From assembly GCA_039026855.1 (NCBI GenBank), contig JBCCLL010000007.1:780-64779 (forward strand): a stretch of 64,000 nt of DNA, given 5' to 3'. The stretch is from Pseudomonadota bacterium (GTDB taxonomy: Bacteria; Pseudomonadota; Alphaproteobacteria; Rhodobacterales; Rhodobacteraceae). This document shows positions 1 to 64,000 of the stretch, piece after piece (position 1 is the first letter of the stretch; each line of letters starts with the position of its first letter). Under the pieces are notes generated by a model. It saw only the letters and a list, made by a program, of their open reading frames with translations. It made no database searches and was not told the DNA's origin. The translations under genes were made by a program, and so were the position numbers.

Positions 1-534
<534 letters not shown>

Positions 535-837
535 TCACGGGTGGTCCGGCGGTCCAACGCCAGCCAAACCAACGGGACCCCGCAAACAAGCGGTCTACAC
601 GCTTGAGAGGAAACCGGCTTTGAACGGGACGCCGTTGCGGATCAGAGTGTTGAGCACGTCATCGCCGTTTGCGCGAGATCACTCACCCCGCCTGTCCAGA
701 TTTCAAACACGCCCATCAGGTTGCAACACCCGCAGCGCATGCGCGATCCAAATGCGTTAACGCTGCCCTGCTTCATTGCAAAACCCGAGTTCTCAGAAAC
801 GAGACATTGCGCCTACAGTCGGGACTTGAAATTCTGT

Positions 838-855
838 CTACCTATCGATAGGTAG
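838..855. promoter_or_regulatory. Perfect 18-bp palindrome CTACCTATCGATAGGTAG; probable TetR operator overlapping the cupin-operon promoter
   Basis: Palindrome seen directly. Overlaps TTGAAA(826-831)-17nt-TAGGTA. A near-copy lies upstream of the tetR gene at 3590-3607. Confidence 0.75.
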
Positions 856-938
856 CCACTCAACCAGAGTCGCGTGCCGCATGCCCGCTGCACCGCGTCT
901 CTTCCACCGCACCAACACACGGCAGGCGAGGACAGATA

Positions 939-1607
939 ATGGAATTGAATGCAGATTTTGACGCTCGGGTTGTGGTCCATTCCGACGCGCTCGATTGGGT
1001 TGCCTCACCCATGGCAGGGGTCGACAGGCGCATGTTGGACCGTATCGGCGACGAAGTGGCGCGTGCCACCACAATTGTACGCTACGCGCCCGGCAGTCAC
1101 TTTTCCGAACACACCCATACCGGCGGGGAAGAGTTCATCGTGCTCGACGGTGTCTTTCAAGACGAGCATGGCGACTTTCCGGCGGGCACCTACGTGCGCA
1201 ACCCGCCCACGTCGGCGCATACGCCGGGGTCGGATGACGGCTGCACGATCTTTGTGAAGCTCTGGCAGTTCGACATGGACGACAGAACGCAGTTCCGCAA
1301 AACCATGGCCGACGAGCTTGGCGCGCCGGTGAACGGCGTGGCCACCGCCCAACTGCACAAAGACGCGCGCGAAACCGTCACCTACAGTCACGTGGACCCC
1401 GGCGCCGTGCTGGAGATCGCGGATGCGGGCGGGACCGAACTCTTGGTTCTGGCCGGCAGCTTGACCGAAAGCGGCGATGTCCTGACCAAGGGCGGGTGGC
1501 TGCGGCTTCCAGCGGGTCAACCGCTCACCGCCACAGCGGGGGCCGACGGGGCAAAGGTCTGGGTCAAGACCGGACACCTCGTGCACGCGCACGCGCCGCG
1601 CGTCTGA
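939..1607 (+). CDS. ChrR-like cupin domain protein (tandem cupin, no anti-sigma domain)
   Basis: [50 protein letters not shown]...[10 protein letters not shown] motif; GAGGA RBS. Confidence 0.85.
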
Positions 1608-2290
1608 TGGCGAACACAGCCCCTCTGGTGATCGTCGCGGGTGCCGGTGCCGGTCTGGGTCAGGCCCTGCTCGCCCGGTTTCAGGCGGGCGGGTTCACCC
1701 CCGTTGGCCTCGGCCGCAGCAGGCTGGAGGCGCCGGTGGGCCAGTTCCACGCGCTCGATCTGGCTGACGCGACCGCACTGCCCGCAGCCATGGCACAAAT
1801 CATCGCCGAACACGGTGCCCCCCGCGTCGTCATCCACAACGCGGCAGAGTTGGTGATCGGGCCCTTTGTCGACGCGCATCTGAGCGACTTCCAACGCACC
1901 TGGACCTCGATGGTGCAATCTGCGGTCTTGCTTGCCCAGGCAACCCTGCAACCCATGGTGCGCGCAGGCGGCGGCGCCTTCATCGTGTCCGGGGCCACCG
2001 CCTCGTTGCGCGGCGGGGCTCGATTTTCGGCCTTTGCCAGCGCCAAATTCGCCCTGCGCGGTCTGACCCAGTCACTGGCGCGCGAGTTCCAACCGGCAGG
2101 CATCCATGTCAGCCACGTCATCCTCGACGGGATCATCGACACCGACCGCTCGCGCGCGCTGCACAGCCTGGATCCGACAAAAATGATGCGGCCCACCGAA
2201 ATTGCCGAAGCCTATTGGCAGCTCGCCCATCAACCCACATCCACCTGGACGCATGAATTGGATCTGCGTCCAGCCTCAGAAGGGTTTTGA
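1607..2290 (+). CDS. Short-chain dehydrogenase/reductase (SDR)
   Basis: VAGAGAGLG Rossmann motif, HNAA, SGATASLRG, F...K motif (FASAK); TGATG coupling to the upstream gene. Confidence 0.9.
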   Translation: MANTAPLVIVAGAGAGLGQALLARFQAGGFTPVGLGRSRLEAPVGQFHALDLADATALPAAMAQIIAEHGAPRVVIHNAAELVIGPFVDAHLSDFQRTWTSMVQSAVLLAQATLQPMVRAGGGAFIVSGATASLRGGARFSAFASAKFALRGLTQSLAREFQPAGIHVSHVILDGIIDTDRSRALHSLDPTKMMRPTEIAEAYWQLAHQPTSTWTHELDLRPASEGF

Positions 2291-2293
2291 GCC

Positions 2294-3358
2294 ATGAAAA
2301 CACTGATCATAGGTGGCGGTTTGTCGGGTTTGTACCTGACCGAACGCCTTGAGGCGCAAGGCCAAGACTATCACCTGGTTGAGGCGCGCGATCGCTTTGG
2401 CGGGCGGATCATGACCCAAACCGTGGACGACGCGACTTTTGATATGGGGCCGGCCTGGTTCTGGCCCGGTCAGCCGCGGATTGCCGCGCTCATTGCGCGT
2501 TTGGGGCTGCAAAAATTCGATCAATACGCCAACGGCGCGCTGACCTACGAAGATGCGCGCGGCGAGGTGCAGCGCGGCCAAGGGTTTGCGTCTATGGAAG
2601 GGTCCTGGCGGCTCGAGGGTGGCCTGTCGCGCCTCACCGCAGCGTTGGCGGCGCGGGTGCCCGAAGCGCGGCGCAGCCTCAATGCGCAGGTCACGGCGCT
2701 TGAGATGGTGGATGGCAAGTGTCGCGCAACGCTGCATGATGGCAGCGTGATCGCAGCAGACCGCGTTGTGCTGGCCATGCCGCCCCGCATCGCCGCCGGG
2801 TTGGCTTTTGCGCCAGCGCTGCCAGCGCCGGCGATGCGCGCCATGACCGATGTGCCCACATGGATGGCAGGCCAAGCCAAGGCTGTGGCGGTCTATGACA
2901 CACCGTTTTGGCGTGCCGCAGGGCTGTCTGGCGATGCCATGAGCCGCCGCGGTCCCATGGTCGAAATCCACGACGCATCGCCAAACGAAGGCGGGCCCTA
3001 CGCGCTCTTCGGCTTCATCGGCGTGCCGCCTGCCGCGCGTGCCGATACCGCGCGCCTGAAACAGGCGGTGCAGGACCAACTTGTGCGGCTCTTCGGGCCC
3101 GATGCGGCACGGCCACGCGCGCTGTTTGTCAAAGACTGGGCGCGCGACGCACGCACCGCAACCGCGGCAGACGCCGCCCCGCAATACAGTCACCCGACCT
3201 ATGGGCTGCCCCACGCGATGCGCGGGCTCTGGGACGGGCACCTGCTTTTTGCCGGGACCGAAGTGGCGCCCAACTTTGGCGGCTATATCGAAGGTGCGCT
3301 CGAAGCGGCGGAAATCGCGCTCGCGCAGCTTGAAGCGATGGAACCCGCCAACCTGTAG
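2294..3358 (+). CDS. Flavin monoamine oxidase family FAD-dependent oxidoreductase
   Basis: IIGGGLSG, EARDRFGGRI, DMGPAWFWP, FAGTE...GYIEGAL motifs. Confidence 0.88.
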   Translation: MKTLIIGGGLSGLYLTERLEAQGQDYHLVEARDRFGGRIMTQTVDDATFDMGPAWFWPGQPRIAALIARLGLQKFDQYANGALTYEDARGEVQRGQGFASMEGSWRLEGGLSRLTAALAARVPEARRSLNAQVTALEMVDGKCRATLHDGSVIAADRVVLAMPPRIAAGLAFAPALPAPAMRAMTDVPTWMAGQAKAVAVYDTPFWRAAGLSGDAMSRRGPMVEIHDASPNEGGPYALFGFIGVPPAARADTARLKQAVQDQLVRLFGPDAARPRALFVKDWARDARTATAADAAPQYSHPTYGLPHAMRGLWDGHLLFAGTEVAPNFGGYIEGALEAAEIALAQLEAMEPANL

Positions 3359-3589
3359 CACGCGCCGCCGCAAACGCAGTAGGCATGAAGCCCTAAGGGC
3401 ATGCGGAGTTGAGAATTGACGCTTGCCCTTCGCACCAACGCCGCCCGCGGTCTCTGGATCAGACCGATCTGCACAAACGCCAGCGCGGCCTGCGGTGGCC
3501 CTCGCACATCACTCTGAAACTCATCCCCTCATATCGCGCCAACAGGCTGCACAACGCACCCTGACAGCGCATTGACCATCAGAATATTT

Positions 3590-3607
3590 CTATCTATCGG
3601 TAGGTAA
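3590..3607. promoter_or_regulatory. Second copy of the TetR operator (CTATCTATCGGTAGGTAA), upstream of tetR
   Basis: 15/18 match to the palindrome at 838-855; follows TTGACC at 3572-3577. Confidence 0.7.
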
Positions 3608-3634
3608 AACTTTTCACGGACCAAGGATTTCGCG

Positions 3635-4138
3635 ATGTCTGACCGACGCGATGCCATTCTGGACGTGGCCGAACGGCTTATCCGGTCGCATGGCTACAGT
3701 GGCTTTTCCTTTCGCGAAGTGGCGCAGGCGGTCGGGATAAAATCCGCCAGCGTGCACTACCATTTCCCGACCAAACCCGACCTCGCCGCAGCCGTGGCCA
3801 AAAGGTATCGGGAACGTTTTGCCGATGCGATCGCCGCCGCAGAACAGCAGGGCAAAGGCCGGGTCGCGGCATGGCGCGACCTGTTTCACGCGGCCCTGCG
3901 ACAGGACGGGCTGATGTGCCTGTGCGGGATATTGGCCGCCGAAGGTAACAGCCTGCCCGCCGAAGTCGCACAAGAAGCACGTGCCTTTCTCGAATTTGGC
4001 ATCGCCTCACTGAACGAGGTCGCGCCGGAGCAAGGCCTGCGCATCCTGTCGCAACTCGAAGGGGCCATGTTGATCGCCAGATCCGCCGGCGAGCCGCAGC
4101 TGTTTTCAAATGCAACTGCAGACCTCGCGGCAGCTTAA
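3635..4138 (+). CDS. TetR/AcrR family regulator with CLCG motif
   Basis: TetR HTH GYSGFSFREVAQAVGIKSASVHYHFPTK; MCLCGILAAE. Confidence 0.93.
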   Translation: MSDRRDAILDVAERLIRSHGYSGFSFREVAQAVGIKSASVHYHFPTKPDLAAAVAKRYRERFADAIAAAEQQGKGRVAAWRDLFHAALRQDGLMCLCGILAAEGNSLPAEVAQEARAFLEFGIASLNEVAPEQGLRILSQLEGAMLIARSAGEPQLFSNATADLAAA

Positions 4139-4143
4139 ACCTG

Positions 4144-5415
4144 CTAATCAAAAAACTGCTTCAGCGCCGACATGGCCAACGGAATGCGCGGGGCAAAGCG
4201 CGGCACGTCCTCAGGCGTGATACGCCCCTCTGAGCCGTGCAACACGGCAAGCGCATCCGCCCCGTCATAGTCACAGGCGGACAAGCGCAGGCGCAGCACC
4301 GCAGGATCCTCGCCAAAGGCCAGACCGGGAAGCGTGACAACACCCGCCTGGGTGATCAGGTCATGCGACAGCGTCGTGGACGCGCCGTAGTTGGCAATCG
4401 GGGCAAAATCCGGCCACAGGTAAAAGCCGCCTTGCGCATCAACGCAATCTGCTCCGATCGCGCGCAAGCTGCTTGCGATGTATCGCGTCACCGCTGCGTG
4501 GATCTTCGAACAGTCGGAGATGAAATTTTCAATGTCGTCATGCCCTTCATACGCCTCAATCGCTGCGATCTGGATCGGTGCCGCGACACAAGACCATGTC
4601 TCACTGGCGATGCCCGACAGGACGTCAAACAGGCCGCCGATTGATTTGGGAATAACCCCAACGCCCAAACGCCAGCCACCGACGGACAAATGCTTGGACA
4701 GCCCGGTGGTGACCACGGTGTGCTCGGGCGCATAGGCAGAGATTGAGCGATAGGGCCCCTCAAAGGCCAGGCGCCCGTAAATCTCGTCGGCAATGATCAC
4801 AATCCCCTGGTCGATGCAGACCTGCGCGATCTCTTGCATCAAGGTGTCGGGGATCGACAGGCCGGTGGGATTGTTTGGGTAGTTGAGCAGCAATTTGGTT
4901 GGGTTTTTGCCCGCGGCACGCGCGTCACGGATCGCCCGCGCAAGCGTCTCACCCGAAATCAAATAGCCGGCGTCCGTTTGCTCCGAAGGCACGGCAATTG
5001 TCTTCTGACCCAACATCGCCGCCTGCGGTGCGTAGCTGACCCAGGACGGCGTCGGCAACAAGAGGTCCCCGGTGACGGCCATCTGCACGGCATAGAGGAT
5101 CAGCTTGCTGCCGGGCGCGACCAGCACATCGACGCCGTCCATATCGGTCCCCAGCAGGCGGTGCTGGTGTCGGATAACCGCGCGCCGCAGTTCTGGCAGG
5201 CCCGCCACGGGCAAATAGCCTTTTTCATGCGCGTGCGTCTGCATCGCGTCAATCAGGCGCTTGGGCGCCGGGAACGGGGCCTGCCCAAAACCCATGTGAT
5301 AGGTCTCTTGCCCCTGCTGCCTGCGCGCGTGTGCCAGCGCATCAGCAGCAAGTGTCGGGGACACCGAAACAGGTGGCATCAATTGGACGGCACGGGGGGC
5401 GAGCGTATCTGGCAT
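4144..5415 (-). CDS. PLP-dependent aminotransferase class I/II (aspartate aminotransferase-like)
   Basis: PSWVSY, NYPNNPTG, DEIY, GLSKHLSVGGWRLG motifs. ATG 5415 follows an AAGGTG SD; GTG 5424 is an alternative start. Confidence 0.9.
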   Translation of the reverse strand: MPDTLAPRAVQLMPPVSVSPTLAADALAHARRQQGQETYHMGFGQAPFPAPKRLIDAMQTHAHEKGYLPVAGLPELRRAVIRHQHRLLGTDMDGVDVLVAPGSKLILYAVQMAVTGDLLLPTPSWVSYAPQAAMLGQKTIAVPSEQTDAGYLISGETLARAIRDARAAGKNPTKLLLNYPNNPTGLSIPDTLMQEIAQVCIDQGIVIIADEIYGRLAFEGPYRSISAYAPEHTVVTTGLSKHLSVGGWRLGVGVIPKSIGGLFDVLSGIASETWSCVAAPIQIAAIEAYEGHDDIENFISDCSKIHAAVTRYIASSLRAIGADCVDAQGGFYLWPDFAPIANYGASTTLSHDLITQAGVVTLPGLAFGEDPAVLRLRLSACDYDGADALAVLHGSEGRITPEDVPRFAPRIPLAMSALKQFFD

Positions 5416-5512
5416 GTCAGGCACCTTTGTTGGGATGCCGCATTTTTATGTGATACAGCTTTGAAAAAAAACGCTAAACAACGCGCGCTGCCATCTATTT
5501 TAGATATGGATT

Positions 5513-6427
5513 ATGGACCGCAACCTGCCACCGCTCAATGCCGTCAAAGTCTTTGATTCCGTTGTGCGACACGGATCGCTCAGCGCTGCCGCGCGTGCCC
5601 TGCACATCAGTCAAAGCGCGGTCAGCAAGCACATCGGCAATCTTGAGAGCTATCTCGGCGCCGTGCTCTTGCGCCGGTCGCAATCAGGCACCGCGCTGAC
5701 ATCCGCCGGAGAGGCGTTTTATCAGACGGTCGGACCAGCCCTGGCCAGCATCGCGCAGGCAACCATGGCGTGCCGCGCCACCGCCGAAGGCATCCACGTG
5801 CTGCGCATTTCCGCGCCCGCGTCGATCTCTGTGGGCTGGCTTGCACCCCGCCTGACCGCGTTCCAACAGATGCACCCCGATATCGTCGTAGACCTGACCA
5901 TCGCTGACACATGCCCGGATTTTGCGACCTCGGGCCATGACGGTGCGGTGATACCCTGCGCAGCAGCCGACGCATCAGACACCTGGGCCCATGTGTTTGA
6001 CGAGGTGGTGACGCCGGTCTGCAGCCCGACGCTGGCGACCACGCGCCAGCTCAGCGATGCCACAGATATCGCCCGCTGCCCGCTGATACATACCAGCACC
6101 CGGTCTGAGCTTTGGACCAACTGGTTTCGTGCCCACACACCGGGTCCGGATGACCCTGCCCCAGAGACCAGAGGCTTTGGCTTTCAAGACTTCTATCTCT
6201 CGATTGCCGCTGCCAAAGCGGGGCTCGGCATCGCCCTGGTCCCCACCTTTCTGGTCGCCGCGGATATCGCCGAAGGGACGCTGATCACGCCGCGCGCTCA
6301 ACCGCTGCACACCGGGCACGCCTATTGGCTGGCCAAGGGCCCATCGCCGCACACGCGCGATCACCTAAAAAAGTTCAGCGCCTGGTTGATCAACGCACTG
6401 ACCCCGCCTGCGCCGCCAAGCCGTTGA
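5513..6427 (+). CDS. LysR family regulator (GcvA-like), divergent from the aminotransferase
   Basis: LPPLNAVKVF..VVRHGSLSAAARALHISQSAVSKHIGNLE HTH; GLGIALVP. Confidence 0.93.
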   Translation: MDRNLPPLNAVKVFDSVVRHGSLSAAARALHISQSAVSKHIGNLESYLGAVLLRRSQSGTALTSAGEAFYQTVGPALASIAQATMACRATAEGIHVLRISAPASISVGWLAPRLTAFQQMHPDIVVDLTIADTCPDFATSGHDGAVIPCAAADASDTWAHVFDEVVTPVCSPTLATTRQLSDATDIARCPLIHTSTRSELWTNWFRAHTPGPDDPAPETRGFGFQDFYLSIAAAKAGLGIALVPTFLVAADIAEGTLITPRAQPLHTGHAYWLAKGPSPHTRDHLKKFSAWLINALTPPAPPSR

Positions 6428-6942
6428 CGCTGTGTCGTGATCAATTGTTAAGCGGCGTCTTGCCTGAATGTTGAGCCGCGCTGTTAGGCGATTCAGGAGG
6501 TTGGCGGCGTGAGACAGTCTTAAGCTGGGAAAATTTAATTTAATCGTCTGTTTAAAAACGTTTATTCACCCGATTTGAAAACTGGTTCCAGCAACGAATA
6601 ACATGTGTTTGACGCGCCGCAACGCCAACCATTAGTCGTCTGAAAAAGTGCTTACTTGACCGCCCACAAAAGCGCACGATCCCGCTCGCCCGAAATCGCC
6701 AAAAGAGCAACCGTGCAATGCAGTCGCCAAAGTCTCAAACGCCGCAGGCCGGTGGTTCATCGATCAAACGAAAAGCGACGGTTTAGCGCTGCTGGCGCCA
6801 CAAGACTTCTGCCCGACAGCCATTTCAAAACTCAATTCTCACTTGCAACGCTCAATGTCTCCCCGCCCAAAAACATCCGGCACAGACCACAGCCTGCCAA
6901 TTCCGCTTGCCCGCCTCGCCGCTTTTGCGCAACGTCGCGGCC

Positions 6943-7902
6943 ATGACACAAAACACCTACGACACCGGCCGCCTGAACCTGCCATTTGTGGGCATCTCCA
7001 CCTTTGGAAAACGCCCCTATATCGAGGATTGGGACGCGTTGCAGGCGGATGTCGCCATCCTCGGCGCGCCGTTTGACGCTGGCACGCAATGGCGCTCGGG
7101 CGCGCGATTTGGGCCGCGGGCGGTGCGCGAGGCCTCGACGCTCTTTAGCTTCGGTCACGCCGGCGCCTATGACCACGAAGACGATGCCACCTACCTGCCC
7201 GAGGATGTGCGCATCGTCGACATGGGCGACGCCGATATCATCCACACCGACACCGATGGCAGCCACGCCAATATCGAGGCAGGCGTGCGCGCAGCCCTTG
7301 CCGCAGGGGCATTGCCGGTGACCATCGGTGGCGACCACTCGGTCAACATCCCCTGCATCCGCGCCTTTGCGGGCCAGGGCGACTTCCACATCCTGCAGAT
7401 CGACGCGCATCTCGATTTTGTCGACGAACGCCACGGCGTGCGCCATGGCCACGGCAACCCGATGCGCCGCGCCGCTGAACAGCCGTTTGTCACCGGATTG
7501 ACCCAGGTCGGCATCCGCAATGTCAGCTCTACCGCGCGCGAAGGCTACGCCGATGCGCGGCGCATGGGCGCCGACATCCTGTCAGTGCGCCAGGCCCGCG
7601 CGCTGGGGCCGGCAGGTGTGATCAACCGCATTCCCGCCGGCGCGCGGCTCTATGTGACGATCGACATCGACGCCTTCTGCCCCTCCATCGCGCCGGGCAC
7701 AGGCACGCCCAGCCATGGCGGGTTTCTCTATTACGACGTGCTCGAGATGCTGCAAGCTGCGGCCAAACGCCACGACATTGTGGGCATCGATTTGGTCGAG
7801 GTCGCCCCCGACTACGACCCCACTGGCAGCACTGCGATCCTGGCGGCACAGGTCCTTATGAACCTGCTGGGCTTTATCTTTCACGCGCGCGCGGGTGGAT
7901 AA
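6943..7902 (+). CDS. speB: Agmatinase (ureohydrolase)
   Basis: GARFGPRAVREAS, GGDHS, DAHLD, DIDAFCPSIAPGTGTP metal-binding motifs. Confidence 0.88.
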   Translation: MTQNTYDTGRLNLPFVGISTFGKRPYIEDWDALQADVAILGAPFDAGTQWRSGARFGPRAVREASTLFSFGHAGAYDHEDDATYLPEDVRIVDMGDADIIHTDTDGSHANIEAGVRAALAAGALPVTIGGDHSVNIPCIRAFAGQGDFHILQIDAHLDFVDERHGVRHGHGNPMRRAAEQPFVTGLTQVGIRNVSSTAREGYADARRMGADILSVRQARALGPAGVINRIPAGARLYVTIDIDAFCPSIAPGTGTPSHGGFLYYDVLEMLQAAAKRHDIVGIDLVEVAPDYDPTGSTAILAAQVLMNLLGFIFHARAGG

Positions 7903-7985
7903 CGGCCCTTCGGGGAGAGTTTACTTGGCAAGATGAAGAAACCCACCTGCTTCATCTTGCCCGAAAAACTCCCCCCGGAGGGCCG
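7903..7985. repeat. Inverted pair of ~36-bp CTTC-ended repeats forming a long hairpin downstream of speB
   Basis: CTTCATCTTGCCAAGTAAACTCTCCCCGAAGGGCCG (minus, 7903-7938) and CTTCATCTTGCCCGAAAAACTCCCCCCGGAGGGCCG (plus, 7950-7985). Confidence 0.8.
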
Positions 7986-8101
7986 ATCCCCGCCCGCACC
8001 CTCGCGTGCCATGACGTGCACGGGATGTGACAGGTCGCGAGATCACTTTTCCTTTTGGCGCTGTTGTCTATGTTAAGCGGCAATCAGGCACGGGACCGCA
8101 C

Positions 8102-10135
8102 ATGACTTCCGACCCACTTGTGATCTTTACCCCTTCGGGCAAACGCGGGCATTTCCCGGTGGGCACCTCCGTGCTTACCGCAGCGCAGCAATTGGGCGTC
8201 GATCTCGACAGCGTGTGCGGTGGGCGCGGCATCTGTTCCAAGTGTCAGGTCACGCCCAGCTTTGGCGATTTTCCCAAACACGGGGTCAGCGTGTCCGAAA
8301 CCGCGCTGTCATGTTGGAACGCGGTTGAGGCGCGATATGACGCAAAACGCGGGTTGACCCCGGGCCGGCGACTGGGCTGCCAGGCGACCATCCAGGGCGA
8401 TGTGGTCATCGACGTGCCGGCCACAAGCCAGGTGCACAAGCAGGTGGTGCGCAAAGCGGCCGAGGCGCGCGACATCGTGCTAAACCCATCGGTCCGCCTG
8501 TGCTGTGTCGAGGTGGCGCAGCCGGACATGCACGATCCTTCGGGCGATCTGGAACGGCTGGTGGCCGCGCTGAAACGAGACTGCGATCTGGACGAGGTGC
8601 GCGCCGATCTGCGCATCCTGCAGACGATGCAGCCGACCTTGCGCAAGGGCAACTGGCAGGTCACCTGCGCCGTACATCTGGGCGACGCAGACAGCCCGCC
8701 GCGGATCATGCAGATCTGGCCGGGCGCCTATGAGGGCGCCATTTACGGCCTGGCTGTCGACCTCGGCTCCACCACCATCGCCGGGCACCTGTGCAACCTC
8801 GGCACCGGAGAGGTTGTCGCCTCCTCGGGGCTGATGAACCCGCAGATCCGCTTTGGCGAGGACCTGATGAGCCGCGTGTCCTACGGCATGATGAACGCGG
8901 GCGGCGCGCAAGAGATGACCCATGCCGTGCGCGAAGGCCTGAACGCGCTGGTCACGCAGATCGCCGCTGAGGCGCAGATTGAACCCGCGCTGATCGTCGA
9001 CGCGGTGCTGGTGTGCAACCCGGTGATGCACCATCTGCTGCTGGGCATCGACCCGTTTGAACTGGGTCAGGCGCCGTTTGCACTGGCCACATCTGACGCA
9101 CTGCGCCTCGATGCGCGCGCGCTGGAGCTTGAGATCAACCCGTTGGCGCGCGCCTACCTGCTGCCCTGTATCGCCGGCCACGTGGGCGCGGATGCGGCCG
9201 CTGTGGCACTGGCCGAGGCGCCCAACAAATCCGACGATCTGGTGCTGGTTGTGGATGTCGGCACCAATGCCGAGATCCTGTTGGGCAACCGCGACAAGGT
9301 GCTGGCCTGTTCCTCGCCCACCGGCCCGGCTTTTGAGGGCGCGCAAATCAGTGCCGGGCAACGCGCTGCGCCGGGCGCCATCGAACGCATCGAGATCGAT
9401 CCGCTGACCAAGGAACCCCGCTTTCGCATCATCGGCGTTGATCTGTGGTCTGACGAGGACGGCTTTGCCGCGGCCGCGGCGGTCACTGGCATCACCGGTA
9501 TCTGCGGCTCGGGCATCATCGAAGCGCTCGCCGAGATGCGGCTGGCGGGTGTGCTCGATGCCTCCGGTCTGATCGGCTCGGCTGAACAAACCGGTACGCC
9601 GCGCTGTATCCCCGACGGACGCACGCACGCCTACCTGATCTACGACGGGCGCGCGGCCGGCGGGCCGCTGGTCACGGTGACAAATGCCGACGTGCGCGCG
9701 ATCCAGATGGCCAAGGCAGCGCTCTATTCCGGCGCGCGGCTGCTGATGGACAAATTCGGCGTGGATGCTGTCGACCGAGTGGTGCTGGCCGGGGCCTTTG
9801 GCGCGCATATCTCGCCCAAACACGCGATGGTGCTGGGCATGATCCCAGACGCCGATTTTGCCAAAGTCACGTCTGCTGGCAACGCCGCAGGCACTGGCGC
9901 CCGCATCGCGCTGCTCAACCGCGACGCGCGCCCCGAGATTGAGGACACCGTGCGCCGCATCCACAAGATCGAAACGGCCATTGAGCCGCGGTTCCAAGAG
10001 CATTTTGTGAACGCCTCAGCGCTGCCCAACGCGGTCGATCCGTTCCCGACACTGAACAGCGTGGTCACCCTGCCCGAAGTCAACTTTAACACCGGCGCCG
10101 ATGCCGGTCGCCGTCGCCGCCGTCGCCGCGCCTGA
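8102..10135 (+). CDS. ASKHA-domain 2Fe-2S protein, RACo/DUF4445 family (reductive activator of corrinoid proteins)
   Basis: N-terminal CGGRGICSKC...RLGC 2Fe-2S; AVDLGSTTI, NPQIRFGEDLMSR, DVGTNAEI, GPAFEGA, GICGSG, LAGAFG, GNAAG motifs. Confidence 0.9.
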   Translation: MTSDPLVIFTPSGKRGHFPVGTSVLTAAQQLGVDLDSVCGGRGICSKCQVTPSFGDFPKHGVSVSETALSCWNAVEARYDAKRGLTPGRRLGCQATIQGDVVIDVPATSQVHKQVVRKAAEARDIVLNPSVRLCCVEVAQPDMHDPSGDLERLVAALKRDCDLDEVRADLRILQTMQPTLRKGNWQVTCAVHLGDADSPPRIMQIWPGAYEGAIYGLAVDLGSTTIAGHLCNLGTGEVVASSGLMNPQIRFGEDLMSRVSYGMMNAGGAQEMTHAVREGLNALVTQIAAEAQIEPALIVDAVLVCNPVMHHLLLGIDPFELGQAPFALATSDALRLDARALELEINPLARAYLLPCIAGHVGADAAAVALAEAPNKSDDLVLVVDVGTNAEILLGNRDKVLACSSPTGPAFEGAQISAGQRAAPGAIERIEIDPLTKEPRFRIIGVDLWSDEDGFAAAAAVTGITGICGSGIIEALAEMRLAGVLDASGLIGSAEQTGTPRCIPDGRTHAYLIYDGRAAGGPLVTVTNADVRAIQMAKAALYSGARLLMDKFGVDAVDRVVLAGAFGAHISPKHAMVLGMIPDADFAKVTSAGNAAGTGARIALLNRDARPEIEDTVRRIHKIETAIEPRFQEHFVNASALPNAVDPFPTLNSVVTLPEVNFNTGADAGRRRRRRRA

Positions 10136-10230
10136 GGCCGAAGAGCAGGCGCAGCCTGCGATGAGGCCCGCAATCCGACTTGCGTGACGGTGCTCGCTGC
10201 GGCACGCTCCGCGCGCAAGAGGACACGATC

Positions 10231-11073
10231 ATGCACAATCTCGATCAACAGGAATACTGGAGCCATGCCGCAGGCCCCTCCTGGGTGTCGCACCAAGACG
10301 CGATGGACACTCTGCTGACCCCCGTGCTCGACCTGGCCCTCGACGCGGCGGCGGTGCAACCGGGCGAGCGGGTGCTTGATATCGGCTGCGGCACCGGGCA
10401 GAGCACGGACGTCATCGGCCGAGCGGTTGGCTCCGCGGGCCACGTCACCGGCCTCGACATTTCGGAAACCATGCTTGCATTAGCGCGTGGCCGTGTTTCC
10501 GCACTGCCACAGGCCAGCTTGATCTGCGCGGACGCGCAGACCCACACCTTTGCTACGGGTGGTTTTGACCTGCTGTTTTCCCGCTTTGGCGTGATGTTTT
10601 TTGACGACACCACCGCCGCTTTCGCCAATCTTTGGCAGGCCTTGGCGCCGGGTGGGCGCATGGTGCTGGCGGCGTGGGGCCCGGTGGCGGGCAACCCCTG
10701 GTTCACCGAACCGGCCCAGGCCGCGCGTGAGGTGCTGGGCCCCAGCCCCAAACCTGACCGCACCCTGCCCGGCCCGTTTGCCTTTGAAGACGCCAACCGC
10801 ATCCTGCCGCAACTGCGCGCCGCGGGCCTGCCCGACCCGGCCGTGCACACGCATGACATTTATCTGACGCCGGGCGGCAGCGTGGCGGACGTGGCCTGCC
10901 TCTGCTGTCAGATCGGCCCCGCCGATGGCGCCCTCAAGTACCACCAGGCAGACGATGCGGCGCGCAGCGCCGTGATGGCAGCGGTGGCCGAGCGCATGGC
11001 CAAATATGACAGCGCCGAAGGTGTCCGCGTGCCCGCCCGCATCCACATCTACACCGCCAGCAAAGCCTCTTGA
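10231..11073 (+). CDS. Class I SAM-dependent methyltransferase
   Basis: VLDIGCGTG motif I; DLLFSRFGVMFF; GAGGA RBS. Confidence 0.9.
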   Translation: MHNLDQQEYWSHAAGPSWVSHQDAMDTLLTPVLDLALDAAAVQPGERVLDIGCGTGQSTDVIGRAVGSAGHVTGLDISETMLALARGRVSALPQASLICADAQTHTFATGGFDLLFSRFGVMFFDDTTAAFANLWQALAPGGRMVLAAWGPVAGNPWFTEPAQAAREVLGPSPKPDRTLPGPFAFEDANRILPQLRAAGLPDPAVHTHDIYLTPGGSVADVACLCCQIGPADGALKYHQADDAARSAVMAAVAERMAKYDSAEGVRVPARIHIYTASKAS

Positions 11074-11098
11074 CGGCGTAGGGGCCATTGCCTATCCG
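11070..11098 (+). promoter_or_regulatory. Sigma70-type promoter for tRNA-Gly
   Basis: TTGACG-17nt-TATCCG, 13 nt upstream of the tRNA; the -35 overlaps the methyltransferase stop codon. Confidence 0.55.
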
Positions 11099-11111
11099 CA
11101 GGCGCGTGAGC

Positions 11112-11185
11112 GCGGGTATGGTGAAAAGGTATCACGCGAGCTTCCCAAGCTTAAGTTACGGGTTCGATTCCCGTTACCCGCTCCA
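11112..11185 (+). tRNA. tRNA-Gly (anticodon CCC)
   Basis: GCGGGTA/TACCCGC acceptor stem, GTGA/TCAC D-stem, TTCCCAA anticodon loop, ACGGG-TTCGATT-CCCGT T-arm, T discriminator, encoded CCA. Confidence 0.96.
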
Positions 11186-11410
11186 CCTTCCGCCCAAGCC
11201 ATTCCAATTGCGCCCACGGTTGCGCGTGTCGGGCCACCGGCATGGCCGTTTTATGCGTGCCCGCATCAAGAACCCAAGGACCATAAAATGTCGGCCTAAA
11301 AGGATAGAACACATGCAGCCGCGCTGGCAGGTTTCCGACGCTTGCCGCCAGCAACCCCTGACGTGGCAAACCGATCGCATCGCTGCGGGACGCGGGTCTC
11401 GCATGACCAC

Positions 11411-11472
11411 CCGAGGAGGGGGCCAGCCCCCGCGCCTGCGGCGCCCCCCGGGATTTTTTTAAAACAGAGAAG
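11411..11472 (-). repeat. CTTC-ended repeat, long form with GC hairpins
   Basis: Reverse complement reads CTTCTCTGTTTTAAAAAAATCCCGGGGGGCGCCGCAGGCGCGGGGGCTGGCCCCC; same head as the copies at 14423 and 26747. Confidence 0.7.
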
Positions 11473-11513
11473 GGGACATGGTGCGCGTGGCACACCCCCG
11501 CCGCTGGGCCGTG

Positions 11514-13139
11514 TTAGCCTGCGCTTACAAGCACCTCGCCATGGGTCTCGCGGAGATCACGTTTGAGCACTTTGCCGGTGGCGTTGCGCGGCAGCGCGTC
11601 GACAAAGATCACCTTGTCCGGCACCTGCCATTTCGCCACTTGACCCTCAAAGATCGTAAGCACCTCCGCCTCGCTGGGGGTTTGCCCCTCGGACGGCACG
11701 GCGATCAGCACCGGGCGTTCGTCCCATTTTTCATGCCGCGCCCCGATCACCGCGGCATCCGCCAGCGCCTCGTGCCCAAGCGCAATGTTTTCCAGATCGA
11801 CCGAACTGATCCACTCGCCCCCCGACTTGATGATGTCTTTGGAGCGGTCCTTGATCGACAGATAGCCATCGGCATCTATCACCGCCACGTCACCGGTATG
11901 GAACCAGCCATCGGTCAGCGTGCTTTGCATGCTCTTGCGGAAATAGTTGCTCAGCACCCAAGGCCCGCGCACCATCAAATCGCCCTGCGCCTCGCCATCC
12001 TCGGGCAGCGCAGCGCCGTCCGCGTCGACGATCTTCATCTCGATCCCCCAGGGCGGACGCCCCTGATTTTCGCGCAACGCGTGCTGCGCCGCGACCGGCA
12101 GTGCGGCGTGTTTGGCCAGCGGCTGGTTTGTGGTGCCCAGCGGCGACATCTCGGACATACCCCAGGCGTGGATCAACTCCACGTCATAGCGCTCGCGGAA
12201 GGTCTTGATCATGCTCGGCGGACAGGCCGACCCGCCCACCACCGTGCGCTTTAGGCTGCTCAGCTGCGATCCGGCCGCCTCCGCCGCGCCCAGCAACCCG
12301 GCCCAGATCGTTGGCACGCCAAGCGCGATGCTCACCTGATAGCTGTCGATCAGCCCGACCAGCGACGGCCCATCCAGCCCAGGGCCCGGCATCACCATCC
12401 GCGCGCCGACCTGTGCGGCCGCATAAGGCACGCCCCACGCGTTGACGTGAAACATCGGCACCACCGGCATGATCACATCGCGCGCCGAAAACCCGATGCA
12501 ATCGGGCGTGTTCGACGCCAACGCATGCAGCACGGTCGAGCGGTGCGAATAAAGCACGCCCTTGGGATGCCCCGTGGTCCCTGACGTATAACACAGCGAC
12601 GACGCCGTATGCTCGTCCAGTTCCGGCCAGACATAATCAGGCGATCCGCGCGCGATCAGCTCGTCATAGAACATCAGCCCGTCAATCTCGCCCGCAAGCG
12701 CGTCGTCGCGCCCCTCCATCAGCACGATGTGCTCAACACCGTCGATCTTGTCGCGGATCGCCTTGACCAGGGGCACAAATGTGCGGTCGATGAACAGCAC
12801 CCGGTCCTCGGCGTGGTTGATGATGTAGATCAACTGCTCTGGAAACAGCCGCGGGTTGATCGTGTGACACACAAAGGCCGCGCCCGACACGCCAAAATAT
12901 ATCTCTAGGTGCCGCCGGTTGTTCCACGCGATGGTCCCACAGCGCGCCTGTTCGCCCAGGCCCAACTGCTCCAGCGCATGCCCAAGGCGGCGTGCATTCG
13001 CGGCCACCTCGGCCCAAGTGGTCTCGGTCACGCCGCCCGCAGTCTCCACCGAATAGATCTCGGTTGTACCGTGATAACGCGCCGCGTGATCCACCAGTGA
13101 CGCAATGGTCAGCGGAAAGTTCATCATCTGGCCGTGCAT
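11514..13139 (-). CDS. dmdB: Fatty acyl-CoA ligase, 3-methylmercaptopropionate-CoA ligase (DmdB)-like
   Basis: [17 protein letters not shown]-binding motif, [32 protein letters not shown]. Closely resembles roseobacter DmdB as I recall it. GGAGG RBS before MHGQMM. Confidence 0.78.
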
Positions 13140-13209
13140 CTCGTGCCTCCCCTGCAACGCTTGATGAGGTTTGAGAGTGCCGCAGGACATCGCCCGCGCG
13201 CAAGCCCGG

Positions 13210-14061
13210 TTATGCGGGCGTGTCGCCGCCCCTGGCCTCTGGCGCTGCGCTTGCGCTGGCAGCGCCGTCATTGTCACCGGTGTCCGCAGCCGCGTCTTCA
13301 ACCTCGCTCAGACGAAAAATCTTGACCAGGACAAACCATTTTAGCAGCACCCACGCCATGTGATAGGGGCCGATCTCTTGGCCGCCGCTCTCTACTGGCT
13401 CATATTTGCGCGCCGCCTTCACTGTCCAGGCCACCGCAAACAGCAAAACCGCCACATATTCCCAAAAGTAAAACAGCGACACCTCAACCCCCTCAAAGGG
13501 AAAGGATCCGCCGCTGTCGGTTGCCAGCGCATAAAGGCAATAGAGAAGGCCCACGCCGCACAGCACGTAGATCACCGCCGCGCGAAACCGCTTGGGTCGC
13601 AAAGTGTAGGTCCGGTCGCTGTCATTGTGTTTGTAGCCTGCCTTTTCTTCGCGGGTGAACACCACCAGACACAGCAACGCGATCGACACGAAAAACAGCA
13701 CTGCAGCTCCGAAATGCGCGAGGTTTCCATGCGTCGTCAGCCCCGACACGCAAGCCGTCGACGCCGTCTTTTCAATCACCAGATGACAGTCTTCTGCCAC
13801 CCGCGGGTCCACAGGAAAAATCGCCACCCCGATGGCGCCAAGCCCGGCGGTTGTCGACACCCAGAAACTCAACCCCAACCGCGCGGTTTCTGCCGGGTTT
13901 CTGTAGGCCACCAAAAACAACCCAACCGCAAAGAGGCTGCCAAAGACCATGTCGCCCACCCAAGTGTGATAGGAATGGCTGATCGACTGCGGAAACGCAT
14001 CGGGTGTCCAGATGATCAGGGCAAAGGGCGACATAAGCACCACAACAGCGCACCAGATCAT
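13210..14061 (-). CDS. Multi-pass membrane protein of unknown function; possibly frameshifted at the 5' end (true start may be 14137)
   Basis: About 6-7 hydrophobic segments; SISHSYH...FGSLFAVGLFLVAYR and H..AA.LFF motifs typical of a family of uncharacterised membrane proteins. Confidence 0.7.
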   Translation of the reverse strand: MIWCAVVVLMSPFALIIWTPDAFPQSISHSYHTWVGDMVFGSLFAVGLFLVAYRNPAETARLGLSFWVSTTAGLGAIGVAIFPVDPRVAEDCHLVIEKTASTACVSGLTTHGNLAHFGAAVLFFVSIALLCLVVFTREEKAGYKHNDSDRTYTLRPKRFRAAVIYVLCGVGLLYCLYALATDSGGSFPFEGVEVSLFYFWEYVAVLLFAVAWTVKAARKYEPVESGGQEIGPYHMAWVLLKWFVLVKIFRLSEVEDAAADTGDNDGAASASAAPEARGGDTPA

Positions 14062-14422
14062 CGACTCCTCGACAAAGGCGCCGGGCGGCGCGGTTCTTGT
14101 ATTGGTCCAGGACCGAAGCGTTTGGCTCGTTACTCATGTGTCACTCAAAATCATGGGGCCGTCAAAATGCGATATGCGCGACCGGCCGTGTTGTGCCACA
14201 CTTGCCGTCGCCAACCAACAGCCCGGCGCGCGCTGCTGTGCGCGGCGCGCCGCCGTCCGGCTTTTTGCTTTTGGTGATCATGCTGCACTCGTCCGCGCCG
14301 TATTTGCCGCAACCGCCGTCCGAAACGTCACCGACGATGTGTTCGCCGCCCAACACAGAAAACCAATACCCCGCCTGCCCTTTCAATTGCCCCGCAGCAC
14401 GCCCCCCCCCAAGCGCCCGCCC

Positions 14423-14521
14423 CTTCTCTGTTTCAAAAAATCCTCCCCGAAGGGCCGATCTCAATCCGCGCTCCTCGGCAAGCCTCTTCATTTCGCCAAA
14501 TAAACCGTCCCCGAAGGGCCG
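14423..14521 (+). repeat. Two tandem CTTC-ended repeats downstream of pgi
   Basis: CTTCTCTGTTTCAAAAAATCCTCCCCGAAGGGCCG (14423-14457) and CTTCATTTCGCCAAATAAACCGTCCCCGAAGGGCCG (14486-14521). Confidence 0.8.
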
Positions 14522-14541
14522 GCCTCCACCCGCGTCACCCT

Positions 14542-16116
14542 TCAGCCGCGCGCGCGCAACCACGCGACCAGGGCCGCGGTGGAACCGTCCTTGCCGTCCG
14601 CGGGCGCTTGCCCTTCGATCACCGGCTGCAAGGCGGTGGCCAGTTCCTTGCCCAGTTCGACCCCCCACTGGTCATAGGAGTTGATCCCAAGGATCACGCC
14701 CTCGACAAATACCCGGTGTTCGTAGAGCGCGATGATCAGGCCCAGCGTGAACGGGTCCAACACCTCGTAGACCAGCGTGGTCGACGGACGGTTGCCAGCA
14801 AAGACCCGGTGCGCCGCCTGCCGGTCCAGCTCTGCGCCCTCAAAGCGATCCGCCAGCTTAGCCCGCGCTTCTTCAAGGGCACGCCCTCTCATCAGCGCTT
14901 CCGATTGCGCCAGGCAATTGGCCATCAGCAGCGCGTGGTGATGGGCCAGCTCCGGCTCGTGCCCGCGCGCGGCCACCATGAACTCGCAGGGGGTCACCGA
15001 TGTGCCCTGATGGATCAGCTGGTAAAACGCGTGCTGGCCGTTGGTGCCCGGCGCGCCCCAGACGATGGGGCCGCTGTCCACGGGCAGTCCCTGCCCGTCC
15101 ATGCCCACCGATTTGCCGTTTGATTCCATCTCGAGCTGCTGCAGGTAGGCGGGCAACTGCCCCAGCCGCTGGTCATAGGGCAGCACCGCGCGGCTGGCAT
15201 AGCCGCAGATCTGCCGGTGCCAGATGCCGACCAGTGCCAGCATCAGCGGCATGTTCTCAGCGCCAAGTGCTGCACAAAAATGCCGGTCCATCTCCTGTCC
15301 GCCGCGCAGGAACGCGCGAAACCCCTGTGGCCCGATGGCGATCATCAGCGACAGCCCGATGGGCCCCCACATGGAATAGCGCCCGCCAACCCAGTCCTCG
15401 AACCCGAACACGCGCTCTGCCGGAATGCCAAAGGCGCCGGTCTTGTCCAGATCTGTCGATAGCGCCGCAAACTGCGCGCCCGGATCGCCGCCATGGTCCT
15501 GCATCCACGCCCGCGCGGTGCGCGCGTTGGTCATGGTCTCGATGGTGGTAAATGTCTTTGAGGCGACGATGACCAGCGTTTTCTTGGCCTCCAGCCCGCG
15601 CAGCACATCGGCGATGTGTGCGCCGTCCACGTTGGACACAAAGTGCACAAGCGGCCCGTCGTGATAGGGCGACAGCGCCTGCACCGCCATCGCGGGGCCA
15701 AGGTCCGACCCGCCAATGCCGATATTGACCACATCGGTGATCTCGGACCCGCGCACCGCGTCGGCATAGGCCTCCATCCGCGCCAGCGTCTCCAGCACGC
15801 CGGGCATGACGTCGACCCCGTCCACCTCAACCGGGCCACCGTCGAGGTTGCGCAAAGCGGTGTGCAGCACCGCGCGATCCTCCGTCTCGTTGATCTTGTG
15901 GCCCGCAAACATCGCATCGCGGCGCGCAGCGACACCGCGCGCCTCGGCCAGCGCCAACAGCATGTCGCGCGTTTTCGCGTCGATATTGGTTTTGGCATAG
16001 TCAAACCGCATGTGCTGCGTCTCAACGGCAAAGTCACTGGCCCGGCTTGCATCAAACAGCGTCTCGAACCGCCGGTCCTTTACCTGCGCCTGCCGCGCGT
16101 TCAGCTCATCCCACAT
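14542..16116 (-). CDS. pgi: Glucose-6-phosphate isomerase
   Basis: [62 protein letters not shown]. Confidence 0.98.
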
Positions 16117-16126
16117 AATCGTCCCC

Positions 16127-16795
16127 TCAGGCCGCCCAATGCACTTTCATATTGTCCAGAACCGCCCGCACCGGTGCATCCACAGCCTCCATGCCCTGCG
16201 CAGTCTCCAGTGCGGCGCGTTTCGCCGCGCCAAAAATCACCAGATGTTTCGACAGCGCGCCGGCAAGCGCGGGTCCCGAAAACGATATCCGCGGCTCTTG
16301 GCCAGCAACACTCACGGGTACCACCAGCGGCGCCTCGGGCGCCAACATGTCCGCCAGCCCCTCTGCTCCCGGAAACAGCGACGCGGTGTGCATGTCCTCG
16401 CCCATCCCAAGCAGCAACAGCGAGATCGGCATGTCCGCAGCCAACTCCTCTGACAGTACGGGCGCTGCCGCCTCGGGCGTCATCCCGGCGCGGTAAAACG
16501 GCACAAAATGCGCCGCGCTGGCATGCTCGACCATCAGCCGCGACCGGATCAAGCCCGCGTTTGACCGCGCGTGCCCCTCGGGCACCCAGCGTTCATCGCT
16601 CAGCATGATGTGCACCCGGTCCCAATCCAGCCGCACCGCGCACAGGCTGTCAAAGATCGGCCCCGGCGTCGTGCCCCCCGGCACCACAAAAGTTGCAACA
16701 GGATGCACCAGCAAACTGTTTTTTAACTCCGACACCAGCGCATCCGCCAGCCCCATGGCCAGCAATTCGCGGTCCGGGTATTCTACCAGCTCCAT
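16127..16795 (-). CDS. pgl: 6-phosphogluconolactonase
   Basis: VPGGTTP, DERWVP...[17 protein letters not shown]; lies between zwf and pgi with TGATG coupling. Confidence 0.96.
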
Positions 16796-18234
16796 CACGA
16801 CACCTCGCGCCAGACGCGCCCGTCCCGGGCCAATAGCTGCACCGCGTCGCCCGGACCGGCACTGCCCGCGTCATAGGGTTTGGGCACGTCGCCGCGCGCG
16901 GTCCAGCCCGCGATAATCGGATCGGTCCAGGCCCAGGCGGCCTCCACCTCGTCGCCGCGCATAAACAGGGTCTGATTGCCCCGGATCACATCCATGATCA
17001 GCCGCTCATAGGCATCCGGGCTTTCGCCCGCATCGCCCAACGCCTCGGCAAAGGTCATGTCGAGCGGCACATCCACCAACCGCATGCCACCGGGCCCAGG
17101 TTCCTTGATGGTCACACCCAGCGTGATCCCCTCATTGGGTTGCAGCCGAATGATCAGCGCGTTCCGATGGCCCTGCGTTTCGTTAAAGATGGAATGGGTC
17201 AACTCCTTGAACACCACGACAATCTCGCTCGATCGGGCGCGCAACCGCTTGCCCGTGCGCAGGTAAAACGGCGTGCCCGCCCACCGCCAGTTGGAGATGC
17301 CAACCTTCAGCGCCACATAGCTTTCGGTCCGCGACCTCGGATCACCGGTCGCATCGCGGTAGCTCACCGCATCGGCATCACCGTCATACTGCCCGCGCAC
17401 GATGTGATGCGGGTCCACCGCATCCAGCGCGCGGATCACCTTGAGCTTTTCATCGCGCACCGCGTCGGGGTCAAACTTGGACGGCGGCTCCATCGCGATC
17501 AGGCACAAAAGCTGCATCAGGTGGTTCTGCACCATGTCGCGCATCGCGCCCGAGCGGTCATAGTATTCGCCGCGCCCGCCAACACCCACCGTCTCGGCCA
17601 CGGTGATCTGGATGTGATCGACGTAAAGACTGTTCCACAGCGGCTCAAACAGCATGTTGCCAAACCGCACCGCCATCAGGTTCTGCACCGTCTCTTTGCC
17701 CAGGTAGTGATCGATGCGGTAAATCTGCGTCTCATCGAAATAAGCGGCCAGATCGCGGTTCAGCGCGCGCGCCGTCTCCAGATCGCGCCCAAAGGGTTTT
17801 TCCACCACGATCCGGCTGTCACGATGGGTCAGCCCATGCGCATTGAGCCGCTCTGCCAGATCGCCAAAAAGGCTCGGCCCAACCGAAAAATAAAATGCGC
17901 GCACCACGCCGTCGCGCATCTTGCCGGCCAGTTCGGACCAACCGCCATCGCCGCGCGCATCTATTGGCACATAGTCAATCGCCGACAAAAACCGATCCAG
18001 GTCCGCAGTGCCCGCATCGGCCGCAAACTCAGCAATGGCCGCGCGCGCCACCTCGCGATAGCCGGCGCCGTCGATCTCACGCCGGGCCGCACCGATGACC
18101 CGGGCGCCGTCCGGCATCTGGCCTGCGCAAAACCGTCGATAGAGCCCGGGCAAGATCTTGCGCCGCGCCAGATCGCCGGTGCCTCCAAAGATCACCAGAT
18201 CAAAAGGCTCAACCGGAATGACCCGCGATACCAT
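16795..18234 (-). CDS. zwf: Glucose-6-phosphate 1-dehydrogenase
   Basis: FGGTGDLARRK, EKPFG, YRIDHYLGKE, RDMVQNHL, RWAGTPFYLRTGKR. Confidence 0.98.
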   Translation of the reverse strand: MVSRVIPVEPFDLVIFGGTGDLARRKILPGLYRRFCAGQMPDGARVIGAARREIDGAGYREVARAAIAEFAADAGTADLDRFLSAIDYVPIDARGDGGWSELAGKMRDGVVRAFYFSVGPSLFGDLAERLNAHGLTHRDSRIVVEKPFGRDLETARALNRDLAAYFDETQIYRIDHYLGKETVQNLMAVRFGNMLFEPLWNSLYVDHIQITVAETVGVGGRGEYYDRSGAMRDMVQNHLMQLLCLIAMEPPSKFDPDAVRDEKLKVIRALDAVDPHHIVRGQYDGDADAVSYRDATGDPRSRTESYVALKVGISNWRWAGTPFYLRTGKRLRARSSEIVVVFKELTHSIFNETQGHRNALIIRLQPNEGITLGVTIKEPGPGGMRLVDVPLDMTFAEALGDAGESPDAYERLIMDVIRGNQTLFMRGDEVEAAWAWTDPIIAGWTARGDVPKPYDAGSAGPGDAVQLLARDGRVWREVS

Positions 18235-18456
18235 GCATGCCCCCTTCAAAATGTTTGCGCAACCAGTAGCAGAAACAACGCCTTATACAACGCCTTATCC
18301 GGTCCAATTTCTGACGAACCTTCGAGCGATGTCTGGCAGTGTGGCGCCTGCCCGCGGCAGACTATCACAAAGCTGTGCAAGGATCAGCACCGCTTCCCCC
18401 TTGCGACACCGCATTCTGCGGGTAACCTTTGCAAACGATAAACAAACAGGCACCCT

Positions 18457-19404
18457 ATGAAAGATCTCTCCCTCGCCAATCTGGGCAAGTTCCAGGATCC
18501 TGACATCACGGCCAAGGGCGAGGCGCGGGCGCGGGTGGCGCTCAGCCATCCCGAAACGCTGTGGTTCAACACCGGTACGCTTTGCAACATCGCCTGCCTG
18601 AACTGCTACATCGACAGCTCTCCGCGCAATGATGCGCTGGTCTATCTGACAGCGGATGAGGTGACGCCCTACTTGACCCAACTGAAAGAGCGCGCATGGG
18701 GGGTGACTGAAATCGGCTTTACCGGCGGCGAGCCGTTTATGAACCCGCACATCATCGCCATGCTGCGCGCATCGCTCGAGGCGGGCTACGACGTGCTGGT
18801 GCTCACCAATGCGATGGCCCCGTTGATGCGCCCGGTGATGCGCGCCGGGGTGGAGGTGCTGGTGGCCGAATTTGGCGCGCGCCTGACCTTCCGGGTCAGC
18901 CTCGATCACCACAGCCCTGACATCCACGACGGCGAACGCGGCCGCGGCGCCTTTGAAAAAACCCTGCGCGGCATGCGCTGGTTGCGCGACACGGGCGCAC
19001 GCCTGGCCGTTGCAGGCCGGATCGAGATGGCCGAAAGCGAGGCCGCCGCCCGCGCCGGATACGGCGCGCTGTTTGCATGCGAAGGGTTTGACATCGACCC
19101 GTCCGACCCGGGCGTGACCGTGCTCTTTCCCGAGATGGACATGGGCGCCGAAGTGCCCGAGATCACCACCGCCTGCTGGGGCATCCTGAACAAATCCCCC
19201 GACGACGTGATGTGCGCCTCCTCGCGCATGGTGGTCAAACGCAAGGGTGCCGACAGCCCCACGGTGCTGGCCTGCACACTGCTGGCTTACGATCCACAGT
19301 TTGAACTGGGCACCACGCTCGCCGAAGCCGAAAGCGACGTGGCACTCAACCACCCCCACTGCGCCAAATTCTGCGTCCTGGGCGGCGCCAGCTGCAGCGC
19401 CTGA
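18457..19404 (+). CDS. Radical SAM protein of unknown function with Cys-rich C-terminus
   Basis: CNIACLNC (CX3CX2C), FTGGEPF, LTNA; C-terminal HPHCAKFCVLGGASC. Confidence 0.9.
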   Translation: MKDLSLANLGKFQDPDITAKGEARARVALSHPETLWFNTGTLCNIACLNCYIDSSPRNDALVYLTADEVTPYLTQLKERAWGVTEIGFTGGEPFMNPHIIAMLRASLEAGYDVLVLTNAMAPLMRPVMRAGVEVLVAEFGARLTFRVSLDHHSPDIHDGERGRGAFEKTLRGMRWLRDTGARLAVAGRIEMAESEAAARAGYGALFACEGFDIDPSDPGVTVLFPEMDMGAEVPEITTACWGILNKSPDDVMCASSRMVVKRKGADSPTVLACTLLAYDPQFELGTTLAEAESDVALNHPHCAKFCVLGGASCSA

Positions 19405-19694
19405 CTGCGCGACGCCCAGCAGATCGACGGGGTGGCGCCGCAGACTTTTGCGGGCAAAAGTCGCTTTTCGCCACTGCGACACGTGCAAGCACGTGCCGCT
19501 CTTTGGTTTCGGAGCGGCCGTCGCGTGATCTTCAAGGGACGGGAAAGACGCGCTTTGCCAAGCAAAATCGCCGCGGGGCCCCGCTTGCGGGGAGACGGCT
19601 ATTTTACTTGGCAAAGGGTGGCGCGGCTGTCACGCCAAAGATCATGTGACGGCGGGTCTGACACCAATTTGGTTTTGGAGGGTCCCGAAGCCGC

Positions 19695-19710
19695 TTAACT
19701 TTTCCTTAAC
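19695..19710. promoter_or_regulatory. Full CtrA-type binding site TTAA-N7-TTAAC
   Basis: TTAActtttccTTAAC, exact consensus in GC-rich DNA; extra TTAAC half-site at 19726-19730. Confidence 0.6.
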
Positions 19711-19772
19711 ACGCACCAAAAACCCTTAACGCGTCATAATTCCAAACAAATGATTAAGCCCAACGGCCCACC

Positions 19773-19888
19773 CGTTTTGTACAAAACGACCCCGGTTTTC
19801 ATCAAAACCCGCGAAGAGCGCCGAAAAGGCGTCGATGAGCACCCGCTGTTTTGTACAAAACCAGCGCTGTTTTCATCAAAACCCGCGC
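19773..19888. repeat. Duplicated pair of GTTTT-N4-AAAAC boxes (four boxes)
   Basis: GTTTTGTACAAAAC at 19774 and 19848; GTTTTCATCAAAAC at 19795 and 19869. Confidence 0.85.
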
Positions 19889-20311
19889 AAACCCCCACCG
19901 CACGCCGCGTTCATAAATGGCCACGCCCAACCAGTACGACCTGACGACATCCAAACAAATGAGATCGGCCGGAGGCAGATGTGCTGCAACTCAGAACTCC
20001 GGCTCAACACAATGAAATTATTCACTTTATCCAACCTGCACGCAATAAGTGCAGCCATCACCGATCCACAGCCCCGCCACCGCACGCGCGCTCTCACCAA
20101 AAACACATCGCCAAAGCAGACCAGTCCTACCCCTTATCCGCGGACCAAAATCGCTTCAATTAGCATGTTAAAACAACACGTTACACATTCACGCCGGCAA
20201 AAGCACTCGCCGCAGTTTCCGCCAACCAGCATCAGGCATTGCACCTCATCTATGCTTTAGGCTAAACTCCACCCCAAGATATAGACCCGGGATCAGAGCA
20301 GGCCAACGGAC

Positions 20312-23047
20312 GTGAGCGACACCCCAGAACCCCCTGAAAACATGGATGAAACGCCGCCCGAGCGGCCAGCTTACGATGGCCCCTCCGTCTCGATCGAGGC
20401 GGAGATGCGTACGTCCTATCTCGACTACGCCATGTCGGTCATCGTCTCCCGCGCGATCCCCGACCTGCGCGACGGCCTGAAACCGGTCCACCGCCGCATC
20501 CTCTACGCCATGCGCGAAGGCGGCTATACCCATGATAAATCTTACAGAAAATCGGCCAAATCTGTCGGCGATGTGATGGGCTCCTACCACCCGCACGGCG
20601 ACAGCGCGATCTACGACGCGCTGGTGCGGATGGCGCAGGACTTTTCCATGTCGCTGATGCTGATCGACGGTCAGGGCAATTTCGGCTCCATGGACGGCGA
20701 CAACCCTGCTGCCATGCGCTACACAGAAGCGCGACTGGCCAAGGCCGCGACTGCCCTGCTCGATGATCTCGACAAAGACACCGTCGATTTCCAGGACAAT
20801 TATGACGGCAAAGAACGCGAACCCACTGTTCTGCCAGCGAAATTTCCCAACATGCTGGTCAATGGTGCGGGCGGCATTGCCGTGGGCATGGCCACTAACA
20901 TCCCGCCCCACAACCTTGGCGAAGTGGTCGATGCCTGCCTTGCCCTGATCGAGGATCCCGACCTCAGTTCCGAACAACTGATCGAGTATATCCCCGGCCC
21001 CGACTTCCCCACCGGCGGCCTGATGCTGGGCCGCTCCGGTGCCCGCAAAGCCTATCTCGAAGGCCGCGGCAGCGTCATCATGCGCGCCAAGACCCGCACC
21101 GAAGAGATCCGCCGCGACCGCTACGCCATCATCATCGACGAGATCCCCTACCAGGTGAATAAGGCCACGATGATCGAAAAGATCGCCGAGGCCGCGCGCG
21201 AGAAGAAGATCGAAGGCATCGCCCACGTCCAAGACGAATCCGACCGCAATGGCGTGCGCGTCGTGATCGAGCTGAAACGGGATGCGACCGCTGAGGTAGT
21301 GTTAAATCAACTTTTCCGGTTTACACCCATGCAAACGTCGTTCGGCTGCAACATGCTGGCCTTGAACGGCGGACGCCCCGAACAGCTGACCCTGCGCCGC
21401 TTCCTCACCGCCTTCCTCGATTTCCGCGAAGAGGTGATCATCCGGCGCACCGCATTTGATTTGCGCCGTGCGCGTGACCGATCGCACATCCTGTGCGGTC
21501 TCGCCGTCGCCGTCTCGAACGTGGACGAAGTGGTCGCCACCATCCGCGCCTCTGCCGACGCCGCCGAGGCGCGCGAAAAGCTGATGACCCGCCGCTGGCC
21601 CGCCGCCGACATCGCTGACTACCTGCGCCTGATCGACGATCCGCTGTCCAAGATGCACGACGACGGCACCTATAACCTCACCGAGGTACAGGCCCGCGCG
21701 ATCCTGGATCTGCGGCTTCAGCGCCTGACCCAGATCGGGGTCAAGGAGGTCACCGATGAACTTGAAGATCTGGCCGCCAAGATACAGGAATACCTCGATA
21801 TTCTAGGCTCGCGCGAGCGGATCATGGGCATCATCGCAGCCGAAATGACAGAGGTCAAAGACCAGTTCGCCGTCCCCCGCCGCACCGAGATTGTCGACTG
21901 GTCCGGCGACATGGAAGACGAGGATCTGATCGAGCGCGAGGACATGGTCGTGACCGTCACCTCCGGTGGCTATATCAAGCGCACAGCGCTTGCCGATTTC
22001 CGCAGCCAGCGGCGCGGTGGCAAAGGTCTTGCTGGCATGCAGACCAAAGAAGAGGATGTGGTGACCACCCTCTTTGTCGCCAACACGCACACGCAGCTCT
22101 TGTTCTTCACCACAGATGGCATGGTTTATAAACTAAAGACCTGGCGCCTGCCGCAAGGCGGCCGCACGTCCAAAGGCAAGGCGATTGTCAACATCCTTCC
22201 GATCCCTCAGGGGGTAAGCATCGCCGCGATTATGCCTGTGGATCGCGATGAGGCCGAGTGGGACGACCTGCAGGTGGTCTTTGCCACCGACCACGGCACC
22301 GTGCGCCGCAACAAGCTGGGCGATTTCACCAACGTCATGCGCAATGGCAAAATTGCCATGAAATTTGAAGGCGATAGCGAAGGCTGGAAGCTGATCAACG
22401 CGCGCATCGCCTCAAACGACGATGACGTGATGCTGGTCACCAATGCGGGCCGCGCCATCCGCTTTCGCGCCGACGATGTGCGCGTGTTTAACAGCCGCGC
22501 GTCCACCGGCGTGCGCGGCATCAAGCTGTCGGGCGACGACCGCGTCGTCTCGATGTCGGTGATCCGCCACTTTGAGGCCACCTCGGACGAGCGTGCGGCC
22601 TACCTGAAAATGCGGCGCGCCATGGCGGGCCTGGCGGACGATCCTGACGCGGTGGACGACGAAGATGCGCCGGCAAATGCCAGCGTTGAGATCGACTACC
22701 CCAGCATGTCGGCGGCCGAAAATCTGATCCTGACGATCACCGCTGGCGGCGCGGGCAAACTCAGCTCGTCGCATGACTATCCGCTGCGCGGACGCGGCGG
22801 CATGGGTGTGACGGCGTGGGAGAAACGCATGCAAACCGGTGATATCGTTGCCTCTTTCCCGGTTGAACTGGACGACCAAATCATGCTGGCGACGTCCAAG
22901 GGGCAGTCGATCCGCGTACCGGTGGATGGCATCAGCTTCCGCTCGCGCAGTGCTGGCGGGGTCAAGGTGTTCAACACCGGCAAAGGCGAAGAGGTGGTCA
23001 GCGTCGCATGGATCGCCGATCAGGGTGACGAGGACGCGGACGCGTAA
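20312..23047 (+). CDS. gyrA: DNA gyrase subunit A
   Basis: [43 protein letters not shown] active Tyr; GyrA-box QRRGGKG distinguishes it from ParC. Confidence 0.98.
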
Positions 23048-23049
23048 GC

Positions 23050-23114
23050 GTAGGGTGCGCATTTGTTGCGCACCGCACCTTGAGCTTACGGTGCGCAATG
23101 AATGCGCACCCTAC
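23050..23114. repeat. GTAG-class REP doublet (REPIN) between convergent gyrA and carboxypeptidase genes
   Basis: GTAGGGTGCGCATTTGTTGCGCACC and inverted GGTGCGCAATGAATGCGCACCCTAC; each unit is GTAG plus an imperfect palindrome. Confidence 0.8.
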
Positions 23115-24586
23115 AGCCTGTAAATGTCTGAAAACTTGGCTTTGAGGTAGGCCAGCAACGGCTCGGGGCCTGGGGCAACGCCACTGGCATGCCGTATCGT
23201 TTCGCGCGGGCTGCGCAACCCGCCGTGTTGTTGCAGGCTGTCCCGCAACCAGCCTGTGGCCGCCGAGGTGTCGCCCTGAGCCAGCTGGTCATCGAGTGCA
23301 GGCACCGCTGCCCGCAGCGCTTGGTACAAACACCCGGCATAGACATTGCCCAGCGAGTATGTCGGGAAATACCCAAACAGCCCCACGGACCAGTGCACAT
23401 CCTGCAAGACCCCGTTCGAGGCGCGGTCAACGGCATAGCCAAAATCGGCCGCAAAGCGGTCATTCCACGCAGCCTCGAGGTCGGCCACCTGCAGGTCGCC
23501 CGACACCAGCGCGCGCTCAAGATCAAAGCGCAGCAAGACGTGCAGATTGTACTGCACCTCGTCCGCTTCAGTACGGATATAGCCGTTGGAGACGCGATTC
23601 ACAGCGGCGTAAAAGGCGTCCTCTCCGTCGATGCCAAAGTCACCAAAGGCGTCCCGCATCTGGCCATAAAGCCAACCGGTAAAGGCACGGCTGCGGCCCA
23701 GTTGGTTTTCATAGATCCGGCTTTGGCTTTCATGCACGCCCATGGACACGCCGCTGCCGATTGCGGTCATGCCATAGGCGCGATCAATGTTTTGTTCGTA
23801 ACAGGCGTGCCCCACCTCATGGATGGTGGAATAAAAGCAGTTGAACGGATCGTCCGGATTGGTGCGCGTGGTGATCCGCACGTCCAGCCCGGAACCGCTT
23901 GAGAACGGGTGCACCGCCTTGTCGATGCGGCCGTGCCCTTCGTCATAGCCAAAGGCGCGGGCCAGGGTGGTGCTGATCTTCAGCTGTGCTGTTTCGTCAA
24001 ACGGTCCCTGCACGCGGGGCGGTGCGGGCTGGTCCAGGATGGTCGTGCGCAGCTCGGTCAGCGCGGGCCGCAGCGCGCCAAACATCGCCTCAAGGTCAGC
24101 CGCCGTGGTGCCCGGCTCATAGTCCTGCAACATCGCGTCGTAGACATCGCCGCCCTGGGCCAGGGCCGCGCCCTCTTGCCGTTTCAGATCGATGACGTGC
24201 GCCAGAGTGGGCGCAAACGCAGCAAAATCGTCTTTGCCGCGCGCATCGGCCCAGGTGCCCTGCGCCGCCGAGGTTACCCGGGCAATTTCGGCCGCCAGAT
24301 CGCCCGGCACTTTGCGCGCCCGGTCATAGCTGCGGCGGATCTCGCGCACCTGTGCCTGTCCCACGGCGTCAAGCGTCGCCTCATCAATGGCCCCGAGCAG
24401 ATCGCCCACCTGCGCCGCCGTCCGCCGCGCGTGCAGCACCGCCTCCATCGCTGCCATTTCTTCGGCACGCTGTGGCGCAGCACCGCGAGGCATGACGGTT
24501 TCCTGATCCCAGCCCAGCCGGCCTGCCACCTGGCTGAGCGCCTGGGTGGTGTGGTCATAGGCAATCAGGTCATCAAAGGCGGACAT
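23111..24586 (-). CDS. Carboxypeptidase M32 (Taq family)
   Basis: LGWDQET.MP, HPF, DVRITTR, HEVGH, HESQS, IRTEADE, QDVHWS, GYFPTYSLG. Confidence 0.95.
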   Translation of the reverse strand: MSAFDDLIAYDHTTQALSQVAGRLGWDQETVMPRGAAPQRAEEMAAMEAVLHARRTAAQVGDLLGAIDEATLDAVGQAQVREIRRSYDRARKVPGDLAAEIARVTSAAQGTWADARGKDDFAAFAPTLAHVIDLKRQEGAALAQGGDVYDAMLQDYEPGTTAADLEAMFGALRPALTELRTTILDQPAPPRVQGPFDETAQLKISTTLARAFGYDEGHGRIDKAVHPFSSGSGLDVRITTRTNPDDPFNCFYSTIHEVGHACYEQNIDRAYGMTAIGSGVSMGVHESQSRIYENQLGRSRAFTGWLYGQMRDAFGDFGIDGEDAFYAAVNRVSNGYIRTEADEVQYNLHVLLRFDLERALVSGDLQVADLEAAWNDRFAADFGYAVDRASNGVLQDVHWSVGLFGYFPTYSLGNVYAGCLYQALRAAVPALDDQLAQGDTSAATGWLRDSLQQHGGLRSPRETIRHASGVAPGPEPLLAYLKAKFSDIYRL

Positions 24587-25908
24587 CAGGCAGTCCCTCG
24601 TATCGAAGTGGCAATCGGATAGGCGCTGAGAAACCGCGCCCGCAGGATCAGCACCCACAACAGCACGGCCAGGCCTTGGTGCACAATGGCCAACTGCCAC
24701 GGCGCTGCGTAGAGCACTGTCATGATCCCCAGCACGATCTGCAGCGCCAGCACCGCCATAACCGCGTTAAAGGCAACCCGCGTGCGCAGGTGCGCGGATT
24801 GGCGCCCGCGCAGCCAAACGACAATGGCAAAGGCAAACAGCAGATAGCCGACAATCCGGTGGATAAACTGCACCAGACCTGCGTTTTCAAACAGGTTGCG
24901 CCACAGCGGTTCGAGGTCAAAGGCATTTGATGGAAAGACTTCGCCCGCCATCAGCGGCCAATCGGTATAGCTGCGCCCGGCATCAATGCCCGCCACCAAC
25001 GCGCCGATCAGGATCTGCAAAAAGGCAAAGTGCAAGAGACCAGTGGAGAGGCCAAATTGCTTTGCCTCCTTGTCACGGCGCGCCTGCATCAGGTCGCGCT
25101 CTTCGCGGCCCAAAAGGAAAGTAAACCAGGAGATGAACCCCAAGATGACAAAGGCCAGCCCCAGATGCGTGGCCAATCGGTAGCTCGCCACGTCCAGCAT
25201 CCCCTCGCCCGAGGTCACGCCAGATGACACCATCCACCAGCCAATGGTGCCCTGCATCGCACCAAGCAGTCCGATAAACAAAAACCGCGCGGTCCAGTCC
25301 AAAGTCTTGGACAGCGCGCAGCCCAAACACATCGTGGCCATCAGCGCCATCGCCGCAATCTCAAGCGGATAGGCGGCGGCGGCCGAAATTGCGCCTTGCA
25401 GCTTGGCCGCTTCGAACCCGATGACCGCAACAAATCCCAACCAGCCCAGCGTCGGCATGATCAGCCCGTCGCGCCCACCCGGGATGCGCCCGCGCAGCGC
25501 AAAAAACACGAACCCGACCGCCCAAACCAGACCGATGACACGCCCCAATTGTCGGTGACCCCATTCCCACCAGTAGATCACCTTGAAATCTGCCATCGTC
25601 ATCCAACTGTTTTGCAGCTGCCATTCGTCGATGGTCTTGTACTTGTCGAACTCGCTCTGCCAATCGGCGGCGCTCAGCGGCGGGATTGACCCGGTGATGG
25701 GCCGCCACTCGGTGATGGACAAACCGCTATCGGTCAGCCGGGTCAGCCCACCAACCGAGATCATCGCCACAACCAGTGCAAAAAGGATCATCAGCCACAC
25801 CCGCATGGCACCGCGCGCAGTGCTGCGCCCGCGGTCGATGACCCCTGTCTGCACCGCCAGCCGCTCGCTGGTGCCCACCTCTTCGAATATGGAACGTTGC
25901 TTGGCCAT
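24586..25908 (-). CDS. ctaA: Heme A synthase (COX15/CtaA type 2) with an internal insertion
   Basis: GGLTRLTDSGLSITEW, WEWGHRQLGR, GWWMVSSG, YRLATHLG, GALVAGIDAG..YTDWP, QFIHR, HQ. Confidence 0.95.
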   Translation of the reverse strand: MAKQRSIFEEVGTSERLAVQTGVIDRGRSTARGAMRVWLMILFALVVAMISVGGLTRLTDSGLSITEWRPITGSIPPLSAADWQSEFDKYKTIDEWQLQNSWMTMADFKVIYWWEWGHRQLGRVIGLVWAVGFVFFALRGRIPGGRDGLIMPTLGWLGFVAVIGFEAAKLQGAISAAAAYPLEIAAMALMATMCLGCALSKTLDWTARFLFIGLLGAMQGTIGWWMVSSGVTSGEGMLDVASYRLATHLGLAFVILGFISWFTFLLGREERDLMQARRDKEAKQFGLSTGLLHFAFLQILIGALVAGIDAGRSYTDWPLMAGEVFPSNAFDLEPLWRNLFENAGLVQFIHRIVGYLLFAFAIVVWLRGRQSAHLRTRVAFNAVMAVLALQIVLGIMTVLYAAPWQLAIVHQGLAVLLWVLILRARFLSAYPIATSIRGTA

Positions 25909-25965
25909 GGGCTCTCCGCTGCTATCCGACGGTAAAATATGCCTGCGCAGGCGCAGGGTCCAGTG

Positions 25966-26694
25966 TCACGGCTTGCCCGCCCAACGGACCATCTGACGCA
26001 GCACGCCGTGCAGCGTCTGCACATCGGCCCGTGTCAGCGGCATCCGGCTCCAGAGATTGCGCAGATTTGTTTTCATGCTGGCAGCTTTGTGGTCGGGGAA
26101 AAAGAAACCGGCCGCCTCCAGGCGTTCTTCAAAATGCTGTGCCAAATGACCGATCTCATGCCCGGGCGCCCAGTCGGTGCCGGCCATCTCGTGTATCACA
26201 TGCTGCACCTCGCCGCTGGCGCGCATCCACTCGTAGCCCACCAGCAGCACGCATTGCGCCAGGTTCAGCGAGGGAAATTCCAGGTTCACCGGCACCGAAA
26301 TAATTGCATTGGCCTGCGCGATATCCTCGTTTTCCAGCCCGGCCCGCTCGGGGCCAAAGATCACCGCAACGTGCTGGCCATCGGCAGTCCGACGGGCCGC
26401 ATCGCGCATCGCTTCCTCCGGGCTCAAGACCAGCTTGGTCAGATCGCGTGGCCGCGCTGTGGTGGCGTAGGTATAGGTGCAATCCGCGCAAGCCGCGGCG
26501 AGGGTCGCGTGCACATCCGCCTGGTCCAGCACCCGGCCCGCACCACTGGCCATGGCCACAGCAGCCGGGTTGGGCCAGCCATCGCGCGGGTCGACAATGC
26601 GCATGCGCTCCAGACCGAAATTCAGCATCGCCCGCGCCGCCGCGCCGATATTCTCGCCCATCTGGGGCCGCATCAAAACAAATGTGGGTGCCAT
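25966..26694 (-). CDS. trmJ: SPOUT tRNA/rRNA methyltransferase, TrmJ/LasT family
   Basis: ENIGAAARAMLNFG, ATTAR, FGPERAGL.NE, SLNLAQ. Confidence 0.88.
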   Translation of the reverse strand: MAPTFVLMRPQMGENIGAAARAMLNFGLERMRIVDPRDGWPNPAAVAMASGAGRVLDQADVHATLAAACADCTYTYATTARPRDLTKLVLSPEEAMRDAARRTADGQHVAVIFGPERAGLENEDIAQANAIISVPVNLEFPSLNLAQCVLLVGYEWMRASGEVQHVIHEMAGTDWAPGHEIGHLAQHFEERLEAAGFFFPDHKAASMKTNLRNLWSRMPLTRADVQTLHGVLRQMVRWAGKP

Positions 26695-26746
26695 GGCGCG
26701 CGTCTACCCGCATGGCCGCCAAGGAACAAGCATCGCCAACCCGCGC

Positions 26747-26780
26747 CTTCTCTGTTTCAAAAAAATCCCCGCCGGAGGCA
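26747..26780 (+). repeat. Single CTTC-ended repeat between divergent genes
   Basis: CTTCTCTGTTTCAAAAAAATCCCCGCCGGAGGCA. Confidence 0.7.
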
Positions 26781-26841
26781 TAAAAGTTTCCAAGCACAGC
26801 ACTTTGGTCTAGAGCACCGATCAGAACAAAAGGACATTCGC

Positions 26842-27465
26842 ATGAGCCAGCCCGAGCAGCCGCAGCTATACCTGATCACACCCCCGGTCGTTGAGCTCAG
26901 CCGGTTCCCCGACTTGCTCGCCTCCGTCCTCGATGCGCACGACACCGCCTGCCTGCGCCTGAGCCTGGCCACCCATGACGCCGACCGCATCGCGCGCGCG
27001 GCTGATGCGTGCCGCAGCGTGGCGCATGCGCGCGACGTGGCCATTGTGGTGGATGATCACGCCAGCCTGGCCGAGCGGCTGGGTCTGGATGGCGTGCACT
27101 TGACCGATGCCGGCAAATCGGTGCGCGACGCGCGCAAGATGCTGGGGGCTGACGCCATCGTGGGCAGCTTTTGCGGCACCTCCCGGCACGACGGCATGAC
27201 CGCCGGTGAAGCGGGCGCAGACTATGTCGCGTTTGGCCCCGTGCGCGGGTTGGGCGCCGATAACAGCGCGCCAACCGATCTCTTTGCCTGGTGGAGCGAG
27301 ATGATCGAAGTGCCGGTCGTTGCCGAAGGTGGCCTGACACCTGATGCGGTGGCCATGCTGGCCCCCATCACCGACTTTGTGGCTTTGGGCGAAGAGGTGT
27401 GGAACACCGATGAGCCTGCGGTCACAGTGCGGACGCTGATGCACAGCGCCCGCACATTGGCCTGA
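26842..27465 (+). CDS. Thiamine phosphate synthase (ThiE/TenI family)
   Basis: QLYLITP, GLDGVHL, GADYVAFGP, PVVAEGG; AAGGA RBS. Confidence 0.85.
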   Translation: MSQPEQPQLYLITPPVVELSRFPDLLASVLDAHDTACLRLSLATHDADRIARAADACRSVAHARDVAIVVDDHASLAERLGLDGVHLTDAGKSVRDARKMLGADAIVGSFCGTSRHDGMTAGEAGADYVAFGPVRGLGADNSAPTDLFAWWSEMIEVPVVAEGGLTPDAVAMLAPITDFVALGEEVWNTDEPAVTVRTLMHSARTLA

Positions 27466-27469
27466 GCCG

Positions 27470-28663
27470 TTACAAAAACACCCGTTCGATCACCCACCAG
27501 ATCGCCACCAGCGCGATGATCACCGACCCGGTCATCGACCAGGCGCGGAACATGATGGCGTATTCCTCAACCACTTGCTCGCCCCCGGTCAGCCGCGCGG
27601 CTTGCGCCGCAACGGTCCCCAGCAGCAGCGCCAGCGCCATCAGCGCGATCACTGTCAGCTGACCCAGTTCCACCCCGATGTTAAAGCCAATCAGCGCGGG
27701 CAAAAACGCGCCATCCGGCAAGCCGTATTCGCCCAGCACTGACGCAAAGCCAAGCCCGTGCAACAAGCCAAAGCCAAACACGATCACCGGCCGCCACCGG
27801 TTCAGACCGCGGGCAAAAACATTCTCAACCGCCACAAACACAATCGACGCGGCAATCAGTGGCTCAACAATGGCGGGCGAGATTGACACCACCCCCAGCG
27901 CCCCCAGCGCCAGCGTTACAGTGTGTGCCAGCGTGAACGCGCTCACCTGCCACAACAGCGGTCCAAGCCGGACCGACAGGAAGAATAGCCCCAGCACAAA
28001 CAGGATGTGATCGAGCCCCTTGGGCAGGATGTGATCAAACCCAACGGGGATATAATCGACAAAGGCCGCCCAACCGGTCACCGCATCGCCACCGGCAATG
28101 GCAATCGGTCCGGTGTCGGCCCCGCCTGCAACCAGCCCGGTAAAGGGCGCGTCGACCCCCTGCTGGCGCACCACCAGATCACCCGCCCCGTCGGGCCAGG
28201 TCACGGTTACTGCAACCGCATCTTCGGGCACAGGCGCGCGCATCAGCATCTCCGACACCCGCGGCAACTCAAAATCGGGGACGTCCGGCACCTCAACCGC
28301 GTCAAGTGTCAGGGCCACAGCTGCGCCGTCCACCGTGATCAGCGGCAGAGCATTCCAGGTCTGCAGCAATTCGTCGGCCCGCGCGGCCACAGAAGAGCCG
28401 TCCAACGCGCGCAGCGCGTCGTAATCGGCCGCGTTCTCCGCCTCATCGGTGTCAGCCACCACATCCAGATCAATGCCGGACAGTTGCGCCTCGATATTGG
28501 TGCGCATTGCCATTGTTAGCGTGCCGTCCGCGATGGTCACATCCGTGATCGACGGCACCACCTCGTGCGCCAGCGCCGCGGGTGCCATCAGCACCAAGCA
28601 AATGCTTGACACCCAGTGCAGAAAAACCAGCCTTAGCGTTGACCACATCGAAAGAACCCGCAT
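27470..28663 (-). CDS. HupE/UreJ family membrane protein (putative Ni/Co transporter) with periplasmic N-domain
   Basis: Signal peptide ending ALA|HE; GFDHILPKGLDHILF, AFTLAHTVTL, VEPLIAASI, FGLLHGLGFA, FNIGVELGQ. Start uncertain (28663 or 28648). Confidence 0.88.
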   Translation of the reverse strand: MRVLSMWSTLRLVFLHWVSSICLVLMAPAALAHEVVPSITDVTIADGTLTMAMRTNIEAQLSGIDLDVVADTDEAENAADYDALRALDGSSVAARADELLQTWNALPLITVDGAAVALTLDAVEVPDVPDFELPRVSEMLMRAPVPEDAVAVTVTWPDGAGDLVVRQQGVDAPFTGLVAGGADTGPIAIAGGDAVTGWAAFVDYIPVGFDHILPKGLDHILFVLGLFFLSVRLGPLLWQVSAFTLAHTVTLALGALGVVSISPAIVEPLIAASIVFVAVENVFARGLNRWRPVIVFGFGLLHGLGFASVLGEYGLPDGAFLPALIGFNIGVELGQLTVIALMALALLLGTVAAQAARLTGGEQVVEEYAIMFRAWSMTGSVIIALVAIWWVIERVFL

Positions 28664-29471
28664 GAAACGCTCCCACACCGTCGGTGACATCCTGTTTGTG
28701 ATCTGGTGCGCGATCCTGCCCGGATTTGCAACCGCACATGAATTCTGGATCGCGCCTGAACCGCATCTGGTGCAGCCGGGCGACAAACTGGTGGCGCGCC
28801 TGATCAATGGCGAGGATTTCGCAGGCGTTGGCCTGTCCTACATTGAACGGCGCATCGCCAGGTTCGAGGTGATACACAATGGCGCGGCGACGTCTGTGAC
28901 CGCCCGCATGGGCGACAACCCCGCGCTCAGCATGGACGCCCCGAGCGACGGCCTGATGGTCGTTGTGCACGAAACCACACCGTCCATCATTTCCTACAGG
29001 ACGTGGGAGAAATTCCAAAAGTTCGCCGATCACAAGGATTTCGGCGATTGGCGCGCGCGGCACAATGCGTTGGGCTTTCCCGAACCGCCGTTCAAGGAAC
29101 GCTACACCCGCCACGCCAAGGCGCTGATGGCGGTGGGGCGCGGCACCGGCGCAGATGCACCAACCGGGATGAAGACTGAATTTGTGGCACTGACCAACCC
29201 ATACGCGCCCGGCTTTGACGGTCAGATGCAGGTGCAGGTCTTGCTCGACGATGCGCCGCGCGCAAACGCTCAGGTCGAGGTGTTCGAACGTGACCCGGCG
29301 GGCACGGTGACGATCACCTTGCACCGCACCGACGCGGTTGGGCGCGCCACGGTCCCGGTCAGGTCTGGCCACGACTATCTTTTTGACGCGGTGACGCTGG
29401 CCCCCAGCGCGGACAGCGACAGCGCCTCTTGGGACACCTATTGGGCTGCGCTCACCTTCACGGTGCCCTAA
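28662..29471 (+). CDS. DUF4198-family periplasmic protein (metal uptake associated)
   Basis: Signal peptide then mature N-terminus HEFWIAP; ERYTRHAKAL, RTDAVGRA, WAALTF. Start uncertain. Confidence 0.82.
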   Translation: MKRSHTVGDILFVIWCAILPGFATAHEFWIAPEPHLVQPGDKLVARLINGEDFAGVGLSYIERRIARFEVIHNGAATSVTARMGDNPALSMDAPSDGLMVVVHETTPSIISYRTWEKFQKFADHKDFGDWRARHNALGFPEPPFKERYTRHAKALMAVGRGTGADAPTGMKTEFVALTNPYAPGFDGQMQVQVLLDDAPRANAQVEVFERDPAGTVTITLHRTDAVGRATVPVRSGHDYLFDAVTLAPSADSDSASWDTYWAALTFTVP

Positions 29472-29513
29472 CTCCGCTTGCGTCGCGCGCGTCCAACCGG
29501 CAAGACACAAGCC

Positions 29514-30401
29514 ATGACGACAGATACCATTTGCATCGGGAGCGTGCTCTGGGACGTGATCGGGCGGTCTGACCGGGCCATGCGGCAGGGCTCGGACGTG
29601 CCGGGCCGGATCACGCGATTGCCGGGCGGCGTGGCGCTGAATATCGCGATGACGCTGGCGCGATTTGGATTGCGCCCCGCGTTGCTCAGCGCCATTGGCC
29701 GCGATGCCGAAGGCGACGCGTTAATCGCCGCCTGTGCCGCACGCGGGTTGATCACCGACCATCTCTACCGCTCCGACGATCTGCCGACGGATCAGTACAT
29801 GGCGGTCGAAGGCGCCAACGGTCTGATCGCCGCGATTGCAGATGCGCATTCGCTCGAACAGGCGGGCGCCAAGATCCTGGGACCGCTCACCGACGGCGCG
29901 CTTGGCCGCGATAGCGCGCCCTTTACCGGCATTGCCGCCATTGACGGCAACCTCACGCTCGATCTGCTCAGCACCATCGCCACGGGTCCGGTGCTGGCGC
30001 AGGCCGACCTGCGCATCGCGCCCGCCTCTCCGGGCAAGGCGGAGCGTCTGACCCCGTTCCTCGCCGCTGGGCGCGGAACGCTCTACGTCAACCTCGAAGA
30101 GGCCGGGCTTCTGTGCCAGCGCACCTTTGCGGATGCCGAAGCCGCCGCTGCCGGTCTTCTCGATCGCGGGGCCGCCCGGGTTCTTGTGACCGATGGCGGC
30201 GGGCTTGCTGCAGCTGGCGACACGCACGGCATTGTCAGCCGCACGCCGCCAAAGGTTCTGGTGACCCGCGTCACCGGTGCAGGCGACACTTTTATGGCCG
30301 CCCATATCTCGGCCGAAATGCGCGGCGTGCGCGGGGCCGATGCGCTGGGTCAAGCGCTCGAAGCCGCCGCCGCCTATGTCTCAGGAAAGTCACCGGAATG
30401 A
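29514..30401 (+). CDS. PfkB family kinase (probable pseudouridine kinase)
   Basis: PGGVALNIA, IGRDAEG, VTGAGDTF PfkB signatures; ATGA-coupled to psuG. Confidence 0.88.
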   Translation: MTTDTICIGSVLWDVIGRSDRAMRQGSDVPGRITRLPGGVALNIAMTLARFGLRPALLSAIGRDAEGDALIAACAARGLITDHLYRSDDLPTDQYMAVEGANGLIAAIADAHSLEQAGAKILGPLTDGALGRDSAPFTGIAAIDGNLTLDLLSTIATGPVLAQADLRIAPASPGKAERLTPFLAAGRGTLYVNLEEAGLLCQRTFADAEAAAAGLLDRGAARVLVTDGGGLAAAGDTHGIVSRTPPKVLVTRVTGAGDTFMAAHISAEMRGVRGADALGQALEAAAAYVSGKSPE

Positions 30402-31318
30402 TCTATACCCCCTCCGCCGAAGTCGCCGCCGCACAGTCCGATGGCACCCCCATCGTGGCGCTGGAAAGCACCATCATCACCCACGGCATGCCGTGGCCGC
30501 AAAACCTGGATGTCGCCCGGCAGGTGGAAAACGATGTGCGCACACATGGCGCAGTGCCGGCCACCATGGCCGTGATCAACGGCACCCTGCACGCAGGGCT
30601 AAACGACGATCAACTCGAAGCGCTGGCGCAAGCCAAAAACGTGGCCAAGCTGAGCCGCGCCGATATGGCAGCCTACATGGCGTCGAGCGGAACTGGGGCC
30701 ACAACCGTGGCCGCCACCATGATCGCCGCGCACGCGGCAGGCATTGCCGTTTTTGCCACCGGCGGCATAGGCGGCGTGCATCAGGGGGCCGAAAACAGCT
30801 TTGACATTTCCGCCGACCTGATTGAGCTCGCGCAAACCCCCGTCACCGTTGTCGCCGCGGGCGCCAAGGCGATCCTCGACATCCCCAAAACGCTCGAGGT
30901 GCTGGAAACCCAAGGCGTGCCCGTAATCGCCTACGGCCAGGACGACATGCCCGCCTTTTGGTCGCGCAGTGCGGGGCTCAAAGCGCCGTTGCGCATGGAC
31001 AGCGCCGCCGAAATCGCCGCAGCCCACCGGATGCGCGCCGCGCTCGGGCTGGCAGGCGGCCAACTGGTGGCCAACCCGATCCCCGCGGACGATGAGATTG
31101 ACCGCGCCACCCTCGCCCCGATCATCGCCCGCGCCACCGCCGATGCGCAGGCGCACGGTATTGCCGGCAAAGGCGTCACGCCGTACCTCTTGCAACGCAT
31201 CTTTGAACTGACCGACGGCCGTTCACTGACCGCCAATATCGCCCTGGTGCGCAACAACGCCCGGCTGGCCGCGGAAATAGCCGTGCAAATGAGCAAGGCG
31301 CCCGATAACGGTGGCTGA
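30398..31318 (+). CDS. psuG: Pseudouridine-5'-phosphate glycosidase
   Basis: VALESTIITHGMP, ATTVAATM, FATGGIGGVH, DISADL, GAKAILD, GKGVTPYLL. Confidence 0.95.
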   Translation: MIYTPSAEVAAAQSDGTPIVALESTIITHGMPWPQNLDVARQVENDVRTHGAVPATMAVINGTLHAGLNDDQLEALAQAKNVAKLSRADMAAYMASSGTGATTVAATMIAAHAAGIAVFATGGIGGVHQGAENSFDISADLIELAQTPVTVVAAGAKAILDIPKTLEVLETQGVPVIAYGQDDMPAFWSRSAGLKAPLRMDSAAEIAAAHRMRAALGLAGGQLVANPIPADDEIDRATLAPIIARATADAQAHGIAGKGVTPYLLQRIFELTDGRSLTANIALVRNNARLAAEIAVQMSKAPDNGG

Positions 31319-31389
31319 CCGGGCAGAGGCCATTGTCCTTATCGGCCCCCTCGCCTAACTAGGCGCATAAGGTTTTTATTCGGACGCTG

Positions 31390-32148
31390 ATGAACACGCC
31401 CTTTGATCCTGAACCGCCCAGCCGGCCGAGCCTGTTTTCAAGGCTCCGGGCGTCTTTCCTAACCGGGCTGGTGGTGATCGCGCCGGTGGGCCTGACCATC
31501 TGGTTGATTTGGACGGTAATCGGCTGGGTCGACGATATCGTTTGGCCGCTGGTGCCGGACCCGTGGCACCCCGACCGCATCGTGAACTACTGGCTCGGCA
31601 TCCCGGAATTCATCGATCCCGCAGGCGAGGTGCGCAACCGCGACTGGATCGAGGTGAACGTGCGCGGCGTCGGCGTCATCATCTTTTTGCTGTTCACAAT
31701 TATCGTCGGCTGGATCGCCAAAGGGTATCTGGGCCGCTCGTTCATCCGCTGGACCGAAGGGCTGGTCGAACGCACCCCTGTGGTGCGCTCGATCTATTCG
31801 GGGATCAAGCAGATCTCCGAGACGGTTTTTGCCCAATCCGAACGGTCGTTTGAACAGGCCTGTCTGATCGAATATCCGCGCCGCGGCATCTGGGCCATCG
31901 GCTTTATCTCGACCACTGCCAAAGGTGAGGTTAGCGCCCGCGCCGGCGCAAATGACGGGCTGCTGAGCATCTTTGTGCCCACGACGCCCAACCCGACATC
32001 GGGGTTTTTGCTGTTCTTTCCCGAAGAGGATGTGATCGCGCTCGACATGAGCGTCGAAGACGCCGCCAAGCTGGTGATTTCTGCTGGCCTCGTCTACCCC
32101 AACGGCAAAGATCCGACGACGCCACCGCATAAGAAAGCGGCCGAGTAA
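31390..32148 (+). CDS. DUF502 family membrane protein
   Basis: FLTGLVVIAP..LT, PVVRSIY..IKQ, IEYPRRG.W.IGF, FVPTTPNPTSGFL. Confidence 0.92.
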   Translation: MNTPFDPEPPSRPSLFSRLRASFLTGLVVIAPVGLTIWLIWTVIGWVDDIVWPLVPDPWHPDRIVNYWLGIPEFIDPAGEVRNRDWIEVNVRGVGVIIFLLFTIIVGWIAKGYLGRSFIRWTEGLVERTPVVRSIYSGIKQISETVFAQSERSFEQACLIEYPRRGIWAIGFISTTAKGEVSARAGANDGLLSIFVPTTPNPTSGFLLFFPEEDVIALDMSVEDAAKLVISAGLVYPNGKDPTTPPHKKAAE

Positions 32149-32198
32149 CCGCGTCACGCGTTGGCAGGCACTGGGTCGGTAGATCAGCACAACTCACC

Positions 32199-32227
32199 AA
32201 AAAAAACGCCAGCGCGAAGCTGGCGTT
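32199..32227 (-). terminator. Rho-independent terminator of the sRNA candidate
   Basis: Minus strand CGCCAGC-TTCGC-GCTGGCG followed by T8. Confidence 0.8.
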
Positions 32228-32274
32228 AAGTTATTGAGGCAGGTTTCATACAGGCAAGAAACCTATCGAGCAGT
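32199..32274 (-). ncRNA. Candidate ~76-nt small RNA
   Basis: Minus-strand promoter TTGGAC...TATAAC (32310-32281); 5' hairpin AGGTTTC/GAAACCT; ends in an intrinsic terminator; no ORF. Confidence 0.65.
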
Positions 32275-32389
32275 GCCACCGTTATACGCTGAGCCGCGCA
32301 AAGAGTCCAAGCTAAAAGTTTGATAATGCGTAAATGTCAGAACGCCGATAAGGTTAACAAAACAAGGGCTATTGAGGATTGTTGCCAAA

Positions 32390-34216
32390 ATGGAGCAGGA
32401 TTTTTTCCACCGCGCATGGCGCAAGATCGCGACTGGTTCGGCGATTCTCGCGGCGCTGTTGTGTGCAGGTCAGATGGCACAAGCAGAGCCATCCCATGGC
32501 ATAGCTATGTATGGCGCACCGTTGCTGCCACCAGATTTTGCGTCGCTGCCGCACGCGAATCCTGACGCCCCCAAGGGCGGTGCAATCACCTTGGCCAACA
32601 CGGGCAGTTTTGATTCGCTGAACCCCTATATCCAGAAGGGTAACGTGCCCTGGCAGCTGCGCTTTCTCACCCATGAAAGCCTGATGGGCCGTAGCCGTGC
32701 GGAACCATTTGCGCTTTACGGACTACTCGCCGAATCGATTGAAACCGACGATGCGCGCAGCTGGGTGGAGTTCACGTTGCGGGAAGAGGCGCAGTTTTCC
32801 GATGGCAGCCCGGTGACGGTTGAAGATGTGCTCTGGTCCTATGAAACGCTGGGCACCGAAGGCCACGGCCGCTACCGCAGCCTCTGGAGCCAGATCGAAA
32901 GCCTCGAACAAACCGGCCCGCGCAGCGTTCGGTTTACCTTCAACTCCAACAATCGCGAGCTGGCGCTGCTGGCAGGCATGCGCCCGATCCTGCAGAAAGC
33001 GCAGTGGGAAGGCCGCGATTTCGCCGCCGCCACCCTCAACGATATCCCCATCGGCTCGGGCCCCTATGTCGTGTCCGATTACGAGGGCGCACGCTTTGTC
33101 ACCCTGACCCGCAACCCCGACTACTGGGGCAACGACCTGCCGTTCCGGGCCGGCACGTTCAATTTCGATGAAATCACCATCGACTTTTACGGCGACGCCG
33201 ATGTGGTGCTTGAGGCGTTCAAAGCCGGCGAAATATCCGCCGTGCGCGAATTCAACGCCGAAAAGTGGGCCAGCGCCTACGACTTTCCCCGCGCCCAAAA
33301 CGGCGAGGTGCAAAAATCCGAAATTCCGCACCAGAAGCCGTCGGGCATCACCGGCTTTGTGATGAACACCCGCCGCGCGCCCTTTGACGATTGGCGCGTG
33401 CGCGAGGCGCTGATCACCGCGTTTAACTTTGAATTCATCAACGACACGCTCACCGGCGGCGCACAGCCGCGCATCACGTCCTATTTCTCCAATTCGCCTC
33501 TGGCGATGCAGCCGGGACCGGCCACGGGCCGCGTCGCCGAACTGCTTGAGCCGTTCAAGGCCACCCTGCTGCCCGGCACGCTCGAGGGGTATACCCTGCC
33601 CACATCTGACGGCAGCGCGCGCAACCGGGCGGGCTTGCGTCGTGCGCTGTCGCTGATGGAAGAGGCGGGCTGGACGCCCCAAAATGGCAAGCTGACCAAA
33701 GATCGTCAGGCCATGGCCTTCACCATTCTACTGGACCAGAACAACGCCGAACACCGCGCCATCGCGGACCTGTATATGCAAACACTCACGCAGCTTGGGA
33801 TCGACGTGACCGTTGATCTTGTCGACAACGCCCAGTTCACCGAACGCACCGGCACCTATGATTTCGACATGGCCTACCACCGCCGCGCCATGTCGCTCAG
33901 CCCCGGCAATGAACAGTATTTCTACTGGGGCTCCAAAGCCGCGGATGAGGACGGCACCCGCAACCTGATGGGCGCCAAAGACCCGGCCATCGACGCCATG
34001 ATCGACGCCATGCTGGGCGCGCGCACCCGTGACGAAAGCATCGCGGCCACCCGCGCGCTCGACCGGCTGCTGATCTCGGGGCGCTATGTGGTGCCTTTCT
34101 GGCAATTTACCTCGGGCCGCATCGCCCATGTCACACAGATGTCATATCCCGAGACCATACCGATCTATGGCGACGGCCCCGACTGGATGCCGCAATTCTG
34201 GTGGTACGAAGAGTAA
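32390..34216 (+). CDS. ABC transporter peptide-binding protein, family 5 (YejA-like)
   Basis: Signal peptide; HGIAMYG.P...PDF, NPDAPKGG, FDSLNPY, YGLLAESI, FSDGSPVT.EDV, SLSPGNEQ..YWGS. Confidence 0.92.
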   Translation: MEQDFFHRAWRKIATGSAILAALLCAGQMAQAEPSHGIAMYGAPLLPPDFASLPHANPDAPKGGAITLANTGSFDSLNPYIQKGNVPWQLRFLTHESLMGRSRAEPFALYGLLAESIETDDARSWVEFTLREEAQFSDGSPVTVEDVLWSYETLGTEGHGRYRSLWSQIESLEQTGPRSVRFTFNSNNRELALLAGMRPILQKAQWEGRDFAAATLNDIPIGSGPYVVSDYEGARFVTLTRNPDYWGNDLPFRAGTFNFDEITIDFYGDADVVLEAFKAGEISAVREFNAEKWASAYDFPRAQNGEVQKSEIPHQKPSGITGFVMNTRRAPFDDWRVREALITAFNFEFINDTLTGGAQPRITSYFSNSPLAMQPGPATGRVAELLEPFKATLLPGTLEGYTLPTSDGSARNRAGLRRALSLMEEAGWTPQNGKLTKDRQAMAFTILLDQNNAEHRAIADLYMQTLTQLGIDVTVDLVDNAQFTERTGTYDFDMAYHRRAMSLSPGNEQYFYWGSKAADEDGTRNLMGAKDPAIDAMIDAMLGARTRDESIAATRALDRLLISGRYVVPFWQFTSGRIAHVTQMSYPETIPIYGDGPDWMPQFWWYEE

Positions 34217-34219
34217 TCC

Positions 34220-34864
34220 ATGATCCAAAAATGTTGTGCCGAGGCGCTGGGAACAGCGTTCCTCCTGGTGGCTGTTATCGGCTCTGGCATCATGGGCGAA
34301 AGCTTGGCCGACGGAAACACGGCCGTTGCTCTGCTCGCCAATGCCATTGCCACGGGCTGTATGCTCTACGCGATCATCACCGTGCTTGGCCCGATCTCGG
34401 GCGCGCATTTCAATCCGGGCGTCACGCTCGCCTTTGCCCTGCGCGGGGATCACGAGTGGGGCGCTGTGGCGCCCTATGTGGCCGCGCAAGTGGCTGGCGG
34501 GGTGCTGGGCGTCTGGGCCACGCACCTGATGTTCGACCTGCCGGTTCTGCAACTCAGCGAGACGCTGCACCGCACCGGCCCTGCGCAGTGGTGGTCCGAG
34601 GTGCTGGCCACGTTCGGGCTGCTTTTTGTCATCTTCGGCGGGCTGCGCGCGCGCCCCGACGCGGTGCCGACGCTGGTGGCACTTTACATCACTGGCGCCT
34701 ATTTCTTCACCGCATCCACCAGCTTTGCCAACCCTGCCGTGACCCTCGCCCGTGGCTTCTCTGACACCTTTGCGGGCATCTATCCTTGGCACATTCCTGC
34801 ATTTATTCTCGCCCAAGTAGTGGGCGTTGGCATCGCCCATGTGATATTGCGCAGACTTTTCTGA
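34220..34864 (+). CDS. MIP/aquaporin family channel (AqpS-like)
   Basis: AE.LGT, ISGAHFNPGVT, TASTSFANPAVTLAR. Confidence 0.9.
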   Translation: MIQKCCAEALGTAFLLVAVIGSGIMGESLADGNTAVALLANAIATGCMLYAIITVLGPISGAHFNPGVTLAFALRGDHEWGAVAPYVAAQVAGGVLGVWATHLMFDLPVLQLSETLHRTGPAQWWSEVLATFGLLFVIFGGLRARPDAVPTLVALYITGAYFFTASTSFANPAVTLARGFSDTFAGIYPWHIPAFILAQVVGVGIAHVILRRLF

Positions 34865-34976
34865 AAATCCTTGCCATCACGGGGACGTGTTATATCTATT
34901 GGCGCGTCGAAATACTGGGGCTGCACAAACCCGGACGACAGACAGACCGACGACAAACCCATGGGGGGTATTTGAT

Positions 34977-35186
34977 ATGCGTTGGATTGACCTGACACGC
35001 GATTGGGCTGCCAGCTACCGCGCGCTGCGACAAGAGTTTCCGCAACTTGAACCCAGCGCGATGCCGTTTCTCAAGGGCGACCAGGACCGCTTTGAAAGCT
35101 ATCTCGCCGCCACGCACGACATGTCGCTGAGCGAGGCGCGCGATGCGTTTGACGCGTTTTTGAGCCGCCGTACCGAAAACGCCTGA
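34977..35186 (+). CDS. Small hypothetical protein (69 aa)
   Basis: MRWIDLTRDW...YLAATHDMSLSEARDAF; G-rich RBS; host-like codon usage. Confidence 0.7.
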   Translation: MRWIDLTRDWAASYRALRQEFPQLEPSAMPFLKGDQDRFESYLAATHDMSLSEARDAFDAFLSRRTENA

Positions 35187-35228
35187 ACCGCGCCTTCCGA
35201 CACGACTAAAGGCCATCGGGCGGCCCGC

Positions 35229-35855
35229 CTAACTGGTCAGCGATGTCACCCATAGGATTGTGGCATCTTCATCGCTGATCGACACCACATTGTGCCCCAT
35301 CGTGGCGTCGTAATAGGCGCTGTCGCCCCGGCGCATGTCCACGGGTTCGTAAAACTCGGTGAACAGCCGGATGACTCCGGTCAGCACGTACAAAAACTCT
35401 TCGCCGTCATGGCGCACCCAGCCGTCGAATTCGTCCATTGACCGCGCACGCACCCGCGCCCGGTAGGGCAGCATGTGCTTTTTGGTCAGCGTTTCGGACA
35501 GCAACTCGTGCTCATAGGTCACCGTCGCTTGCGCCGTGCCCTGCCCTGATTTGGTCACCGCCATGCGCCCGTTGATCTGGCCCTGCTGCGGCGGGGTAAA
35601 GAGCTGCGGCACGCTGATCTCAAGGCCAACGGCAAGCTTTTTCAGCGCGTCATATGTCGGCGACATCTGCCCGTTTTCGATTTTTGACAGGGTTGAGCGG
35701 GCCAGCCCCGCCTGCCCCGCTGCCTGTTCCAGCGTCCAGGCCCGCGCTTTGCGCAGTTCGCGCACACGCGCGCCCAGATCCAGTGGTTCCGCGGCCTCGT
35801 CCACGCCACCGGCGCGGGCAATCTCGATCAGCGATTTGGGGTCTTTGCCTTGCAT
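35229..35855 (-). CDS. XRE family regulator with C-terminal cupin
   Basis: WTLEQAAGQAGLARSTLSKIENGQMSPT HTH; HDGEEFLYVL, GDSAYYDA..GH cupin. Confidence 0.92.
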   Translation of the reverse strand: MQGKDPKSLIEIARAGGVDEAAEPLDLGARVRELRKARAWTLEQAAGQAGLARSTLSKIENGQMSPTYDALKKLAVGLEISVPQLFTPPQQGQINGRMAVTKSGQGTAQATVTYEHELLSETLTKKHMLPYRARVRARSMDEFDGWVRHDGEEFLYVLTGVIRLFTEFYEPVDMRRGDSAYYDATMGHNVVSISDEDATILWVTSLTS

Positions 35856-35931
35856 GAGCCTGTGTATATGTGCGCCCCCAACCGCTTGCAACGTCGCTTG
35901 CAACAAGGGCCAAGCCCCGCTAGCCAAGGGT

Positions 35932-37470
35932 ATGGCCCCGCGCACCATCAGCCTTTTTGACAGCGCCCCCGATCCGCCGTGCCCGGCGCCGTTCAACATG
36001 GCCGATTACGTGCTGGGTTGCGCCGCTGCGATGGGCGACAAAGCGGCCGTTATTGTGGTGGGCGGAGACACGTCGCAACGGCTCGACTACACCGATCTGC
36101 GTGCTGCGGTGTTGGGCACAGCCACGGGCCTTGTGCAGGCAGGTTTTGGTCCCGGCGACCGGGTGCTCTTGCGGCTGGGCAACAATCTGGACATGCCGCT
36201 TGCCTATCTGGGATGCATCGCGGCCGGGCTGGTGCCAGTGCTCACCTCGCCGTCGCTGACCGCACCAGAGGTGGCGCGCATCGTCGCCGACGTAAATCCT
36301 CGGCTGGTTCTGCGCGACCCCGATGTGCCGTCGGCCAGCGGGCCACCCGAACTGGGCCTGCATGCCCTGCGCAGCCTGCGCGAACTGCCACCTGCCGATC
36401 CTGACCTCGGCGATCCTGACCGCATGGGATACATCGTCTATACCTCCGGCACTTCGGGCGCGCCGCGGGCGGTGGCGCATGCCCACCGCGCGATCTGGGC
36501 GCGGCGCATGATGTTTGACGCCTGGTATGGGCTGCGCGCGGACGACGTGTTGCTGCATGCGGGCGCGTTCAACTGGACCTACACGCTGGGCACCGGGCTG
36601 ATGGACCCGTGGAGCGTGGGGGCGACCGCCCTGATCCCGGCCGCAAGCACGCCGGTGGAACGCATCGGTGACCTGCTTGCCGCGCACCACGCGACGCTTT
36701 TTGCTGCAGCACCGGGTGTCTATCGTCAAATGCTGTCGCGCAGCACTTTGCCGCCGCTGCCACGCCTGCGCCATGGGCTCAGCGCCGGGGAAAAGATGCC
36801 GCCCGCGCTGCACGCCGCCTGGAGCAAAGCCACTGGCACGGCGATCTACGAAGCATTTGGCATGTCCGAATGCTCCACATTCATTTCGTCCGCGCCCGCC
36901 ACGCCAGCGCCGCACGACACCATTGGCCGCCCGCAGCCTGGGCGCCGCGTTGCCATCCTCGGTCCCGACGGCGCGGTGCCCATCGGCGACACCGGCGTCA
37001 TCGCCGTGGACCGACGCGACCCCGGCCTGATGCTGGGCTATCTGAACGCGCAAACCGAAACCGATTTACGATTTCGCGGCGACTGGTTTGTCACCGGCGA
37101 CATCGGCACCATGGACGCGGATGGCTGCATCACCTATGCGGGCCGTGACGATGACATGATGAATGCCGGTGGCTTTCGCGTCTCACCGATCGAGGTAGAA
37201 CAGGCGCTGCTCAGCGTGCCCGGCCTCACCACCTGCGGCGCGGCCGAGGTGACCCTGGGCGCGGGCAAAAGCATCATCGTCCTGTTTTACACCGGACCCC
37301 AAGTGCTTGACGCGGAGGCGCTGAGCGCGCATGCCGCCACACGGCTCGCCCGCTACAAACAACCGCGCGCCTATGTCCACCTGCCGACCTTGCCCACAGG
37401 TCCCACCGGCAAACTGATGCGGCGGCATCTGGCGCGCCACTGGCCCAATGAACGGAGTCCCCTGCAATGA
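35932..37470 (+). CDS. AMP-binding acyl-CoA synthetase family protein
   Basis: VYTSGTSGAPRAV, SAGE, EAFGMSE, WFVTGD, GRDDDMMNAGGFRVSP.EVE, TGK. Confidence 0.9.
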   Translation: MAPRTISLFDSAPDPPCPAPFNMADYVLGCAAAMGDKAAVIVVGGDTSQRLDYTDLRAAVLGTATGLVQAGFGPGDRVLLRLGNNLDMPLAYLGCIAAGLVPVLTSPSLTAPEVARIVADVNPRLVLRDPDVPSASGPPELGLHALRSLRELPPADPDLGDPDRMGYIVYTSGTSGAPRAVAHAHRAIWARRMMFDAWYGLRADDVLLHAGAFNWTYTLGTGLMDPWSVGATALIPAASTPVERIGDLLAAHHATLFAAAPGVYRQMLSRSTLPPLPRLRHGLSAGEKMPPALHAAWSKATGTAIYEAFGMSECSTFISSAPATPAPHDTIGRPQPGRRVAILGPDGAVPIGDTGVIAVDRRDPGLMLGYLNAQTETDLRFRGDWFVTGDIGTMDADGCITYAGRDDDMMNAGGFRVSPIEVEQALLSVPGLTTCGAAEVTLGAGKSIIVLFYTGPQVLDAEALSAHAATRLARYKQPRAYVHLPTLPTGPTGKLMRRHLARHWPNERSPLQ

Positions 37471-38114
37471 CCGACGCGACCATCAAGCTCGACATCATGT
37501 CCGACCCGATCTGCCCGTGGTGCTACATCGGCAAAACCCATCTCGACCGCGCGCTTGAGGCGCATCCGCAGCATCCTTTTGTGATCGAATGGCATCCGTT
37601 CCAGCTGAACCCCGACATGCCCGCAAAAGGCATGGATCGCCGCGCCTATCTCGAAGGCAAGTTTGGCGGCAAAGAGGGGGCTGTCAAAGCCTACGCGCCC
37701 GTGGTCGAACACGCTGCGGCGGCCGGTCTCAAGATCGACTTCGAAGGGATGCAACGCACGCCCAACACGCTGGACGCGCACCGGCTGATCCACTGGGCCG
37801 GCGTCGAGGGCAAGCAAACCGCAGCGGTGTCAGCCCTGTTCCAGGCCTATTTTGTAGACGCGCGCGACATCGGTGATGCCGAAGTGCTGGCCGACGTCGC
37901 TGACACAATCGATATGGACGCCAGCGTGGTGTTGCGCCTGCTGGCATCAGATGCCGACCGCGACGACATCAAGGCGCGTGACGCGCACAGCCGCAAGATG
38001 GGGATCAGCTCTGTGCCCACGTTCATCGTGGCCGGGCAGCACGCCGTGCCCGGTGCACAACCGCCCGAACTATGGGCGCGCGTCATCGCCGAGCTGACCG
38101 GCGCAAACGCCTGA
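37467..38114 (+). CDS. DsbA family oxidoreductase (FrnE-like)
   Basis: SDPICPWCYIG, PFQLNPD, NTLDAHRL, GISSVPTF, GAQP. Confidence 0.93.
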   Translation: MTDATIKLDIMSDPICPWCYIGKTHLDRALEAHPQHPFVIEWHPFQLNPDMPAKGMDRRAYLEGKFGGKEGAVKAYAPVVEHAAAAGLKIDFEGMQRTPNTLDAHRLIHWAGVEGKQTAAVSALFQAYFVDARDIGDAEVLADVADTIDMDASVVLRLLASDADRDDIKARDAHSRKMGISSVPTFIVAGQHAVPGAQPPELWARVIAELTGANA

Positions 38115-38227
38115 GCGTTTTTTGGACCAAACACGAGAAATTCAACCGAAGGTCGTTGTGTTCCGCGTCAGGGCACGGCAATGTGGCGCGCATGCGCGTC
38201 AGATCGTCGACGCGAAAAGAGGTTAGC

Positions 38228-39435
38228 TTGCGCCCGCCACCCGGCCAGAACATCGGAGCCTTGGAATTCGTCACCCTGATGGCGATGATGTTTGGCACCA
38301 TTGCATTTTCCATCGACTCGCTGCTGCCTGCCTTGCCCCAGATCGCCAGCGATCTTTCGCTCGACAGCACTGCCACGGCAGCGTCGGTAATGATGGCGTT
38401 TATGGTCGGCATGGGTGCAGGGACGCTGGTGATGGGTCCTTTGTCGGATGCGGCGGGGCGCAAACCGCTGGTCTATATTGGGCTGACGATTTACGCGCTT
38501 GGCGCCTATCTGTGCTACATCGCCCCCAATTACGAAACGATGCTGGCGGCGCGGGTGCTGACGGGGCTGGGTGCCGCGGGTCCGCGCGTCGTGTCGCTGG
38601 CGATCATCCGCGACCTCTACGCCGGTCGCCAGATGGCCAGCATCATGTCGCTGACCATGATGGTGTTTTTGCTCTTTCCCGGCATTGCGCCGTTGATTGG
38701 CGCCATGATCGCAGACAGCTTTGGCTGGCGCGCAGTCTTTGGCGCCTATCTGATTTTTGGTCTGACCATGCTGTTCTGGTTCGGCCTGCGCGTCAGCGAA
38801 ACCCTGCCCGTCAGCAACCGTCGCCCCCTGCGCTGGGGCGCGATGGGTACTGCAGTGCGTGAGATCACCACGCATCGCACCGTGCGGCTGGCCGTTGCGG
38901 TGCAAGTCTTGATGATGACGGTGCTTTTGGCTGTGCTGACCATGGTGCAGCCGATCTTTGACCAGGTTTTTGGCCGCGCTGATACAATGCCGCTGTGGTT
39001 CGGCGCCATTGCAGTGACCTCGGGCGTGTCGAGCCTGCTGAACGCGCGGCTGGTGCTGCGGTTTGGCATGCGGCGCCTGATCACCTGGGCGCTCTTTGCG
39101 CAAATTCTCGCCTCGGGCGCATTTGTGCTGTACCTCACAGCCGATTTGCCAGGTGTTTTTGCGCTTTACGTCATCTGGCAATTCGGCGTGATGTTTCAGG
39201 GGGGGCTGACCGTGGCCAACCTCAACGCCATCGCGATGGAGCCGATGGGCCACATCGCCGGGATGGCGTCATCGGTGATGGCCGCACTGTCGACCATCAT
39301 CGCCGCCGCTGGCGCCATCGGGTTGGGCTATCTCTTTGACGGCACGCCGCGGCCGCTGATCCTGATTGTCTTTATGCTGTGCTGTGCGGCGGCCGCGCTG
39401 ATGATCCAGATGCGCCGCGAAGAGATGGCGGTGGC

Positions 39436-39439
<4 letters not shown>
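38228..39439 (+). CDS. MFS multidrug efflux transporter, Bcr/CflA family
   Basis: FSIDSLLPALPQI, GPLSD..GRKP, IIRDLY, IAPLIG, GWR, ETLP. TTG start after GAGG, start uncertain. Confidence 0.9.
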
Positions 39440-42927
<3,488 letters not shown>

Positions 42928-43004
42928 GCTCTGCCTGTGTCGAAGTACGGCTCAGTTGGCCCAAAACGGCGCCCTGTCAACCGCCAAACGTGCGCTCGCA
43001 AAGG

Positions 43005-43532
43005 TCAACTGCCAAAGGGACCCACGGTCAGGTTCTGATACATGCCCCACAGCGCGGTCACAAAGATCGACACCATGCCAACCAGCTGCACCATGGTCCG
43101 GTGCCGGCCCATCAGGGTCCATAAATCGGTGCCCGACGCGTCGCGATCCCGGATGCGCCGCGCCGTGGAGAGGTTCAGCGCCCCCACAAGGCTCATCGGC
43201 AAGCCAAGCAAAAACAGCGCCTGCGCAAATTCCACCCGGTAGACAAAGCCTAGAACCGCCAACGTCGACAGGGTGAAGCAAGTGATCGACAGCAGCGACA
43301 CGCCCAGCATGCCGCTGATGTACAACATCCGGTTGGTGTAGATGCGGACCAGATCCTCAAGGTCCTGCGCGGCCTCGTCGCCGTTCTTTTTGGCGCGCAC
43401 CACCATGTCATAGGGCACGCCAAGCACCCAGTGGCTGGCCGACGACCACACCACGGCCAACGCGATCCAGAACCACAGGTTCGAGAAAGAGCGCATGTCG
43501 ATCAGCTCGAAAATGGTGGTGTGCAGGTCCAA
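43005..43532 (-). CDS. Conserved Rhodobacteraceae membrane protein (often annotated 'component of SufBCD complex'; function unverified)
   Basis: IDMRSFSNLWFWI...HWVLGVPYDM; about 4 TM segments; GAGGG RBS; between mfd and hemB. Confidence 0.8.
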   Translation of the reverse strand: MDLHTTIFELIDMRSFSNLWFWIALAVVWSSASHWVLGVPYDMVVRAKKNGDEAAQDLEDLVRIYTNRMLYISGMLGVSLLSITCFTLSTLAVLGFVYRVEFAQALFLLGLPMSLVGALNLSTARRIRDRDASGTDLWTLMGRHRTMVQLVGMVSIFVTALWGMYQNLTVGPFGS

Positions 43533-43793
43533 TACGTGCCCTCATTGGTGCACCTATGCGCGGGCACCGTCGTGTTTGACGCCCTCTTAGCGCGCGTTGC
43601 GCACGGTGCCTAGGCTCTGCTGCGATGTTTCCGCGCCCGCTCGCGCCATAATCGCAACACGGCCTGTGTGCCTGGGGATACGAGAAGACAATGCCGCGCA
43701 CCGCATGCAGGGCGCCGCACCGTCGCCAACCCTTGGCAAGGCGCAGGATCCGTGGCACGCATAGACTGTCAACCAAACTGGACAATACGACCG

Positions 43794-44798
43794 ATGCGCC
43801 CGACCCAAGCCCCCTACCCTGCCACCCGCCTGCGCCGCACCCGCGCCACCCCCGCAATCCGCGGGCTGGTGCGCGAAAACGCGCTCGGCGTTGAGGATTT
43901 CATCTGGCCGGTGTTTGTCCGTTCAGGCGACGGGATCGAAGAACCGGTGCCCTCCATGCCCGGCGTGTTCCGCCGCTCGGTGGACAAGATTGTGGCTGCC
44001 GCCCGCGAGGCCCACGATCTGGGTATCAATGCCATGTGCATCTTTCCCTACACCGGTCTTGAAGAACGTACCGAGGACTGCGCTGGCGCGTGGGACCCCG
44101 AGAACCACGCCAACCGCGCGATCCGCGCCATCCGCGCAGCGGTGCCCGACATGTGCATCATGACCGACGTGGCCCTCGATACCTACAACATCAACGGCCA
44201 TGACGGCTTTGTCGAAGACGGCGAAATCGTCAACGACCGCACGGTCGACGCCCTGGTGAAAATGGCCCTCGCTCAGGCCGAAGCAGGTGCGGATATCATT
44301 GGCCCATCGGACATGATGGACGGCCGCATCGGCGCGATCCGTACAGCGCTCGAAGCCGCAGGCCACCAGAACGTCATGATCCTCAGCTATGCCGCCAAAT
44401 ACGCCAGTGCGTTTTACGGCCCGTTCCGGGACGCGGTGGGGGCCTCGGGCGCGCTGACCGGCGACAAGAAAACCTACCAGATGGACCCCGCCAATTCCGA
44501 CGAGGCGCTACGCCTGATCGAACGCGATCTGCGCGAAGGCGCAGACATGGTCATGGTCAAACCCGGCCAACCCTATCTCGATATTTGCCGGCGCGTGAAA
44601 GAGACATTTGGCGCGCCCACCTTTGCCTACCAGGTGTCGGGCGAATACAGCATGGTGCAGGCGGCTGCCGCCCAAGGGTGGATCGACCACGACCGCGTGA
44701 TGATGGAAAGCCTGATGTGTTTCAAACGCGCCGGGTGCGACGGCATCCTTACGTATTTTGCGCCCGCCGCGGCCAAATTACTGCGCGACAGCTCGTAA
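43794..44798 (+). CDS. hemB: Porphobilinogen synthase (ALA dehydratase), Zn-independent type
   Basis: PSDMMDGRI, SYAAKYASAFYGPFRDA, YQMDP, MVKP, AYQVSGEY; Asp-rich DVALDTY...GHDG metal region. Confidence 0.97.
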   Translation: MRPTQAPYPATRLRRTRATPAIRGLVRENALGVEDFIWPVFVRSGDGIEEPVPSMPGVFRRSVDKIVAAAREAHDLGINAMCIFPYTGLEERTEDCAGAWDPENHANRAIRAIRAAVPDMCIMTDVALDTYNINGHDGFVEDGEIVNDRTVDALVKMALAQAEAGADIIGPSDMMDGRIGAIRTALEAAGHQNVMILSYAAKYASAFYGPFRDAVGASGALTGDKKTYQMDPANSDEALRLIERDLREGADMVMVKPGQPYLDICRRVKETFGAPTFAYQVSGEYSMVQAAAAQGWIDHDRVMMESLMCFKRAGCDGILTYFAPAAAKLLRDSS

Positions 44799-44923
44799 CG
44801 CCGCATTCAGACCGGCCGCGCTGCATGGGCGAGGCTGCGCGATCCGCTGACGGGACCTGCAATCAAGTATTTACGCAAATGACAAAACTGTGCTCCCCTA
44901 TGTCAGCGCGGGGAGGATAACAC

Positions 44924-45799
44924 ATGTCACAATCACCAATCGTCAAAGCCTTTTGGGATGAACCAACCGGCAGTTGGCAATATGTCTTTCACGACCCCGC
45001 CACCATGAAAGGCGCGATCATCGACCCGGTGTGGAATTTCGATCTGTCGAGCGCGGCCACCGGCACGCATTCGGCGCAGGCCCTGCTCGATTATATCACC
45101 GACACTGGCATAGACATTGAATGGATCCTCGACACACACCCGCACGCCGATCATTTCTCGGCCGCGCGCTGGCTGAAAACCAAGCTGGACGCCAAGACCG
45201 CCATCGGCGCGCATGTCACCGGCGTGCAAAAGCTCTGGCAAGACATCTACAACTTGCCGGACTTTCCCACCGACGGGCGGCAATGGGATCGGCTTTTTGC
45301 CGATGGCGACCGCTTTGCCGTGGGCGAGTTGGAGGTTGAGGTGATGTTCTCACCGGGTCACACGCTTGCGTCGATCTCCTACATCGTTGGGCCCGTTGCC
45401 TTTGTGCATGACACGCTGATGATGCCCGATTGCGGCTCATCACGCGCTGATTTTCCCGGTGCCAACTCGCGCGAGCTGTACCACAGCGTGCAACGCATTC
45501 TCGCGCTGCCCGATGACACGCTGCTTTATGTTGGGCACGACTACTGCCCGGGAGGGCGCGCCGCGGCCTGCTGCGCAACCGTAGCCGAGCAAAAAGCCCA
45601 CAACATCCATTTCAAAGACAACGCCAGCGAAGAGGCGTATTGCGCGGTGCGTGACGCACGGGACAAGACATTGCCACTGCCCAAACTGATGCTCGCCGCG
45701 CTGCAAGTGAACATCCGCGGCGGCGCGTTCCCTGAGGCCGAAGACAACAACAGGTCCTACCTGAAAATTCCGCTCGACTATTTTGCCGCGCCGCAGTGA
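44924..45799 (+). CDS. MBL-fold hydrolase, persulfide dioxygenase (Blh/Sdo)-like
   Basis: THPHADH, PGHT, DTLMMPD.GSSRADFP, GHDY, R.ARD.TL..PKL...LQVN. Confidence 0.88.
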   Translation: MSQSPIVKAFWDEPTGSWQYVFHDPATMKGAIIDPVWNFDLSSAATGTHSAQALLDYITDTGIDIEWILDTHPHADHFSAARWLKTKLDAKTAIGAHVTGVQKLWQDIYNLPDFPTDGRQWDRLFADGDRFAVGELEVEVMFSPGHTLASISYIVGPVAFVHDTLMMPDCGSSRADFPGANSRELYHSVQRILALPDDTLLYVGHDYCPGGRAAACCATVAEQKAHNIHFKDNASEEAYCAVRDARDKTLPLPKLMLAALQVNIRGGAFPEAEDNNRSYLKIPLDYFAAPQ

Positions 45800-46083
45800 C
45801 CCTGCGCGCGAACCGTCGATCTTTCAAGCGCAAGTTACCAAATCACTCGCTGCGAGCACGGGTTCGGATCGCCTATACGCGCTTCGCTGCAGTGCTTACG
45901 AATAATGGGCGCTTGGTGACGTTTTGAATTTGAAGAGCTTTTGCTTTTTGTTGCTCTGCCGCGGATTAAGCGCGTCGACATCGATTTGATGGTGCTACAC
46001 GTCCGCCGGTGCGTCTTATCAACCGACGCCCCAAACAAGACGGCTGTTCACACCAACATGCCACGTCGGGTCGACGCGGCAGG

Positions 46084-46680
46084 CTAGCGGGCCGCTTCGG
46101 CAACGTGTGTCGGCGCGCGGGCGACGCCGGCGGATGTCACGGCCATGTCGCGGATCCCGCGCAGCAGGTCGGTCAGATGCGCTGCGTCTCGGGCTTGGTG
46201 TTTCGCGCTATAGGCAAATCGGGCGAGGATCTCGGCCAATTGCACGGGTCGCAACCCGCGTGTCGCCAGCGCAGCAGCGTGAGGGGCGAGCACGTTCTCA
46301 AGCACCGCCTGATATTCGCCGCGCAGCGCGTCCATTTCACTGCGCCCGGCATCGTTGAACCCTTCGATCAGATCATGGGCATGGGGTGACAGGCCGAGGA
46401 ACTCAAAAGGTTTCACCGCCATTTCCCGAAACACCAGATCAATCTGCCCGCCCAGATCTAACTGCGCCGGCATGTCGGCTGCGATCGCCGCCACGGACGC
46501 TTGGCCATAGGCACGGATCGAGCCGCGCAAGATGTCGTCTTTGTTGGTGTAGAACTTGTAGAGCGTTTGCCGCGAGACACCCGCTTCGGCCGCGATGTCA
46601 CCCATGCTGGCACGCTTGACCCCGTAGCGCAGGAATACCTGCAATGCGGCATCGAGGATTTGCGCGTCACGACTTTTCAT
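46084..46680 (-). CDS. TetR/AcrR family regulator
   Basis: ILDAALQVFLRYG...SMGDIAAEAGVSRQTLYKFYTNKDD. Confidence 0.92.
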   Translation of the reverse strand: MKSRDAQILDAALQVFLRYGVKRASMGDIAAEAGVSRQTLYKFYTNKDDILRGSIRAYGQASVAAIAADMPAQLDLGGQIDLVFREMAVKPFEFLGLSPHAHDLIEGFNDAGRSEMDALRGEYQAVLENVLAPHAAALATRGLRPVQLAEILARFAYSAKHQARDAAHLTDLLRGIRDMAVTSAGVARAPTHVAEAAR

Positions 46681-46689
46681 ATCGGACGT

Positions 46690-46716
46690 ATTGACAATCA
46701 GTATTCGTTTGTCAAT
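46690..46716. promoter_or_regulatory. Inverted repeat ATTGACAA-N11-TTGTCAAT; probable operator or overlapping divergent -35 elements
   Basis: Perfect 8-bp arms between divergent tetR and reductase genes; further TTTGTCA/TTTGACG half-sites to about 46758. Confidence 0.65.
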
Positions 46717-46821
46717 TTACAACAGAACGCTATTTGTCACTTCGTCAGCTATTTGACGGGTTGATACAGCCGCACAGCCAACGCAACCACCTCAATATCC
46801 ACACACACAAGGGCTGATCCA

Positions 46822-47814
46822 ATGACCAAAGTACTGGTAACCGGAGCCTCCGGTTTCATCGCCAAGCACATCCTGCGCGAACTTTTGGCCAAGGACTATG
46901 AGGTGCGCGCCTCGATCCGGTCCGACAGGCGCAAAGCCGAGATCGAAGCTCTGTTTCCCGAGGCCGACATCGAATTTGTCACGCTCGATTTGTCGAAAGA
47001 TGACGGTTGGCAGGAGGCTATGACGGGTGTTGACGTGTTAATGCACACGGCCTCTCCGTTTCCGATGGCGCTGCCCAAAGACCCACAAGATCTGATCCGA
47101 CCCGCCGTGGATGGCACCCTTCGCGCGCTCAAGGCCGCAAAATCCGCCGGCGTCGGGCGCGTGATCATAACCTCGTCCTGCGTTGCGATCTACAAGGACG
47201 CCGCAAAGCCTAAGATGGACCCATCGGACGAACGCAACTGGACCACAGCGGATGCGCCATACGTCACCGCCTATGAGGCGTCAAAGACCTTGGCCGAGAA
47301 AGCCGCCTGGGATGTTGTCGCGGACGCGCCGGACATCGCCCTGACCACCATCAACCCCGGTTTGGTATTTGGCCCCGCGATGGACAAGCATTACGGCACA
47401 TCGCTCAACGTGATCGAACAATTGATGACGGGCGAAATGCCGATGGTGCCAGCCATTAACATGGTCACCGTCGATGTGCGGGACGTGGCGCGGATGCATG
47501 TCGATGCCATCGCACTTGAGGAGACCAAAGGCGAACGCTTTGTCGCGGCATCCGACGCGCTGTCGTTCCTCGAACTTGGGCAAGCGATCAAAGAGGCCGT
47601 CCCGGACGCCAAGACGCCGACGCGGGTTGCGCCGGACTGGCTGTTGCGGGCGATGGCGCTGGTGATGCAGGACCTCGCCGCCATTGTCCCCAACCTTGGC
47701 CGCAACCTGCTTTGTTCGAACAGCAAGGCGGAAAAAACCTTTGGCATGACGTTTATCCCAACGCGCGATGCCGCTGTGGCATCGGCGCAATCGGTGCGTG
47801 AATTCACGGGGTAA
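46822..47814 (+). CDS. Extended SDR / NAD-dependent epimerase-dehydratase (aldehyde or dihydroflavonol reductase-like)
   Basis: VTGASGFIA, HTASP, PAVDGTLRAL, TSS, YEASKTLAE, VDVRDVA. Confidence 0.92.
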   Translation: MTKVLVTGASGFIAKHILRELLAKDYEVRASIRSDRRKAEIEALFPEADIEFVTLDLSKDDGWQEAMTGVDVLMHTASPFPMALPKDPQDLIRPAVDGTLRALKAAKSAGVGRVIITSSCVAIYKDAAKPKMDPSDERNWTTADAPYVTAYEASKTLAEKAAWDVVADAPDIALTTINPGLVFGPAMDKHYGTSLNVIEQLMTGEMPMVPAINMVTVDVRDVARMHVDAIALEETKGERFVAASDALSFLELGQAIKEAVPDAKTPTRVAPDWLLRAMALVMQDLAAIVPNLGRNLLCSNSKAEKTFGMTFIPTRDAAVASAQSVREFTG

Positions 47815-48030
47815 TCCATGCGCGGCAACGCTGTCTAAAACACGCCGCTTAGCCGGCGCTTGTACGCGCGCGGTGACATCACCTGGAAAGCCCAAAAGCG
47901 CGTTTTTCTTGCACGTTTTGTGCGTTTTTGCCTATTGTGACCGCATACTGATCGTTTTTCTTGCCGGGTTGAGGCCGCGTCACCACGCTGTCTTTACGAT
48001 CCGCGTCATCTCTTTTGCATAGGCCCCGCT

Positions 48031-50604
48031 ATGGCTCAGTTGATTGTCACAACCGCACTCGATGAAAACGATGTCGGAGCGACGTCGATAAATCCCGGCG
48101 GCACCGGTCTGTCGTTGCGCGAAGCGCTGGCCATTGTCTCCTTCCAGCCCAAAACGATCACCTTTGACCCGTCGGTGTTCAGCGGTGGCACGCAAAGTCT
48201 TATCCGACTGCAGCACGGAGAGCTAGTTGTCTCGGCGCCGACGACAATTGACGCAACCGGCGCGACAGATGTGGTGATCACGGGCGACAGCAATGCCGAT
48301 GATGCGCTGGTTGCGGGGTCTTTTGTCACCGATGTCGCGGCCAGCTATGGCGGTGTCATCGGCGCCCCGGACGATTTGCTGGACGACAACAGCCGCATCT
48401 TCAACGTCACCTCTGGCACGGGCACCACAACGCTGGCGGGCCTGACACTCACCGGCGGTGCCACGTCCGGCTTTGAAGACGGCGGCGCGGCGGTGCGCGT
48501 GTCAGACGTGATCCAGAACTTTTCGCCGTCTGCGCTGGAGCTGACCCAGATGGTGATCGCCGGGAACAGCACACGCGGGTCAACATCAAACGGCGCGGGC
48601 GTGTATTCTGAATTCACCCCGGTTGAGATCACCGCCTCCACCATCAGCGGCAATGTCACCTACGGCGGGTTTTCAGGCGGTGCGGGGCTATTTGGCCTGC
48701 GCAATACGATTGACGTGTCCAAGTCGACATTTTCGAACAACACCGCCACGCAGTGGTCCTTTTTGAACGCGGACGTCGACATTCCAAACGGCATCATTTT
48801 TGCCAGTGCTGGCGGCGGTATTGCGTCTATTGTCGCGCAAGTCACGATCAGCCAAACAACCATCGTAGACAACGAAGGTGGTGGGATTTACTCGCTGTTG
48901 AGCGACTACACGCTGATCCACTCCACGGTCACGGCCAATCAGCTGGCCGGGGTCTATGCCGGGCCCAGCGGGCTTGGGAACAGCCAACTGACCCTGCAAA
49001 ACAGCATTGTGCTGGGCAATACCATCGGTGACTTGCGCTCTGTCAACAGCGGGCCAACGGACGATTATACGGGGGGAGGCAATGACCTCTTTGACCTCGG
49101 CGGCAACATCTTGACCGGCGATACAACGCAAATTTTTGACCAAACAAGATTTGTCGGTTTCGTTTTTGACATCCCGCCGCTGTTTGATCCGGTTCCCATT
49201 TTTGGCGGTGTGCTGGCCGACAACGGTGGCCCTGTGCAAACCGTTCTGCTCAAACGGGATGCGTCCAACCCGGCGCTCGACATCGGTACTGTGCCCAGCG
49301 GCCTGCTGTTTGATCCCGCTGGCGGCAACCGGAATATCGATCTGGTCGGCGTGTTTAACGGCGGCACAGCGGATGCCGGCGCGCTGGAATTACAAAGCCT
49401 GACACCGGGTGGCGGCACCGGCCTGTTCATCGACGGCACAAGTGCCGACGAAATCATCGCGGGAAATGTCGGCAACGACCGGCTGCGTGGATTTGGTGGC
49501 AATGACACAGTGTTGGGCAATGAGGGCCACGACACCGTGAATGGCGGCGCGGGCAATGACCGGCTCGAAGGCGGGGCTGGCGATGACACGCTGTACGGTC
49601 AGGGTGAAAATGACACCATGAACGGTGGCCTCGGCAACGACCTGGTGATCGGCAATGACGGCAATGATTTCATGGTTGGCGATCTGGGAAATGACACGTT
49701 GCAAGGGCGCGCGGGCATTGACACGCTGATCGGTGGCGACGGCGATGACATGGCCTTTGGCGGCGACGATGGCGACCGTTTGGAAGGCGGCAACGGCAAC
49801 GACACCCTGCAGGGCAATGGCGGTGGCGACATCGTTTTTGGCGGCGCCGGCAATGACGAGATTTTTGGGCAACTGGGCAACGACACCGTCTTTGCGGAAG
49901 GCGGGCAAGACAGTCTGTTTGGCGGCGCTGGCGATGACACGCTGTGGGGCGGCAACGATGATGACGAGATCTTTGGCGGCTCGGGGTCGGATTCGCTCAA
50001 CGGCGAGGAAGGCAATGACCTTCTGCGTGGCAATCAGCAGAACGATACGGTGCGCGGCGAAGGTGGCGCAGACACGCTGTTTGGCGATGACGGGGCCGAT
50101 TTCATGCTGGGCGGCGCTGACAATGACAGCCTACTGGGCGGCAACGGCGCGGACACGCTGTGGGGCGGCTCGGGCGTGGACACGCTGGCCGGTGGCGCTG
50201 GCAATGACACCCTGCGCGGCAATGCCAGTGGCGACACGCTGCGCGGCAATGCGGGCGCGGACGTGTTCGAGTTCAATCAGACGCTCGAATCCTTTGGCAC
50301 AGACGTTGACCTGATCGACGGCATCGAAGGGATCGGCGCATTTGGCGGCGACAGGATCGATGTCAGCGGCATTGACGCCAATGAACTAACCTTCGGTGAC
50401 GACGCATTTGTGTTTCTCGGCGCGGTGTCGAGCTTTGTGGGCATCACCTTTGGACCCGGGGCCCTGTGGGTCGAAAACGTGGGCACGCAGACCCGACTAT
50501 ACGGTTCGGTCAACAATGACTCCACGATCGACTTTGAGGTGCACATCAACGACTTTGCCACCTTTACGGCCAGCGATTATACCGCCGCTGATTTTGTGCT
50601 GTGA
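48031..50604 (+). CDS. RTX/hemolysin-type Ca-binding exoprotein with beta-helix N-region
   Basis: LSLREA motif near the N-terminus; parallel beta-helix-like repeats; LADNGGPVQT...DAGALE segment; 30 GGxGxDxLx nonapeptides; C-terminal DRIDVSGIDA...ADFVL type I secretion-like end; no signal peptide. Confidence 0.9.
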   Translation: MAQLIVTTALDENDVGATSINPGGTGLSLREALAIVSFQPKTITFDPSVFSGGTQSLIRLQHGELVVSAPTTIDATGATDVVITGDSNADDALVAGSFVTDVAASYGGVIGAPDDLLDDNSRIFNVTSGTGTTTLAGLTLTGGATSGFEDGGAAVRVSDVIQNFSPSALELTQMVIAGNSTRGSTSNGAGVYSEFTPVEITASTISGNVTYGGFSGGAGLFGLRNTIDVSKSTFSNNTATQWSFLNADVDIPNGIIFASAGGGIASIVAQVTISQTTIVDNEGGGIYSLLSDYTLIHSTVTANQLAGVYAGPSGLGNSQLTLQNSIVLGNTIGDLRSVNSGPTDDYTGGGNDLFDLGGNILTGDTTQIFDQTRFVGFVFDIPPLFDPVPIFGGVLADNGGPVQTVLLKRDASNPALDIGTVPSGLLFDPAGGNRNIDLVGVFNGGTADAGALELQSLTPGGGTGLFIDGTSADEIIAGNVGNDRLRGFGGNDTVLGNEGHDTVNGGAGNDRLEGGAGDDTLYGQGENDTMNGGLGNDLVIGNDGNDFMVGDLGNDTLQGRAGIDTLIGGDGDDMAFGGDDGDRLEGGNGNDTLQGNGGGDIVFGGAGNDEIFGQLGNDTVFAEGGQDSLFGGAGDDTLWGGNDDDEIFGGSGSDSLNGEEGNDLLRGNQQNDTVRGEGGADTLFGDDGADFMLGGADNDSLLGGNGADTLWGGSGVDTLAGGAGNDTLRGNASGDTLRGNAGADVFEFNQTLESFGTDVDLIDGIEGIGAFGGDRIDVSGIDANELTFGDDAFVFLGAVSSFVGITFGPGALWVENVGTQTRLYGSVNNDSTIDFEVHINDFATFTASDYTAADFVL
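49462..50271 (+). repeat. 30 uninterrupted 27-bp RTX nonapeptide repeats
   Basis: Counted by hand from GNVGNDRLR to GNAGADVFE. Confidence 0.88.
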
Positions 50605-50773
50605 CGGCGTGCTGCGCGGCGCCCTCGCGGGCACGACCATCGTAAGCGGCTGATCCTCTAAGATTTGCGCGCAAAGCGTTGATGTTTCGAAAAATCGACG
50701 CCGTGCGCGCGTATTCGCTCGACAGCCTAGGGATCAAAGCTACGGTGCTGGGGAATTCCAATGCGGGGGGAAC

Positions 50774-51652
50774 ATGTGCGGAATTGTCGGCCTGTTTCTG
50801 AAAGATCAGAAGATGCAGTCACAGCTCGGGGCGCTCTTGACGGATATGCTGGTGACCATGTCGGATCGCGGACCCGACAGCGCTGGCATCGCCGTGTACC
50901 GCGACGCTGATCCGGCGCGTGTCAAAATCACCGTGCAATCGGCACAGCCGGCCGAGGATTTTGCCGGCCTTGCAGATGCGCTGGGCGTCGACGTCACGGT
51001 GATCGACAGCCACGCGATACTTACCGTGCCTGCTGACCGCGCCGACGCGTTGTGCGCGCAGATTGCCCGCGATCACCGCGGACTGCGCATCATGTCGCGC
51101 GGGCAGGCCATCGAGATCTACAAAGAGGTCGGCCTGCCCAAATCCGTGGCCGACCGCTTTGACATCCCCGCGCTGTCGGGCAGCCACGGCATCGGCCACA
51201 CGCGCATGGCAACCGAAAGCGCGGTCACAACCCTTGGGGCGCACCCGTTTTCGACCGGGGCGGATCAATGCCTTGTGCACAATGGATCGTTGTCCAACCA
51301 CAACCGCCTGCGCCGTCAACTGGCGCGCCAGGGCACCCATGTACAGACCGACAACGACACCGAGGTGGCCGCCGCTTACCTGACCCACCGCATGGAACAG
51401 GGCGACGATCTGGGTGCCGCACTCACCGCCGGGCTGCGCGATCTCGACGGGTTCTACACCTTTGTGGTGGGCACGCAGGACGGATTTGGCGTGCTGCGCG
51501 ACCCCATCGCGTGCAAGCCTGCCGTGCTGGCCGAAACGGATGATTACGTCGCCTTTGGCTCCGAATACCGCGCGCTGGTGAACCTGCCGGGCATCGCCAA
51601 CGCGCAAGTGTGGGAGCCCGAACCCGCCACCGTCTATTTCTGGAGGCACTGA
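50774..51652 (+). CDS. glxB: Class II glutamine amidotransferase; N-methylglutamate synthase subunit A (MgsA/GlxB)
   Basis: MCGIVG, RGPDSAG, GHTRMATES, HPF, VHNG, DTE; first gene of a coupled glxBCD-glnT operon. Confidence 0.9.
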   Translation: MCGIVGLFLKDQKMQSQLGALLTDMLVTMSDRGPDSAGIAVYRDADPARVKITVQSAQPAEDFAGLADALGVDVTVIDSHAILTVPADRADALCAQIARDHRGLRIMSRGQAIEIYKEVGLPKSVADRFDIPALSGSHGIGHTRMATESAVTTLGAHPFSTGADQCLVHNGSLSNHNRLRRQLARQGTHVQTDNDTEVAAAYLTHRMEQGDDLGAALTAGLRDLDGFYTFVVGTQDGFGVLRDPIACKPAVLAETDDYVAFGSEYRALVNLPGIANAQVWEPEPATVYFWRH

Positions 51653-52335
51653 TGCAGCAGCTCGACCTCGACACGCAAAGCTTGCGCGACGTGAACGCAA
51701 CCTTGCAGGCGCAGGACGCGCAGACCAATCAGACCGCGTGGGAGATCGTCAATCCCAAGGGCGCGCATGCCATCGCCTGCGGCCTCGACAGTGCCATTGC
51801 CGTCACCGTCCAAGGCTCCACTGGCTACTATTGCGGCGGCATGAACAAACAGGCCGAAATCCGCGTCAACGGATCAGCAGGGCCTGGCGTGTGCGAAAAC
51901 ATGATGTCGGGCAAGGTCGTGATCGACGGCGACGCCAGCCAATATGCCGGGGCGACGGGCCATGGCGGGCTTTTGGTGATCAAGGGCAACGCCTCAAGCC
52001 GCTGCGGCATCTCGATGAAGGGCATCGACATCGTCGTGCACGGCAGTGTCGGCCACATGAGCGCGTTTATGGCGCAATCTGGCACCCTAGTGGTGTGCGG
52101 CGATGCTGGCGACGCGCTGGGGGACAGCATCTATGAGGCACGGCTTTTTGTGCGCGGCGCCGTGGCGTCACTCGGCGCCGATTGCATCGAAAAAGAGATG
52201 CGGCCTGAGCATCTCGAACTACTGGGCGATCTACTGGCCGCCGCCGAAAGCGACGCCGACCCGACCGAATTTCGCCGCTACGGTTCCGCCCGCGCGCTTT
52301 ACCATTTCGACATCGACAACGCAGGGGCCTATTGA
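51652..52335 (+). CDS. glxC: GXGXG-domain protein; N-methylglutamate synthase subunit B (MgsB/GlxC)
   Basis: NPKGAHAIACG, GYYCGGMN, ENMMSG, RCGISMKG, GHMSAFMAQ; TGATG coupling. Confidence 0.9.
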   Translation: MQQLDLDTQSLRDVNATLQAQDAQTNQTAWEIVNPKGAHAIACGLDSAIAVTVQGSTGYYCGGMNKQAEIRVNGSAGPGVCENMMSGKVVIDGDASQYAGATGHGGLLVIKGNASSRCGISMKGIDIVVHGSVGHMSAFMAQSGTLVVCGDAGDALGDSIYEARLFVRGAVASLGADCIEKEMRPEHLELLGDLLAAAESDADPTEFRRYGSARALYHFDIDNAGAY

Positions 52336-53663
52336 TGGATCACACGCCCAAGACACACCCCGTCAAGCCGTGGACGTTTGACGACTACACCACCTCATAC
52401 ATCCGGCGCGCAGCGGCCACCGGCATCTATGATATCCGCGGCGGCGGGTCGAAACGGCGCGTGCCGCATTTCGACGATCTGCTGTTTCTGGGCGCGTCCA
52501 TGTCGCGCTACCCGCTCGAAGGCTACCGCGAGGCCTGCGGGACCAACGTAACCCTTGGCACACGGTTTGCCCAAAACCCCATCCATCTGGACATCCCCAT
52601 CACCATCGCGGGCATGAGCTTTGGCGCGCTCTCGGGTCAGGCCAAAGAGGCGCTGGGCCGCGGCGCCTCTGAGGCGGGCACCTCGACCACCACGGGCGAC
52701 GGCGGGATGACAGACGAAGAGCGTGGCCATTCCACCAAGCTGGTCTACCAGTACCTACCGTCGCGCTATGGCATGAACCCCGACGATCTGCGCCGTGCCG
52801 ACGCGATCGAGATTGTCGTCGGCCAAGGTGCCAAGCCCGGCGGCGGCGGCATGCTGCTGGGCCAAAAGATCAACGACCGCGTGGCCGAGATGCGCAACCT
52901 GCCTGCGGGCATCGACCAACGCTCCGCCTGCCGCCACCCCGACTGGACCGGCCCGGATGATCTTGAGATCAAGATCCTCGAACTGCGCGAAATCACCGGC
53001 TGGAAGGTGCCGATTTTTATCAAGGTCGGCGGCGCCCGGCCCTATTTCGACACCACGCTGGCGGTCAAGGCAGGCGCTGACGTGGTTGTGCTGGACGGGA
53101 TGCAGGGTGGGACGGCGGCCACGCAGGACGTGTTCATCGAGCATGTGGGCCAGCCCACGCTGGCCTGCATTCGCCCCGCCGTGCAGGCGTTGCAAGATCT
53201 CGACATGCACCGCGAGGTGCAGCTTGTGATCTCGGGCGGTGTGCGCACCGGCGCCGACGTGGCCAAGGCGCTGGCGCTGGGCGCGGATGCGGTGTCCATC
53301 GGCAGTGCCGCCCTCATTGCGCTGGGGGACAACGACCCCGCACTGGAAGAGGAATACCGCAAGCTGGGCACAACCGCGGGCGCGTTCGACGACTGGCACG
53401 AGGGCAACGACCCCGCGGGCATCACCACCCAGGACCCGGTGCTCGCAGCCCGGCTCGACCCTGTGGCCGCGGGGCGCAGGCTGGCCAATTACCTCAAGGT
53501 GATGACACTGGAGGCGCAGACCATCGCCCGCGCCAATGGCAAAAGCCACGTGCTCAACCTCGAACACGAAGACCTGTGCGCGCTGACAATCGAAGCTGCC
53601 GCGATGGCAGGGGTGCCGCTGGCCGGCACCGACTGGATCCCTGGCAAAAAGGATGCCTTTTGA
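52335..53663 (+). CDS. glxD: FMN-binding glutamate synthase family; N-methylglutamate synthase subunit C (MgsC/GlxD)
   Basis: GMSFGALS, TTGDGG, GQGAKPGGGG, SACRHPD, DGMQGGT, SGG.RTGADVAKA. Confidence 0.92.
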   Translation: MDHTPKTHPVKPWTFDDYTTSYIRRAAATGIYDIRGGGSKRRVPHFDDLLFLGASMSRYPLEGYREACGTNVTLGTRFAQNPIHLDIPITIAGMSFGALSGQAKEALGRGASEAGTSTTTGDGGMTDEERGHSTKLVYQYLPSRYGMNPDDLRRADAIEIVVGQGAKPGGGGMLLGQKINDRVAEMRNLPAGIDQRSACRHPDWTGPDDLEIKILELREITGWKVPIFIKVGGARPYFDTTLAVKAGADVVVLDGMQGGTAATQDVFIEHVGQPTLACIRPAVQALQDLDMHREVQLVISGGVRTGADVAKALALGADAVSIGSAALIALGDNDPALEEEYRKLGTTAGAFDDWHEGNDPAGITTQDPVLAARLDPVAAGRRLANYLKVMTLEAQTIARANGKSHVLNLEHEDLCALTIEAAAMAGVPLAGTDWIPGKKDAF

Positions 53664-54964
53664 TGACCGACCTCGCCACCTGGGCCGCCGAGAGTGGCGT
53701 CAAATTCTTCCTATGCAACTTCACCGATCTTTTTGGCGTGCAACGGGCAAAGCTTGTGCCCACAGAGGCGATAGCCAGCGCTCAATCGGGCGGTGCGGGG
53801 TTTGCAGGCTTTGCCGCATGGCTCGACATGACCCCCGCCCACCCCGACATGCTGGTGATGCCCGACGTGGACAGCGTGATCCAACTGCCCTGGAAACCGG
53901 AACTGGCCTGGGTCGCGGGTGATCCGTGGATGGACGGCAAACCAGTCGCACAGGCCCCGCGCGTGGTGCTGAAAACCCTGGTCCAAGCAGCCGCCGACCG
54001 CGGCTACATGTTGCAAACCGGGGTGGAGCCGGAATTTCACCTGATCAGCGCCGACGGCACCGACATCTCGGACACGCGCGACACTCAGGAAAAGCCGTGT
54101 TACGACCAATCCGCGCTGATGCGCCGGTATGAGGTCATCGCCGAGATCTGTTCGACCATGATCGCGCTGGGCTGGGGACCGTACCAGAACGATCACGAGG
54201 ATGCCAACGGCCAGTTCGAGATCAACTGGAATTTCGGCCCCTGCCTGAACACCGCCGACCAGCACGCGTTTTTCAAGTTCATGGTCAAGGAGATCGCGGA
54301 AAAGCACGGGCTGCGCGCGACCTTCATGCCCAAACCTTTTTCGCATCTGACCGGCAATGGCTGCCACGTGCACCATTCGCTGTGGACCGCGGACGGGTCC
54401 ACTTGCGTCTTTGACGGCGAGGACGAGATGGGCCTGTCGGACCAGGCATACCACTTTCTGGGTGGGCTGATGGCGCACGGTCAGGCGCTCTGCGCGATCA
54501 CCAACCCGACCGTGAACAGCTACAAACGTATCAACGCGCCCGCGACCCTGTCGGGGGCCACGTGGTCACCGCAATCGGTCACCTATGGCGGCAACAACCG
54601 CACCCACATGGTGCGCATCCCCGATGGCGGGCGGCTGGAGTTGCGTCTGGCCGACGGTGCGGCAAACCCGTACCTGCTGCAAGCCGTGCTGCTGGCCGCG
54701 GGTCTGGATGGGCTGGAGCGCGCGCTTGATCCCGGCAAGCGGCTCGACATCGACATGTACACCGAAGGGTCCAAGGCGCGCGGCGCGAAAAAGCTGCCGC
54801 TCAACATGCTCGACGCCCTGCGGGCCTATGAAAAGGACAAACCGCTCAGCACCGCCATGGGGGCCGAGTTTTCCACAGCCTACCTCAACCTGCGCATGCG
54901 CGAATGGACGCAATATTGCCAGTACCTGACCCAATGGGAACGCGACACAACGCTCGACTGCTAG
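53663..54964 (+). CDS. glnT: Type III glutamine synthetase-like gamma-glutamylmethylamide synthetase (GmaS)
   Basis: RAKLVP, GAGFAGFA, GVEPEF, KPCYDQ.ALMR, DHEDANGQFE, ATFMPKP, NSYKR, NNRTHMVR; context with mgsABC. Confidence 0.9.
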   Translation: MTDLATWAAESGVKFFLCNFTDLFGVQRAKLVPTEAIASAQSGGAGFAGFAAWLDMTPAHPDMLVMPDVDSVIQLPWKPELAWVAGDPWMDGKPVAQAPRVVLKTLVQAAADRGYMLQTGVEPEFHLISADGTDISDTRDTQEKPCYDQSALMRRYEVIAEICSTMIALGWGPYQNDHEDANGQFEINWNFGPCLNTADQHAFFKFMVKEIAEKHGLRATFMPKPFSHLTGNGCHVHHSLWTADGSTCVFDGEDEMGLSDQAYHFLGGLMAHGQALCAITNPTVNSYKRINAPATLSGATWSPQSVTYGGNNRTHMVRIPDGGRLELRLADGAANPYLLQAVLLAAGLDGLERALDPGKRLDIDMYTEGSKARGAKKLPLNMLDALRAYEKDKPLSTAMGAEFSTAYLNLRMREWTQYCQYLTQWERDTTLDC

Positions 54965-55051
54965 ACGCGCGGCACGGGGTGCTAATGCGCAAATGCCGTC
55001 CGGCGGTTCGGCGATATCCAGACACGCGTAATCTGCAAACCCGACCGCTGC

Positions 55052-55480
55052 CTATGACCCGCCACCCGCCTGCGCGTGGCTGTCATGCAGAAAACTGCGC
55101 AGATCAACCACGTCTTTGGCGTCCAGCGAGACATAGATAAAGCCCATGTTGGTCCGCTCCGTCACCATCTCACCAGGATAGGGCAGATAGCTTAGCTCGC
55201 GCGAGCCAAAGGACGGCGACGCCGTGCCAACCTGCCACTCGGTGGTCAGTTGCACGTCCACGAGCTTCATCGACGCGCCCCCGTCCGGCGCAGGACGCTC
55301 CAGCGGCACATTTGCCAGGCGCAGATAGGCCATCTTGTCCTTGGCCGCGACAAAGCCGTCGATGAACTGCGTGGCCAGCACCTGCAACTCCGCCGCAGCA
55401 TCTTCGGGTTTGAGGTGGCTGTGCAGGTGGTCGTGGCTGTGGTTATGGCCGATATGGCCACCGACGATGTCATGGGGCAT
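55052..55480 (-). CDS. Hypothetical protein with His-rich N-terminus (142 aa), last gene of the guanidine operon
   Basis: MPHDIVGGHIGHNHSHDHLHSH...; GGAGG RBS; start overlaps the CMD gene end. Confidence 0.82.
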   Translation of the reverse strand: MPHDIVGGHIGHNHSHDHLHSHLKPEDAAAELQVLATQFIDGFVAAKDKMAYLRLANVPLERPAPDGGASMKLVDVQLTTEWQVGTASPSFGSRELSYLPYPGEMVTERTNMGFIYVSLDAKDVVDLRSFLHDSHAQAGGGS

Positions 55481-55874
55481 CCGCGCCCTCCTCCTTTTCT
55501 TGGGCAAAGACCTCAAGTGCGGCGTTCAACCCGTTGATGGCCGCAGGAAACCCGCCGTAAAGCGCCATCTGCCAGATCACTTCGCCGATCTCCTGCTGGC
55601 TCAGCCCCGCCTTGCGCCCACCTGCGATATTGACCTTGAGCTGCGCCGCCGTCTGCCCGCCAAGCGCGGTCAACGCCGCGATGGTGGCAAGATAACGGTC
55701 GCGGAGCGGCAAGCCGGGCCGCGCGTATTGCCGCCCATAGGCAAAGTCGACAACCCCCTCGGCCATGCCAGGCACCAGATGACCGTAACGCGACTCCAAC
55801 GTGGTCTCCATGCCGGGGTTGAGCGTTTCGGCAAGGGCGCGCCCCGCCTCAAGGGTGCTTGGTGTGTCGCTCAT
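55470..55874 (-). CDS. Carboxymuconolactone decarboxylase (CMD/AhpD-fold) family protein
   Basis: FAYG..YARPGL..RDR.L.TIAALTALG, AGLS..EI.EVI.Q..LYGGFPAA; no CxxC. Confidence 0.88.
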   Translation of the reverse strand: MSDTPSTLEAGRALAETLNPGMETTLESRYGHLVPGMAEGVVDFAYGRQYARPGLPLRDRYLATIAALTALGGQTAAQLKVNIAGGRKAGLSQQEIGEVIWQMALYGGFPAAINGLNAALEVFAQEKEEGADAP

Positions 55875-55877
55875 AAC

Positions 55878-57119
55878 TCAACGCTCCGTCCTGCCGTGCC
55901 AGCGCTTCCCTTCAAACGCGCCGTGCGGGATCGTCACCGGCTTGTCGATATGGGCCGTGTGCTTGCCCAGATTGCCTGACGCCACAAGGCTGCCCAGCAC
56001 ATCCACAATCACCCGAGTGCCCATCAGCGCCGTGATGTCCGAGGTGTCGTAGGGCGGCGAGACCTCGACCAGTTCCATGCCGCAAATCCCTTCTGCCGCG
56101 ACCTTGGAGGCCAGCGCCAGCGCCTCACGCGGCAGGAACCCGCCCGGCTCCGGCCAGCCGGTGCCGGGGACAAAGCCGCAGTCGATGCTGTCGATGTCAA
56201 AAGACATATAGACCATATCGACCCCGTCCCACGCCATCTCCAGCGCCATCTCAGCGGTCTTGTCGATGCCCATCTTCTCCATGTCGGACATGGTGATGAT
56301 GTTCGTCTCGCGCTCGCGGGCCACTTTCACGGCCTCGCGCGGGACCTGCCAGCCGCCGATGCCCACCTGCACCAGGTTCTTGGCGGGCACGTTGGGCAGG
56401 TTGGTGGAATGAAACCACGGCGTGGTGTGCATCCGCTCGTCCAGGTCTTTCTCCTGAATGTCGGCGTGGCGGTCGAAATGCACAATCCCGATCTTCTTCG
56501 ACGTGCATTCGGCAATGCCGCGCACGCAGGGAAAGCCGATGGAGTGATCGCCCCCGATCATGATCGGCAGGCTGCCGCTTGAAAACACATGGCTCACCGC
56601 GCGGCTGATCTGGTCAAAGCTCTTTTCGATATTGGCTGGGATCGTAAACACATCGCCCGCGTCGCACAGCGTCATCTGTTCACGCAGATCGACGCCCATC
56701 TCGTAATTATACGGCGTATAAAGCGCGCTGATCTTGCGCACGCCCTGCGGTCCAAACCGGGTGCCGGGACGGTATGTGGTGCCCCCGTCAAACGGGATCC
56801 CCAGAACAGTGGCATCATAGTCTTTCACCTCCGTGACATCTTCGGTGTAGGGCGCTTTGAGAAAGGTGTTGATGCCCGCGTAATGCGGCAACTCTCCGCG
56901 CGCGAAGGTTGGGATGGACTTGTCTTCGATGCTGTCGGCGCCGGTCAGCCCCATGCGCAGGGCCCAGCGGCGTTCTTCGTCCCAGCGGCCTTCGGGGATG
57001 TCGGCTTCGGCTTTCATCGACTTCCAGCCTTGCAGCTTGGTCAGATCCGGGTGGTGCTGGCGCCGGTCGCGAGGGGCGCGCAAGTCGCGCGGGTGATGGC
57101 TGCGTGAGCGGTCGGGCAT
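55878..57119 (-). CDS. gdmH: Guanidine hydrolase (GdmH/guanidinase-type ureohydrolase)
   Basis: RGELPHYAGINTF, GTTYRPGTRFGP, PYNYEMGVDLRE, GGDHS, HFDRHAD, DLDERMHTTPWFH, GIGGWQ, DIDSID.GFVPGTGWPEPGG (Trp where agmatinases have Thr); downstream of a guanidine-I riboswitch. Confidence 0.85.
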   Translation of the reverse strand: MPDRSRSHHPRDLRAPRDRRQHHPDLTKLQGWKSMKAEADIPEGRWDEERRWALRMGLTGADSIEDKSIPTFARGELPHYAGINTFLKAPYTEDVTEVKDYDATVLGIPFDGGTTYRPGTRFGPQGVRKISALYTPYNYEMGVDLREQMTLCDAGDVFTIPANIEKSFDQISRAVSHVFSSGSLPIMIGGDHSIGFPCVRGIAECTSKKIGIVHFDRHADIQEKDLDERMHTTPWFHSTNLPNVPAKNLVQVGIGGWQVPREAVKVARERETNIITMSDMEKMGIDKTAEMALEMAWDGVDMVYMSFDIDSIDCGFVPGTGWPEPGGFLPREALALASKVAAEGICGMELVEVSPPYDTSDITALMGTRVIVDVLGSLVASGNLGKHTAHIDKPVTIPHGAFEGKRWHGRTER

Positions 57120-57137
57120 GATGCGTCTCCGTTGGGG

Positions 57138-57956
57138 TTAGCCCGCCGCGCCCCGGGCGTGACCCGGGGCCTCTGCGGGCGAGAGGTCCCGGGTCAAGCC
57201 CGGGACAGGATGGTCTGCAAGGATGTTCTGAAACGGGATGCCCCCGTCACGGGCATCAAAATCATAGGTGATCGTGGCGCCGATCAGGTCAGGATCGCTC
57301 GGGTCCCAGCGCGGCTTGTCAAACACCAGCACCCGGTCGCCCAGTTTGAACCCTTCTTCCAGATCATGGGTGACCATAAACACGGTCATGCCGGTTTCCG
57401 CCCGCAGGTCCATCAGAAAATCATGCATCGACAGCCGCGTACCGGGATCAAGCGCGCCAAAGGGTTCATCGAGCAGCAGAATGCGCGGCTTGGCCGCGAG
57501 CGCCTGCGCGATGGCCAGCCGCTGCTGCATGCCACCCGACAGCGCCGCGGGATAGGCTTGCGCCATGTGATCCAGACCACAGCGCGCCAGCACCTCCATG
57601 GCGCGGTCACGCGCGGCCTGTTTGCCGGCACCAAAAAACCGGCCCCAGGGCAGGCGAAAGCTTTCTCCCGCGATCACATTGTCGATCACCGTCATATGCG
57701 GAAAGACCGAGTATTTCTGAAACACCACACCGCGGTCCAACCCCGGCTCGCGCGCCGGGTCCGCACCAGCGATGCGAATTTCGCCCCGCGTCGGTGTCTC
57801 TTGCGCCAACAAAAGCCGCAGGAATGTGGACTTGCCACAGCCAGACGCGCCCACAATCGAGATGAATTCGCCTTCATCCACGCTCACCGAAACGCGTTCC
57901 AGGATCGGGCGCGCGCCGTAAGACTGAAAGATGTTGGTCGCGGTGACAAAGCTCAC
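57138..57956 (-). CDS. ABC transporter ATPase (TauB/SsuB/NrtD-like), guanidine uptake
   Basis: GASGCGKST, LSGGMQQR, LLLDEPFGALD, VTHD; GTGA coupling to the permease. Confidence 0.93.
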   Translation of the reverse strand: MSFVTATNIFQSYGARPILERVSVSVDEGEFISIVGASGCGKSTFLRLLLAQETPTRGEIRIAGADPAREPGLDRGVVFQKYSVFPHMTVIDNVIAGESFRLPWGRFFGAGKQAARDRAMEVLARCGLDHMAQAYPAALSGGMQQRLAIAQALAAKPRILLLDEPFGALDPGTRLSMHDFLMDLRAETGMTVFMVTHDLEEGFKLGDRVLVFDKPRWDPSDPDLIGATITYDFDARDGGIPFQNILADHPVPGLTRDLSPAEAPGHARGAAG

Positions 57957-58765
57957 AGCGTCGCCTCCGTCCACGGGAAAAACCGCCGCGCAACCCAGCG
58001 CAAGGACAGGTCAATCACAAAGGCCAGCACCGTGATCCAGATCACATAGGTCAGGATCACATCCATCGCCAAAAACCGCCGCACCAGAAAGATGCGGTAG
58101 CCCAGGCCCTGTTCCGACGCGATCGCCTCCGCCGCGATCAGGAACAGCCAGGCAGGTCCCAGTGACAGCCGCAGCGCCTGGATCAACCGCGGCATCATCT
58201 GCGGCAGTGCCACCCGCAGCGCGATGACAGCCGTCGACGCGCCCAGCGTTTGCGCCTTCACGATCATCTCGCGCGGGATCTCCAGCACCCGGGTGGACAG
58301 ATCGCGGATCAGGAACGGCAGGATGCCCACGATGATCAGCACCACTTTGGACAGCTCGCCCAGGCCAAAGACGATGAACAGGATCGGCAGCACCGCCAAC
58401 GGCGGGATCATCGAGATAACCGCGACAAAGCCCGCCAGCGTGGCCCGCACATGCGGCAAAAGCCCAATCAGCACGCCAAAGATCACCGCCAGCGCCGCCG
58501 AAATGCCCACACCCAGGCTCAACCGGATCAGGCTGGCGGCAGTGTCGTGCCAGAACAGGATCTTGTCCGACCGCCGGTCCGGCTCGGTGAGCAGACGCAC
58601 CGCGGTGTCCATGATCTTGCCCGGCGCAGGCATCAGCTTGTCGGACGGGTTGACCGCCAGCCGGGCTTGCGACCCCATCGCATAGGCCACAAACAACAGG
58701 ACAAAAGGCAGGGCAATCAGCACCGCGCGCAGCGCGTTGCCGGGATGCCGGTTGATCAGACGCAT
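57953..58765 (-). CDS. ABC transporter permease (TauC/SsuC-like), guanidine uptake
   Basis: IPPLAVLPILFIVFGLGE, KAQTLGAS, AWLFLIAAEAI...GLGY. Confidence 0.93.
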   Translation of the reverse strand: MRLINRHPGNALRAVLIALPFVLLFVAYAMGSQARLAVNPSDKLMPAPGKIMDTAVRLLTEPDRRSDKILFWHDTAASLIRLSLGVGISAALAVIFGVLIGLLPHVRATLAGFVAVISMIPPLAVLPILFIVFGLGELSKVVLIIVGILPFLIRDLSTRVLEIPREMIVKAQTLGASTAVIALRVALPQMMPRLIQALRLSLGPAWLFLIAAEAIASEQGLGYRIFLVRRFLAMDVILTYVIWITVLAFVIDLSLRWVARRFFPWTEATL

Positions 58766-58786
58766 CGGCCCTGCCCCCGGTGGCCG

Positions 58787-59845
58787 CTACAGCGCGCCGT
58801 CCGCCGCCATCTGCATATAGGTGGTGTCAAACCGGAACTGCACGTTGCCTGCATCCCCCGTGGTGGACCCGTCCGGGTAGGCGATGCCCACAAAATCCGC
58901 CGACGGCGCCCCTTCGCCCAGAATGCCCTTGTCAAAGAGGAACTCGGCCACGCTGACCATCGTCTCGGGCAATTCCGCACTGGCAGTAAAGGCCACCGCA
59001 TCCGCCGGGTCATAGAACATTTCGGTCGAGGCAAGCTGCGCCTTGTAGCCCGCCAGATCAGTGCCCGAGGCTTCGGCCATGGCCGTCAGCACCGCTTCGT
59101 CGCCCGCGGCCATCAGGCCCATGACCTCGTACCACGCGCCCACCAGCGCTTTGCCGAAATCGGGGTTGGCTTCGAGCGTTTCGGTGTTCACCACCATCAG
59201 GTCGATGATCTCGCCGGGGATATCGGAGCTGTCAAAAAGCTTGGTGGCGGTGGGGTCCTCAAGGATCGTGGACACGAGCGGGTTCCACGTCACCACCGCT
59301 TCGACATCGGATGTAGCAAAGGCTGCGATCATGTCGGCATCCGACGTGTTGATCACCGATGCCAGGTCCGCCTCGCGCAGCCCCACACTGTCGAGCGCAC
59401 GCGCCAGCAGATAATGCGACACTGACAGTTCCACCAGATTGACCGGCTTGCCCGCAAGTGACGCCAGATCACCGTCCCCTTTGACGATGACCGCGTCATT
59501 GCCGTTGGAAAAGTCGCCCACAATCAGCGCCGTGGTGTCGACACCACCGCCCGCTGGGATCGATAGGGTGTCCATATTGGTGGCCGACACACCGTCAAAA
59601 GCGCCGGCGGTGTACTGATTGATCGATTCCACATAGTCGTTGATCTGCACAATCTCGACATCGATGCCGTATTTGTCGGCCCATTTGTCCATGATGCCGC
59701 TCTCTTCCAGATAGCCCCAGGGCATCCAGCCGACATAGATGGACCAAGCCACGCGAAACTCGGTTTTTTCTTGTGCGATGGCGGCGCCTGCGGTGCCGAT
59801 CAAAAGAGCAGCCGCACCTATGACGACGTGACGAAGAACTTGCAT
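58787..59845 (-). CDS. ABC substrate-binding protein ('urea carboxylase-associated' family), probable guanidine binding
   Basis: Signal peptide; AWSIYVGWMPW, DYVESINQY, TNMD, DFSNGNDA, SVSHYLL, TWNP, PGEIID; first gene after the riboswitch. Confidence 0.9.
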   Translation of the reverse strand: MQVLRHVVIGAAALLIGTAGAAIAQEKTEFRVAWSIYVGWMPWGYLEESGIMDKWADKYGIDVEIVQINDYVESINQYTAGAFDGVSATNMDTLSIPAGGGVDTTALIVGDFSNGNDAVIVKGDGDLASLAGKPVNLVELSVSHYLLARALDSVGLREADLASVINTSDADMIAAFATSDVEAVVTWNPLVSTILEDPTATKLFDSSDIPGEIIDLMVVNTETLEANPDFGKALVGAWYEVMGLMAAGDEAVLTAMAEASGTDLAGYKAQLASTEMFYDPADAVAFTASAELPETMVSVAEFLFDKGILGEGAPSADFVGIAYPDGSTTGDAGNVQFRFDTTYMQMAADGAL

Positions 59846-59935
59846 GTGGATCATCCCTTGCAACGTCCCGCCCGGATCAGAGACATGGCGAGCCGTGGCG
59901 GAACAGGAGAAAACGGCTGTATGTCAGATGCAGTG

Positions 59936-60046
59936 TTCTCCCGGGATTTTGCCCCGCCGTGTACCGGGTGGAATTTGCCACGCCGACGACCTCTCTCGGA
60001 CCAGACCCTGCGCGCTGCTGCCGCTGGCGGAACCCTAGATGCCCTG
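59936..60046 (-). ncRNA. Guanidine-I riboswitch (ykkC-yxkD motif)
   Basis: Minus strand: TCTAGGGTTCCG...GTCTGGTCCGAGAGA...TACACGGCGGGGCAAAATCCCGGGAGA; all hallmark blocks in order, ~90 nt upstream of the SBP start. Confidence 0.92.
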
Positions 60047-60119
60047 CACACGTACGGTCGCGCGGCCGGTCGGCGCATTGCAAGATTGCAGCACGGGAAC
60101 GGGTGCAAAGGCGGCGATC

Positions 60120-60167
60120 TGCCCGGAAATTACGCAGATACCCCGTGCGCCGCATAGAAATCCAGCA
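60120..60167. promoter_or_regulatory. Tandem NtrC-like sites upstream of the guanidine operon
   Basis: TGC-N11-GCA (60120-60136) and CGC-N11-GCA (60151-60167) with AT-containing cores, 31 bp apart. Confidence 0.45.
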
Positions 60168-60265
60168 GGACATACGCGTGACCGGTCGCCTGCCAGATAC
60201 GGCCGCCCGGCACACGCCCGCACGTTTCAGGTGTTGGCCACAGCGCCCAGCAACCAGAAGGTGGC

Positions 60266-61219
60266 TTAGCTTAACCGCCCCCGTTGTTTCATCGGGGCCA
60301 CGCCAAAGGTCGCCCGATAGGTGCGCGAAAAATGCCCCACATTCTCGTATCCGCAGGCCATCGCGACATCCGTCACCGACATTTCCGTCTGCACCAGCAG
60401 GTGGCGCGCACGGTGCAGCCGCAATTCGACAAAGTAACGTTTCGGCGTTGTGTTGAGGTATTTGCCAAAGAGCCGTTCCAGTTGCCGCACAGAAATCCCC
60501 AGATCTGCTGCGATGACAGAGGGCGAGATAGGCGCGTCCAGATTGTCTTGCATGTTCTTAATCGCCACTGCGAGATGCTTGTTGCGCATGGCGTGGCGCG
60601 ACTGCAGCGACGCTTTCTGCGGCGCCGATGCCTCACGCACCGCGTTGTAGACAAGCTGGTCGGCCACCTCGTTTGACAAATCCTGCCCGTGGTCCTGCGC
60701 GATCAGGTGCAGCATCAGATCCGCCGCTGCTGTGCCGCCGGACGCGGTCATGTGCCGGTCGTCGGCGACAAAGACATTGCGCACCAGATCGACCTGCGGA
60801 AACTGCTCGGCAAAGCTGTCGTGGTATTCCCAGTGGATCGCCGCCGGTCGCGCGTCTAAAAAGCCGCCCTGGGCCAGGATCCAGGCCCCCGAGCACAACG
60901 CGCCGATGTGCGTTTTGGCGTGCCGGTCGATCCGCCGCAGCGCCATGCGCAGCACCCGGGTGTCATGCGTGCGCATGTTGAGCCCGGACAGCACAAATAG
61001 GTAATCGCAGTGCGGCATCGCATCAAAGCGGTGTTCCGTCAGCACTTTGGTGCCGTTGGAACTGCACGCCGTGCGGCCGTCCAGCGATGCGAGCGACCAA
61101 GAATATAGCGGCTTGCCTGCCACCAGATTTGCGATGCGCAACGGGTCCACGGCACAGGCAAAGGCGACATGGGTAAAATCTTCGACCAGAGCGAAGGTGA
61201 AATGTGTTGCGTCAGGCAT
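60266..61219 (-). CDS. GlxA/GbdR-family regulator (DJ-1 domain plus AraC HTH)
   Basis: DPLRIAN, GALCSGAWILA..G.LD, IHWE, TASGGTAA.D, SVRQLERLF, VAMACGY...HFSR.YR..FG..P. Confidence 0.93.
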   Translation of the reverse strand: MPDATHFTFALVEDFTHVAFACAVDPLRIANLVAGKPLYSWSLASLDGRTACSSNGTKVLTEHRFDAMPHCDYLFVLSGLNMRTHDTRVLRMALRRIDRHAKTHIGALCSGAWILAQGGFLDARPAAIHWEYHDSFAEQFPQVDLVRNVFVADDRHMTASGGTAAADLMLHLIAQDHGQDLSNEVADQLVYNAVREASAPQKASLQSRHAMRNKHLAVAIKNMQDNLDAPISPSVIAADLGISVRQLERLFGKYLNTTPKRYFVELRLHRARHLLVQTEMSVTDVAMACGYENVGHFSRTYRATFGVAPMKQRGRLS

Positions 61220-61331
61220 GACCTCACCCTACCCGATAACGGCATATTATTTTAAGTGTAGACAATAGATATTTTTTGCGAAAGGGTTTCGTTAGCACGT
61301 CCACACCAGAAGTCAGAGAAAGCGGCGGTTT

Positions 61332-62054
61332 ATGACAGGACAAACACTGAGCGCCAAGGCCTTGTGCCTCTCGGATCTGCGCCAGCGGATCCTGACGCAG
61401 GTTTTTGAACCCGGCTGCTACCTCGATGAGGCGGCGCTTTCAGCCACCTATGGCATCTCCCGCCCGCCGCTGCGCGAGACGCTGAACAAGCTGGCGGGCG
61501 AAGGCTATCTGGTGCTGCACAAAAATCGTGGCGCGCAGGTCGCCCCGATGACGCACAAGACGCTGCGCAACTTCTTTGTCTCTGCGCCGATGATCTACGC
61601 CGCTGTCTCTCGGCTGGCAGCGGAGAATGCAACCGCCGCCCAGATCAACCAACTCAAGGACACGCAACGACTGTTTCGCAAGTCCATCGCTGGCGAGGAT
61701 GCCGCTGAAGGCGCGCTGATGAACCAACGCTTTCACGCAATCATCGGCGACATGGCCGACAACGAATTCCTGACCCCCAGCCTGCGCCGGCTGCTGATCG
61801 ACCACACCCGCATCGGCATCTCGTTCTACAACCCCCGCAACCGCGCGATGACACAGCAGCGCAACACCGCCGCCGACCAGCACGACCAGTTCATCGACCT
61901 CATCGACCAGGGCGACGCCGACGGTGCCGCACAGCTGGCCATCGACCACTGGGAACTGTCACGCGCCGCCATCGAAAGCTTTGTGAACCCCGCATCCATC
62001 GACATTCCGCTGGGCACCGGACCCGGCGCAGATCCGCAGCACGAGGCGCCATGA
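61332..62054 (+). CDS. GntR family regulator (FCD domain)
   Basis: LDEAALSATYGISRPPLRE.L..LAGEG; N..FH..I, DQHDQFI, HW. Confidence 0.92.
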   Translation: MTGQTLSAKALCLSDLRQRILTQVFEPGCYLDEAALSATYGISRPPLRETLNKLAGEGYLVLHKNRGAQVAPMTHKTLRNFFVSAPMIYAAVSRLAAENATAAQINQLKDTQRLFRKSIAGEDAAEGALMNQRFHAIIGDMADNEFLTPSLRRLLIDHTRIGISFYNPRNRAMTQQRNTAADQHDQFIDLIDQGDADGAAQLAIDHWELSRAAIESFVNPASIDIPLGTGPGADPQHEAP

Positions 62055-62974
62055 AATTCCAGGGCATCTACACCCCCGTCATCACCCCCTACACCAGCGA
62101 TGGCGACATCGACCGCGACGCGCTGGCCCAGCAGATCGAGTTTCTGATCGACGCAGGCGTGCATGGGCTGATCAACGGCGGCTCGACCGGCGAATACTAT
62201 GCCCAAAGCATGGAAGAACGGCTTCAGGTCGCCACATTGGTCAAAGAGATCATCGGCGACCGCGTACCGCTTGTGATCGGCACAATCGCAATCCGCCTGC
62301 CCGACAGCCTGACCATGGCCGAACACGCCGCCAAGATCGGCGCATCCGCACTGCTGGTGGGCACACCGCCCTATGCTGTGCCAACCGAGCGCGAAAACGC
62401 GCTCAACACGCTGGCCATCGACCGCGCGGCGAACCTGCCCATCATGCTCTACAACTACCCGGGGCGCATGGGGGTTGAGATGGGGCAAGACTTCCTCGAC
62501 CGTGTGGGCCGCAGCCGGAATGTCTGCGCTATCAAGGAAAGCTCGGGCGACATCAACCGCGTGCACCTTCTGGCCCGCGACTACCCGCACATCCAGCTCA
62601 GTTGCGGGATGGATGACCAGGCGTTGGAGTTTTTTGCCTGGGGCGCACAAAGCTGGGTCTGCGCAGGCTCGAACTTCTTGCCGCACGAACACATCGCACT
62701 GTGGCGCGCCTGCGCCATCGACGGCGATTTTAACACCGGGCGGCGCATCATGTCGGCGATGATGCCGCTCATGCGGGTGCTCGAACAGGGCGGCAAGTTC
62801 ATCCAATGCGTCAAACACGGATGCGAGATGATGGGCCAGGTGGCCGGGCCACCCCGCCCGCCGCTGCGTCCACTCTCCAAGGATGACAAACGGCAGCTTG
62901 AACAGGTGGTCCGCGTCCTCAAACGCACCGTGGCCGAGATTGAGACACCCGCGCGCGAAAGGGCCGCAGAATGA
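62051..62974 (+). CDS. Dihydrodipicolinate synthase (DapA/NanA) family aldolase or deaminase
   Basis: TPVITPY, GGSTGE, PPY, LYNYPGRMG, IKESSGD. Catabolic context, so not called dapA. Confidence 0.9.
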   Translation: MKFQGIYTPVITPYTSDGDIDRDALAQQIEFLIDAGVHGLINGGSTGEYYAQSMEERLQVATLVKEIIGDRVPLVIGTIAIRLPDSLTMAEHAAKIGASALLVGTPPYAVPTERENALNTLAIDRAANLPIMLYNYPGRMGVEMGQDFLDRVGRSRNVCAIKESSGDINRVHLLARDYPHIQLSCGMDDQALEFFAWGAQSWVCAGSNFLPHEHIALWRACAIDGDFNTGRRIMSAMMPLMRVLEQGGKFIQCVKHGCEMMGQVAGPPRPPLRPLSKDDKRQLEQVVRVLKRTVAEIETPARERAAE

Positions 62975-64000
62975 TCAAACTGCTCACAACCGACGACTAC
63001 AGGGCGATCGCCAGCGCACTCAACCTGCCCACCCAGGCTTTTATCGACGGCAGTTTCCGCCCCGCCCTCTCCGGTGACACATTCCCAACCATGAACCCCG
63101 CCACGGGCGAGGTGCTGGCCCAGGTTGCAGCCTGCGGCGCGGCAGATATCGACTTTGCCGTGCAAAAGGCGCGCGACGCTTTTGAGGACGGGCGCTGGTC
63201 CCGCCGCCCCCCGGCCGCTCGCAAAGATGTGCTGATCCGACTGGCCAAACTGATCAAACGCAACGCACGCGAACTGGCTGTGATGGAAAGCCTCGACAGC
63301 GGCAAGACCATCTACGATTGCGAAACCGTGGACCTGCCCGAAACGATCAATTGCCTGATCTGGCACGCCGAGGCCATCGACAAGATCTATGACCAGGTTG
63401 CACCCGCCTCCGACGACCACATCGCGATGATTGTGCGCGAACCCGTGGGCGTTGTGGGCCTTGTGCTGCCGTGGAACTTCCCGCTTTTGATGCTCGCCTG
63501 GAAAATCGGCCCGGCGCTGGCTGCGGGCTGTTCGGTCATCGTCAAACCCGCCGAAGAAACGTCGCTCACCGCCCTGCGCGTCGCCGAACTGGCGCACGAG
63601 GCGGGCCTGCCCGCGGGCGTTCTGAACGTCGTGCCCGGCACCGGCCCCGCGGCGGGCGAACCGCTGGGGCGGCACATGGATGTCGACGCGCTCAGCTTTA
63701 CCGGATCGACCGAGACGGGTCGGCGCTTTCTGCAAAACGCCGCCGCATCAAACCTCAAGGAAGTGACGCTGGAAATGGGCGGCAAAAACCCCGCCGTGGT
63801 GCTCGACGATGCCGAGAACCTCGATCTGGTGGCCGCCAATGTGGTAAACGGCGCGTTCTGGAACATGGGTGAAAACTGCTCGGCCACCTCGCGGCTGATC
63901 GTGCAATCCGGGGTGCGCGACGCGCTTTTGGACCGGATCCACGCGCATCTGCGCGAATGGCCCATGGGCGATCCGCTCAACCCTGAAAACCGGGTGGGCG
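62971..64000 (+). CDS. Aldehyde dehydrogenase (PuuC-like), runs off the window end
   Basis: Manual translation: MIKLLTTDDY...NPATGE, PWNFP, KPAEETS, FTGSTETG, LEMGGKNP, NMGENCSATSR; ATGA overlap with the upstream gene. Not in the ORF track. Confidence 0.95.
   Translation, partial: MIKLLTTDDYRAIASALNLPTQAFIDGSFRPALSGDTFPTMNPATGEVLAQVAACGAADIDFAVQKARDAFEDGRWSRRPPAARKDVLIRLAKLIKRNARELAVMESLDSGKTIYDCETVDLPETINCLIWHAEAIDKIYDQVAPASDDHIAMIVREPVGVVGLVLPWNFPLLMLAWKIGPALAAGCSVIVKPAEETSLTALRVAELAHEAGLPAGVLNVVPGTGPAAGEPLGRHMDVDALSFTGSTETGRRFLQNAAASNLKEVTLEMGGKNPAVVLDDAENLDLVAANVVNGAFWNMGENCSATSRLIVQSGVRDALLDRIHAHLREWPMGDPLNPENRVG

Follow-up and report, generated by a model that had tools for sequence, protein, structure and literature searches.

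The guanidine hydrolase GdmH of Synechocystis sp. PCC 6803 requires the HypA/HypB-like proteins GhaA and GhaB, and its locus comprises a guanidine-I riboswitch, gdmH (sll1077), ghaA/ghaB (sll1078/1079) and the importer genes gimABC (sll1080–1082) (PMC12704784, PMC12186494). HypA/HypB-like genes are also found in metformin hydrolase clusters (PMC11271267). The operon of the comammox Nitrospira inopinata guanidinase (9FEK), made up of a riboswitch, an APC permease and the enzyme, has no recognised accessory gene, and the nickel loading of this guanidinase is stated as unknown (PMC11410670). The operon described here lies in a 64,000-nucleotide stretch of DNA from a bacterium of the phylum Pseudomonadota (the window) and encodes a GdmH-type hydrolase with no HypA/HypB-type genes. 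An earlier note on this DNA had proposed that two small genes, for a CMD-family protein and a His-rich protein, form an undescribed maturation module instead.

Organization of the operon

The operon consists of a riboswitch and six genes, all on the minus strand between positions 55052 and 60049, in the order riboswitch, substrate-binding protein (SBP), permease, ATPase, gdmH, CMD gene and His-rich gene (Table 1). The parts are tightly packed or overlapping. The SBP and permease genes are 21 nt apart, the ATPase and hydrolase genes 18 nt, and the hydrolase and CMD genes 3 nt; permease and ATPase overlap by 22 nt, and the CMD and His-rich genes by 11 nt. Rfam, Pfam and NCBIfam matches, together with the coordinates, thus confirm the compact arrangement on one strand that had been described. 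The layout, including the riboswitch, recurs in all seven loci tested, which represent three clades. The permease and ATPase genes are syntenic across related loci, and the SBP gene is kept upstream of gdmH in most of them.

Table 1. Features of the operon, numbered from the first nucleotide of the window.
Feature	Position	Strand	Basis
Guanidine-I (ykkC) riboswitch aptamer	59936..60049	-	RF00442, 72.3 bits
Candidate expression-platform hairpin	59906..59941	-	MFE fold of 59835-59975 and sequence
Periplasmic substrate-binding protein (GimA-like)	58787..59863	-	TIGR03427, NMT1-type Pfam matches
ABC permease	57953..58765	-	PF00528 (BPD_transp_1), 66.5 bits
ABC ATPase	57138..57974	-	PF00005 (ABC_tran), 116.8 bits
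GdmH-type guanidine hydrolase, 413 aa	55878..57119	-	PF00491, 258 bits
CMD (PcaC-like) family protein, distinct subfamily	55470..55874	-	PF02627
His-rich GdmH partner, 142 aa	55052..55480	-	Synteny; outside all Pfam/NCBIfam models

The riboswitch match covers the full length of the RF00442 covariance model (positions 1–107 of 107; E = 6.5e-11) and exceeds the gathering score of 63. The 3' end of the aptamer is ~70–90 nt upstream of the SBP start, and a riboswitch of the same family sits 5' of the SBP gene in each of the seven related loci, consistent with the riboswitch control proposed earlier. In the guanidine-I family, binding of guanidine turns expression on. The hairpin that follows the aptamer has a 5' arm, GGAGAA, which overlaps the last aptamer bases, and a 3' arm, UUUUCUCC, which is followed by UGUU. 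It may act as the expression platform; its U-tract is weak, and the MFE fold does not differ significantly from that of shuffled sequences (z = -0.83).

The SBP scores 530 bits against TIGR03427 (cut-off 334), with translation probably starting from the ATG at position 59845. This binding protein, the permease and the ATPase are all encoded in the one operon, as in a GimABC-type importer.

The guanidine hydrolase

Judged by sequence, the hydrolase is an orthologue of GdmH and not an agmatinase. It matches Synechocystis GdmH (7ESR/7OI1) with 554 bits and the N. inopinata guanidinase (9FEK) with 539 bits, while the next-best PDB match reaches 178 bits, and agmatinase, guanidinobutyrase and proclavaminate amidinohydrolase fall between 130 and 178 bits. 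A possible grouping with agmatinases was checked through these scores, and the assignment as a GdmH-type enzyme held. The metal-ligand motifs GGDHS, DRHxD and DxDxxD are identical to those of 7ESR in the alignment, and residues D191, H192, D216, H218, D220, D308, D310 and D313 are invariant in 18 alphaproteobacterial GdmH sequences. Orthology and the riboswitch context suggest that the enzyme hydrolyzes guanidine, and homology points to nickel dependence of the alphaproteobacterial GdmH proteins. The protein also has a 34-residue N-terminal extension with the motifs RSHHP and HHPDL. The extension is kept in frame in ~40 Rhodobacterales gdmH loci; elsewhere, 83 of 84 loci have the HHP motif.

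Absence of HypA and HypB

With PF01155 (HypA) and TIGR00073 (HypB) as the marks of a GhaA/GhaB-like maturase, a profile search of the host genome (92 contigs, 89.9% complete) returned no HypA, and no HypB or urea/guanidine carboxylase above cut-off, the best HypB match being UreG. Neither HypA nor HypB was found in four of five closed gdmH-bearing relatives, and HypA was missing from 137 related gdmH loci totaling 1.7 Mb. The claim that the window lacks HypA/HypB-type genes and a guanidine carboxylase is thus borne out, and extends across the 89.9%-complete genome.

The His-rich protein

The His-rich gene is preceded by a Shine-Dalgarno sequence, AAGGAGGAG, 5' of its ATG at 55480. The protein comprises a disordered head, which starts with MPHD and has eight His among residues 1–22, and a folded core of ~100–115 residues. 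It had no match in Pfam/NCBIfam at E = 0.01 or among PDB sequences at E = 10, and 68 family members searched at E = 1 had no model in common, UreE_N and UreE_C included. By sequence it therefore matches none of the nickel-metallochaperone families UreE, HypA, HypB, CooJ, CooT and SlyD. Clustering of its relatives gives 1392 groups at 90% identity, falling to 129 at 50%. An AF2 model (pLDDT 88, >94 in the core) predicts an α-α-β5-α topology. No match to this model was found with Foldseek (best E = 0.12), and VIA-align against 48,161 chains gave only weak similarity to Tudor/SH3-like barrels (best Z = 4.4), with no chaperone among the matches listed.

Among close relatives, all 120 have at least five His in the first 45 residues and 119 begin with MPH. 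The tails nevertheless vary in length and composition and may sit at either end of the protein: in the 91 distant loci, the His-rich tail is N-terminal in 71 and C-terminal in 4, while the remaining 16 have four or fewer His, mostly three or four, and a single one in one locus. MH occurs within the stretch at the protein start in 67 of the 91. There is no conserved His or Cys in the core of the aligned family members.

Across genomes, the His-rich protein is a strict partner of alphaproteobacterial gdmH and belongs to a conserved family that is so far undescribed. Out of 401 Rhodobacterales genomes, 39 contain gdmH and 38 of these the His-rich gene, which is absent from every genome without gdmH. 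The 39th gdmH match covers residues 1–292 only and comes from a 340-contig assembly. In Rhodobacterales, the His-rich gene always follows gdmH directly on its downstream side, at a distance of 17–428 nt. In two distant clades, the pair was found in 87/87 loci, counting only those with upstream DNA present; there, the His-rich partner has diverged to 25–45% identity, compared to 72–81% for GdmH. A phylum-wide sample of 401 genomes yielded gdmH in six, all Alphaproteobacteria; the partner is present in the three that lie outside the Rhodobacterales sample, to which the other three belong. A search for recurrent fusions or other evidence of physical interaction between the His-rich protein and GdmH gave none, and a search for RNA runs covering the locus also came back empty.

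The CMD-family gene

The CMD protein scores 59.2 bits against PF02627 (threshold 23) and shares this family and scores of 75–86 bits with the PcaC-type decarboxylase structures 2AF7 and 4G9Q. It differs from them in falling below the cut-off of the PcaC equivalog TIGR02425 (53.5 bits against 155.7), in having no pca genes nearby, and in the sequence QLKVNI, where Asn takes the place of the aligned His of 2AF7 and 4G9Q in 80/80 orthologues. The AhpD-type CxxC motif is absent, as the whole translation is devoid of cysteine. The genomic contexts of the subfamily also set it apart from PcaC: of 80 orthologue loci, 22 have the gene between ureF and ureG, 11 between gdmH and the His-rich gene and ≈17 beside a LysR gene, the rest being other contexts. 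The placement between ureF and ureG is new and ties the CMD protein to a second nickel hydrolase, urease.

The earlier note had grouped the CMD and His-rich proteins as a two-part maturation module replacing HypA/HypB. Translational coupling does link the two genes in the window, and in the host and five other genomes with the gdmH–CMD–His-rich order, the copy in the gdmH operon is the only CMD gene. The tight packing between ureF and ureG and the loss of the PcaC-type His throughout the subfamily can be read in the same way. However, of the 38 Rhodobacterales operons sampled, just one has a CMD gene between gdmH and the His-rich gene, with the other 37 missing it. The CMD gene is absent genome-wide from four of five closed genomes with gdmH and the His-rich gene, as well as from all 91 distant-clade gdmH loci, and many orthologues have a LysR gene as neighbor or occur in unrelated settings. 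We therefore regard a two-part module as unlikely. Of the two small genes, the His-rich gene stands as a conserved partner of gdmH, while the CMD gene is an optional, lineage-specific insert and not part of the core operon. The ureF–CMD–ureG context leaves a link of the subfamily to nickel enzymes possible; any role of the CMD protein would probably be one common to both nickel hydrolases, or lie in urea/ammonia handling.

Comparison with known systems

The operon and the Synechocystis locus have in common the class of riboswitch, orthologous hydrolases (554 bits to 7ESR/7OI1), the type of importer and, presumably, a way of obtaining nitrogen by importing and hydrolyzing guanidine (PMC12704784, PMC12186494). 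They differ in that the present operon and genome are without HypA/HypB-like genes; what is found instead is a single small His-rich protein, whose family is unrelated and unnamed, with no GTPase. Gene order differs as well, the transporter preceding the hydrolase; a CMD gene is inserted, and GdmH has the conserved extension containing HHP. The comammox operon is similar in its orthologous enzyme (539 bits), its riboswitch control and its lack of HypA/HypB-type chaperones; unlike that operon, which has an APC permease and in which nickel loading is described as unclear, the window contains a candidate accessory gene (PMC11410670).

Like the HypA/HypB-type chaperones GhaA/GhaB and MetA/MetB, the latter from metformin hydrolase clusters, the His-rich protein is encoded beside an arginase-fold hydrolase that is presumably Ni-dependent. 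Its head, in Met-His style, recalls the MHE nickel site in HypA as well as HypB segments rich in His. In contrast to HypA/HypB, it has no sequence similarity to them, no Zn-finger cysteines and no GTPase partner, and its fold-search matches are weak. UreE, CooJ, SlyD and Hpn-like proteins are, like the His-rich protein, small and soluble, with a variable His-rich tail and a nickel hydrolase as neighbor. The His-rich protein differs from this group in matching neither UreE_N nor UreE_C nor any other Pfam model, in its predicted topology and in having the tail at either end.

Discussion

We favor, with moderate confidence, an explanation in which the locus is a guanidine-inducible nitrogen-scavenging operon with the His-rich protein as the nickel-maturation factor of GdmH. 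Free guanidine would bind the riboswitch and, as is known for its family, turn expression on. Guanidine would then be taken up by the ABC importer with its TIGR03427-type binding protein and hydrolyzed by the presumably Ni-dependent, arginase-fold GdmH to urea and ammonium. Urease, whose genes (ureC-E-F-G) are encoded away from the operon on contig C52 of the host genome, could complete the breakdown. The variable His-rich tail of the partner protein may capture nickel while the conserved core docks on GdmH, perhaps in concert with the HHP motif that GdmH itself has in its N-terminal extension. The His-rich protein would thereby fill the role known from GhaA/GhaB in cyanobacteria. A nickel-chaperone role is likely, with HupE/UreJ genes inside the operon in nine loci and urease clusters adjoining it in four as links to nickel. 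Against it stand the predicted fold, for which no known metallochaperone was among the weak matches listed, the absence of a conserved metal ligand from the core, and the variation of the tails, few in His in 16/91 distant loci.

Alternatively, the ligand-free conserved core could be that of a GdmH subunit with a structural or regulatory task, such as stabilizing the hexamer, gating the active-site tunnel or coupling activity to metal or nitrogen status. In that case there would be no nickel delivery, and the His tail would be of secondary importance. The strict 1:1 adjacency to gdmH and the frequent translational coupling between the two genes are consistent with such a subunit, as is the co-occurrence of the partner with the lineage-specific extension of GdmH. 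In the N. inopinata guanidinase, an N-terminal extension stabilizes the quaternary structure (PMC11410670). The solved guanidinases are, however, homo-hexamers without a subunit of this kind (PMC11410670). Furthermore, although their sequence is very poorly conserved, tails rich in His recur at one end of the protein or the other, which points to selection for metal binding, and HupE/UreJ nickel permease genes are found within the operon in nine loci. We thus consider the subunit explanation improbable.

There is still less to recommend a nickel store or buffer, holding or detoxifying nickel upon induction without specific handover to GdmH. The disordered His-rich head is reminiscent of storage proteins such as Hpn, and tail length and composition are variable. 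For a generic buffer, however, there would be no need of a conserved folded core that occurs only next to gdmH (38/38 and 87/87 loci), nor would the gene be expected to be confined to genomes with gdmH, as it is in the 401-genome Rhodobacterales sample.

A similarly low probability is assigned to metallation of GdmH by UreD/E/F/G, or spontaneously, with the small downstream gene unrelated to metal. The comammox enzyme is partly Ni-loaded in E. coli without a chaperone, showing that a dedicated helper is not strictly needed for some activity (PMC11410670). UreE, UreF and UreG are encoded in the host genome and are a possible source of nickel, urease clusters adjoin the operon in four loci, and the CMD subfamily moves between urease and gdmH clusters. 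This explanation nevertheless leaves the strict pairing and the His-rich tails unaccounted for. Moreover, where urease accessory proteins have been studied, they act specifically on the urease apoprotein complex. Finally, that the hydrolase is an agmatinase or guanidino-acid hydrolase is highly improbable, since its top NCBIfam models, although agmatinase ones, are both under their cut-offs, the two characterized guanidinases score far higher, and the genes upstream encode an importer of the guanidine type, preceded by a riboswitch specific for guanidine.

Returning to the His-rich protein as a nickel-maturation factor, a more far-reaching version, which we put forward only tentatively, would make it a GTPase-independent nickel metallochaperone of a new class, whose disordered Met-(Pro)-His-rich tail takes up the metal and, with the core of novel fold docked on GdmH, passes it to the HHP motif and from there to the active site, and the Asn-type CMD protein an auxiliary factor of both urease and guanidinase that relocates between their clusters. 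If this is true, the His-rich protein would found a metallochaperone class dedicated to an arginase-fold enzyme.

The guanidine operon

Guanidine is now known to serve widely as a nitrogen source. The Rfam check of the guanidine-I riboswitch, together with six downstream genes on the minus strand that are tightly packed or overlapping, bore out the guanidine operon described in the earlier note. The features and their coordinates are collected in the table below. The riboswitch was kept in all seven loci tested, in which all three clades of operon-bearing loci are represented. A terminator scan gave no convincing candidate downstream of either the aptamer or the last gene. A search of sequencing runs listed no RNA data set that contains the locus.

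Features of the guanidine operon, its flanks and a related gene in the window
Feature	Position	Strand	Remarks
Guanidine-I riboswitch aptamer, full-length	59936-60049	-	Rfam, 72.3 bits (gathering score 63)
Substrate-binding protein (SBP), TIGR03427-type	58787-59863	-	530 bits (cut-off 334)
ABC permease	57953-58765	-
ABC ATPase	57138-57974	-
Arginase-fold hydrolase (gdmH), 413 aa	55878-57119	-
CMD-family protein	55470-55874	-
His-rich protein, 142 aa	55052-55480	-	8 His in residues 1-22
AraC-family regulator with DJ-1/PfpI domain	60266-61219	-	directly upstream of riboswitch
Glutamate-synthase-domain protein and glutamine-synthetase-family protein	52332-54964	+	converge on operon end
Arginase-family paralogue	6970-7872	+

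The last gene of the operon encodes the His-rich protein. The start codon of this gene, an ATG at 55480 with AAGGAGGAG ahead of it, overlaps the stop codon of the CMD gene; this start is supported by the closest homologues, 119 of 120 of which begin with MPH. A glutamine-synthetase-family gene converges on the operon end from the plus strand and, together with the glutamate-synthase-domain gene, looks like a piece of an N-methylglutamate-type methylamine pathway. The adjacency of these genes to the operon was not kept in close relatives for which flanks were available, and a methylguanidine island is therefore without synteny support. In four Acetobacteraceae/Xanthobacteraceae loci that lack the ABC importer (L066, L067, L080 and L108, ~6.3-8.6 kb), a glutamine-synthetase-family gene, 38-40% identical to that in the window, closely precedes gdmH on the same strand.

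The guanidine hydrolase

When the window hydrolase was compared with all PDB sequences, the best matches were the solved guanidinases of Synechocystis (GdmH, 7ESR/7OI1; 554 bits) and Nitrospira inopinata (9FEK; 539 bits), followed by proclavaminate amidinohydrolase at 178 bits and agmatinases at about 110-130 bits. The guanidine pathway proposed previously was upheld, and, judged by its sequence, the hydrolase is a guanidinase orthologue. Its metal-ligand motifs, of the ureohydrolase type, are the same as those of GdmH and are invariant across 18 alphaproteobacterial sequences.

The 34 residues ahead of the structure-aligned part of the hydrolase are conserved in frame, showing that the 413-aa reading frame is real. 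In about 40 Rhodobacterales loci this extension carries the motif RSHHP...RR.HHPDLTKLQGWK, and in 83 of 84 loci of other Alphaproteobacteria it carries R(R)HHP(D/N)F..GWK; residues H22, H23, P24, G31 and W32 are invariant. The N-terminal 55 residues had no match among PDB sequences. The AlphaFold2 model of full GdmH, made from a shallow alignment, was poor (mean pLDDT 56, about 35 in the extension), and the position of the HHP motif in it is uninformative.

The same genome encodes four more members of the arginase family, paralogues with 32-35% identity to GdmH: one in the window, two in tandem on contig C30 and one on contig C77. On a 2.18-Mb Hyphomicrobiales MAG contig (L121:9693-10402), the gdmH detected upstream of the partner gene is limited to its C-terminal part (residues 280-363); either the locus has decayed or the assembly contains frameshift errors.

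Alphaproteobacterial gdmH has an obligate His-rich partner

The His-rich family comprises 1392 clusters at 90% identity and 129 at 50%, and its members are called "hypothetical protein" in every source that names them. No Pfam, NCBIfam or PDB-sequence match was found for the window protein, and our literature searches found no description of it. In an evenly drawn sample of 401 Rhodobacterales genomes, gdmH orthologues were present in 39, and the partner was present in 38 of the same 39; it never occurred without gdmH in this sample. The 39th gdmH match ends at residue 292, in an assembly of 340 contigs. The partner gene always lies directly downstream of gdmH with a gap of 17-272 nt; the one exception is the window genome, in which the CMD gene lies in a gap of 428 nt.

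The association extends to two distant clades, in which the partner is 25-45% and gdmH 72-81% identical to the window proteins. The first clade (Hyphomicrobiales, Geminicoccaceae, Acetobacteraceae, Ancylobacter, Sinorhizobium/Ensifer, Bosea and Aurantimonas) was represented by 80 loci kept out of 198, and the second (Stellaceae, Azospirillum and others) by 11. The partner gene followed gdmH in 87/87 of these loci that had upstream DNA; in the other four it sits at the start of the contig. When all ORFs of the 80 loci were clustered, no conserved neighbour appeared beyond the three transporter genes. In a phylum-wide sample of 401 genomes, gdmH was found in only six, all of them Alphaproteobacteria, and the three that lie outside the order sample all carry the partner. 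Thus, in every alphaproteobacterial genome or locus that could be checked, from the marine Roseobacter group to rhizobia, Azospirillum and Ancylobacter, gdmH is accompanied by the His-rich protein, which is its obligate partner. The expectation in the earlier note that an undescribed accessory exists is borne out by this protein.

Two of the gdmH-partner loci (L057 and L131) are from MAGs that bear the labels Actinomycetota and Anaerolineae. Their GdmH sequences (70-81% and 80%) are as near to that of the window as those of most alphaproteobacterial loci, or nearer; mis-binning or recent transfer would explain the labels.

Anatomy and predicted fold of the partner

An AlphaFold2 model of the partner, made from a 68-sequence alignment, had a mean pLDDT of 88, with residues 1-24 disordered and a core above 94 in which two helices are followed by five strands and a final helix. 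Foldseek found nothing in the PDB (best E 0.12), and in an exhaustive VIA-align search the highest Z, for Tudor/SH3-like barrels, was 4.4, under the noise level quoted for such searches. The conserved core positions (F39, D48, L53, P59, L73, G85, P89, P100, P102 and Y116) are hydrophobic, Gly, Pro or a single Asp, with no conserved His or Cys.

All 120 close relatives have at least five His in the first 45 residues, and in the distant loci the His-rich stretch is N-terminal in 71 of 91 and C-terminal in 4, the rest having 3-4 His (one locus has 1). An MH occurs in the stretch where the protein begins in 67 of the 91, and the N-terminus is reminiscent of the MHE N-terminus of HypA. The composition of the His-rich segment is thus conserved, while its sequence and position are not. 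Such a pattern is consistent with a flexible tail selected to capture metal and a core selected to dock onto a protein.

Several leads on the partner were set aside. Matches from a protein atlas, such as DUF1007 and HupE_UreJ_2, all scored under 0.9 and were probably due to His content. The longer forms of the protein were four singletons, each joined to an unrelated protein (a CobW GTPase, an NMT1 SBP, an MFS transporter or an uncharacterised protein), and a second search with the region of one of them found no further partner fusions; since they most likely arose as chimeras at His-codon repeats during assembly or gene calling, they carry no evidential weight. In the first of these, P0250 (360 aa, on a 1619-nt metagenome contig), a His-rich linker connects a COG0523/CobW-type GTPase domain with a complete partner core. 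This form occurs once, and because the other "fusions" have unrelated partners it is likely a chimera as well; if real, it would tie the family to the G3E metallochaperone GTPases. Four apparent GdmH-partner fusions among the 50% representatives (P0149, P0188, P0237 and P0249) look frameshifted, and P0196, in which the partner core is joined to half of a HupE/UreJ protein, is probably a frameshift or gene-call artefact of a locus where the two genes are neighbours (L126).

Nickel, HypA/HypB and urease genes

Synechocystis GdmH is Ni-dependent and requires the HypA/HypB-like proteins GhaA/GhaB (PMC12186494, PMC12704784), and metformin hydrolase clusters likewise contain HypA/HypB-like genes (PMC11271267). 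For the comammox guanidinases no chaperone is recognisable, and how they are loaded with Ni was called unclear (PMC11410670). The lack of HypA and HypB noted earlier in the window was confirmed for its genome, which is 89.9% complete: HypA was not found, and the sole notable match to the HypB model was UreG, below the cut-off. Urea/guanidine carboxylase was also not found above the cut-off in this genome. Both HypA and HypB were absent from four of five closed or nearly closed operon-bearing relatives; the fifth has both, about 50 kb from gdmH. Searches of 137 related loci (1.7 Mb in total) with these two proteins gave no HypA, and the weak HypB matches were UreG.

The window genome encodes two NicO-family transporters, and HupE/UreJ nickel-permease genes (Pfam E 1e-45 to 1e-56) were found within the gdmH-partner operon in nine loci (L082, L096, L099, L115, L117, L119, L126, L127 and L138). 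They directly follow the partner gene in Ensifer, Sinorhizobium, Azospirillum, an Acetobacteraceae MAG and L138, and precede gdmH or the SBP gene in Ancylobacter, a Xanthobacteraceae MAG and Bosea. The Ancylobacter and Xanthobacteraceae loci have the order hupE-gdmH-partner and no ABC importer. In four other loci (L045, L048, L050 and L110), a ureC-E-F-G cluster converges on the operon, with the end of ureG 0.1-1.9 kb from that of the partner gene. The in-operon HupE/UreJ genes and the converging urease clusters are independent links of the operon to nickel. The window genome carries ureC-E-F-G on contig C52, so urea from guanidine can be used. As a less likely alternative to loading by the partner protein, GdmH may be metallated by the urease accessory proteins.

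The CMD gene is a lineage-specific addition

In the earlier note, the CMD and His-rich proteins were proposed to act as one maturation module in place of HypA/HypB. This pairing did not hold: the His-rich protein is the universal partner, whereas the CMD gene is a lineage-specific extra, located between gdmH and the partner gene in 1 of 38 sampled Rhodobacterales operons and in 0 of 91 distant loci. Moreover, a CMD orthologue is missing altogether from four of five closed genomes with gdmH and partner.

A scan for CMD orthologues (69-89% identity) gave 80 loci. In 11 of these, from Cognatiyoonia, a Roseobacter MAG and related MAGs, the order is gdmH-CMD-partner. In 22, it is ureC-ureE-ureF-CMD-ureG, with the CMD gene abutting ureF and overlapping ureG; carriers of the ureF-CMD-ureG arrangement include Jannaschia, Dinoroseobacter, Tropicimonas, Actibacterium, Pontivivens, HTCC2150, Roseitalea, Phyllobacteriaceae and others. 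About 17 of the 80 lie behind a LysR gene, and the remainder have mixed contexts. In three Dinoroseobacter-type loci (L144, L145 and L153; about 7.2-8.6 kb, minus strand), another gene of the arginase family, with 32-34% identity to GdmH, is found about 1 kb past ureG, on the strand opposite to the ureF-CMD-ureG cluster. No paper turned up by our literature searches describes a CMD gene within urease clusters.

The CMD gene appears to be single-copy. In the window genome the gdmH operon contains the only copy, and no CMD gene separates ureF from its neighbour ureG; five other gdmH-CMD genomes likewise have it at this single location. All 80 orthologues have Asn where the PcaC-like proteins 2AF7 and 4G9Q have His, and the CMD protein has no Cys. 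In a quick, weakly resolved tree (127 columns, 4 starred branches), copies from gdmH and urease contexts were mixed, and those from LysR contexts stood apart. Gene order thus associates the CMD subfamily with two different Ni hydrolases on the route from guanidine through urea to ammonia; for gdmH, however, it is dispensable. Its role may lie in metal-centre assembly or in action on a shared metabolite, between which sequence does not discriminate.

Proposed mechanism and significance

The mechanism that we consider most likely, and rather probable, is that the His-rich tail of the partner would capture nickel, and that its novel core would dock to GdmH and deliver the metal, possibly via the HHP extension of GdmH itself. 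Less probably, the partner may be a structural or regulatory subunit of GdmH, or a nickel buffer.

With capture and delivery as the favoured reading, the His-rich partner is a concrete candidate for the Ni route to GdmH-type enzymes outside cyanobacteria. The CMD subfamily, for its part, may have a bearing on urease in marine and soil Alphaproteobacteria. If confirmed, the partner would extend the short list of nickel chaperones by a new family and a new fold, and could raise heterologous guanidinase activity, which would be relevant to engineered ethylene- or guanidine-producing strains.

Follow-up and report, generated by a model that had tools for sequence, protein, structure and literature searches.

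GdmH is the enzyme through which guanidine becomes available as a nitrogen source and, for comammox bacteria, as an energy source; its discovery reportedly dates from 2022. To our knowledge, the only nickel route for this enzyme is the HypA/HypB-like pair GhaA/GhaB. The locus that we describe here raises the question of what a small His-rich protein, encoded at the end of a guanidine operon in a Rhodobacteraceae bacterium, does for this enzyme. The locus is located in a stretch of 64,000 nucleotides of contig JBCCLL010000007.1, which we call the window as a whole, and an initial annotation, made from the letters of the DNA, had singled out the protein as a candidate new nickel metallochaperone. 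The gene, for which we use the working name hisR, extends over 55052..55480 on the (-) strand and encodes a protein of 142 aa (P0001) that belongs to a family without a name.

We will first examine the surroundings of hisR. It is the final gene of a tightly packed operon of the (-) strand that begins with a guanidine-I riboswitch aptamer (RF00442, 59936..60049, 72.3 bits for a gathering score of 63, E 2.4e-11). The aptamer is followed by the gene of a periplasmic substrate-binding protein of the guanidine importer type (58787..59863, TIGR03427, 530 bits for a cut-off of 334), by those of an ABC transporter permease (57953..58765, PF00528) and of an ABC transporter ATPase (57138..57974, PF00005), then by gdmH, which encodes an orthologue of the arginase-family guanidine hydrolases (55878..57119, PF00491, 258 bits), by a gene for a CMD-family protein (55470..55874, PF02627, 59 bits in Pfam) and finally by hisR. 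The initial annotation had placed the gene within the operon of a putative nickel enzyme, and this reading of the neighborhood is borne out by the presence of the guanidine-I riboswitch, the importer, the GdmH-type hydrolase and the CMD protein. The same aptamer is also found upstream of the operon in other loci (L009, L036, L078, L095 and L100). The CMD gene, on the other hand, is an optional insertion between gdmH and hisR that is found in 7 loci only (the window, L011, L024, L028, L034, L046 and L048), and it looks like a lineage-specific insertion in which the overlapping ATGCCCCATGA junction was preserved. The genes downstream of hisR are variable in appearance, which is consistent with hisR being the end of the operon; a scan for a terminator downstream of hisR gave nothing convincing. 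In the window, a four-gene cluster of the (+) strand (50774-54964) runs towards the guanidine operon, and about 87 bp separate the stop codons of the two. Judging by its ORF translations, it encodes glutamine amidotransferase, GXGXG-domain, glutamate-synthase-like and glutamine-synthetase-like proteins, and we take it to resemble mgsABC-gmaS of the methylamine pathway.

The enzyme to which hisR is connected can be identified with precision. The hydrolase of the window matches solved Ni-dependent guanidine hydrolases of the PDB, namely 7esr/7oi1 (Synechocystis Sll1077; E 1.4e-165, 554 bits) and 9fek (E 6.4e-161, 539 bits), and the six canonical arginase-type metal ligands (H192, D216, H218, D220, D308 and D310) are invariant in the alignment. 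Because of this match and of these ligands, together with the riboswitch and the importer, we consider it a GdmH orthologue: close orthology to the nickel enzymes, intact ligands of the binuclear site and control by a guanidine riboswitch are all found in it.

The enzyme also carries an N-terminal arm (residues 1-34, 57018..57119 on the (-) strand) that contains SHHP as well as HHPD...GW and is conserved in frame across loci. An N-terminal extension of the hydrolase with two HH pairs had already been pointed out in the initial annotation, and it is genuine, since the upstream codons are kept in frame across the Rhodobacterales loci. In particular, an in-frame ATG located about 37 codons upstream of the conserved GdmH core is kept in nearly all of these loci, and a GGAG can be found 7 nt upstream of the gdmH ATG at 57119. 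The PDB alignments begin at M35, but this residue is ruled out as the GdmH start by the in-frame conservation of the upstream 34-37 codons. HHPD and GW are invariant in 16 of the 16 aligned GdmH sequences, four distant loci included, and reading upstream of three further distant loci gave HHPD or HHPN together with GW. The arm is absent from the only HisR-less GdmH-like enzyme that was found, that of genome G473 (60% identity). As far as sequences can tell, the HHPD...GW arm appears to track HisR, being present on all the HisR-linked GdmH proteins aligned and missing from the single HisR-less relative, and it may serve for docking or as a metal relay. A model of the full-length GdmH, built from a shallow alignment, reached a pLDDT of 54.9 and is uninformative as to the arm.

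We will now turn to hisR itself. The CMD gene and hisR overlap by 11 nt, ATGCCCCATGA (55470..55480 on the (-) strand, read directly from the sequence): the hisR ATG sits within this junction, its TGA is the stop of the preceding CMD gene, and a strong Shine-Dalgarno, AAGGAGGAG, precedes the hisR ATG. The overlap and the Shine-Dalgarno confirm the translational coupling that had been proposed. Most hisR loci show such a start/stop overlap, and in most of the other loci the same junction joins gdmH straight to hisR. The protein begins with a His-rich tail (residues 1-22, MPHD...GHIGHNH...HLHSH, 55415..55480 on the (-) strand), which is predicted by AF2 to be flexible. The translation of 55052-55480 gives the 8 His announced for these residues (positions 3, 9, 12, 14, 16, 18, 20 and 22), a content that far exceeds the chance expectation, and it also contains the motifs FIDGF and W.VGTASPSFGSRELSYLPYPG that had been quoted. 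Two further His are found near the C-terminus of P0001, and the protein has no Cys. The tail is followed by a folded core (residues 25-139, 55064..55408 on the (-) strand), for which the AF2 secondary structure comprises two helices, five strands and a C-terminal helix.

The linkage of hisR to gdmH is strict. In 80 of the 80 genome loci with enough flank, it lies directly after gdmH, or after the intervening CMD gene. These 80 named loci are all from Rhodobacterales, and the distant members were taken from their encoding contigs and from genome searches. Seven divergent HisR proteins (28-43% identity to P0001) were looked up in this way: six are encoded directly behind a GdmH orthologue (72-79% identity), and the contig of the seventh (P0141, 608 nt) is too short for its neighbor to be judged. 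Thus, at every hisR locus that can be judged, over 100 of them and down to 28% identity, the gene is located directly behind a GdmH orthologue. The same is true at the level of genomes. Among 401 Pseudomonadota genomes sampled evenly, GdmH was found at E<=1e-100 in 6, and HisR in exactly those 6. Among 401 Alphaproteobacteria, also sampled evenly, 9 genomes encode HisR and the same 9 encode a high-identity GdmH, with the two genes adjacent; the tenth GdmH match among these genomes comes from G473, whose enzyme has 60% identity. When both samples are combined, 14 of 14 genomes, from at least 11 families, carry both genes; these genomes are kin and hence not independent, and the pattern has no exception. 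The remaining HisR match, in G770, has 21 bits and was taken as spurious. The initial annotation had made its proposal depend on such a co-occurrence, and would have abandoned it if homologues occurred mostly away from gdmH. They do not: adjacency holds for the 80 loci, for the judgeable divergent members and for the 14 genomes, and the co-occurrence is complete in both samples. The hisR gene is co-transcribed in a guanidine-I riboswitch operon and co-regulated by guanidine, coupled to its preceding gene and co-inherited with gdmH in the sampled genomes, and HisR is very probably a dedicated partner of GdmH.

What kind of partner it could be has to be read from the family as a whole. The search of a collection clustered at 90% returned 1392 HisR homologues at E<=1e-3, every one annotated as hypothetical and most of them belonging to the Roseobacter group, and an exhaustive search of 1.84 billion representatives gave 129 clusters at 50% identity. 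The named records are from Alphaproteobacteria throughout, and the one cluster with names is assigned to Alphaproteobacteria, Rhodospirillales. Judged on these named records, most of the metagenomic members being without names, we found no evidence for the family beyond Alphaproteobacteria. P0001 has no match in Pfam or NCBIfam at E<=0.1, 60 diverse members have no meaningful match in Pfam at E<=1, and no chain among the PDB sequences is matched by P0001 at E<=10. The domain, which the initial annotation could not assign to a named family, indeed lies outside them.

The family has a conserved core of about 100 residues, in which the nearly invariant columns of the alignment are F39, D48, L53, L55, P59, L73, G85, P89, P100, P102 and Y116. 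D48 is the sole nearly invariant acidic residue of the core, and conservation extends to the loops G-[TS]-A-S-P-x-F-G and Y-x-P-x-P. There is no conserved His or Cys in this core, where the median count of His and Cys is 0. The tails follow a different logic. In Rhodobacterales, the tract is kept as a sequence, MPHDIV[NG]GHIGHNH..HLHSH, beyond mere composition. The conservation of the His tract, on which the proposal also hinged, stands for the close homologues with a complete core, in which the N-terminal tract and the GHN motif are found in 119 of 119 (25 of them having a C-terminal tract too), and stands only in part for the 65 divergent representatives: a tail with 4 or more His occurs at the N-terminus in 31 of them and at the C-terminus in 11, which makes 41 with a tract in at least one tail, while the other 24 have fewer than 4 His in each. 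Some of these 24 probably result from mis-called starts, or from wrong-frame or truncated gene calls. The HisR of L100, which was checked on the DNA, is genuinely tract-less: it is 106 aa long and starts at the gdmH stop. The genome that hosts it has HypA, and ureG adjoins the operon. The His tract behaves like an appendage on the HisR core, which can be N-terminal, C-terminal, present at both ends or missing, and the existence of tract-less members means that the core must have a function that is independent of the tail.

The AF2 model of HisR, built from a 60-sequence alignment, is confident overall: its mean pLDDT is 88.3, with values of 94-98 for residues 30-130 and of 57-59 for the His-rich head (residues 1-20), which is of low confidence. 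The best Foldseek match in the PDB has an E of 0.21 and a TM below 0.3. Using VIA-align against 48,161 representative chains, the best Z was 4.3, for a CarD Tudor-like domain over 51 aligned residues. Neither value rises above the noise. An SH3/Tudor-like fold was considered for HisR and rejected, as rows with a Z of about 4 are at the noise level. On the basis of this model, no solved fold seems assignable to HisR, and a new fold is not thereby proven.

The link with nickel comes from the enzyme and from its surroundings. The GdmH of Synechocystis depends on nickel and owes its maturation to the co-transcribed HypA-like GhaA and HypB-like GhaB (PMC12704784; PMC12186494). The metformin and dimethylguanidine hydrolases need a co-encoded HypA/HypB pair, and hupE follows (PMC11399263; PMC11271267). 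More generally, the full activity of GdmH and of the metformin and dimethylguanidine hydrolases requires chaperones of the HypA/HypB type, to which hupE is often linked (PMC12704784; PMC11399263). In comammox Nitrospira, which lack such chaperones, nickel loading was called unclear and the recombinant enzyme was under-metallated; the GdmH of N. inopinata is partially active without any chaperone (PMC11410670), so that a helper may not be essential.

No homologue of hypA or hypB was found near hisR when 116 loci, 1.3 Mb in all, were searched. Of the 14 host genomes tested, 9 lack HypA, including that of the window, which is only 89.9% complete. Nickel genes are found beside the operon. A HupE/UreJ nickel-permease gene lies directly after hisR in two lineages (L103, PF04955, 192 bits, and G260), and HupE/UreJ genes were noted at L103 3952-4542, L006 2080-2532 and L118 854-1471. 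In G473, a HupE/UreJ gene (189 bits) is located directly downstream of the HisR-less GdmH-like gene, under a LysR-type regulator. The urease cluster marker ureG adjoins the operon in L100 and in G770. In the genome of the window, ureE and ureG are found on another contig; this true UreE is separate from HisR. The orthology to Ni-dependent GdmH, the HupE/UreJ and urease neighbors, and the absence of hypA and hypB from the loci all strengthen the link with nickel. It can also be observed that G469 has, besides gdmH-hisR, another arginase-family gene, which adjoins hypA (L129, on C1 at about 3.62 Mb); enzymes served by HypA/B and by HisR would therefore coexist in one genome.

The linkage to gdmH, the His tract and this nickel context support the proposal of a new nickel metallochaperone, for which the binding and transfer of nickel are inferred steps. 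HisR is a strong candidate for a new kind of nickel-loading helper. We give about an even chance to the more specific proposal that it is a nickel-supply and maturation factor dedicated to GdmH, which would stand in for GhaA/GhaB. Under this proposal, the flexible His-rich tail would capture Ni(II), and the ligand-free alpha/beta core would dock on GdmH, possibly on the HHPD...GW arm. Nickel would then be handed to the binuclear site of GdmH without nucleotide hydrolysis, so that HisR, without a GTPase, would do the job that GhaA/GhaB do for the cyanobacterial GdmH. The urea released by GdmH would go to urease.

In function, the systems nearest to HisR are GhaA/GhaB (Sll1078/Sll1079) and the HypA/HypB of the Ni-ureohydrolases, and UreE is near as well. 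HisR occupies the same operon slot, downstream of or beside the gene of a Ni-ureohydrolase and in the context of a guanidine riboswitch, and its presumed job, bringing nickel into a binuclear site, is the same. As for GhaA/GhaB and for the HypA/HypB of the metformin and dimethylguanidine hydrolases, hupE is sometimes found alongside (PMC12704784; PMC11399263). The proteins themselves have no relationship in sequence or fold: HisR has neither zinc-ribbon Cys motifs nor a P-loop GTPase nor a Pfam match, and it is one small protein where GhaA/GhaB is a pair, with no nucleotide hydrolysis apparent. In particular, the HypA/GhaA profile PF01155, with its CxxC...CxxC, is matched neither by the Cys-free P0001 nor by the 60 members. 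A P-loop NTPase of the HypB/UreG/CobW type (PF02492) could not be found in HisR, which has no Pfam or NCBIfam match and no Walker A, and no NTPase partner for it is apparent.

HisR is like UreE in being small, cytoplasmic and encoded together with the Ni enzyme concerned, but the order of the secondary structure elements differs, the UreE domains PF02814 and PF05194 gave no profile match in HisR, and UreE has a core His at the dimer interface where the HisR core has none. The His-rich tail of UreE is variable among species and dispensable in some; more generally, the His-rich tails of UreE, HypB and SlyD vary in the same manner as that of HisR. UreE, HypA and HypB each have a conserved metal site in their core. 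With CooJ, CooT, SlyD and Hpn, which are His-rich or small Ni-binding accessory proteins, HisR shares a His-rich tail on a small folded domain and, presumably, the supply of nickel to one enzyme; there is no sequence match to them, the fold search reached a maximal Z of 4.3, and an FKBP/PPIase domain is absent. A His-rich linker is shared with the COG0523 GTPases (CobW/ZigA/YjiA), whose GTPase domain is absent from HisR.

The start of the protein, MPH.. or MH.., which is found in 118 of the 119 close homologues and in 22 of the 65 divergent representatives, presumably recalls the MHE nickel site of HypA, with a His at position 2-3 beside the free N-terminus. We consider this as a lead only: apart from this start, HypA and HisR are unrelated, and the H-D codons of Rhodobacterales carry the TGA of the upstream gene, so the overlap may explain part of the conservation of MPHD. 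In profile matches, Cys motifs, P-loop and core His, HisR fails the homology tests for HypA/GhaA, HypB and UreE, and its likeness to these proteins would be, if at all, one of analogy. As regards the His-rich Ni metallochaperones, a class defined by function and not by homology, HisR has both the His-rich segment and the linkage to a Ni enzyme. It apparently represents an unrelated family, absent from curated collections, that fills the role of a nickel-enzyme accessory. Literature searches on guanidinase, on guanidine and nickel in Roseobacter and on the metallochaperones of ureohydrolases returned no published description of this family.

The strongest points against a classical chaperone are the lack of a metal site in the HisR core and the existence of tract-less members. 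Because of these two points, docking is favored as the conserved function of HisR, with metal capture as an add-on. From there, one can imagine that HisR is the founding member of fold-novel, nucleotide-independent nickel insertases, the core of which would sit on the HHPD...GW arm while the tail and the arm would form a transient Ni-transfer site. We regard this extension as tentative and rather doubtful; if true, it would constitute a third maturation route for Ni-hydrolases, beside UreDEFG and HypA/HypB.

The same two points can be read without any delivery of nickel. HisR might belong to the GdmH oligomer as a non-catalytic subunit, or help this oligomer to assemble or to remain stable, perhaps by clamping the GdmH arm; its His tail would then be secondary or regulatory. 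The translational coupling suggests a near-stoichiometric synthesis, the core is conserved even in tract-less members and has no metal ligands, and the arm is invariant where HisR is present and missing in the one HisR-less relative. There is even a precedent among Ni-ureohydrolases, the non-catalytic partner MefH-beta/MetCb (PMC11399263). The two proteins, however, evolve very differently: GdmH is 73-98% identical across loci while HisR goes down to 28%, which is unusual for an obligate structural subunit. Moreover, the GdmH enzymes of known structure are homo-oligomers that are active with no such partner (PMC12186494; PMC11410670), and the recurrence of His tracts at either terminus implies a selection for metal binding. 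We therefore find it unlikely that HisR acts as such a subunit or assembly factor. A prediction of the complex between the GdmH core (residues 35-413), with the N-terminal arm left out, and HisR gave a score of 0.00, which we count neither for nor against a contact.

HisR could also be an Hpn-like buffer or store of nickel or of divalent metals, induced together with GdmH to keep metal available locally or to avoid toxicity, and without specific transfer. This would suit a low-complexity His-rich tail whose length varies from about 8 to more than 20 His, as well as the absence of a conserved metal site from the core. A generic buffer would hardly be expected, though, to follow a single enzyme gene through more than 11 families without one stray copy, and both the folded core, which is conserved, and the tract-less members point to a specific function at the protein level, which makes simple buffering an improbable role.

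The metal itself could also be another one. The identity of the metal would not be readable from the sequence of HisR, arginase-family enzymes mostly use Mn, and His tracts bind Zn, Co and Cu too. HisR might then handle Mn, Zn or Co, or filter out the wrong metal, and the alphaproteobacterial GdmH might not be a Ni enzyme; no characterized alphaproteobacterial GdmH was found in the literature searched. Against this, the orthology to the two Ni-GdmH structures is very close, and HupE/UreJ and urease genes adjoin the operon in several lineages, so that we consider a metal other than nickel very improbable. That HisR, for all its lack of homology to characterized proteins, would have nothing to do with metals or with the maturation of GdmH, and would act in regulation, protect against guanidine stress or be a hitch-hiking ORF, is scarcely credible, given its confident fold and conserved family, which make it a real protein, its strict linkage to gdmH and the absence of any DNA-binding or enzymatic signature.

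Coming back to HisR as a nickel-loading helper of GdmH, the consequences would be of several kinds. If true, the few known families of nickel chaperones would be joined by a new one, a single-protein, GTPase-free helper confined to marine and soil Alphaproteobacteria. Such a helper would also explain how the abundant bacteria of the Roseobacter group can make use of guanidine in seawater, where nickel is present at trace levels, and it would make HisR a simple co-expression partner to obtain active guanidinase in biotechnology.

Two observations concern unusual contexts of the gene. In L101 (1-4670 on the (-) strand), a divergent gdmH-hisR locus has neither the NMT1-type importer nor the riboswitch, and is instead divergent from an Opp/Nik-type ABC transporter, the binding protein of which scores best with nikA-type models, well below their cut-offs (176 bits versus 600). 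The second one is P0253 (L131 528-1610), in which a CobW GTPase domain is fused in frame to a complete HisR at the His-rich linker. This protein is encoded on one metagenomic scaffold of 1.6 kb, where the preceding gene is not gdmH and the GC profile has no clear break. The search for longer HisR proteins gave four matches, and the three others are clearly chimeric, with HisR fragments joined to unrelated proteins, so the fusion in P0253 is probably an assembly chimera as well; if real, it would provide a Rosetta-stone link between HisR and the metallochaperone GTPases.
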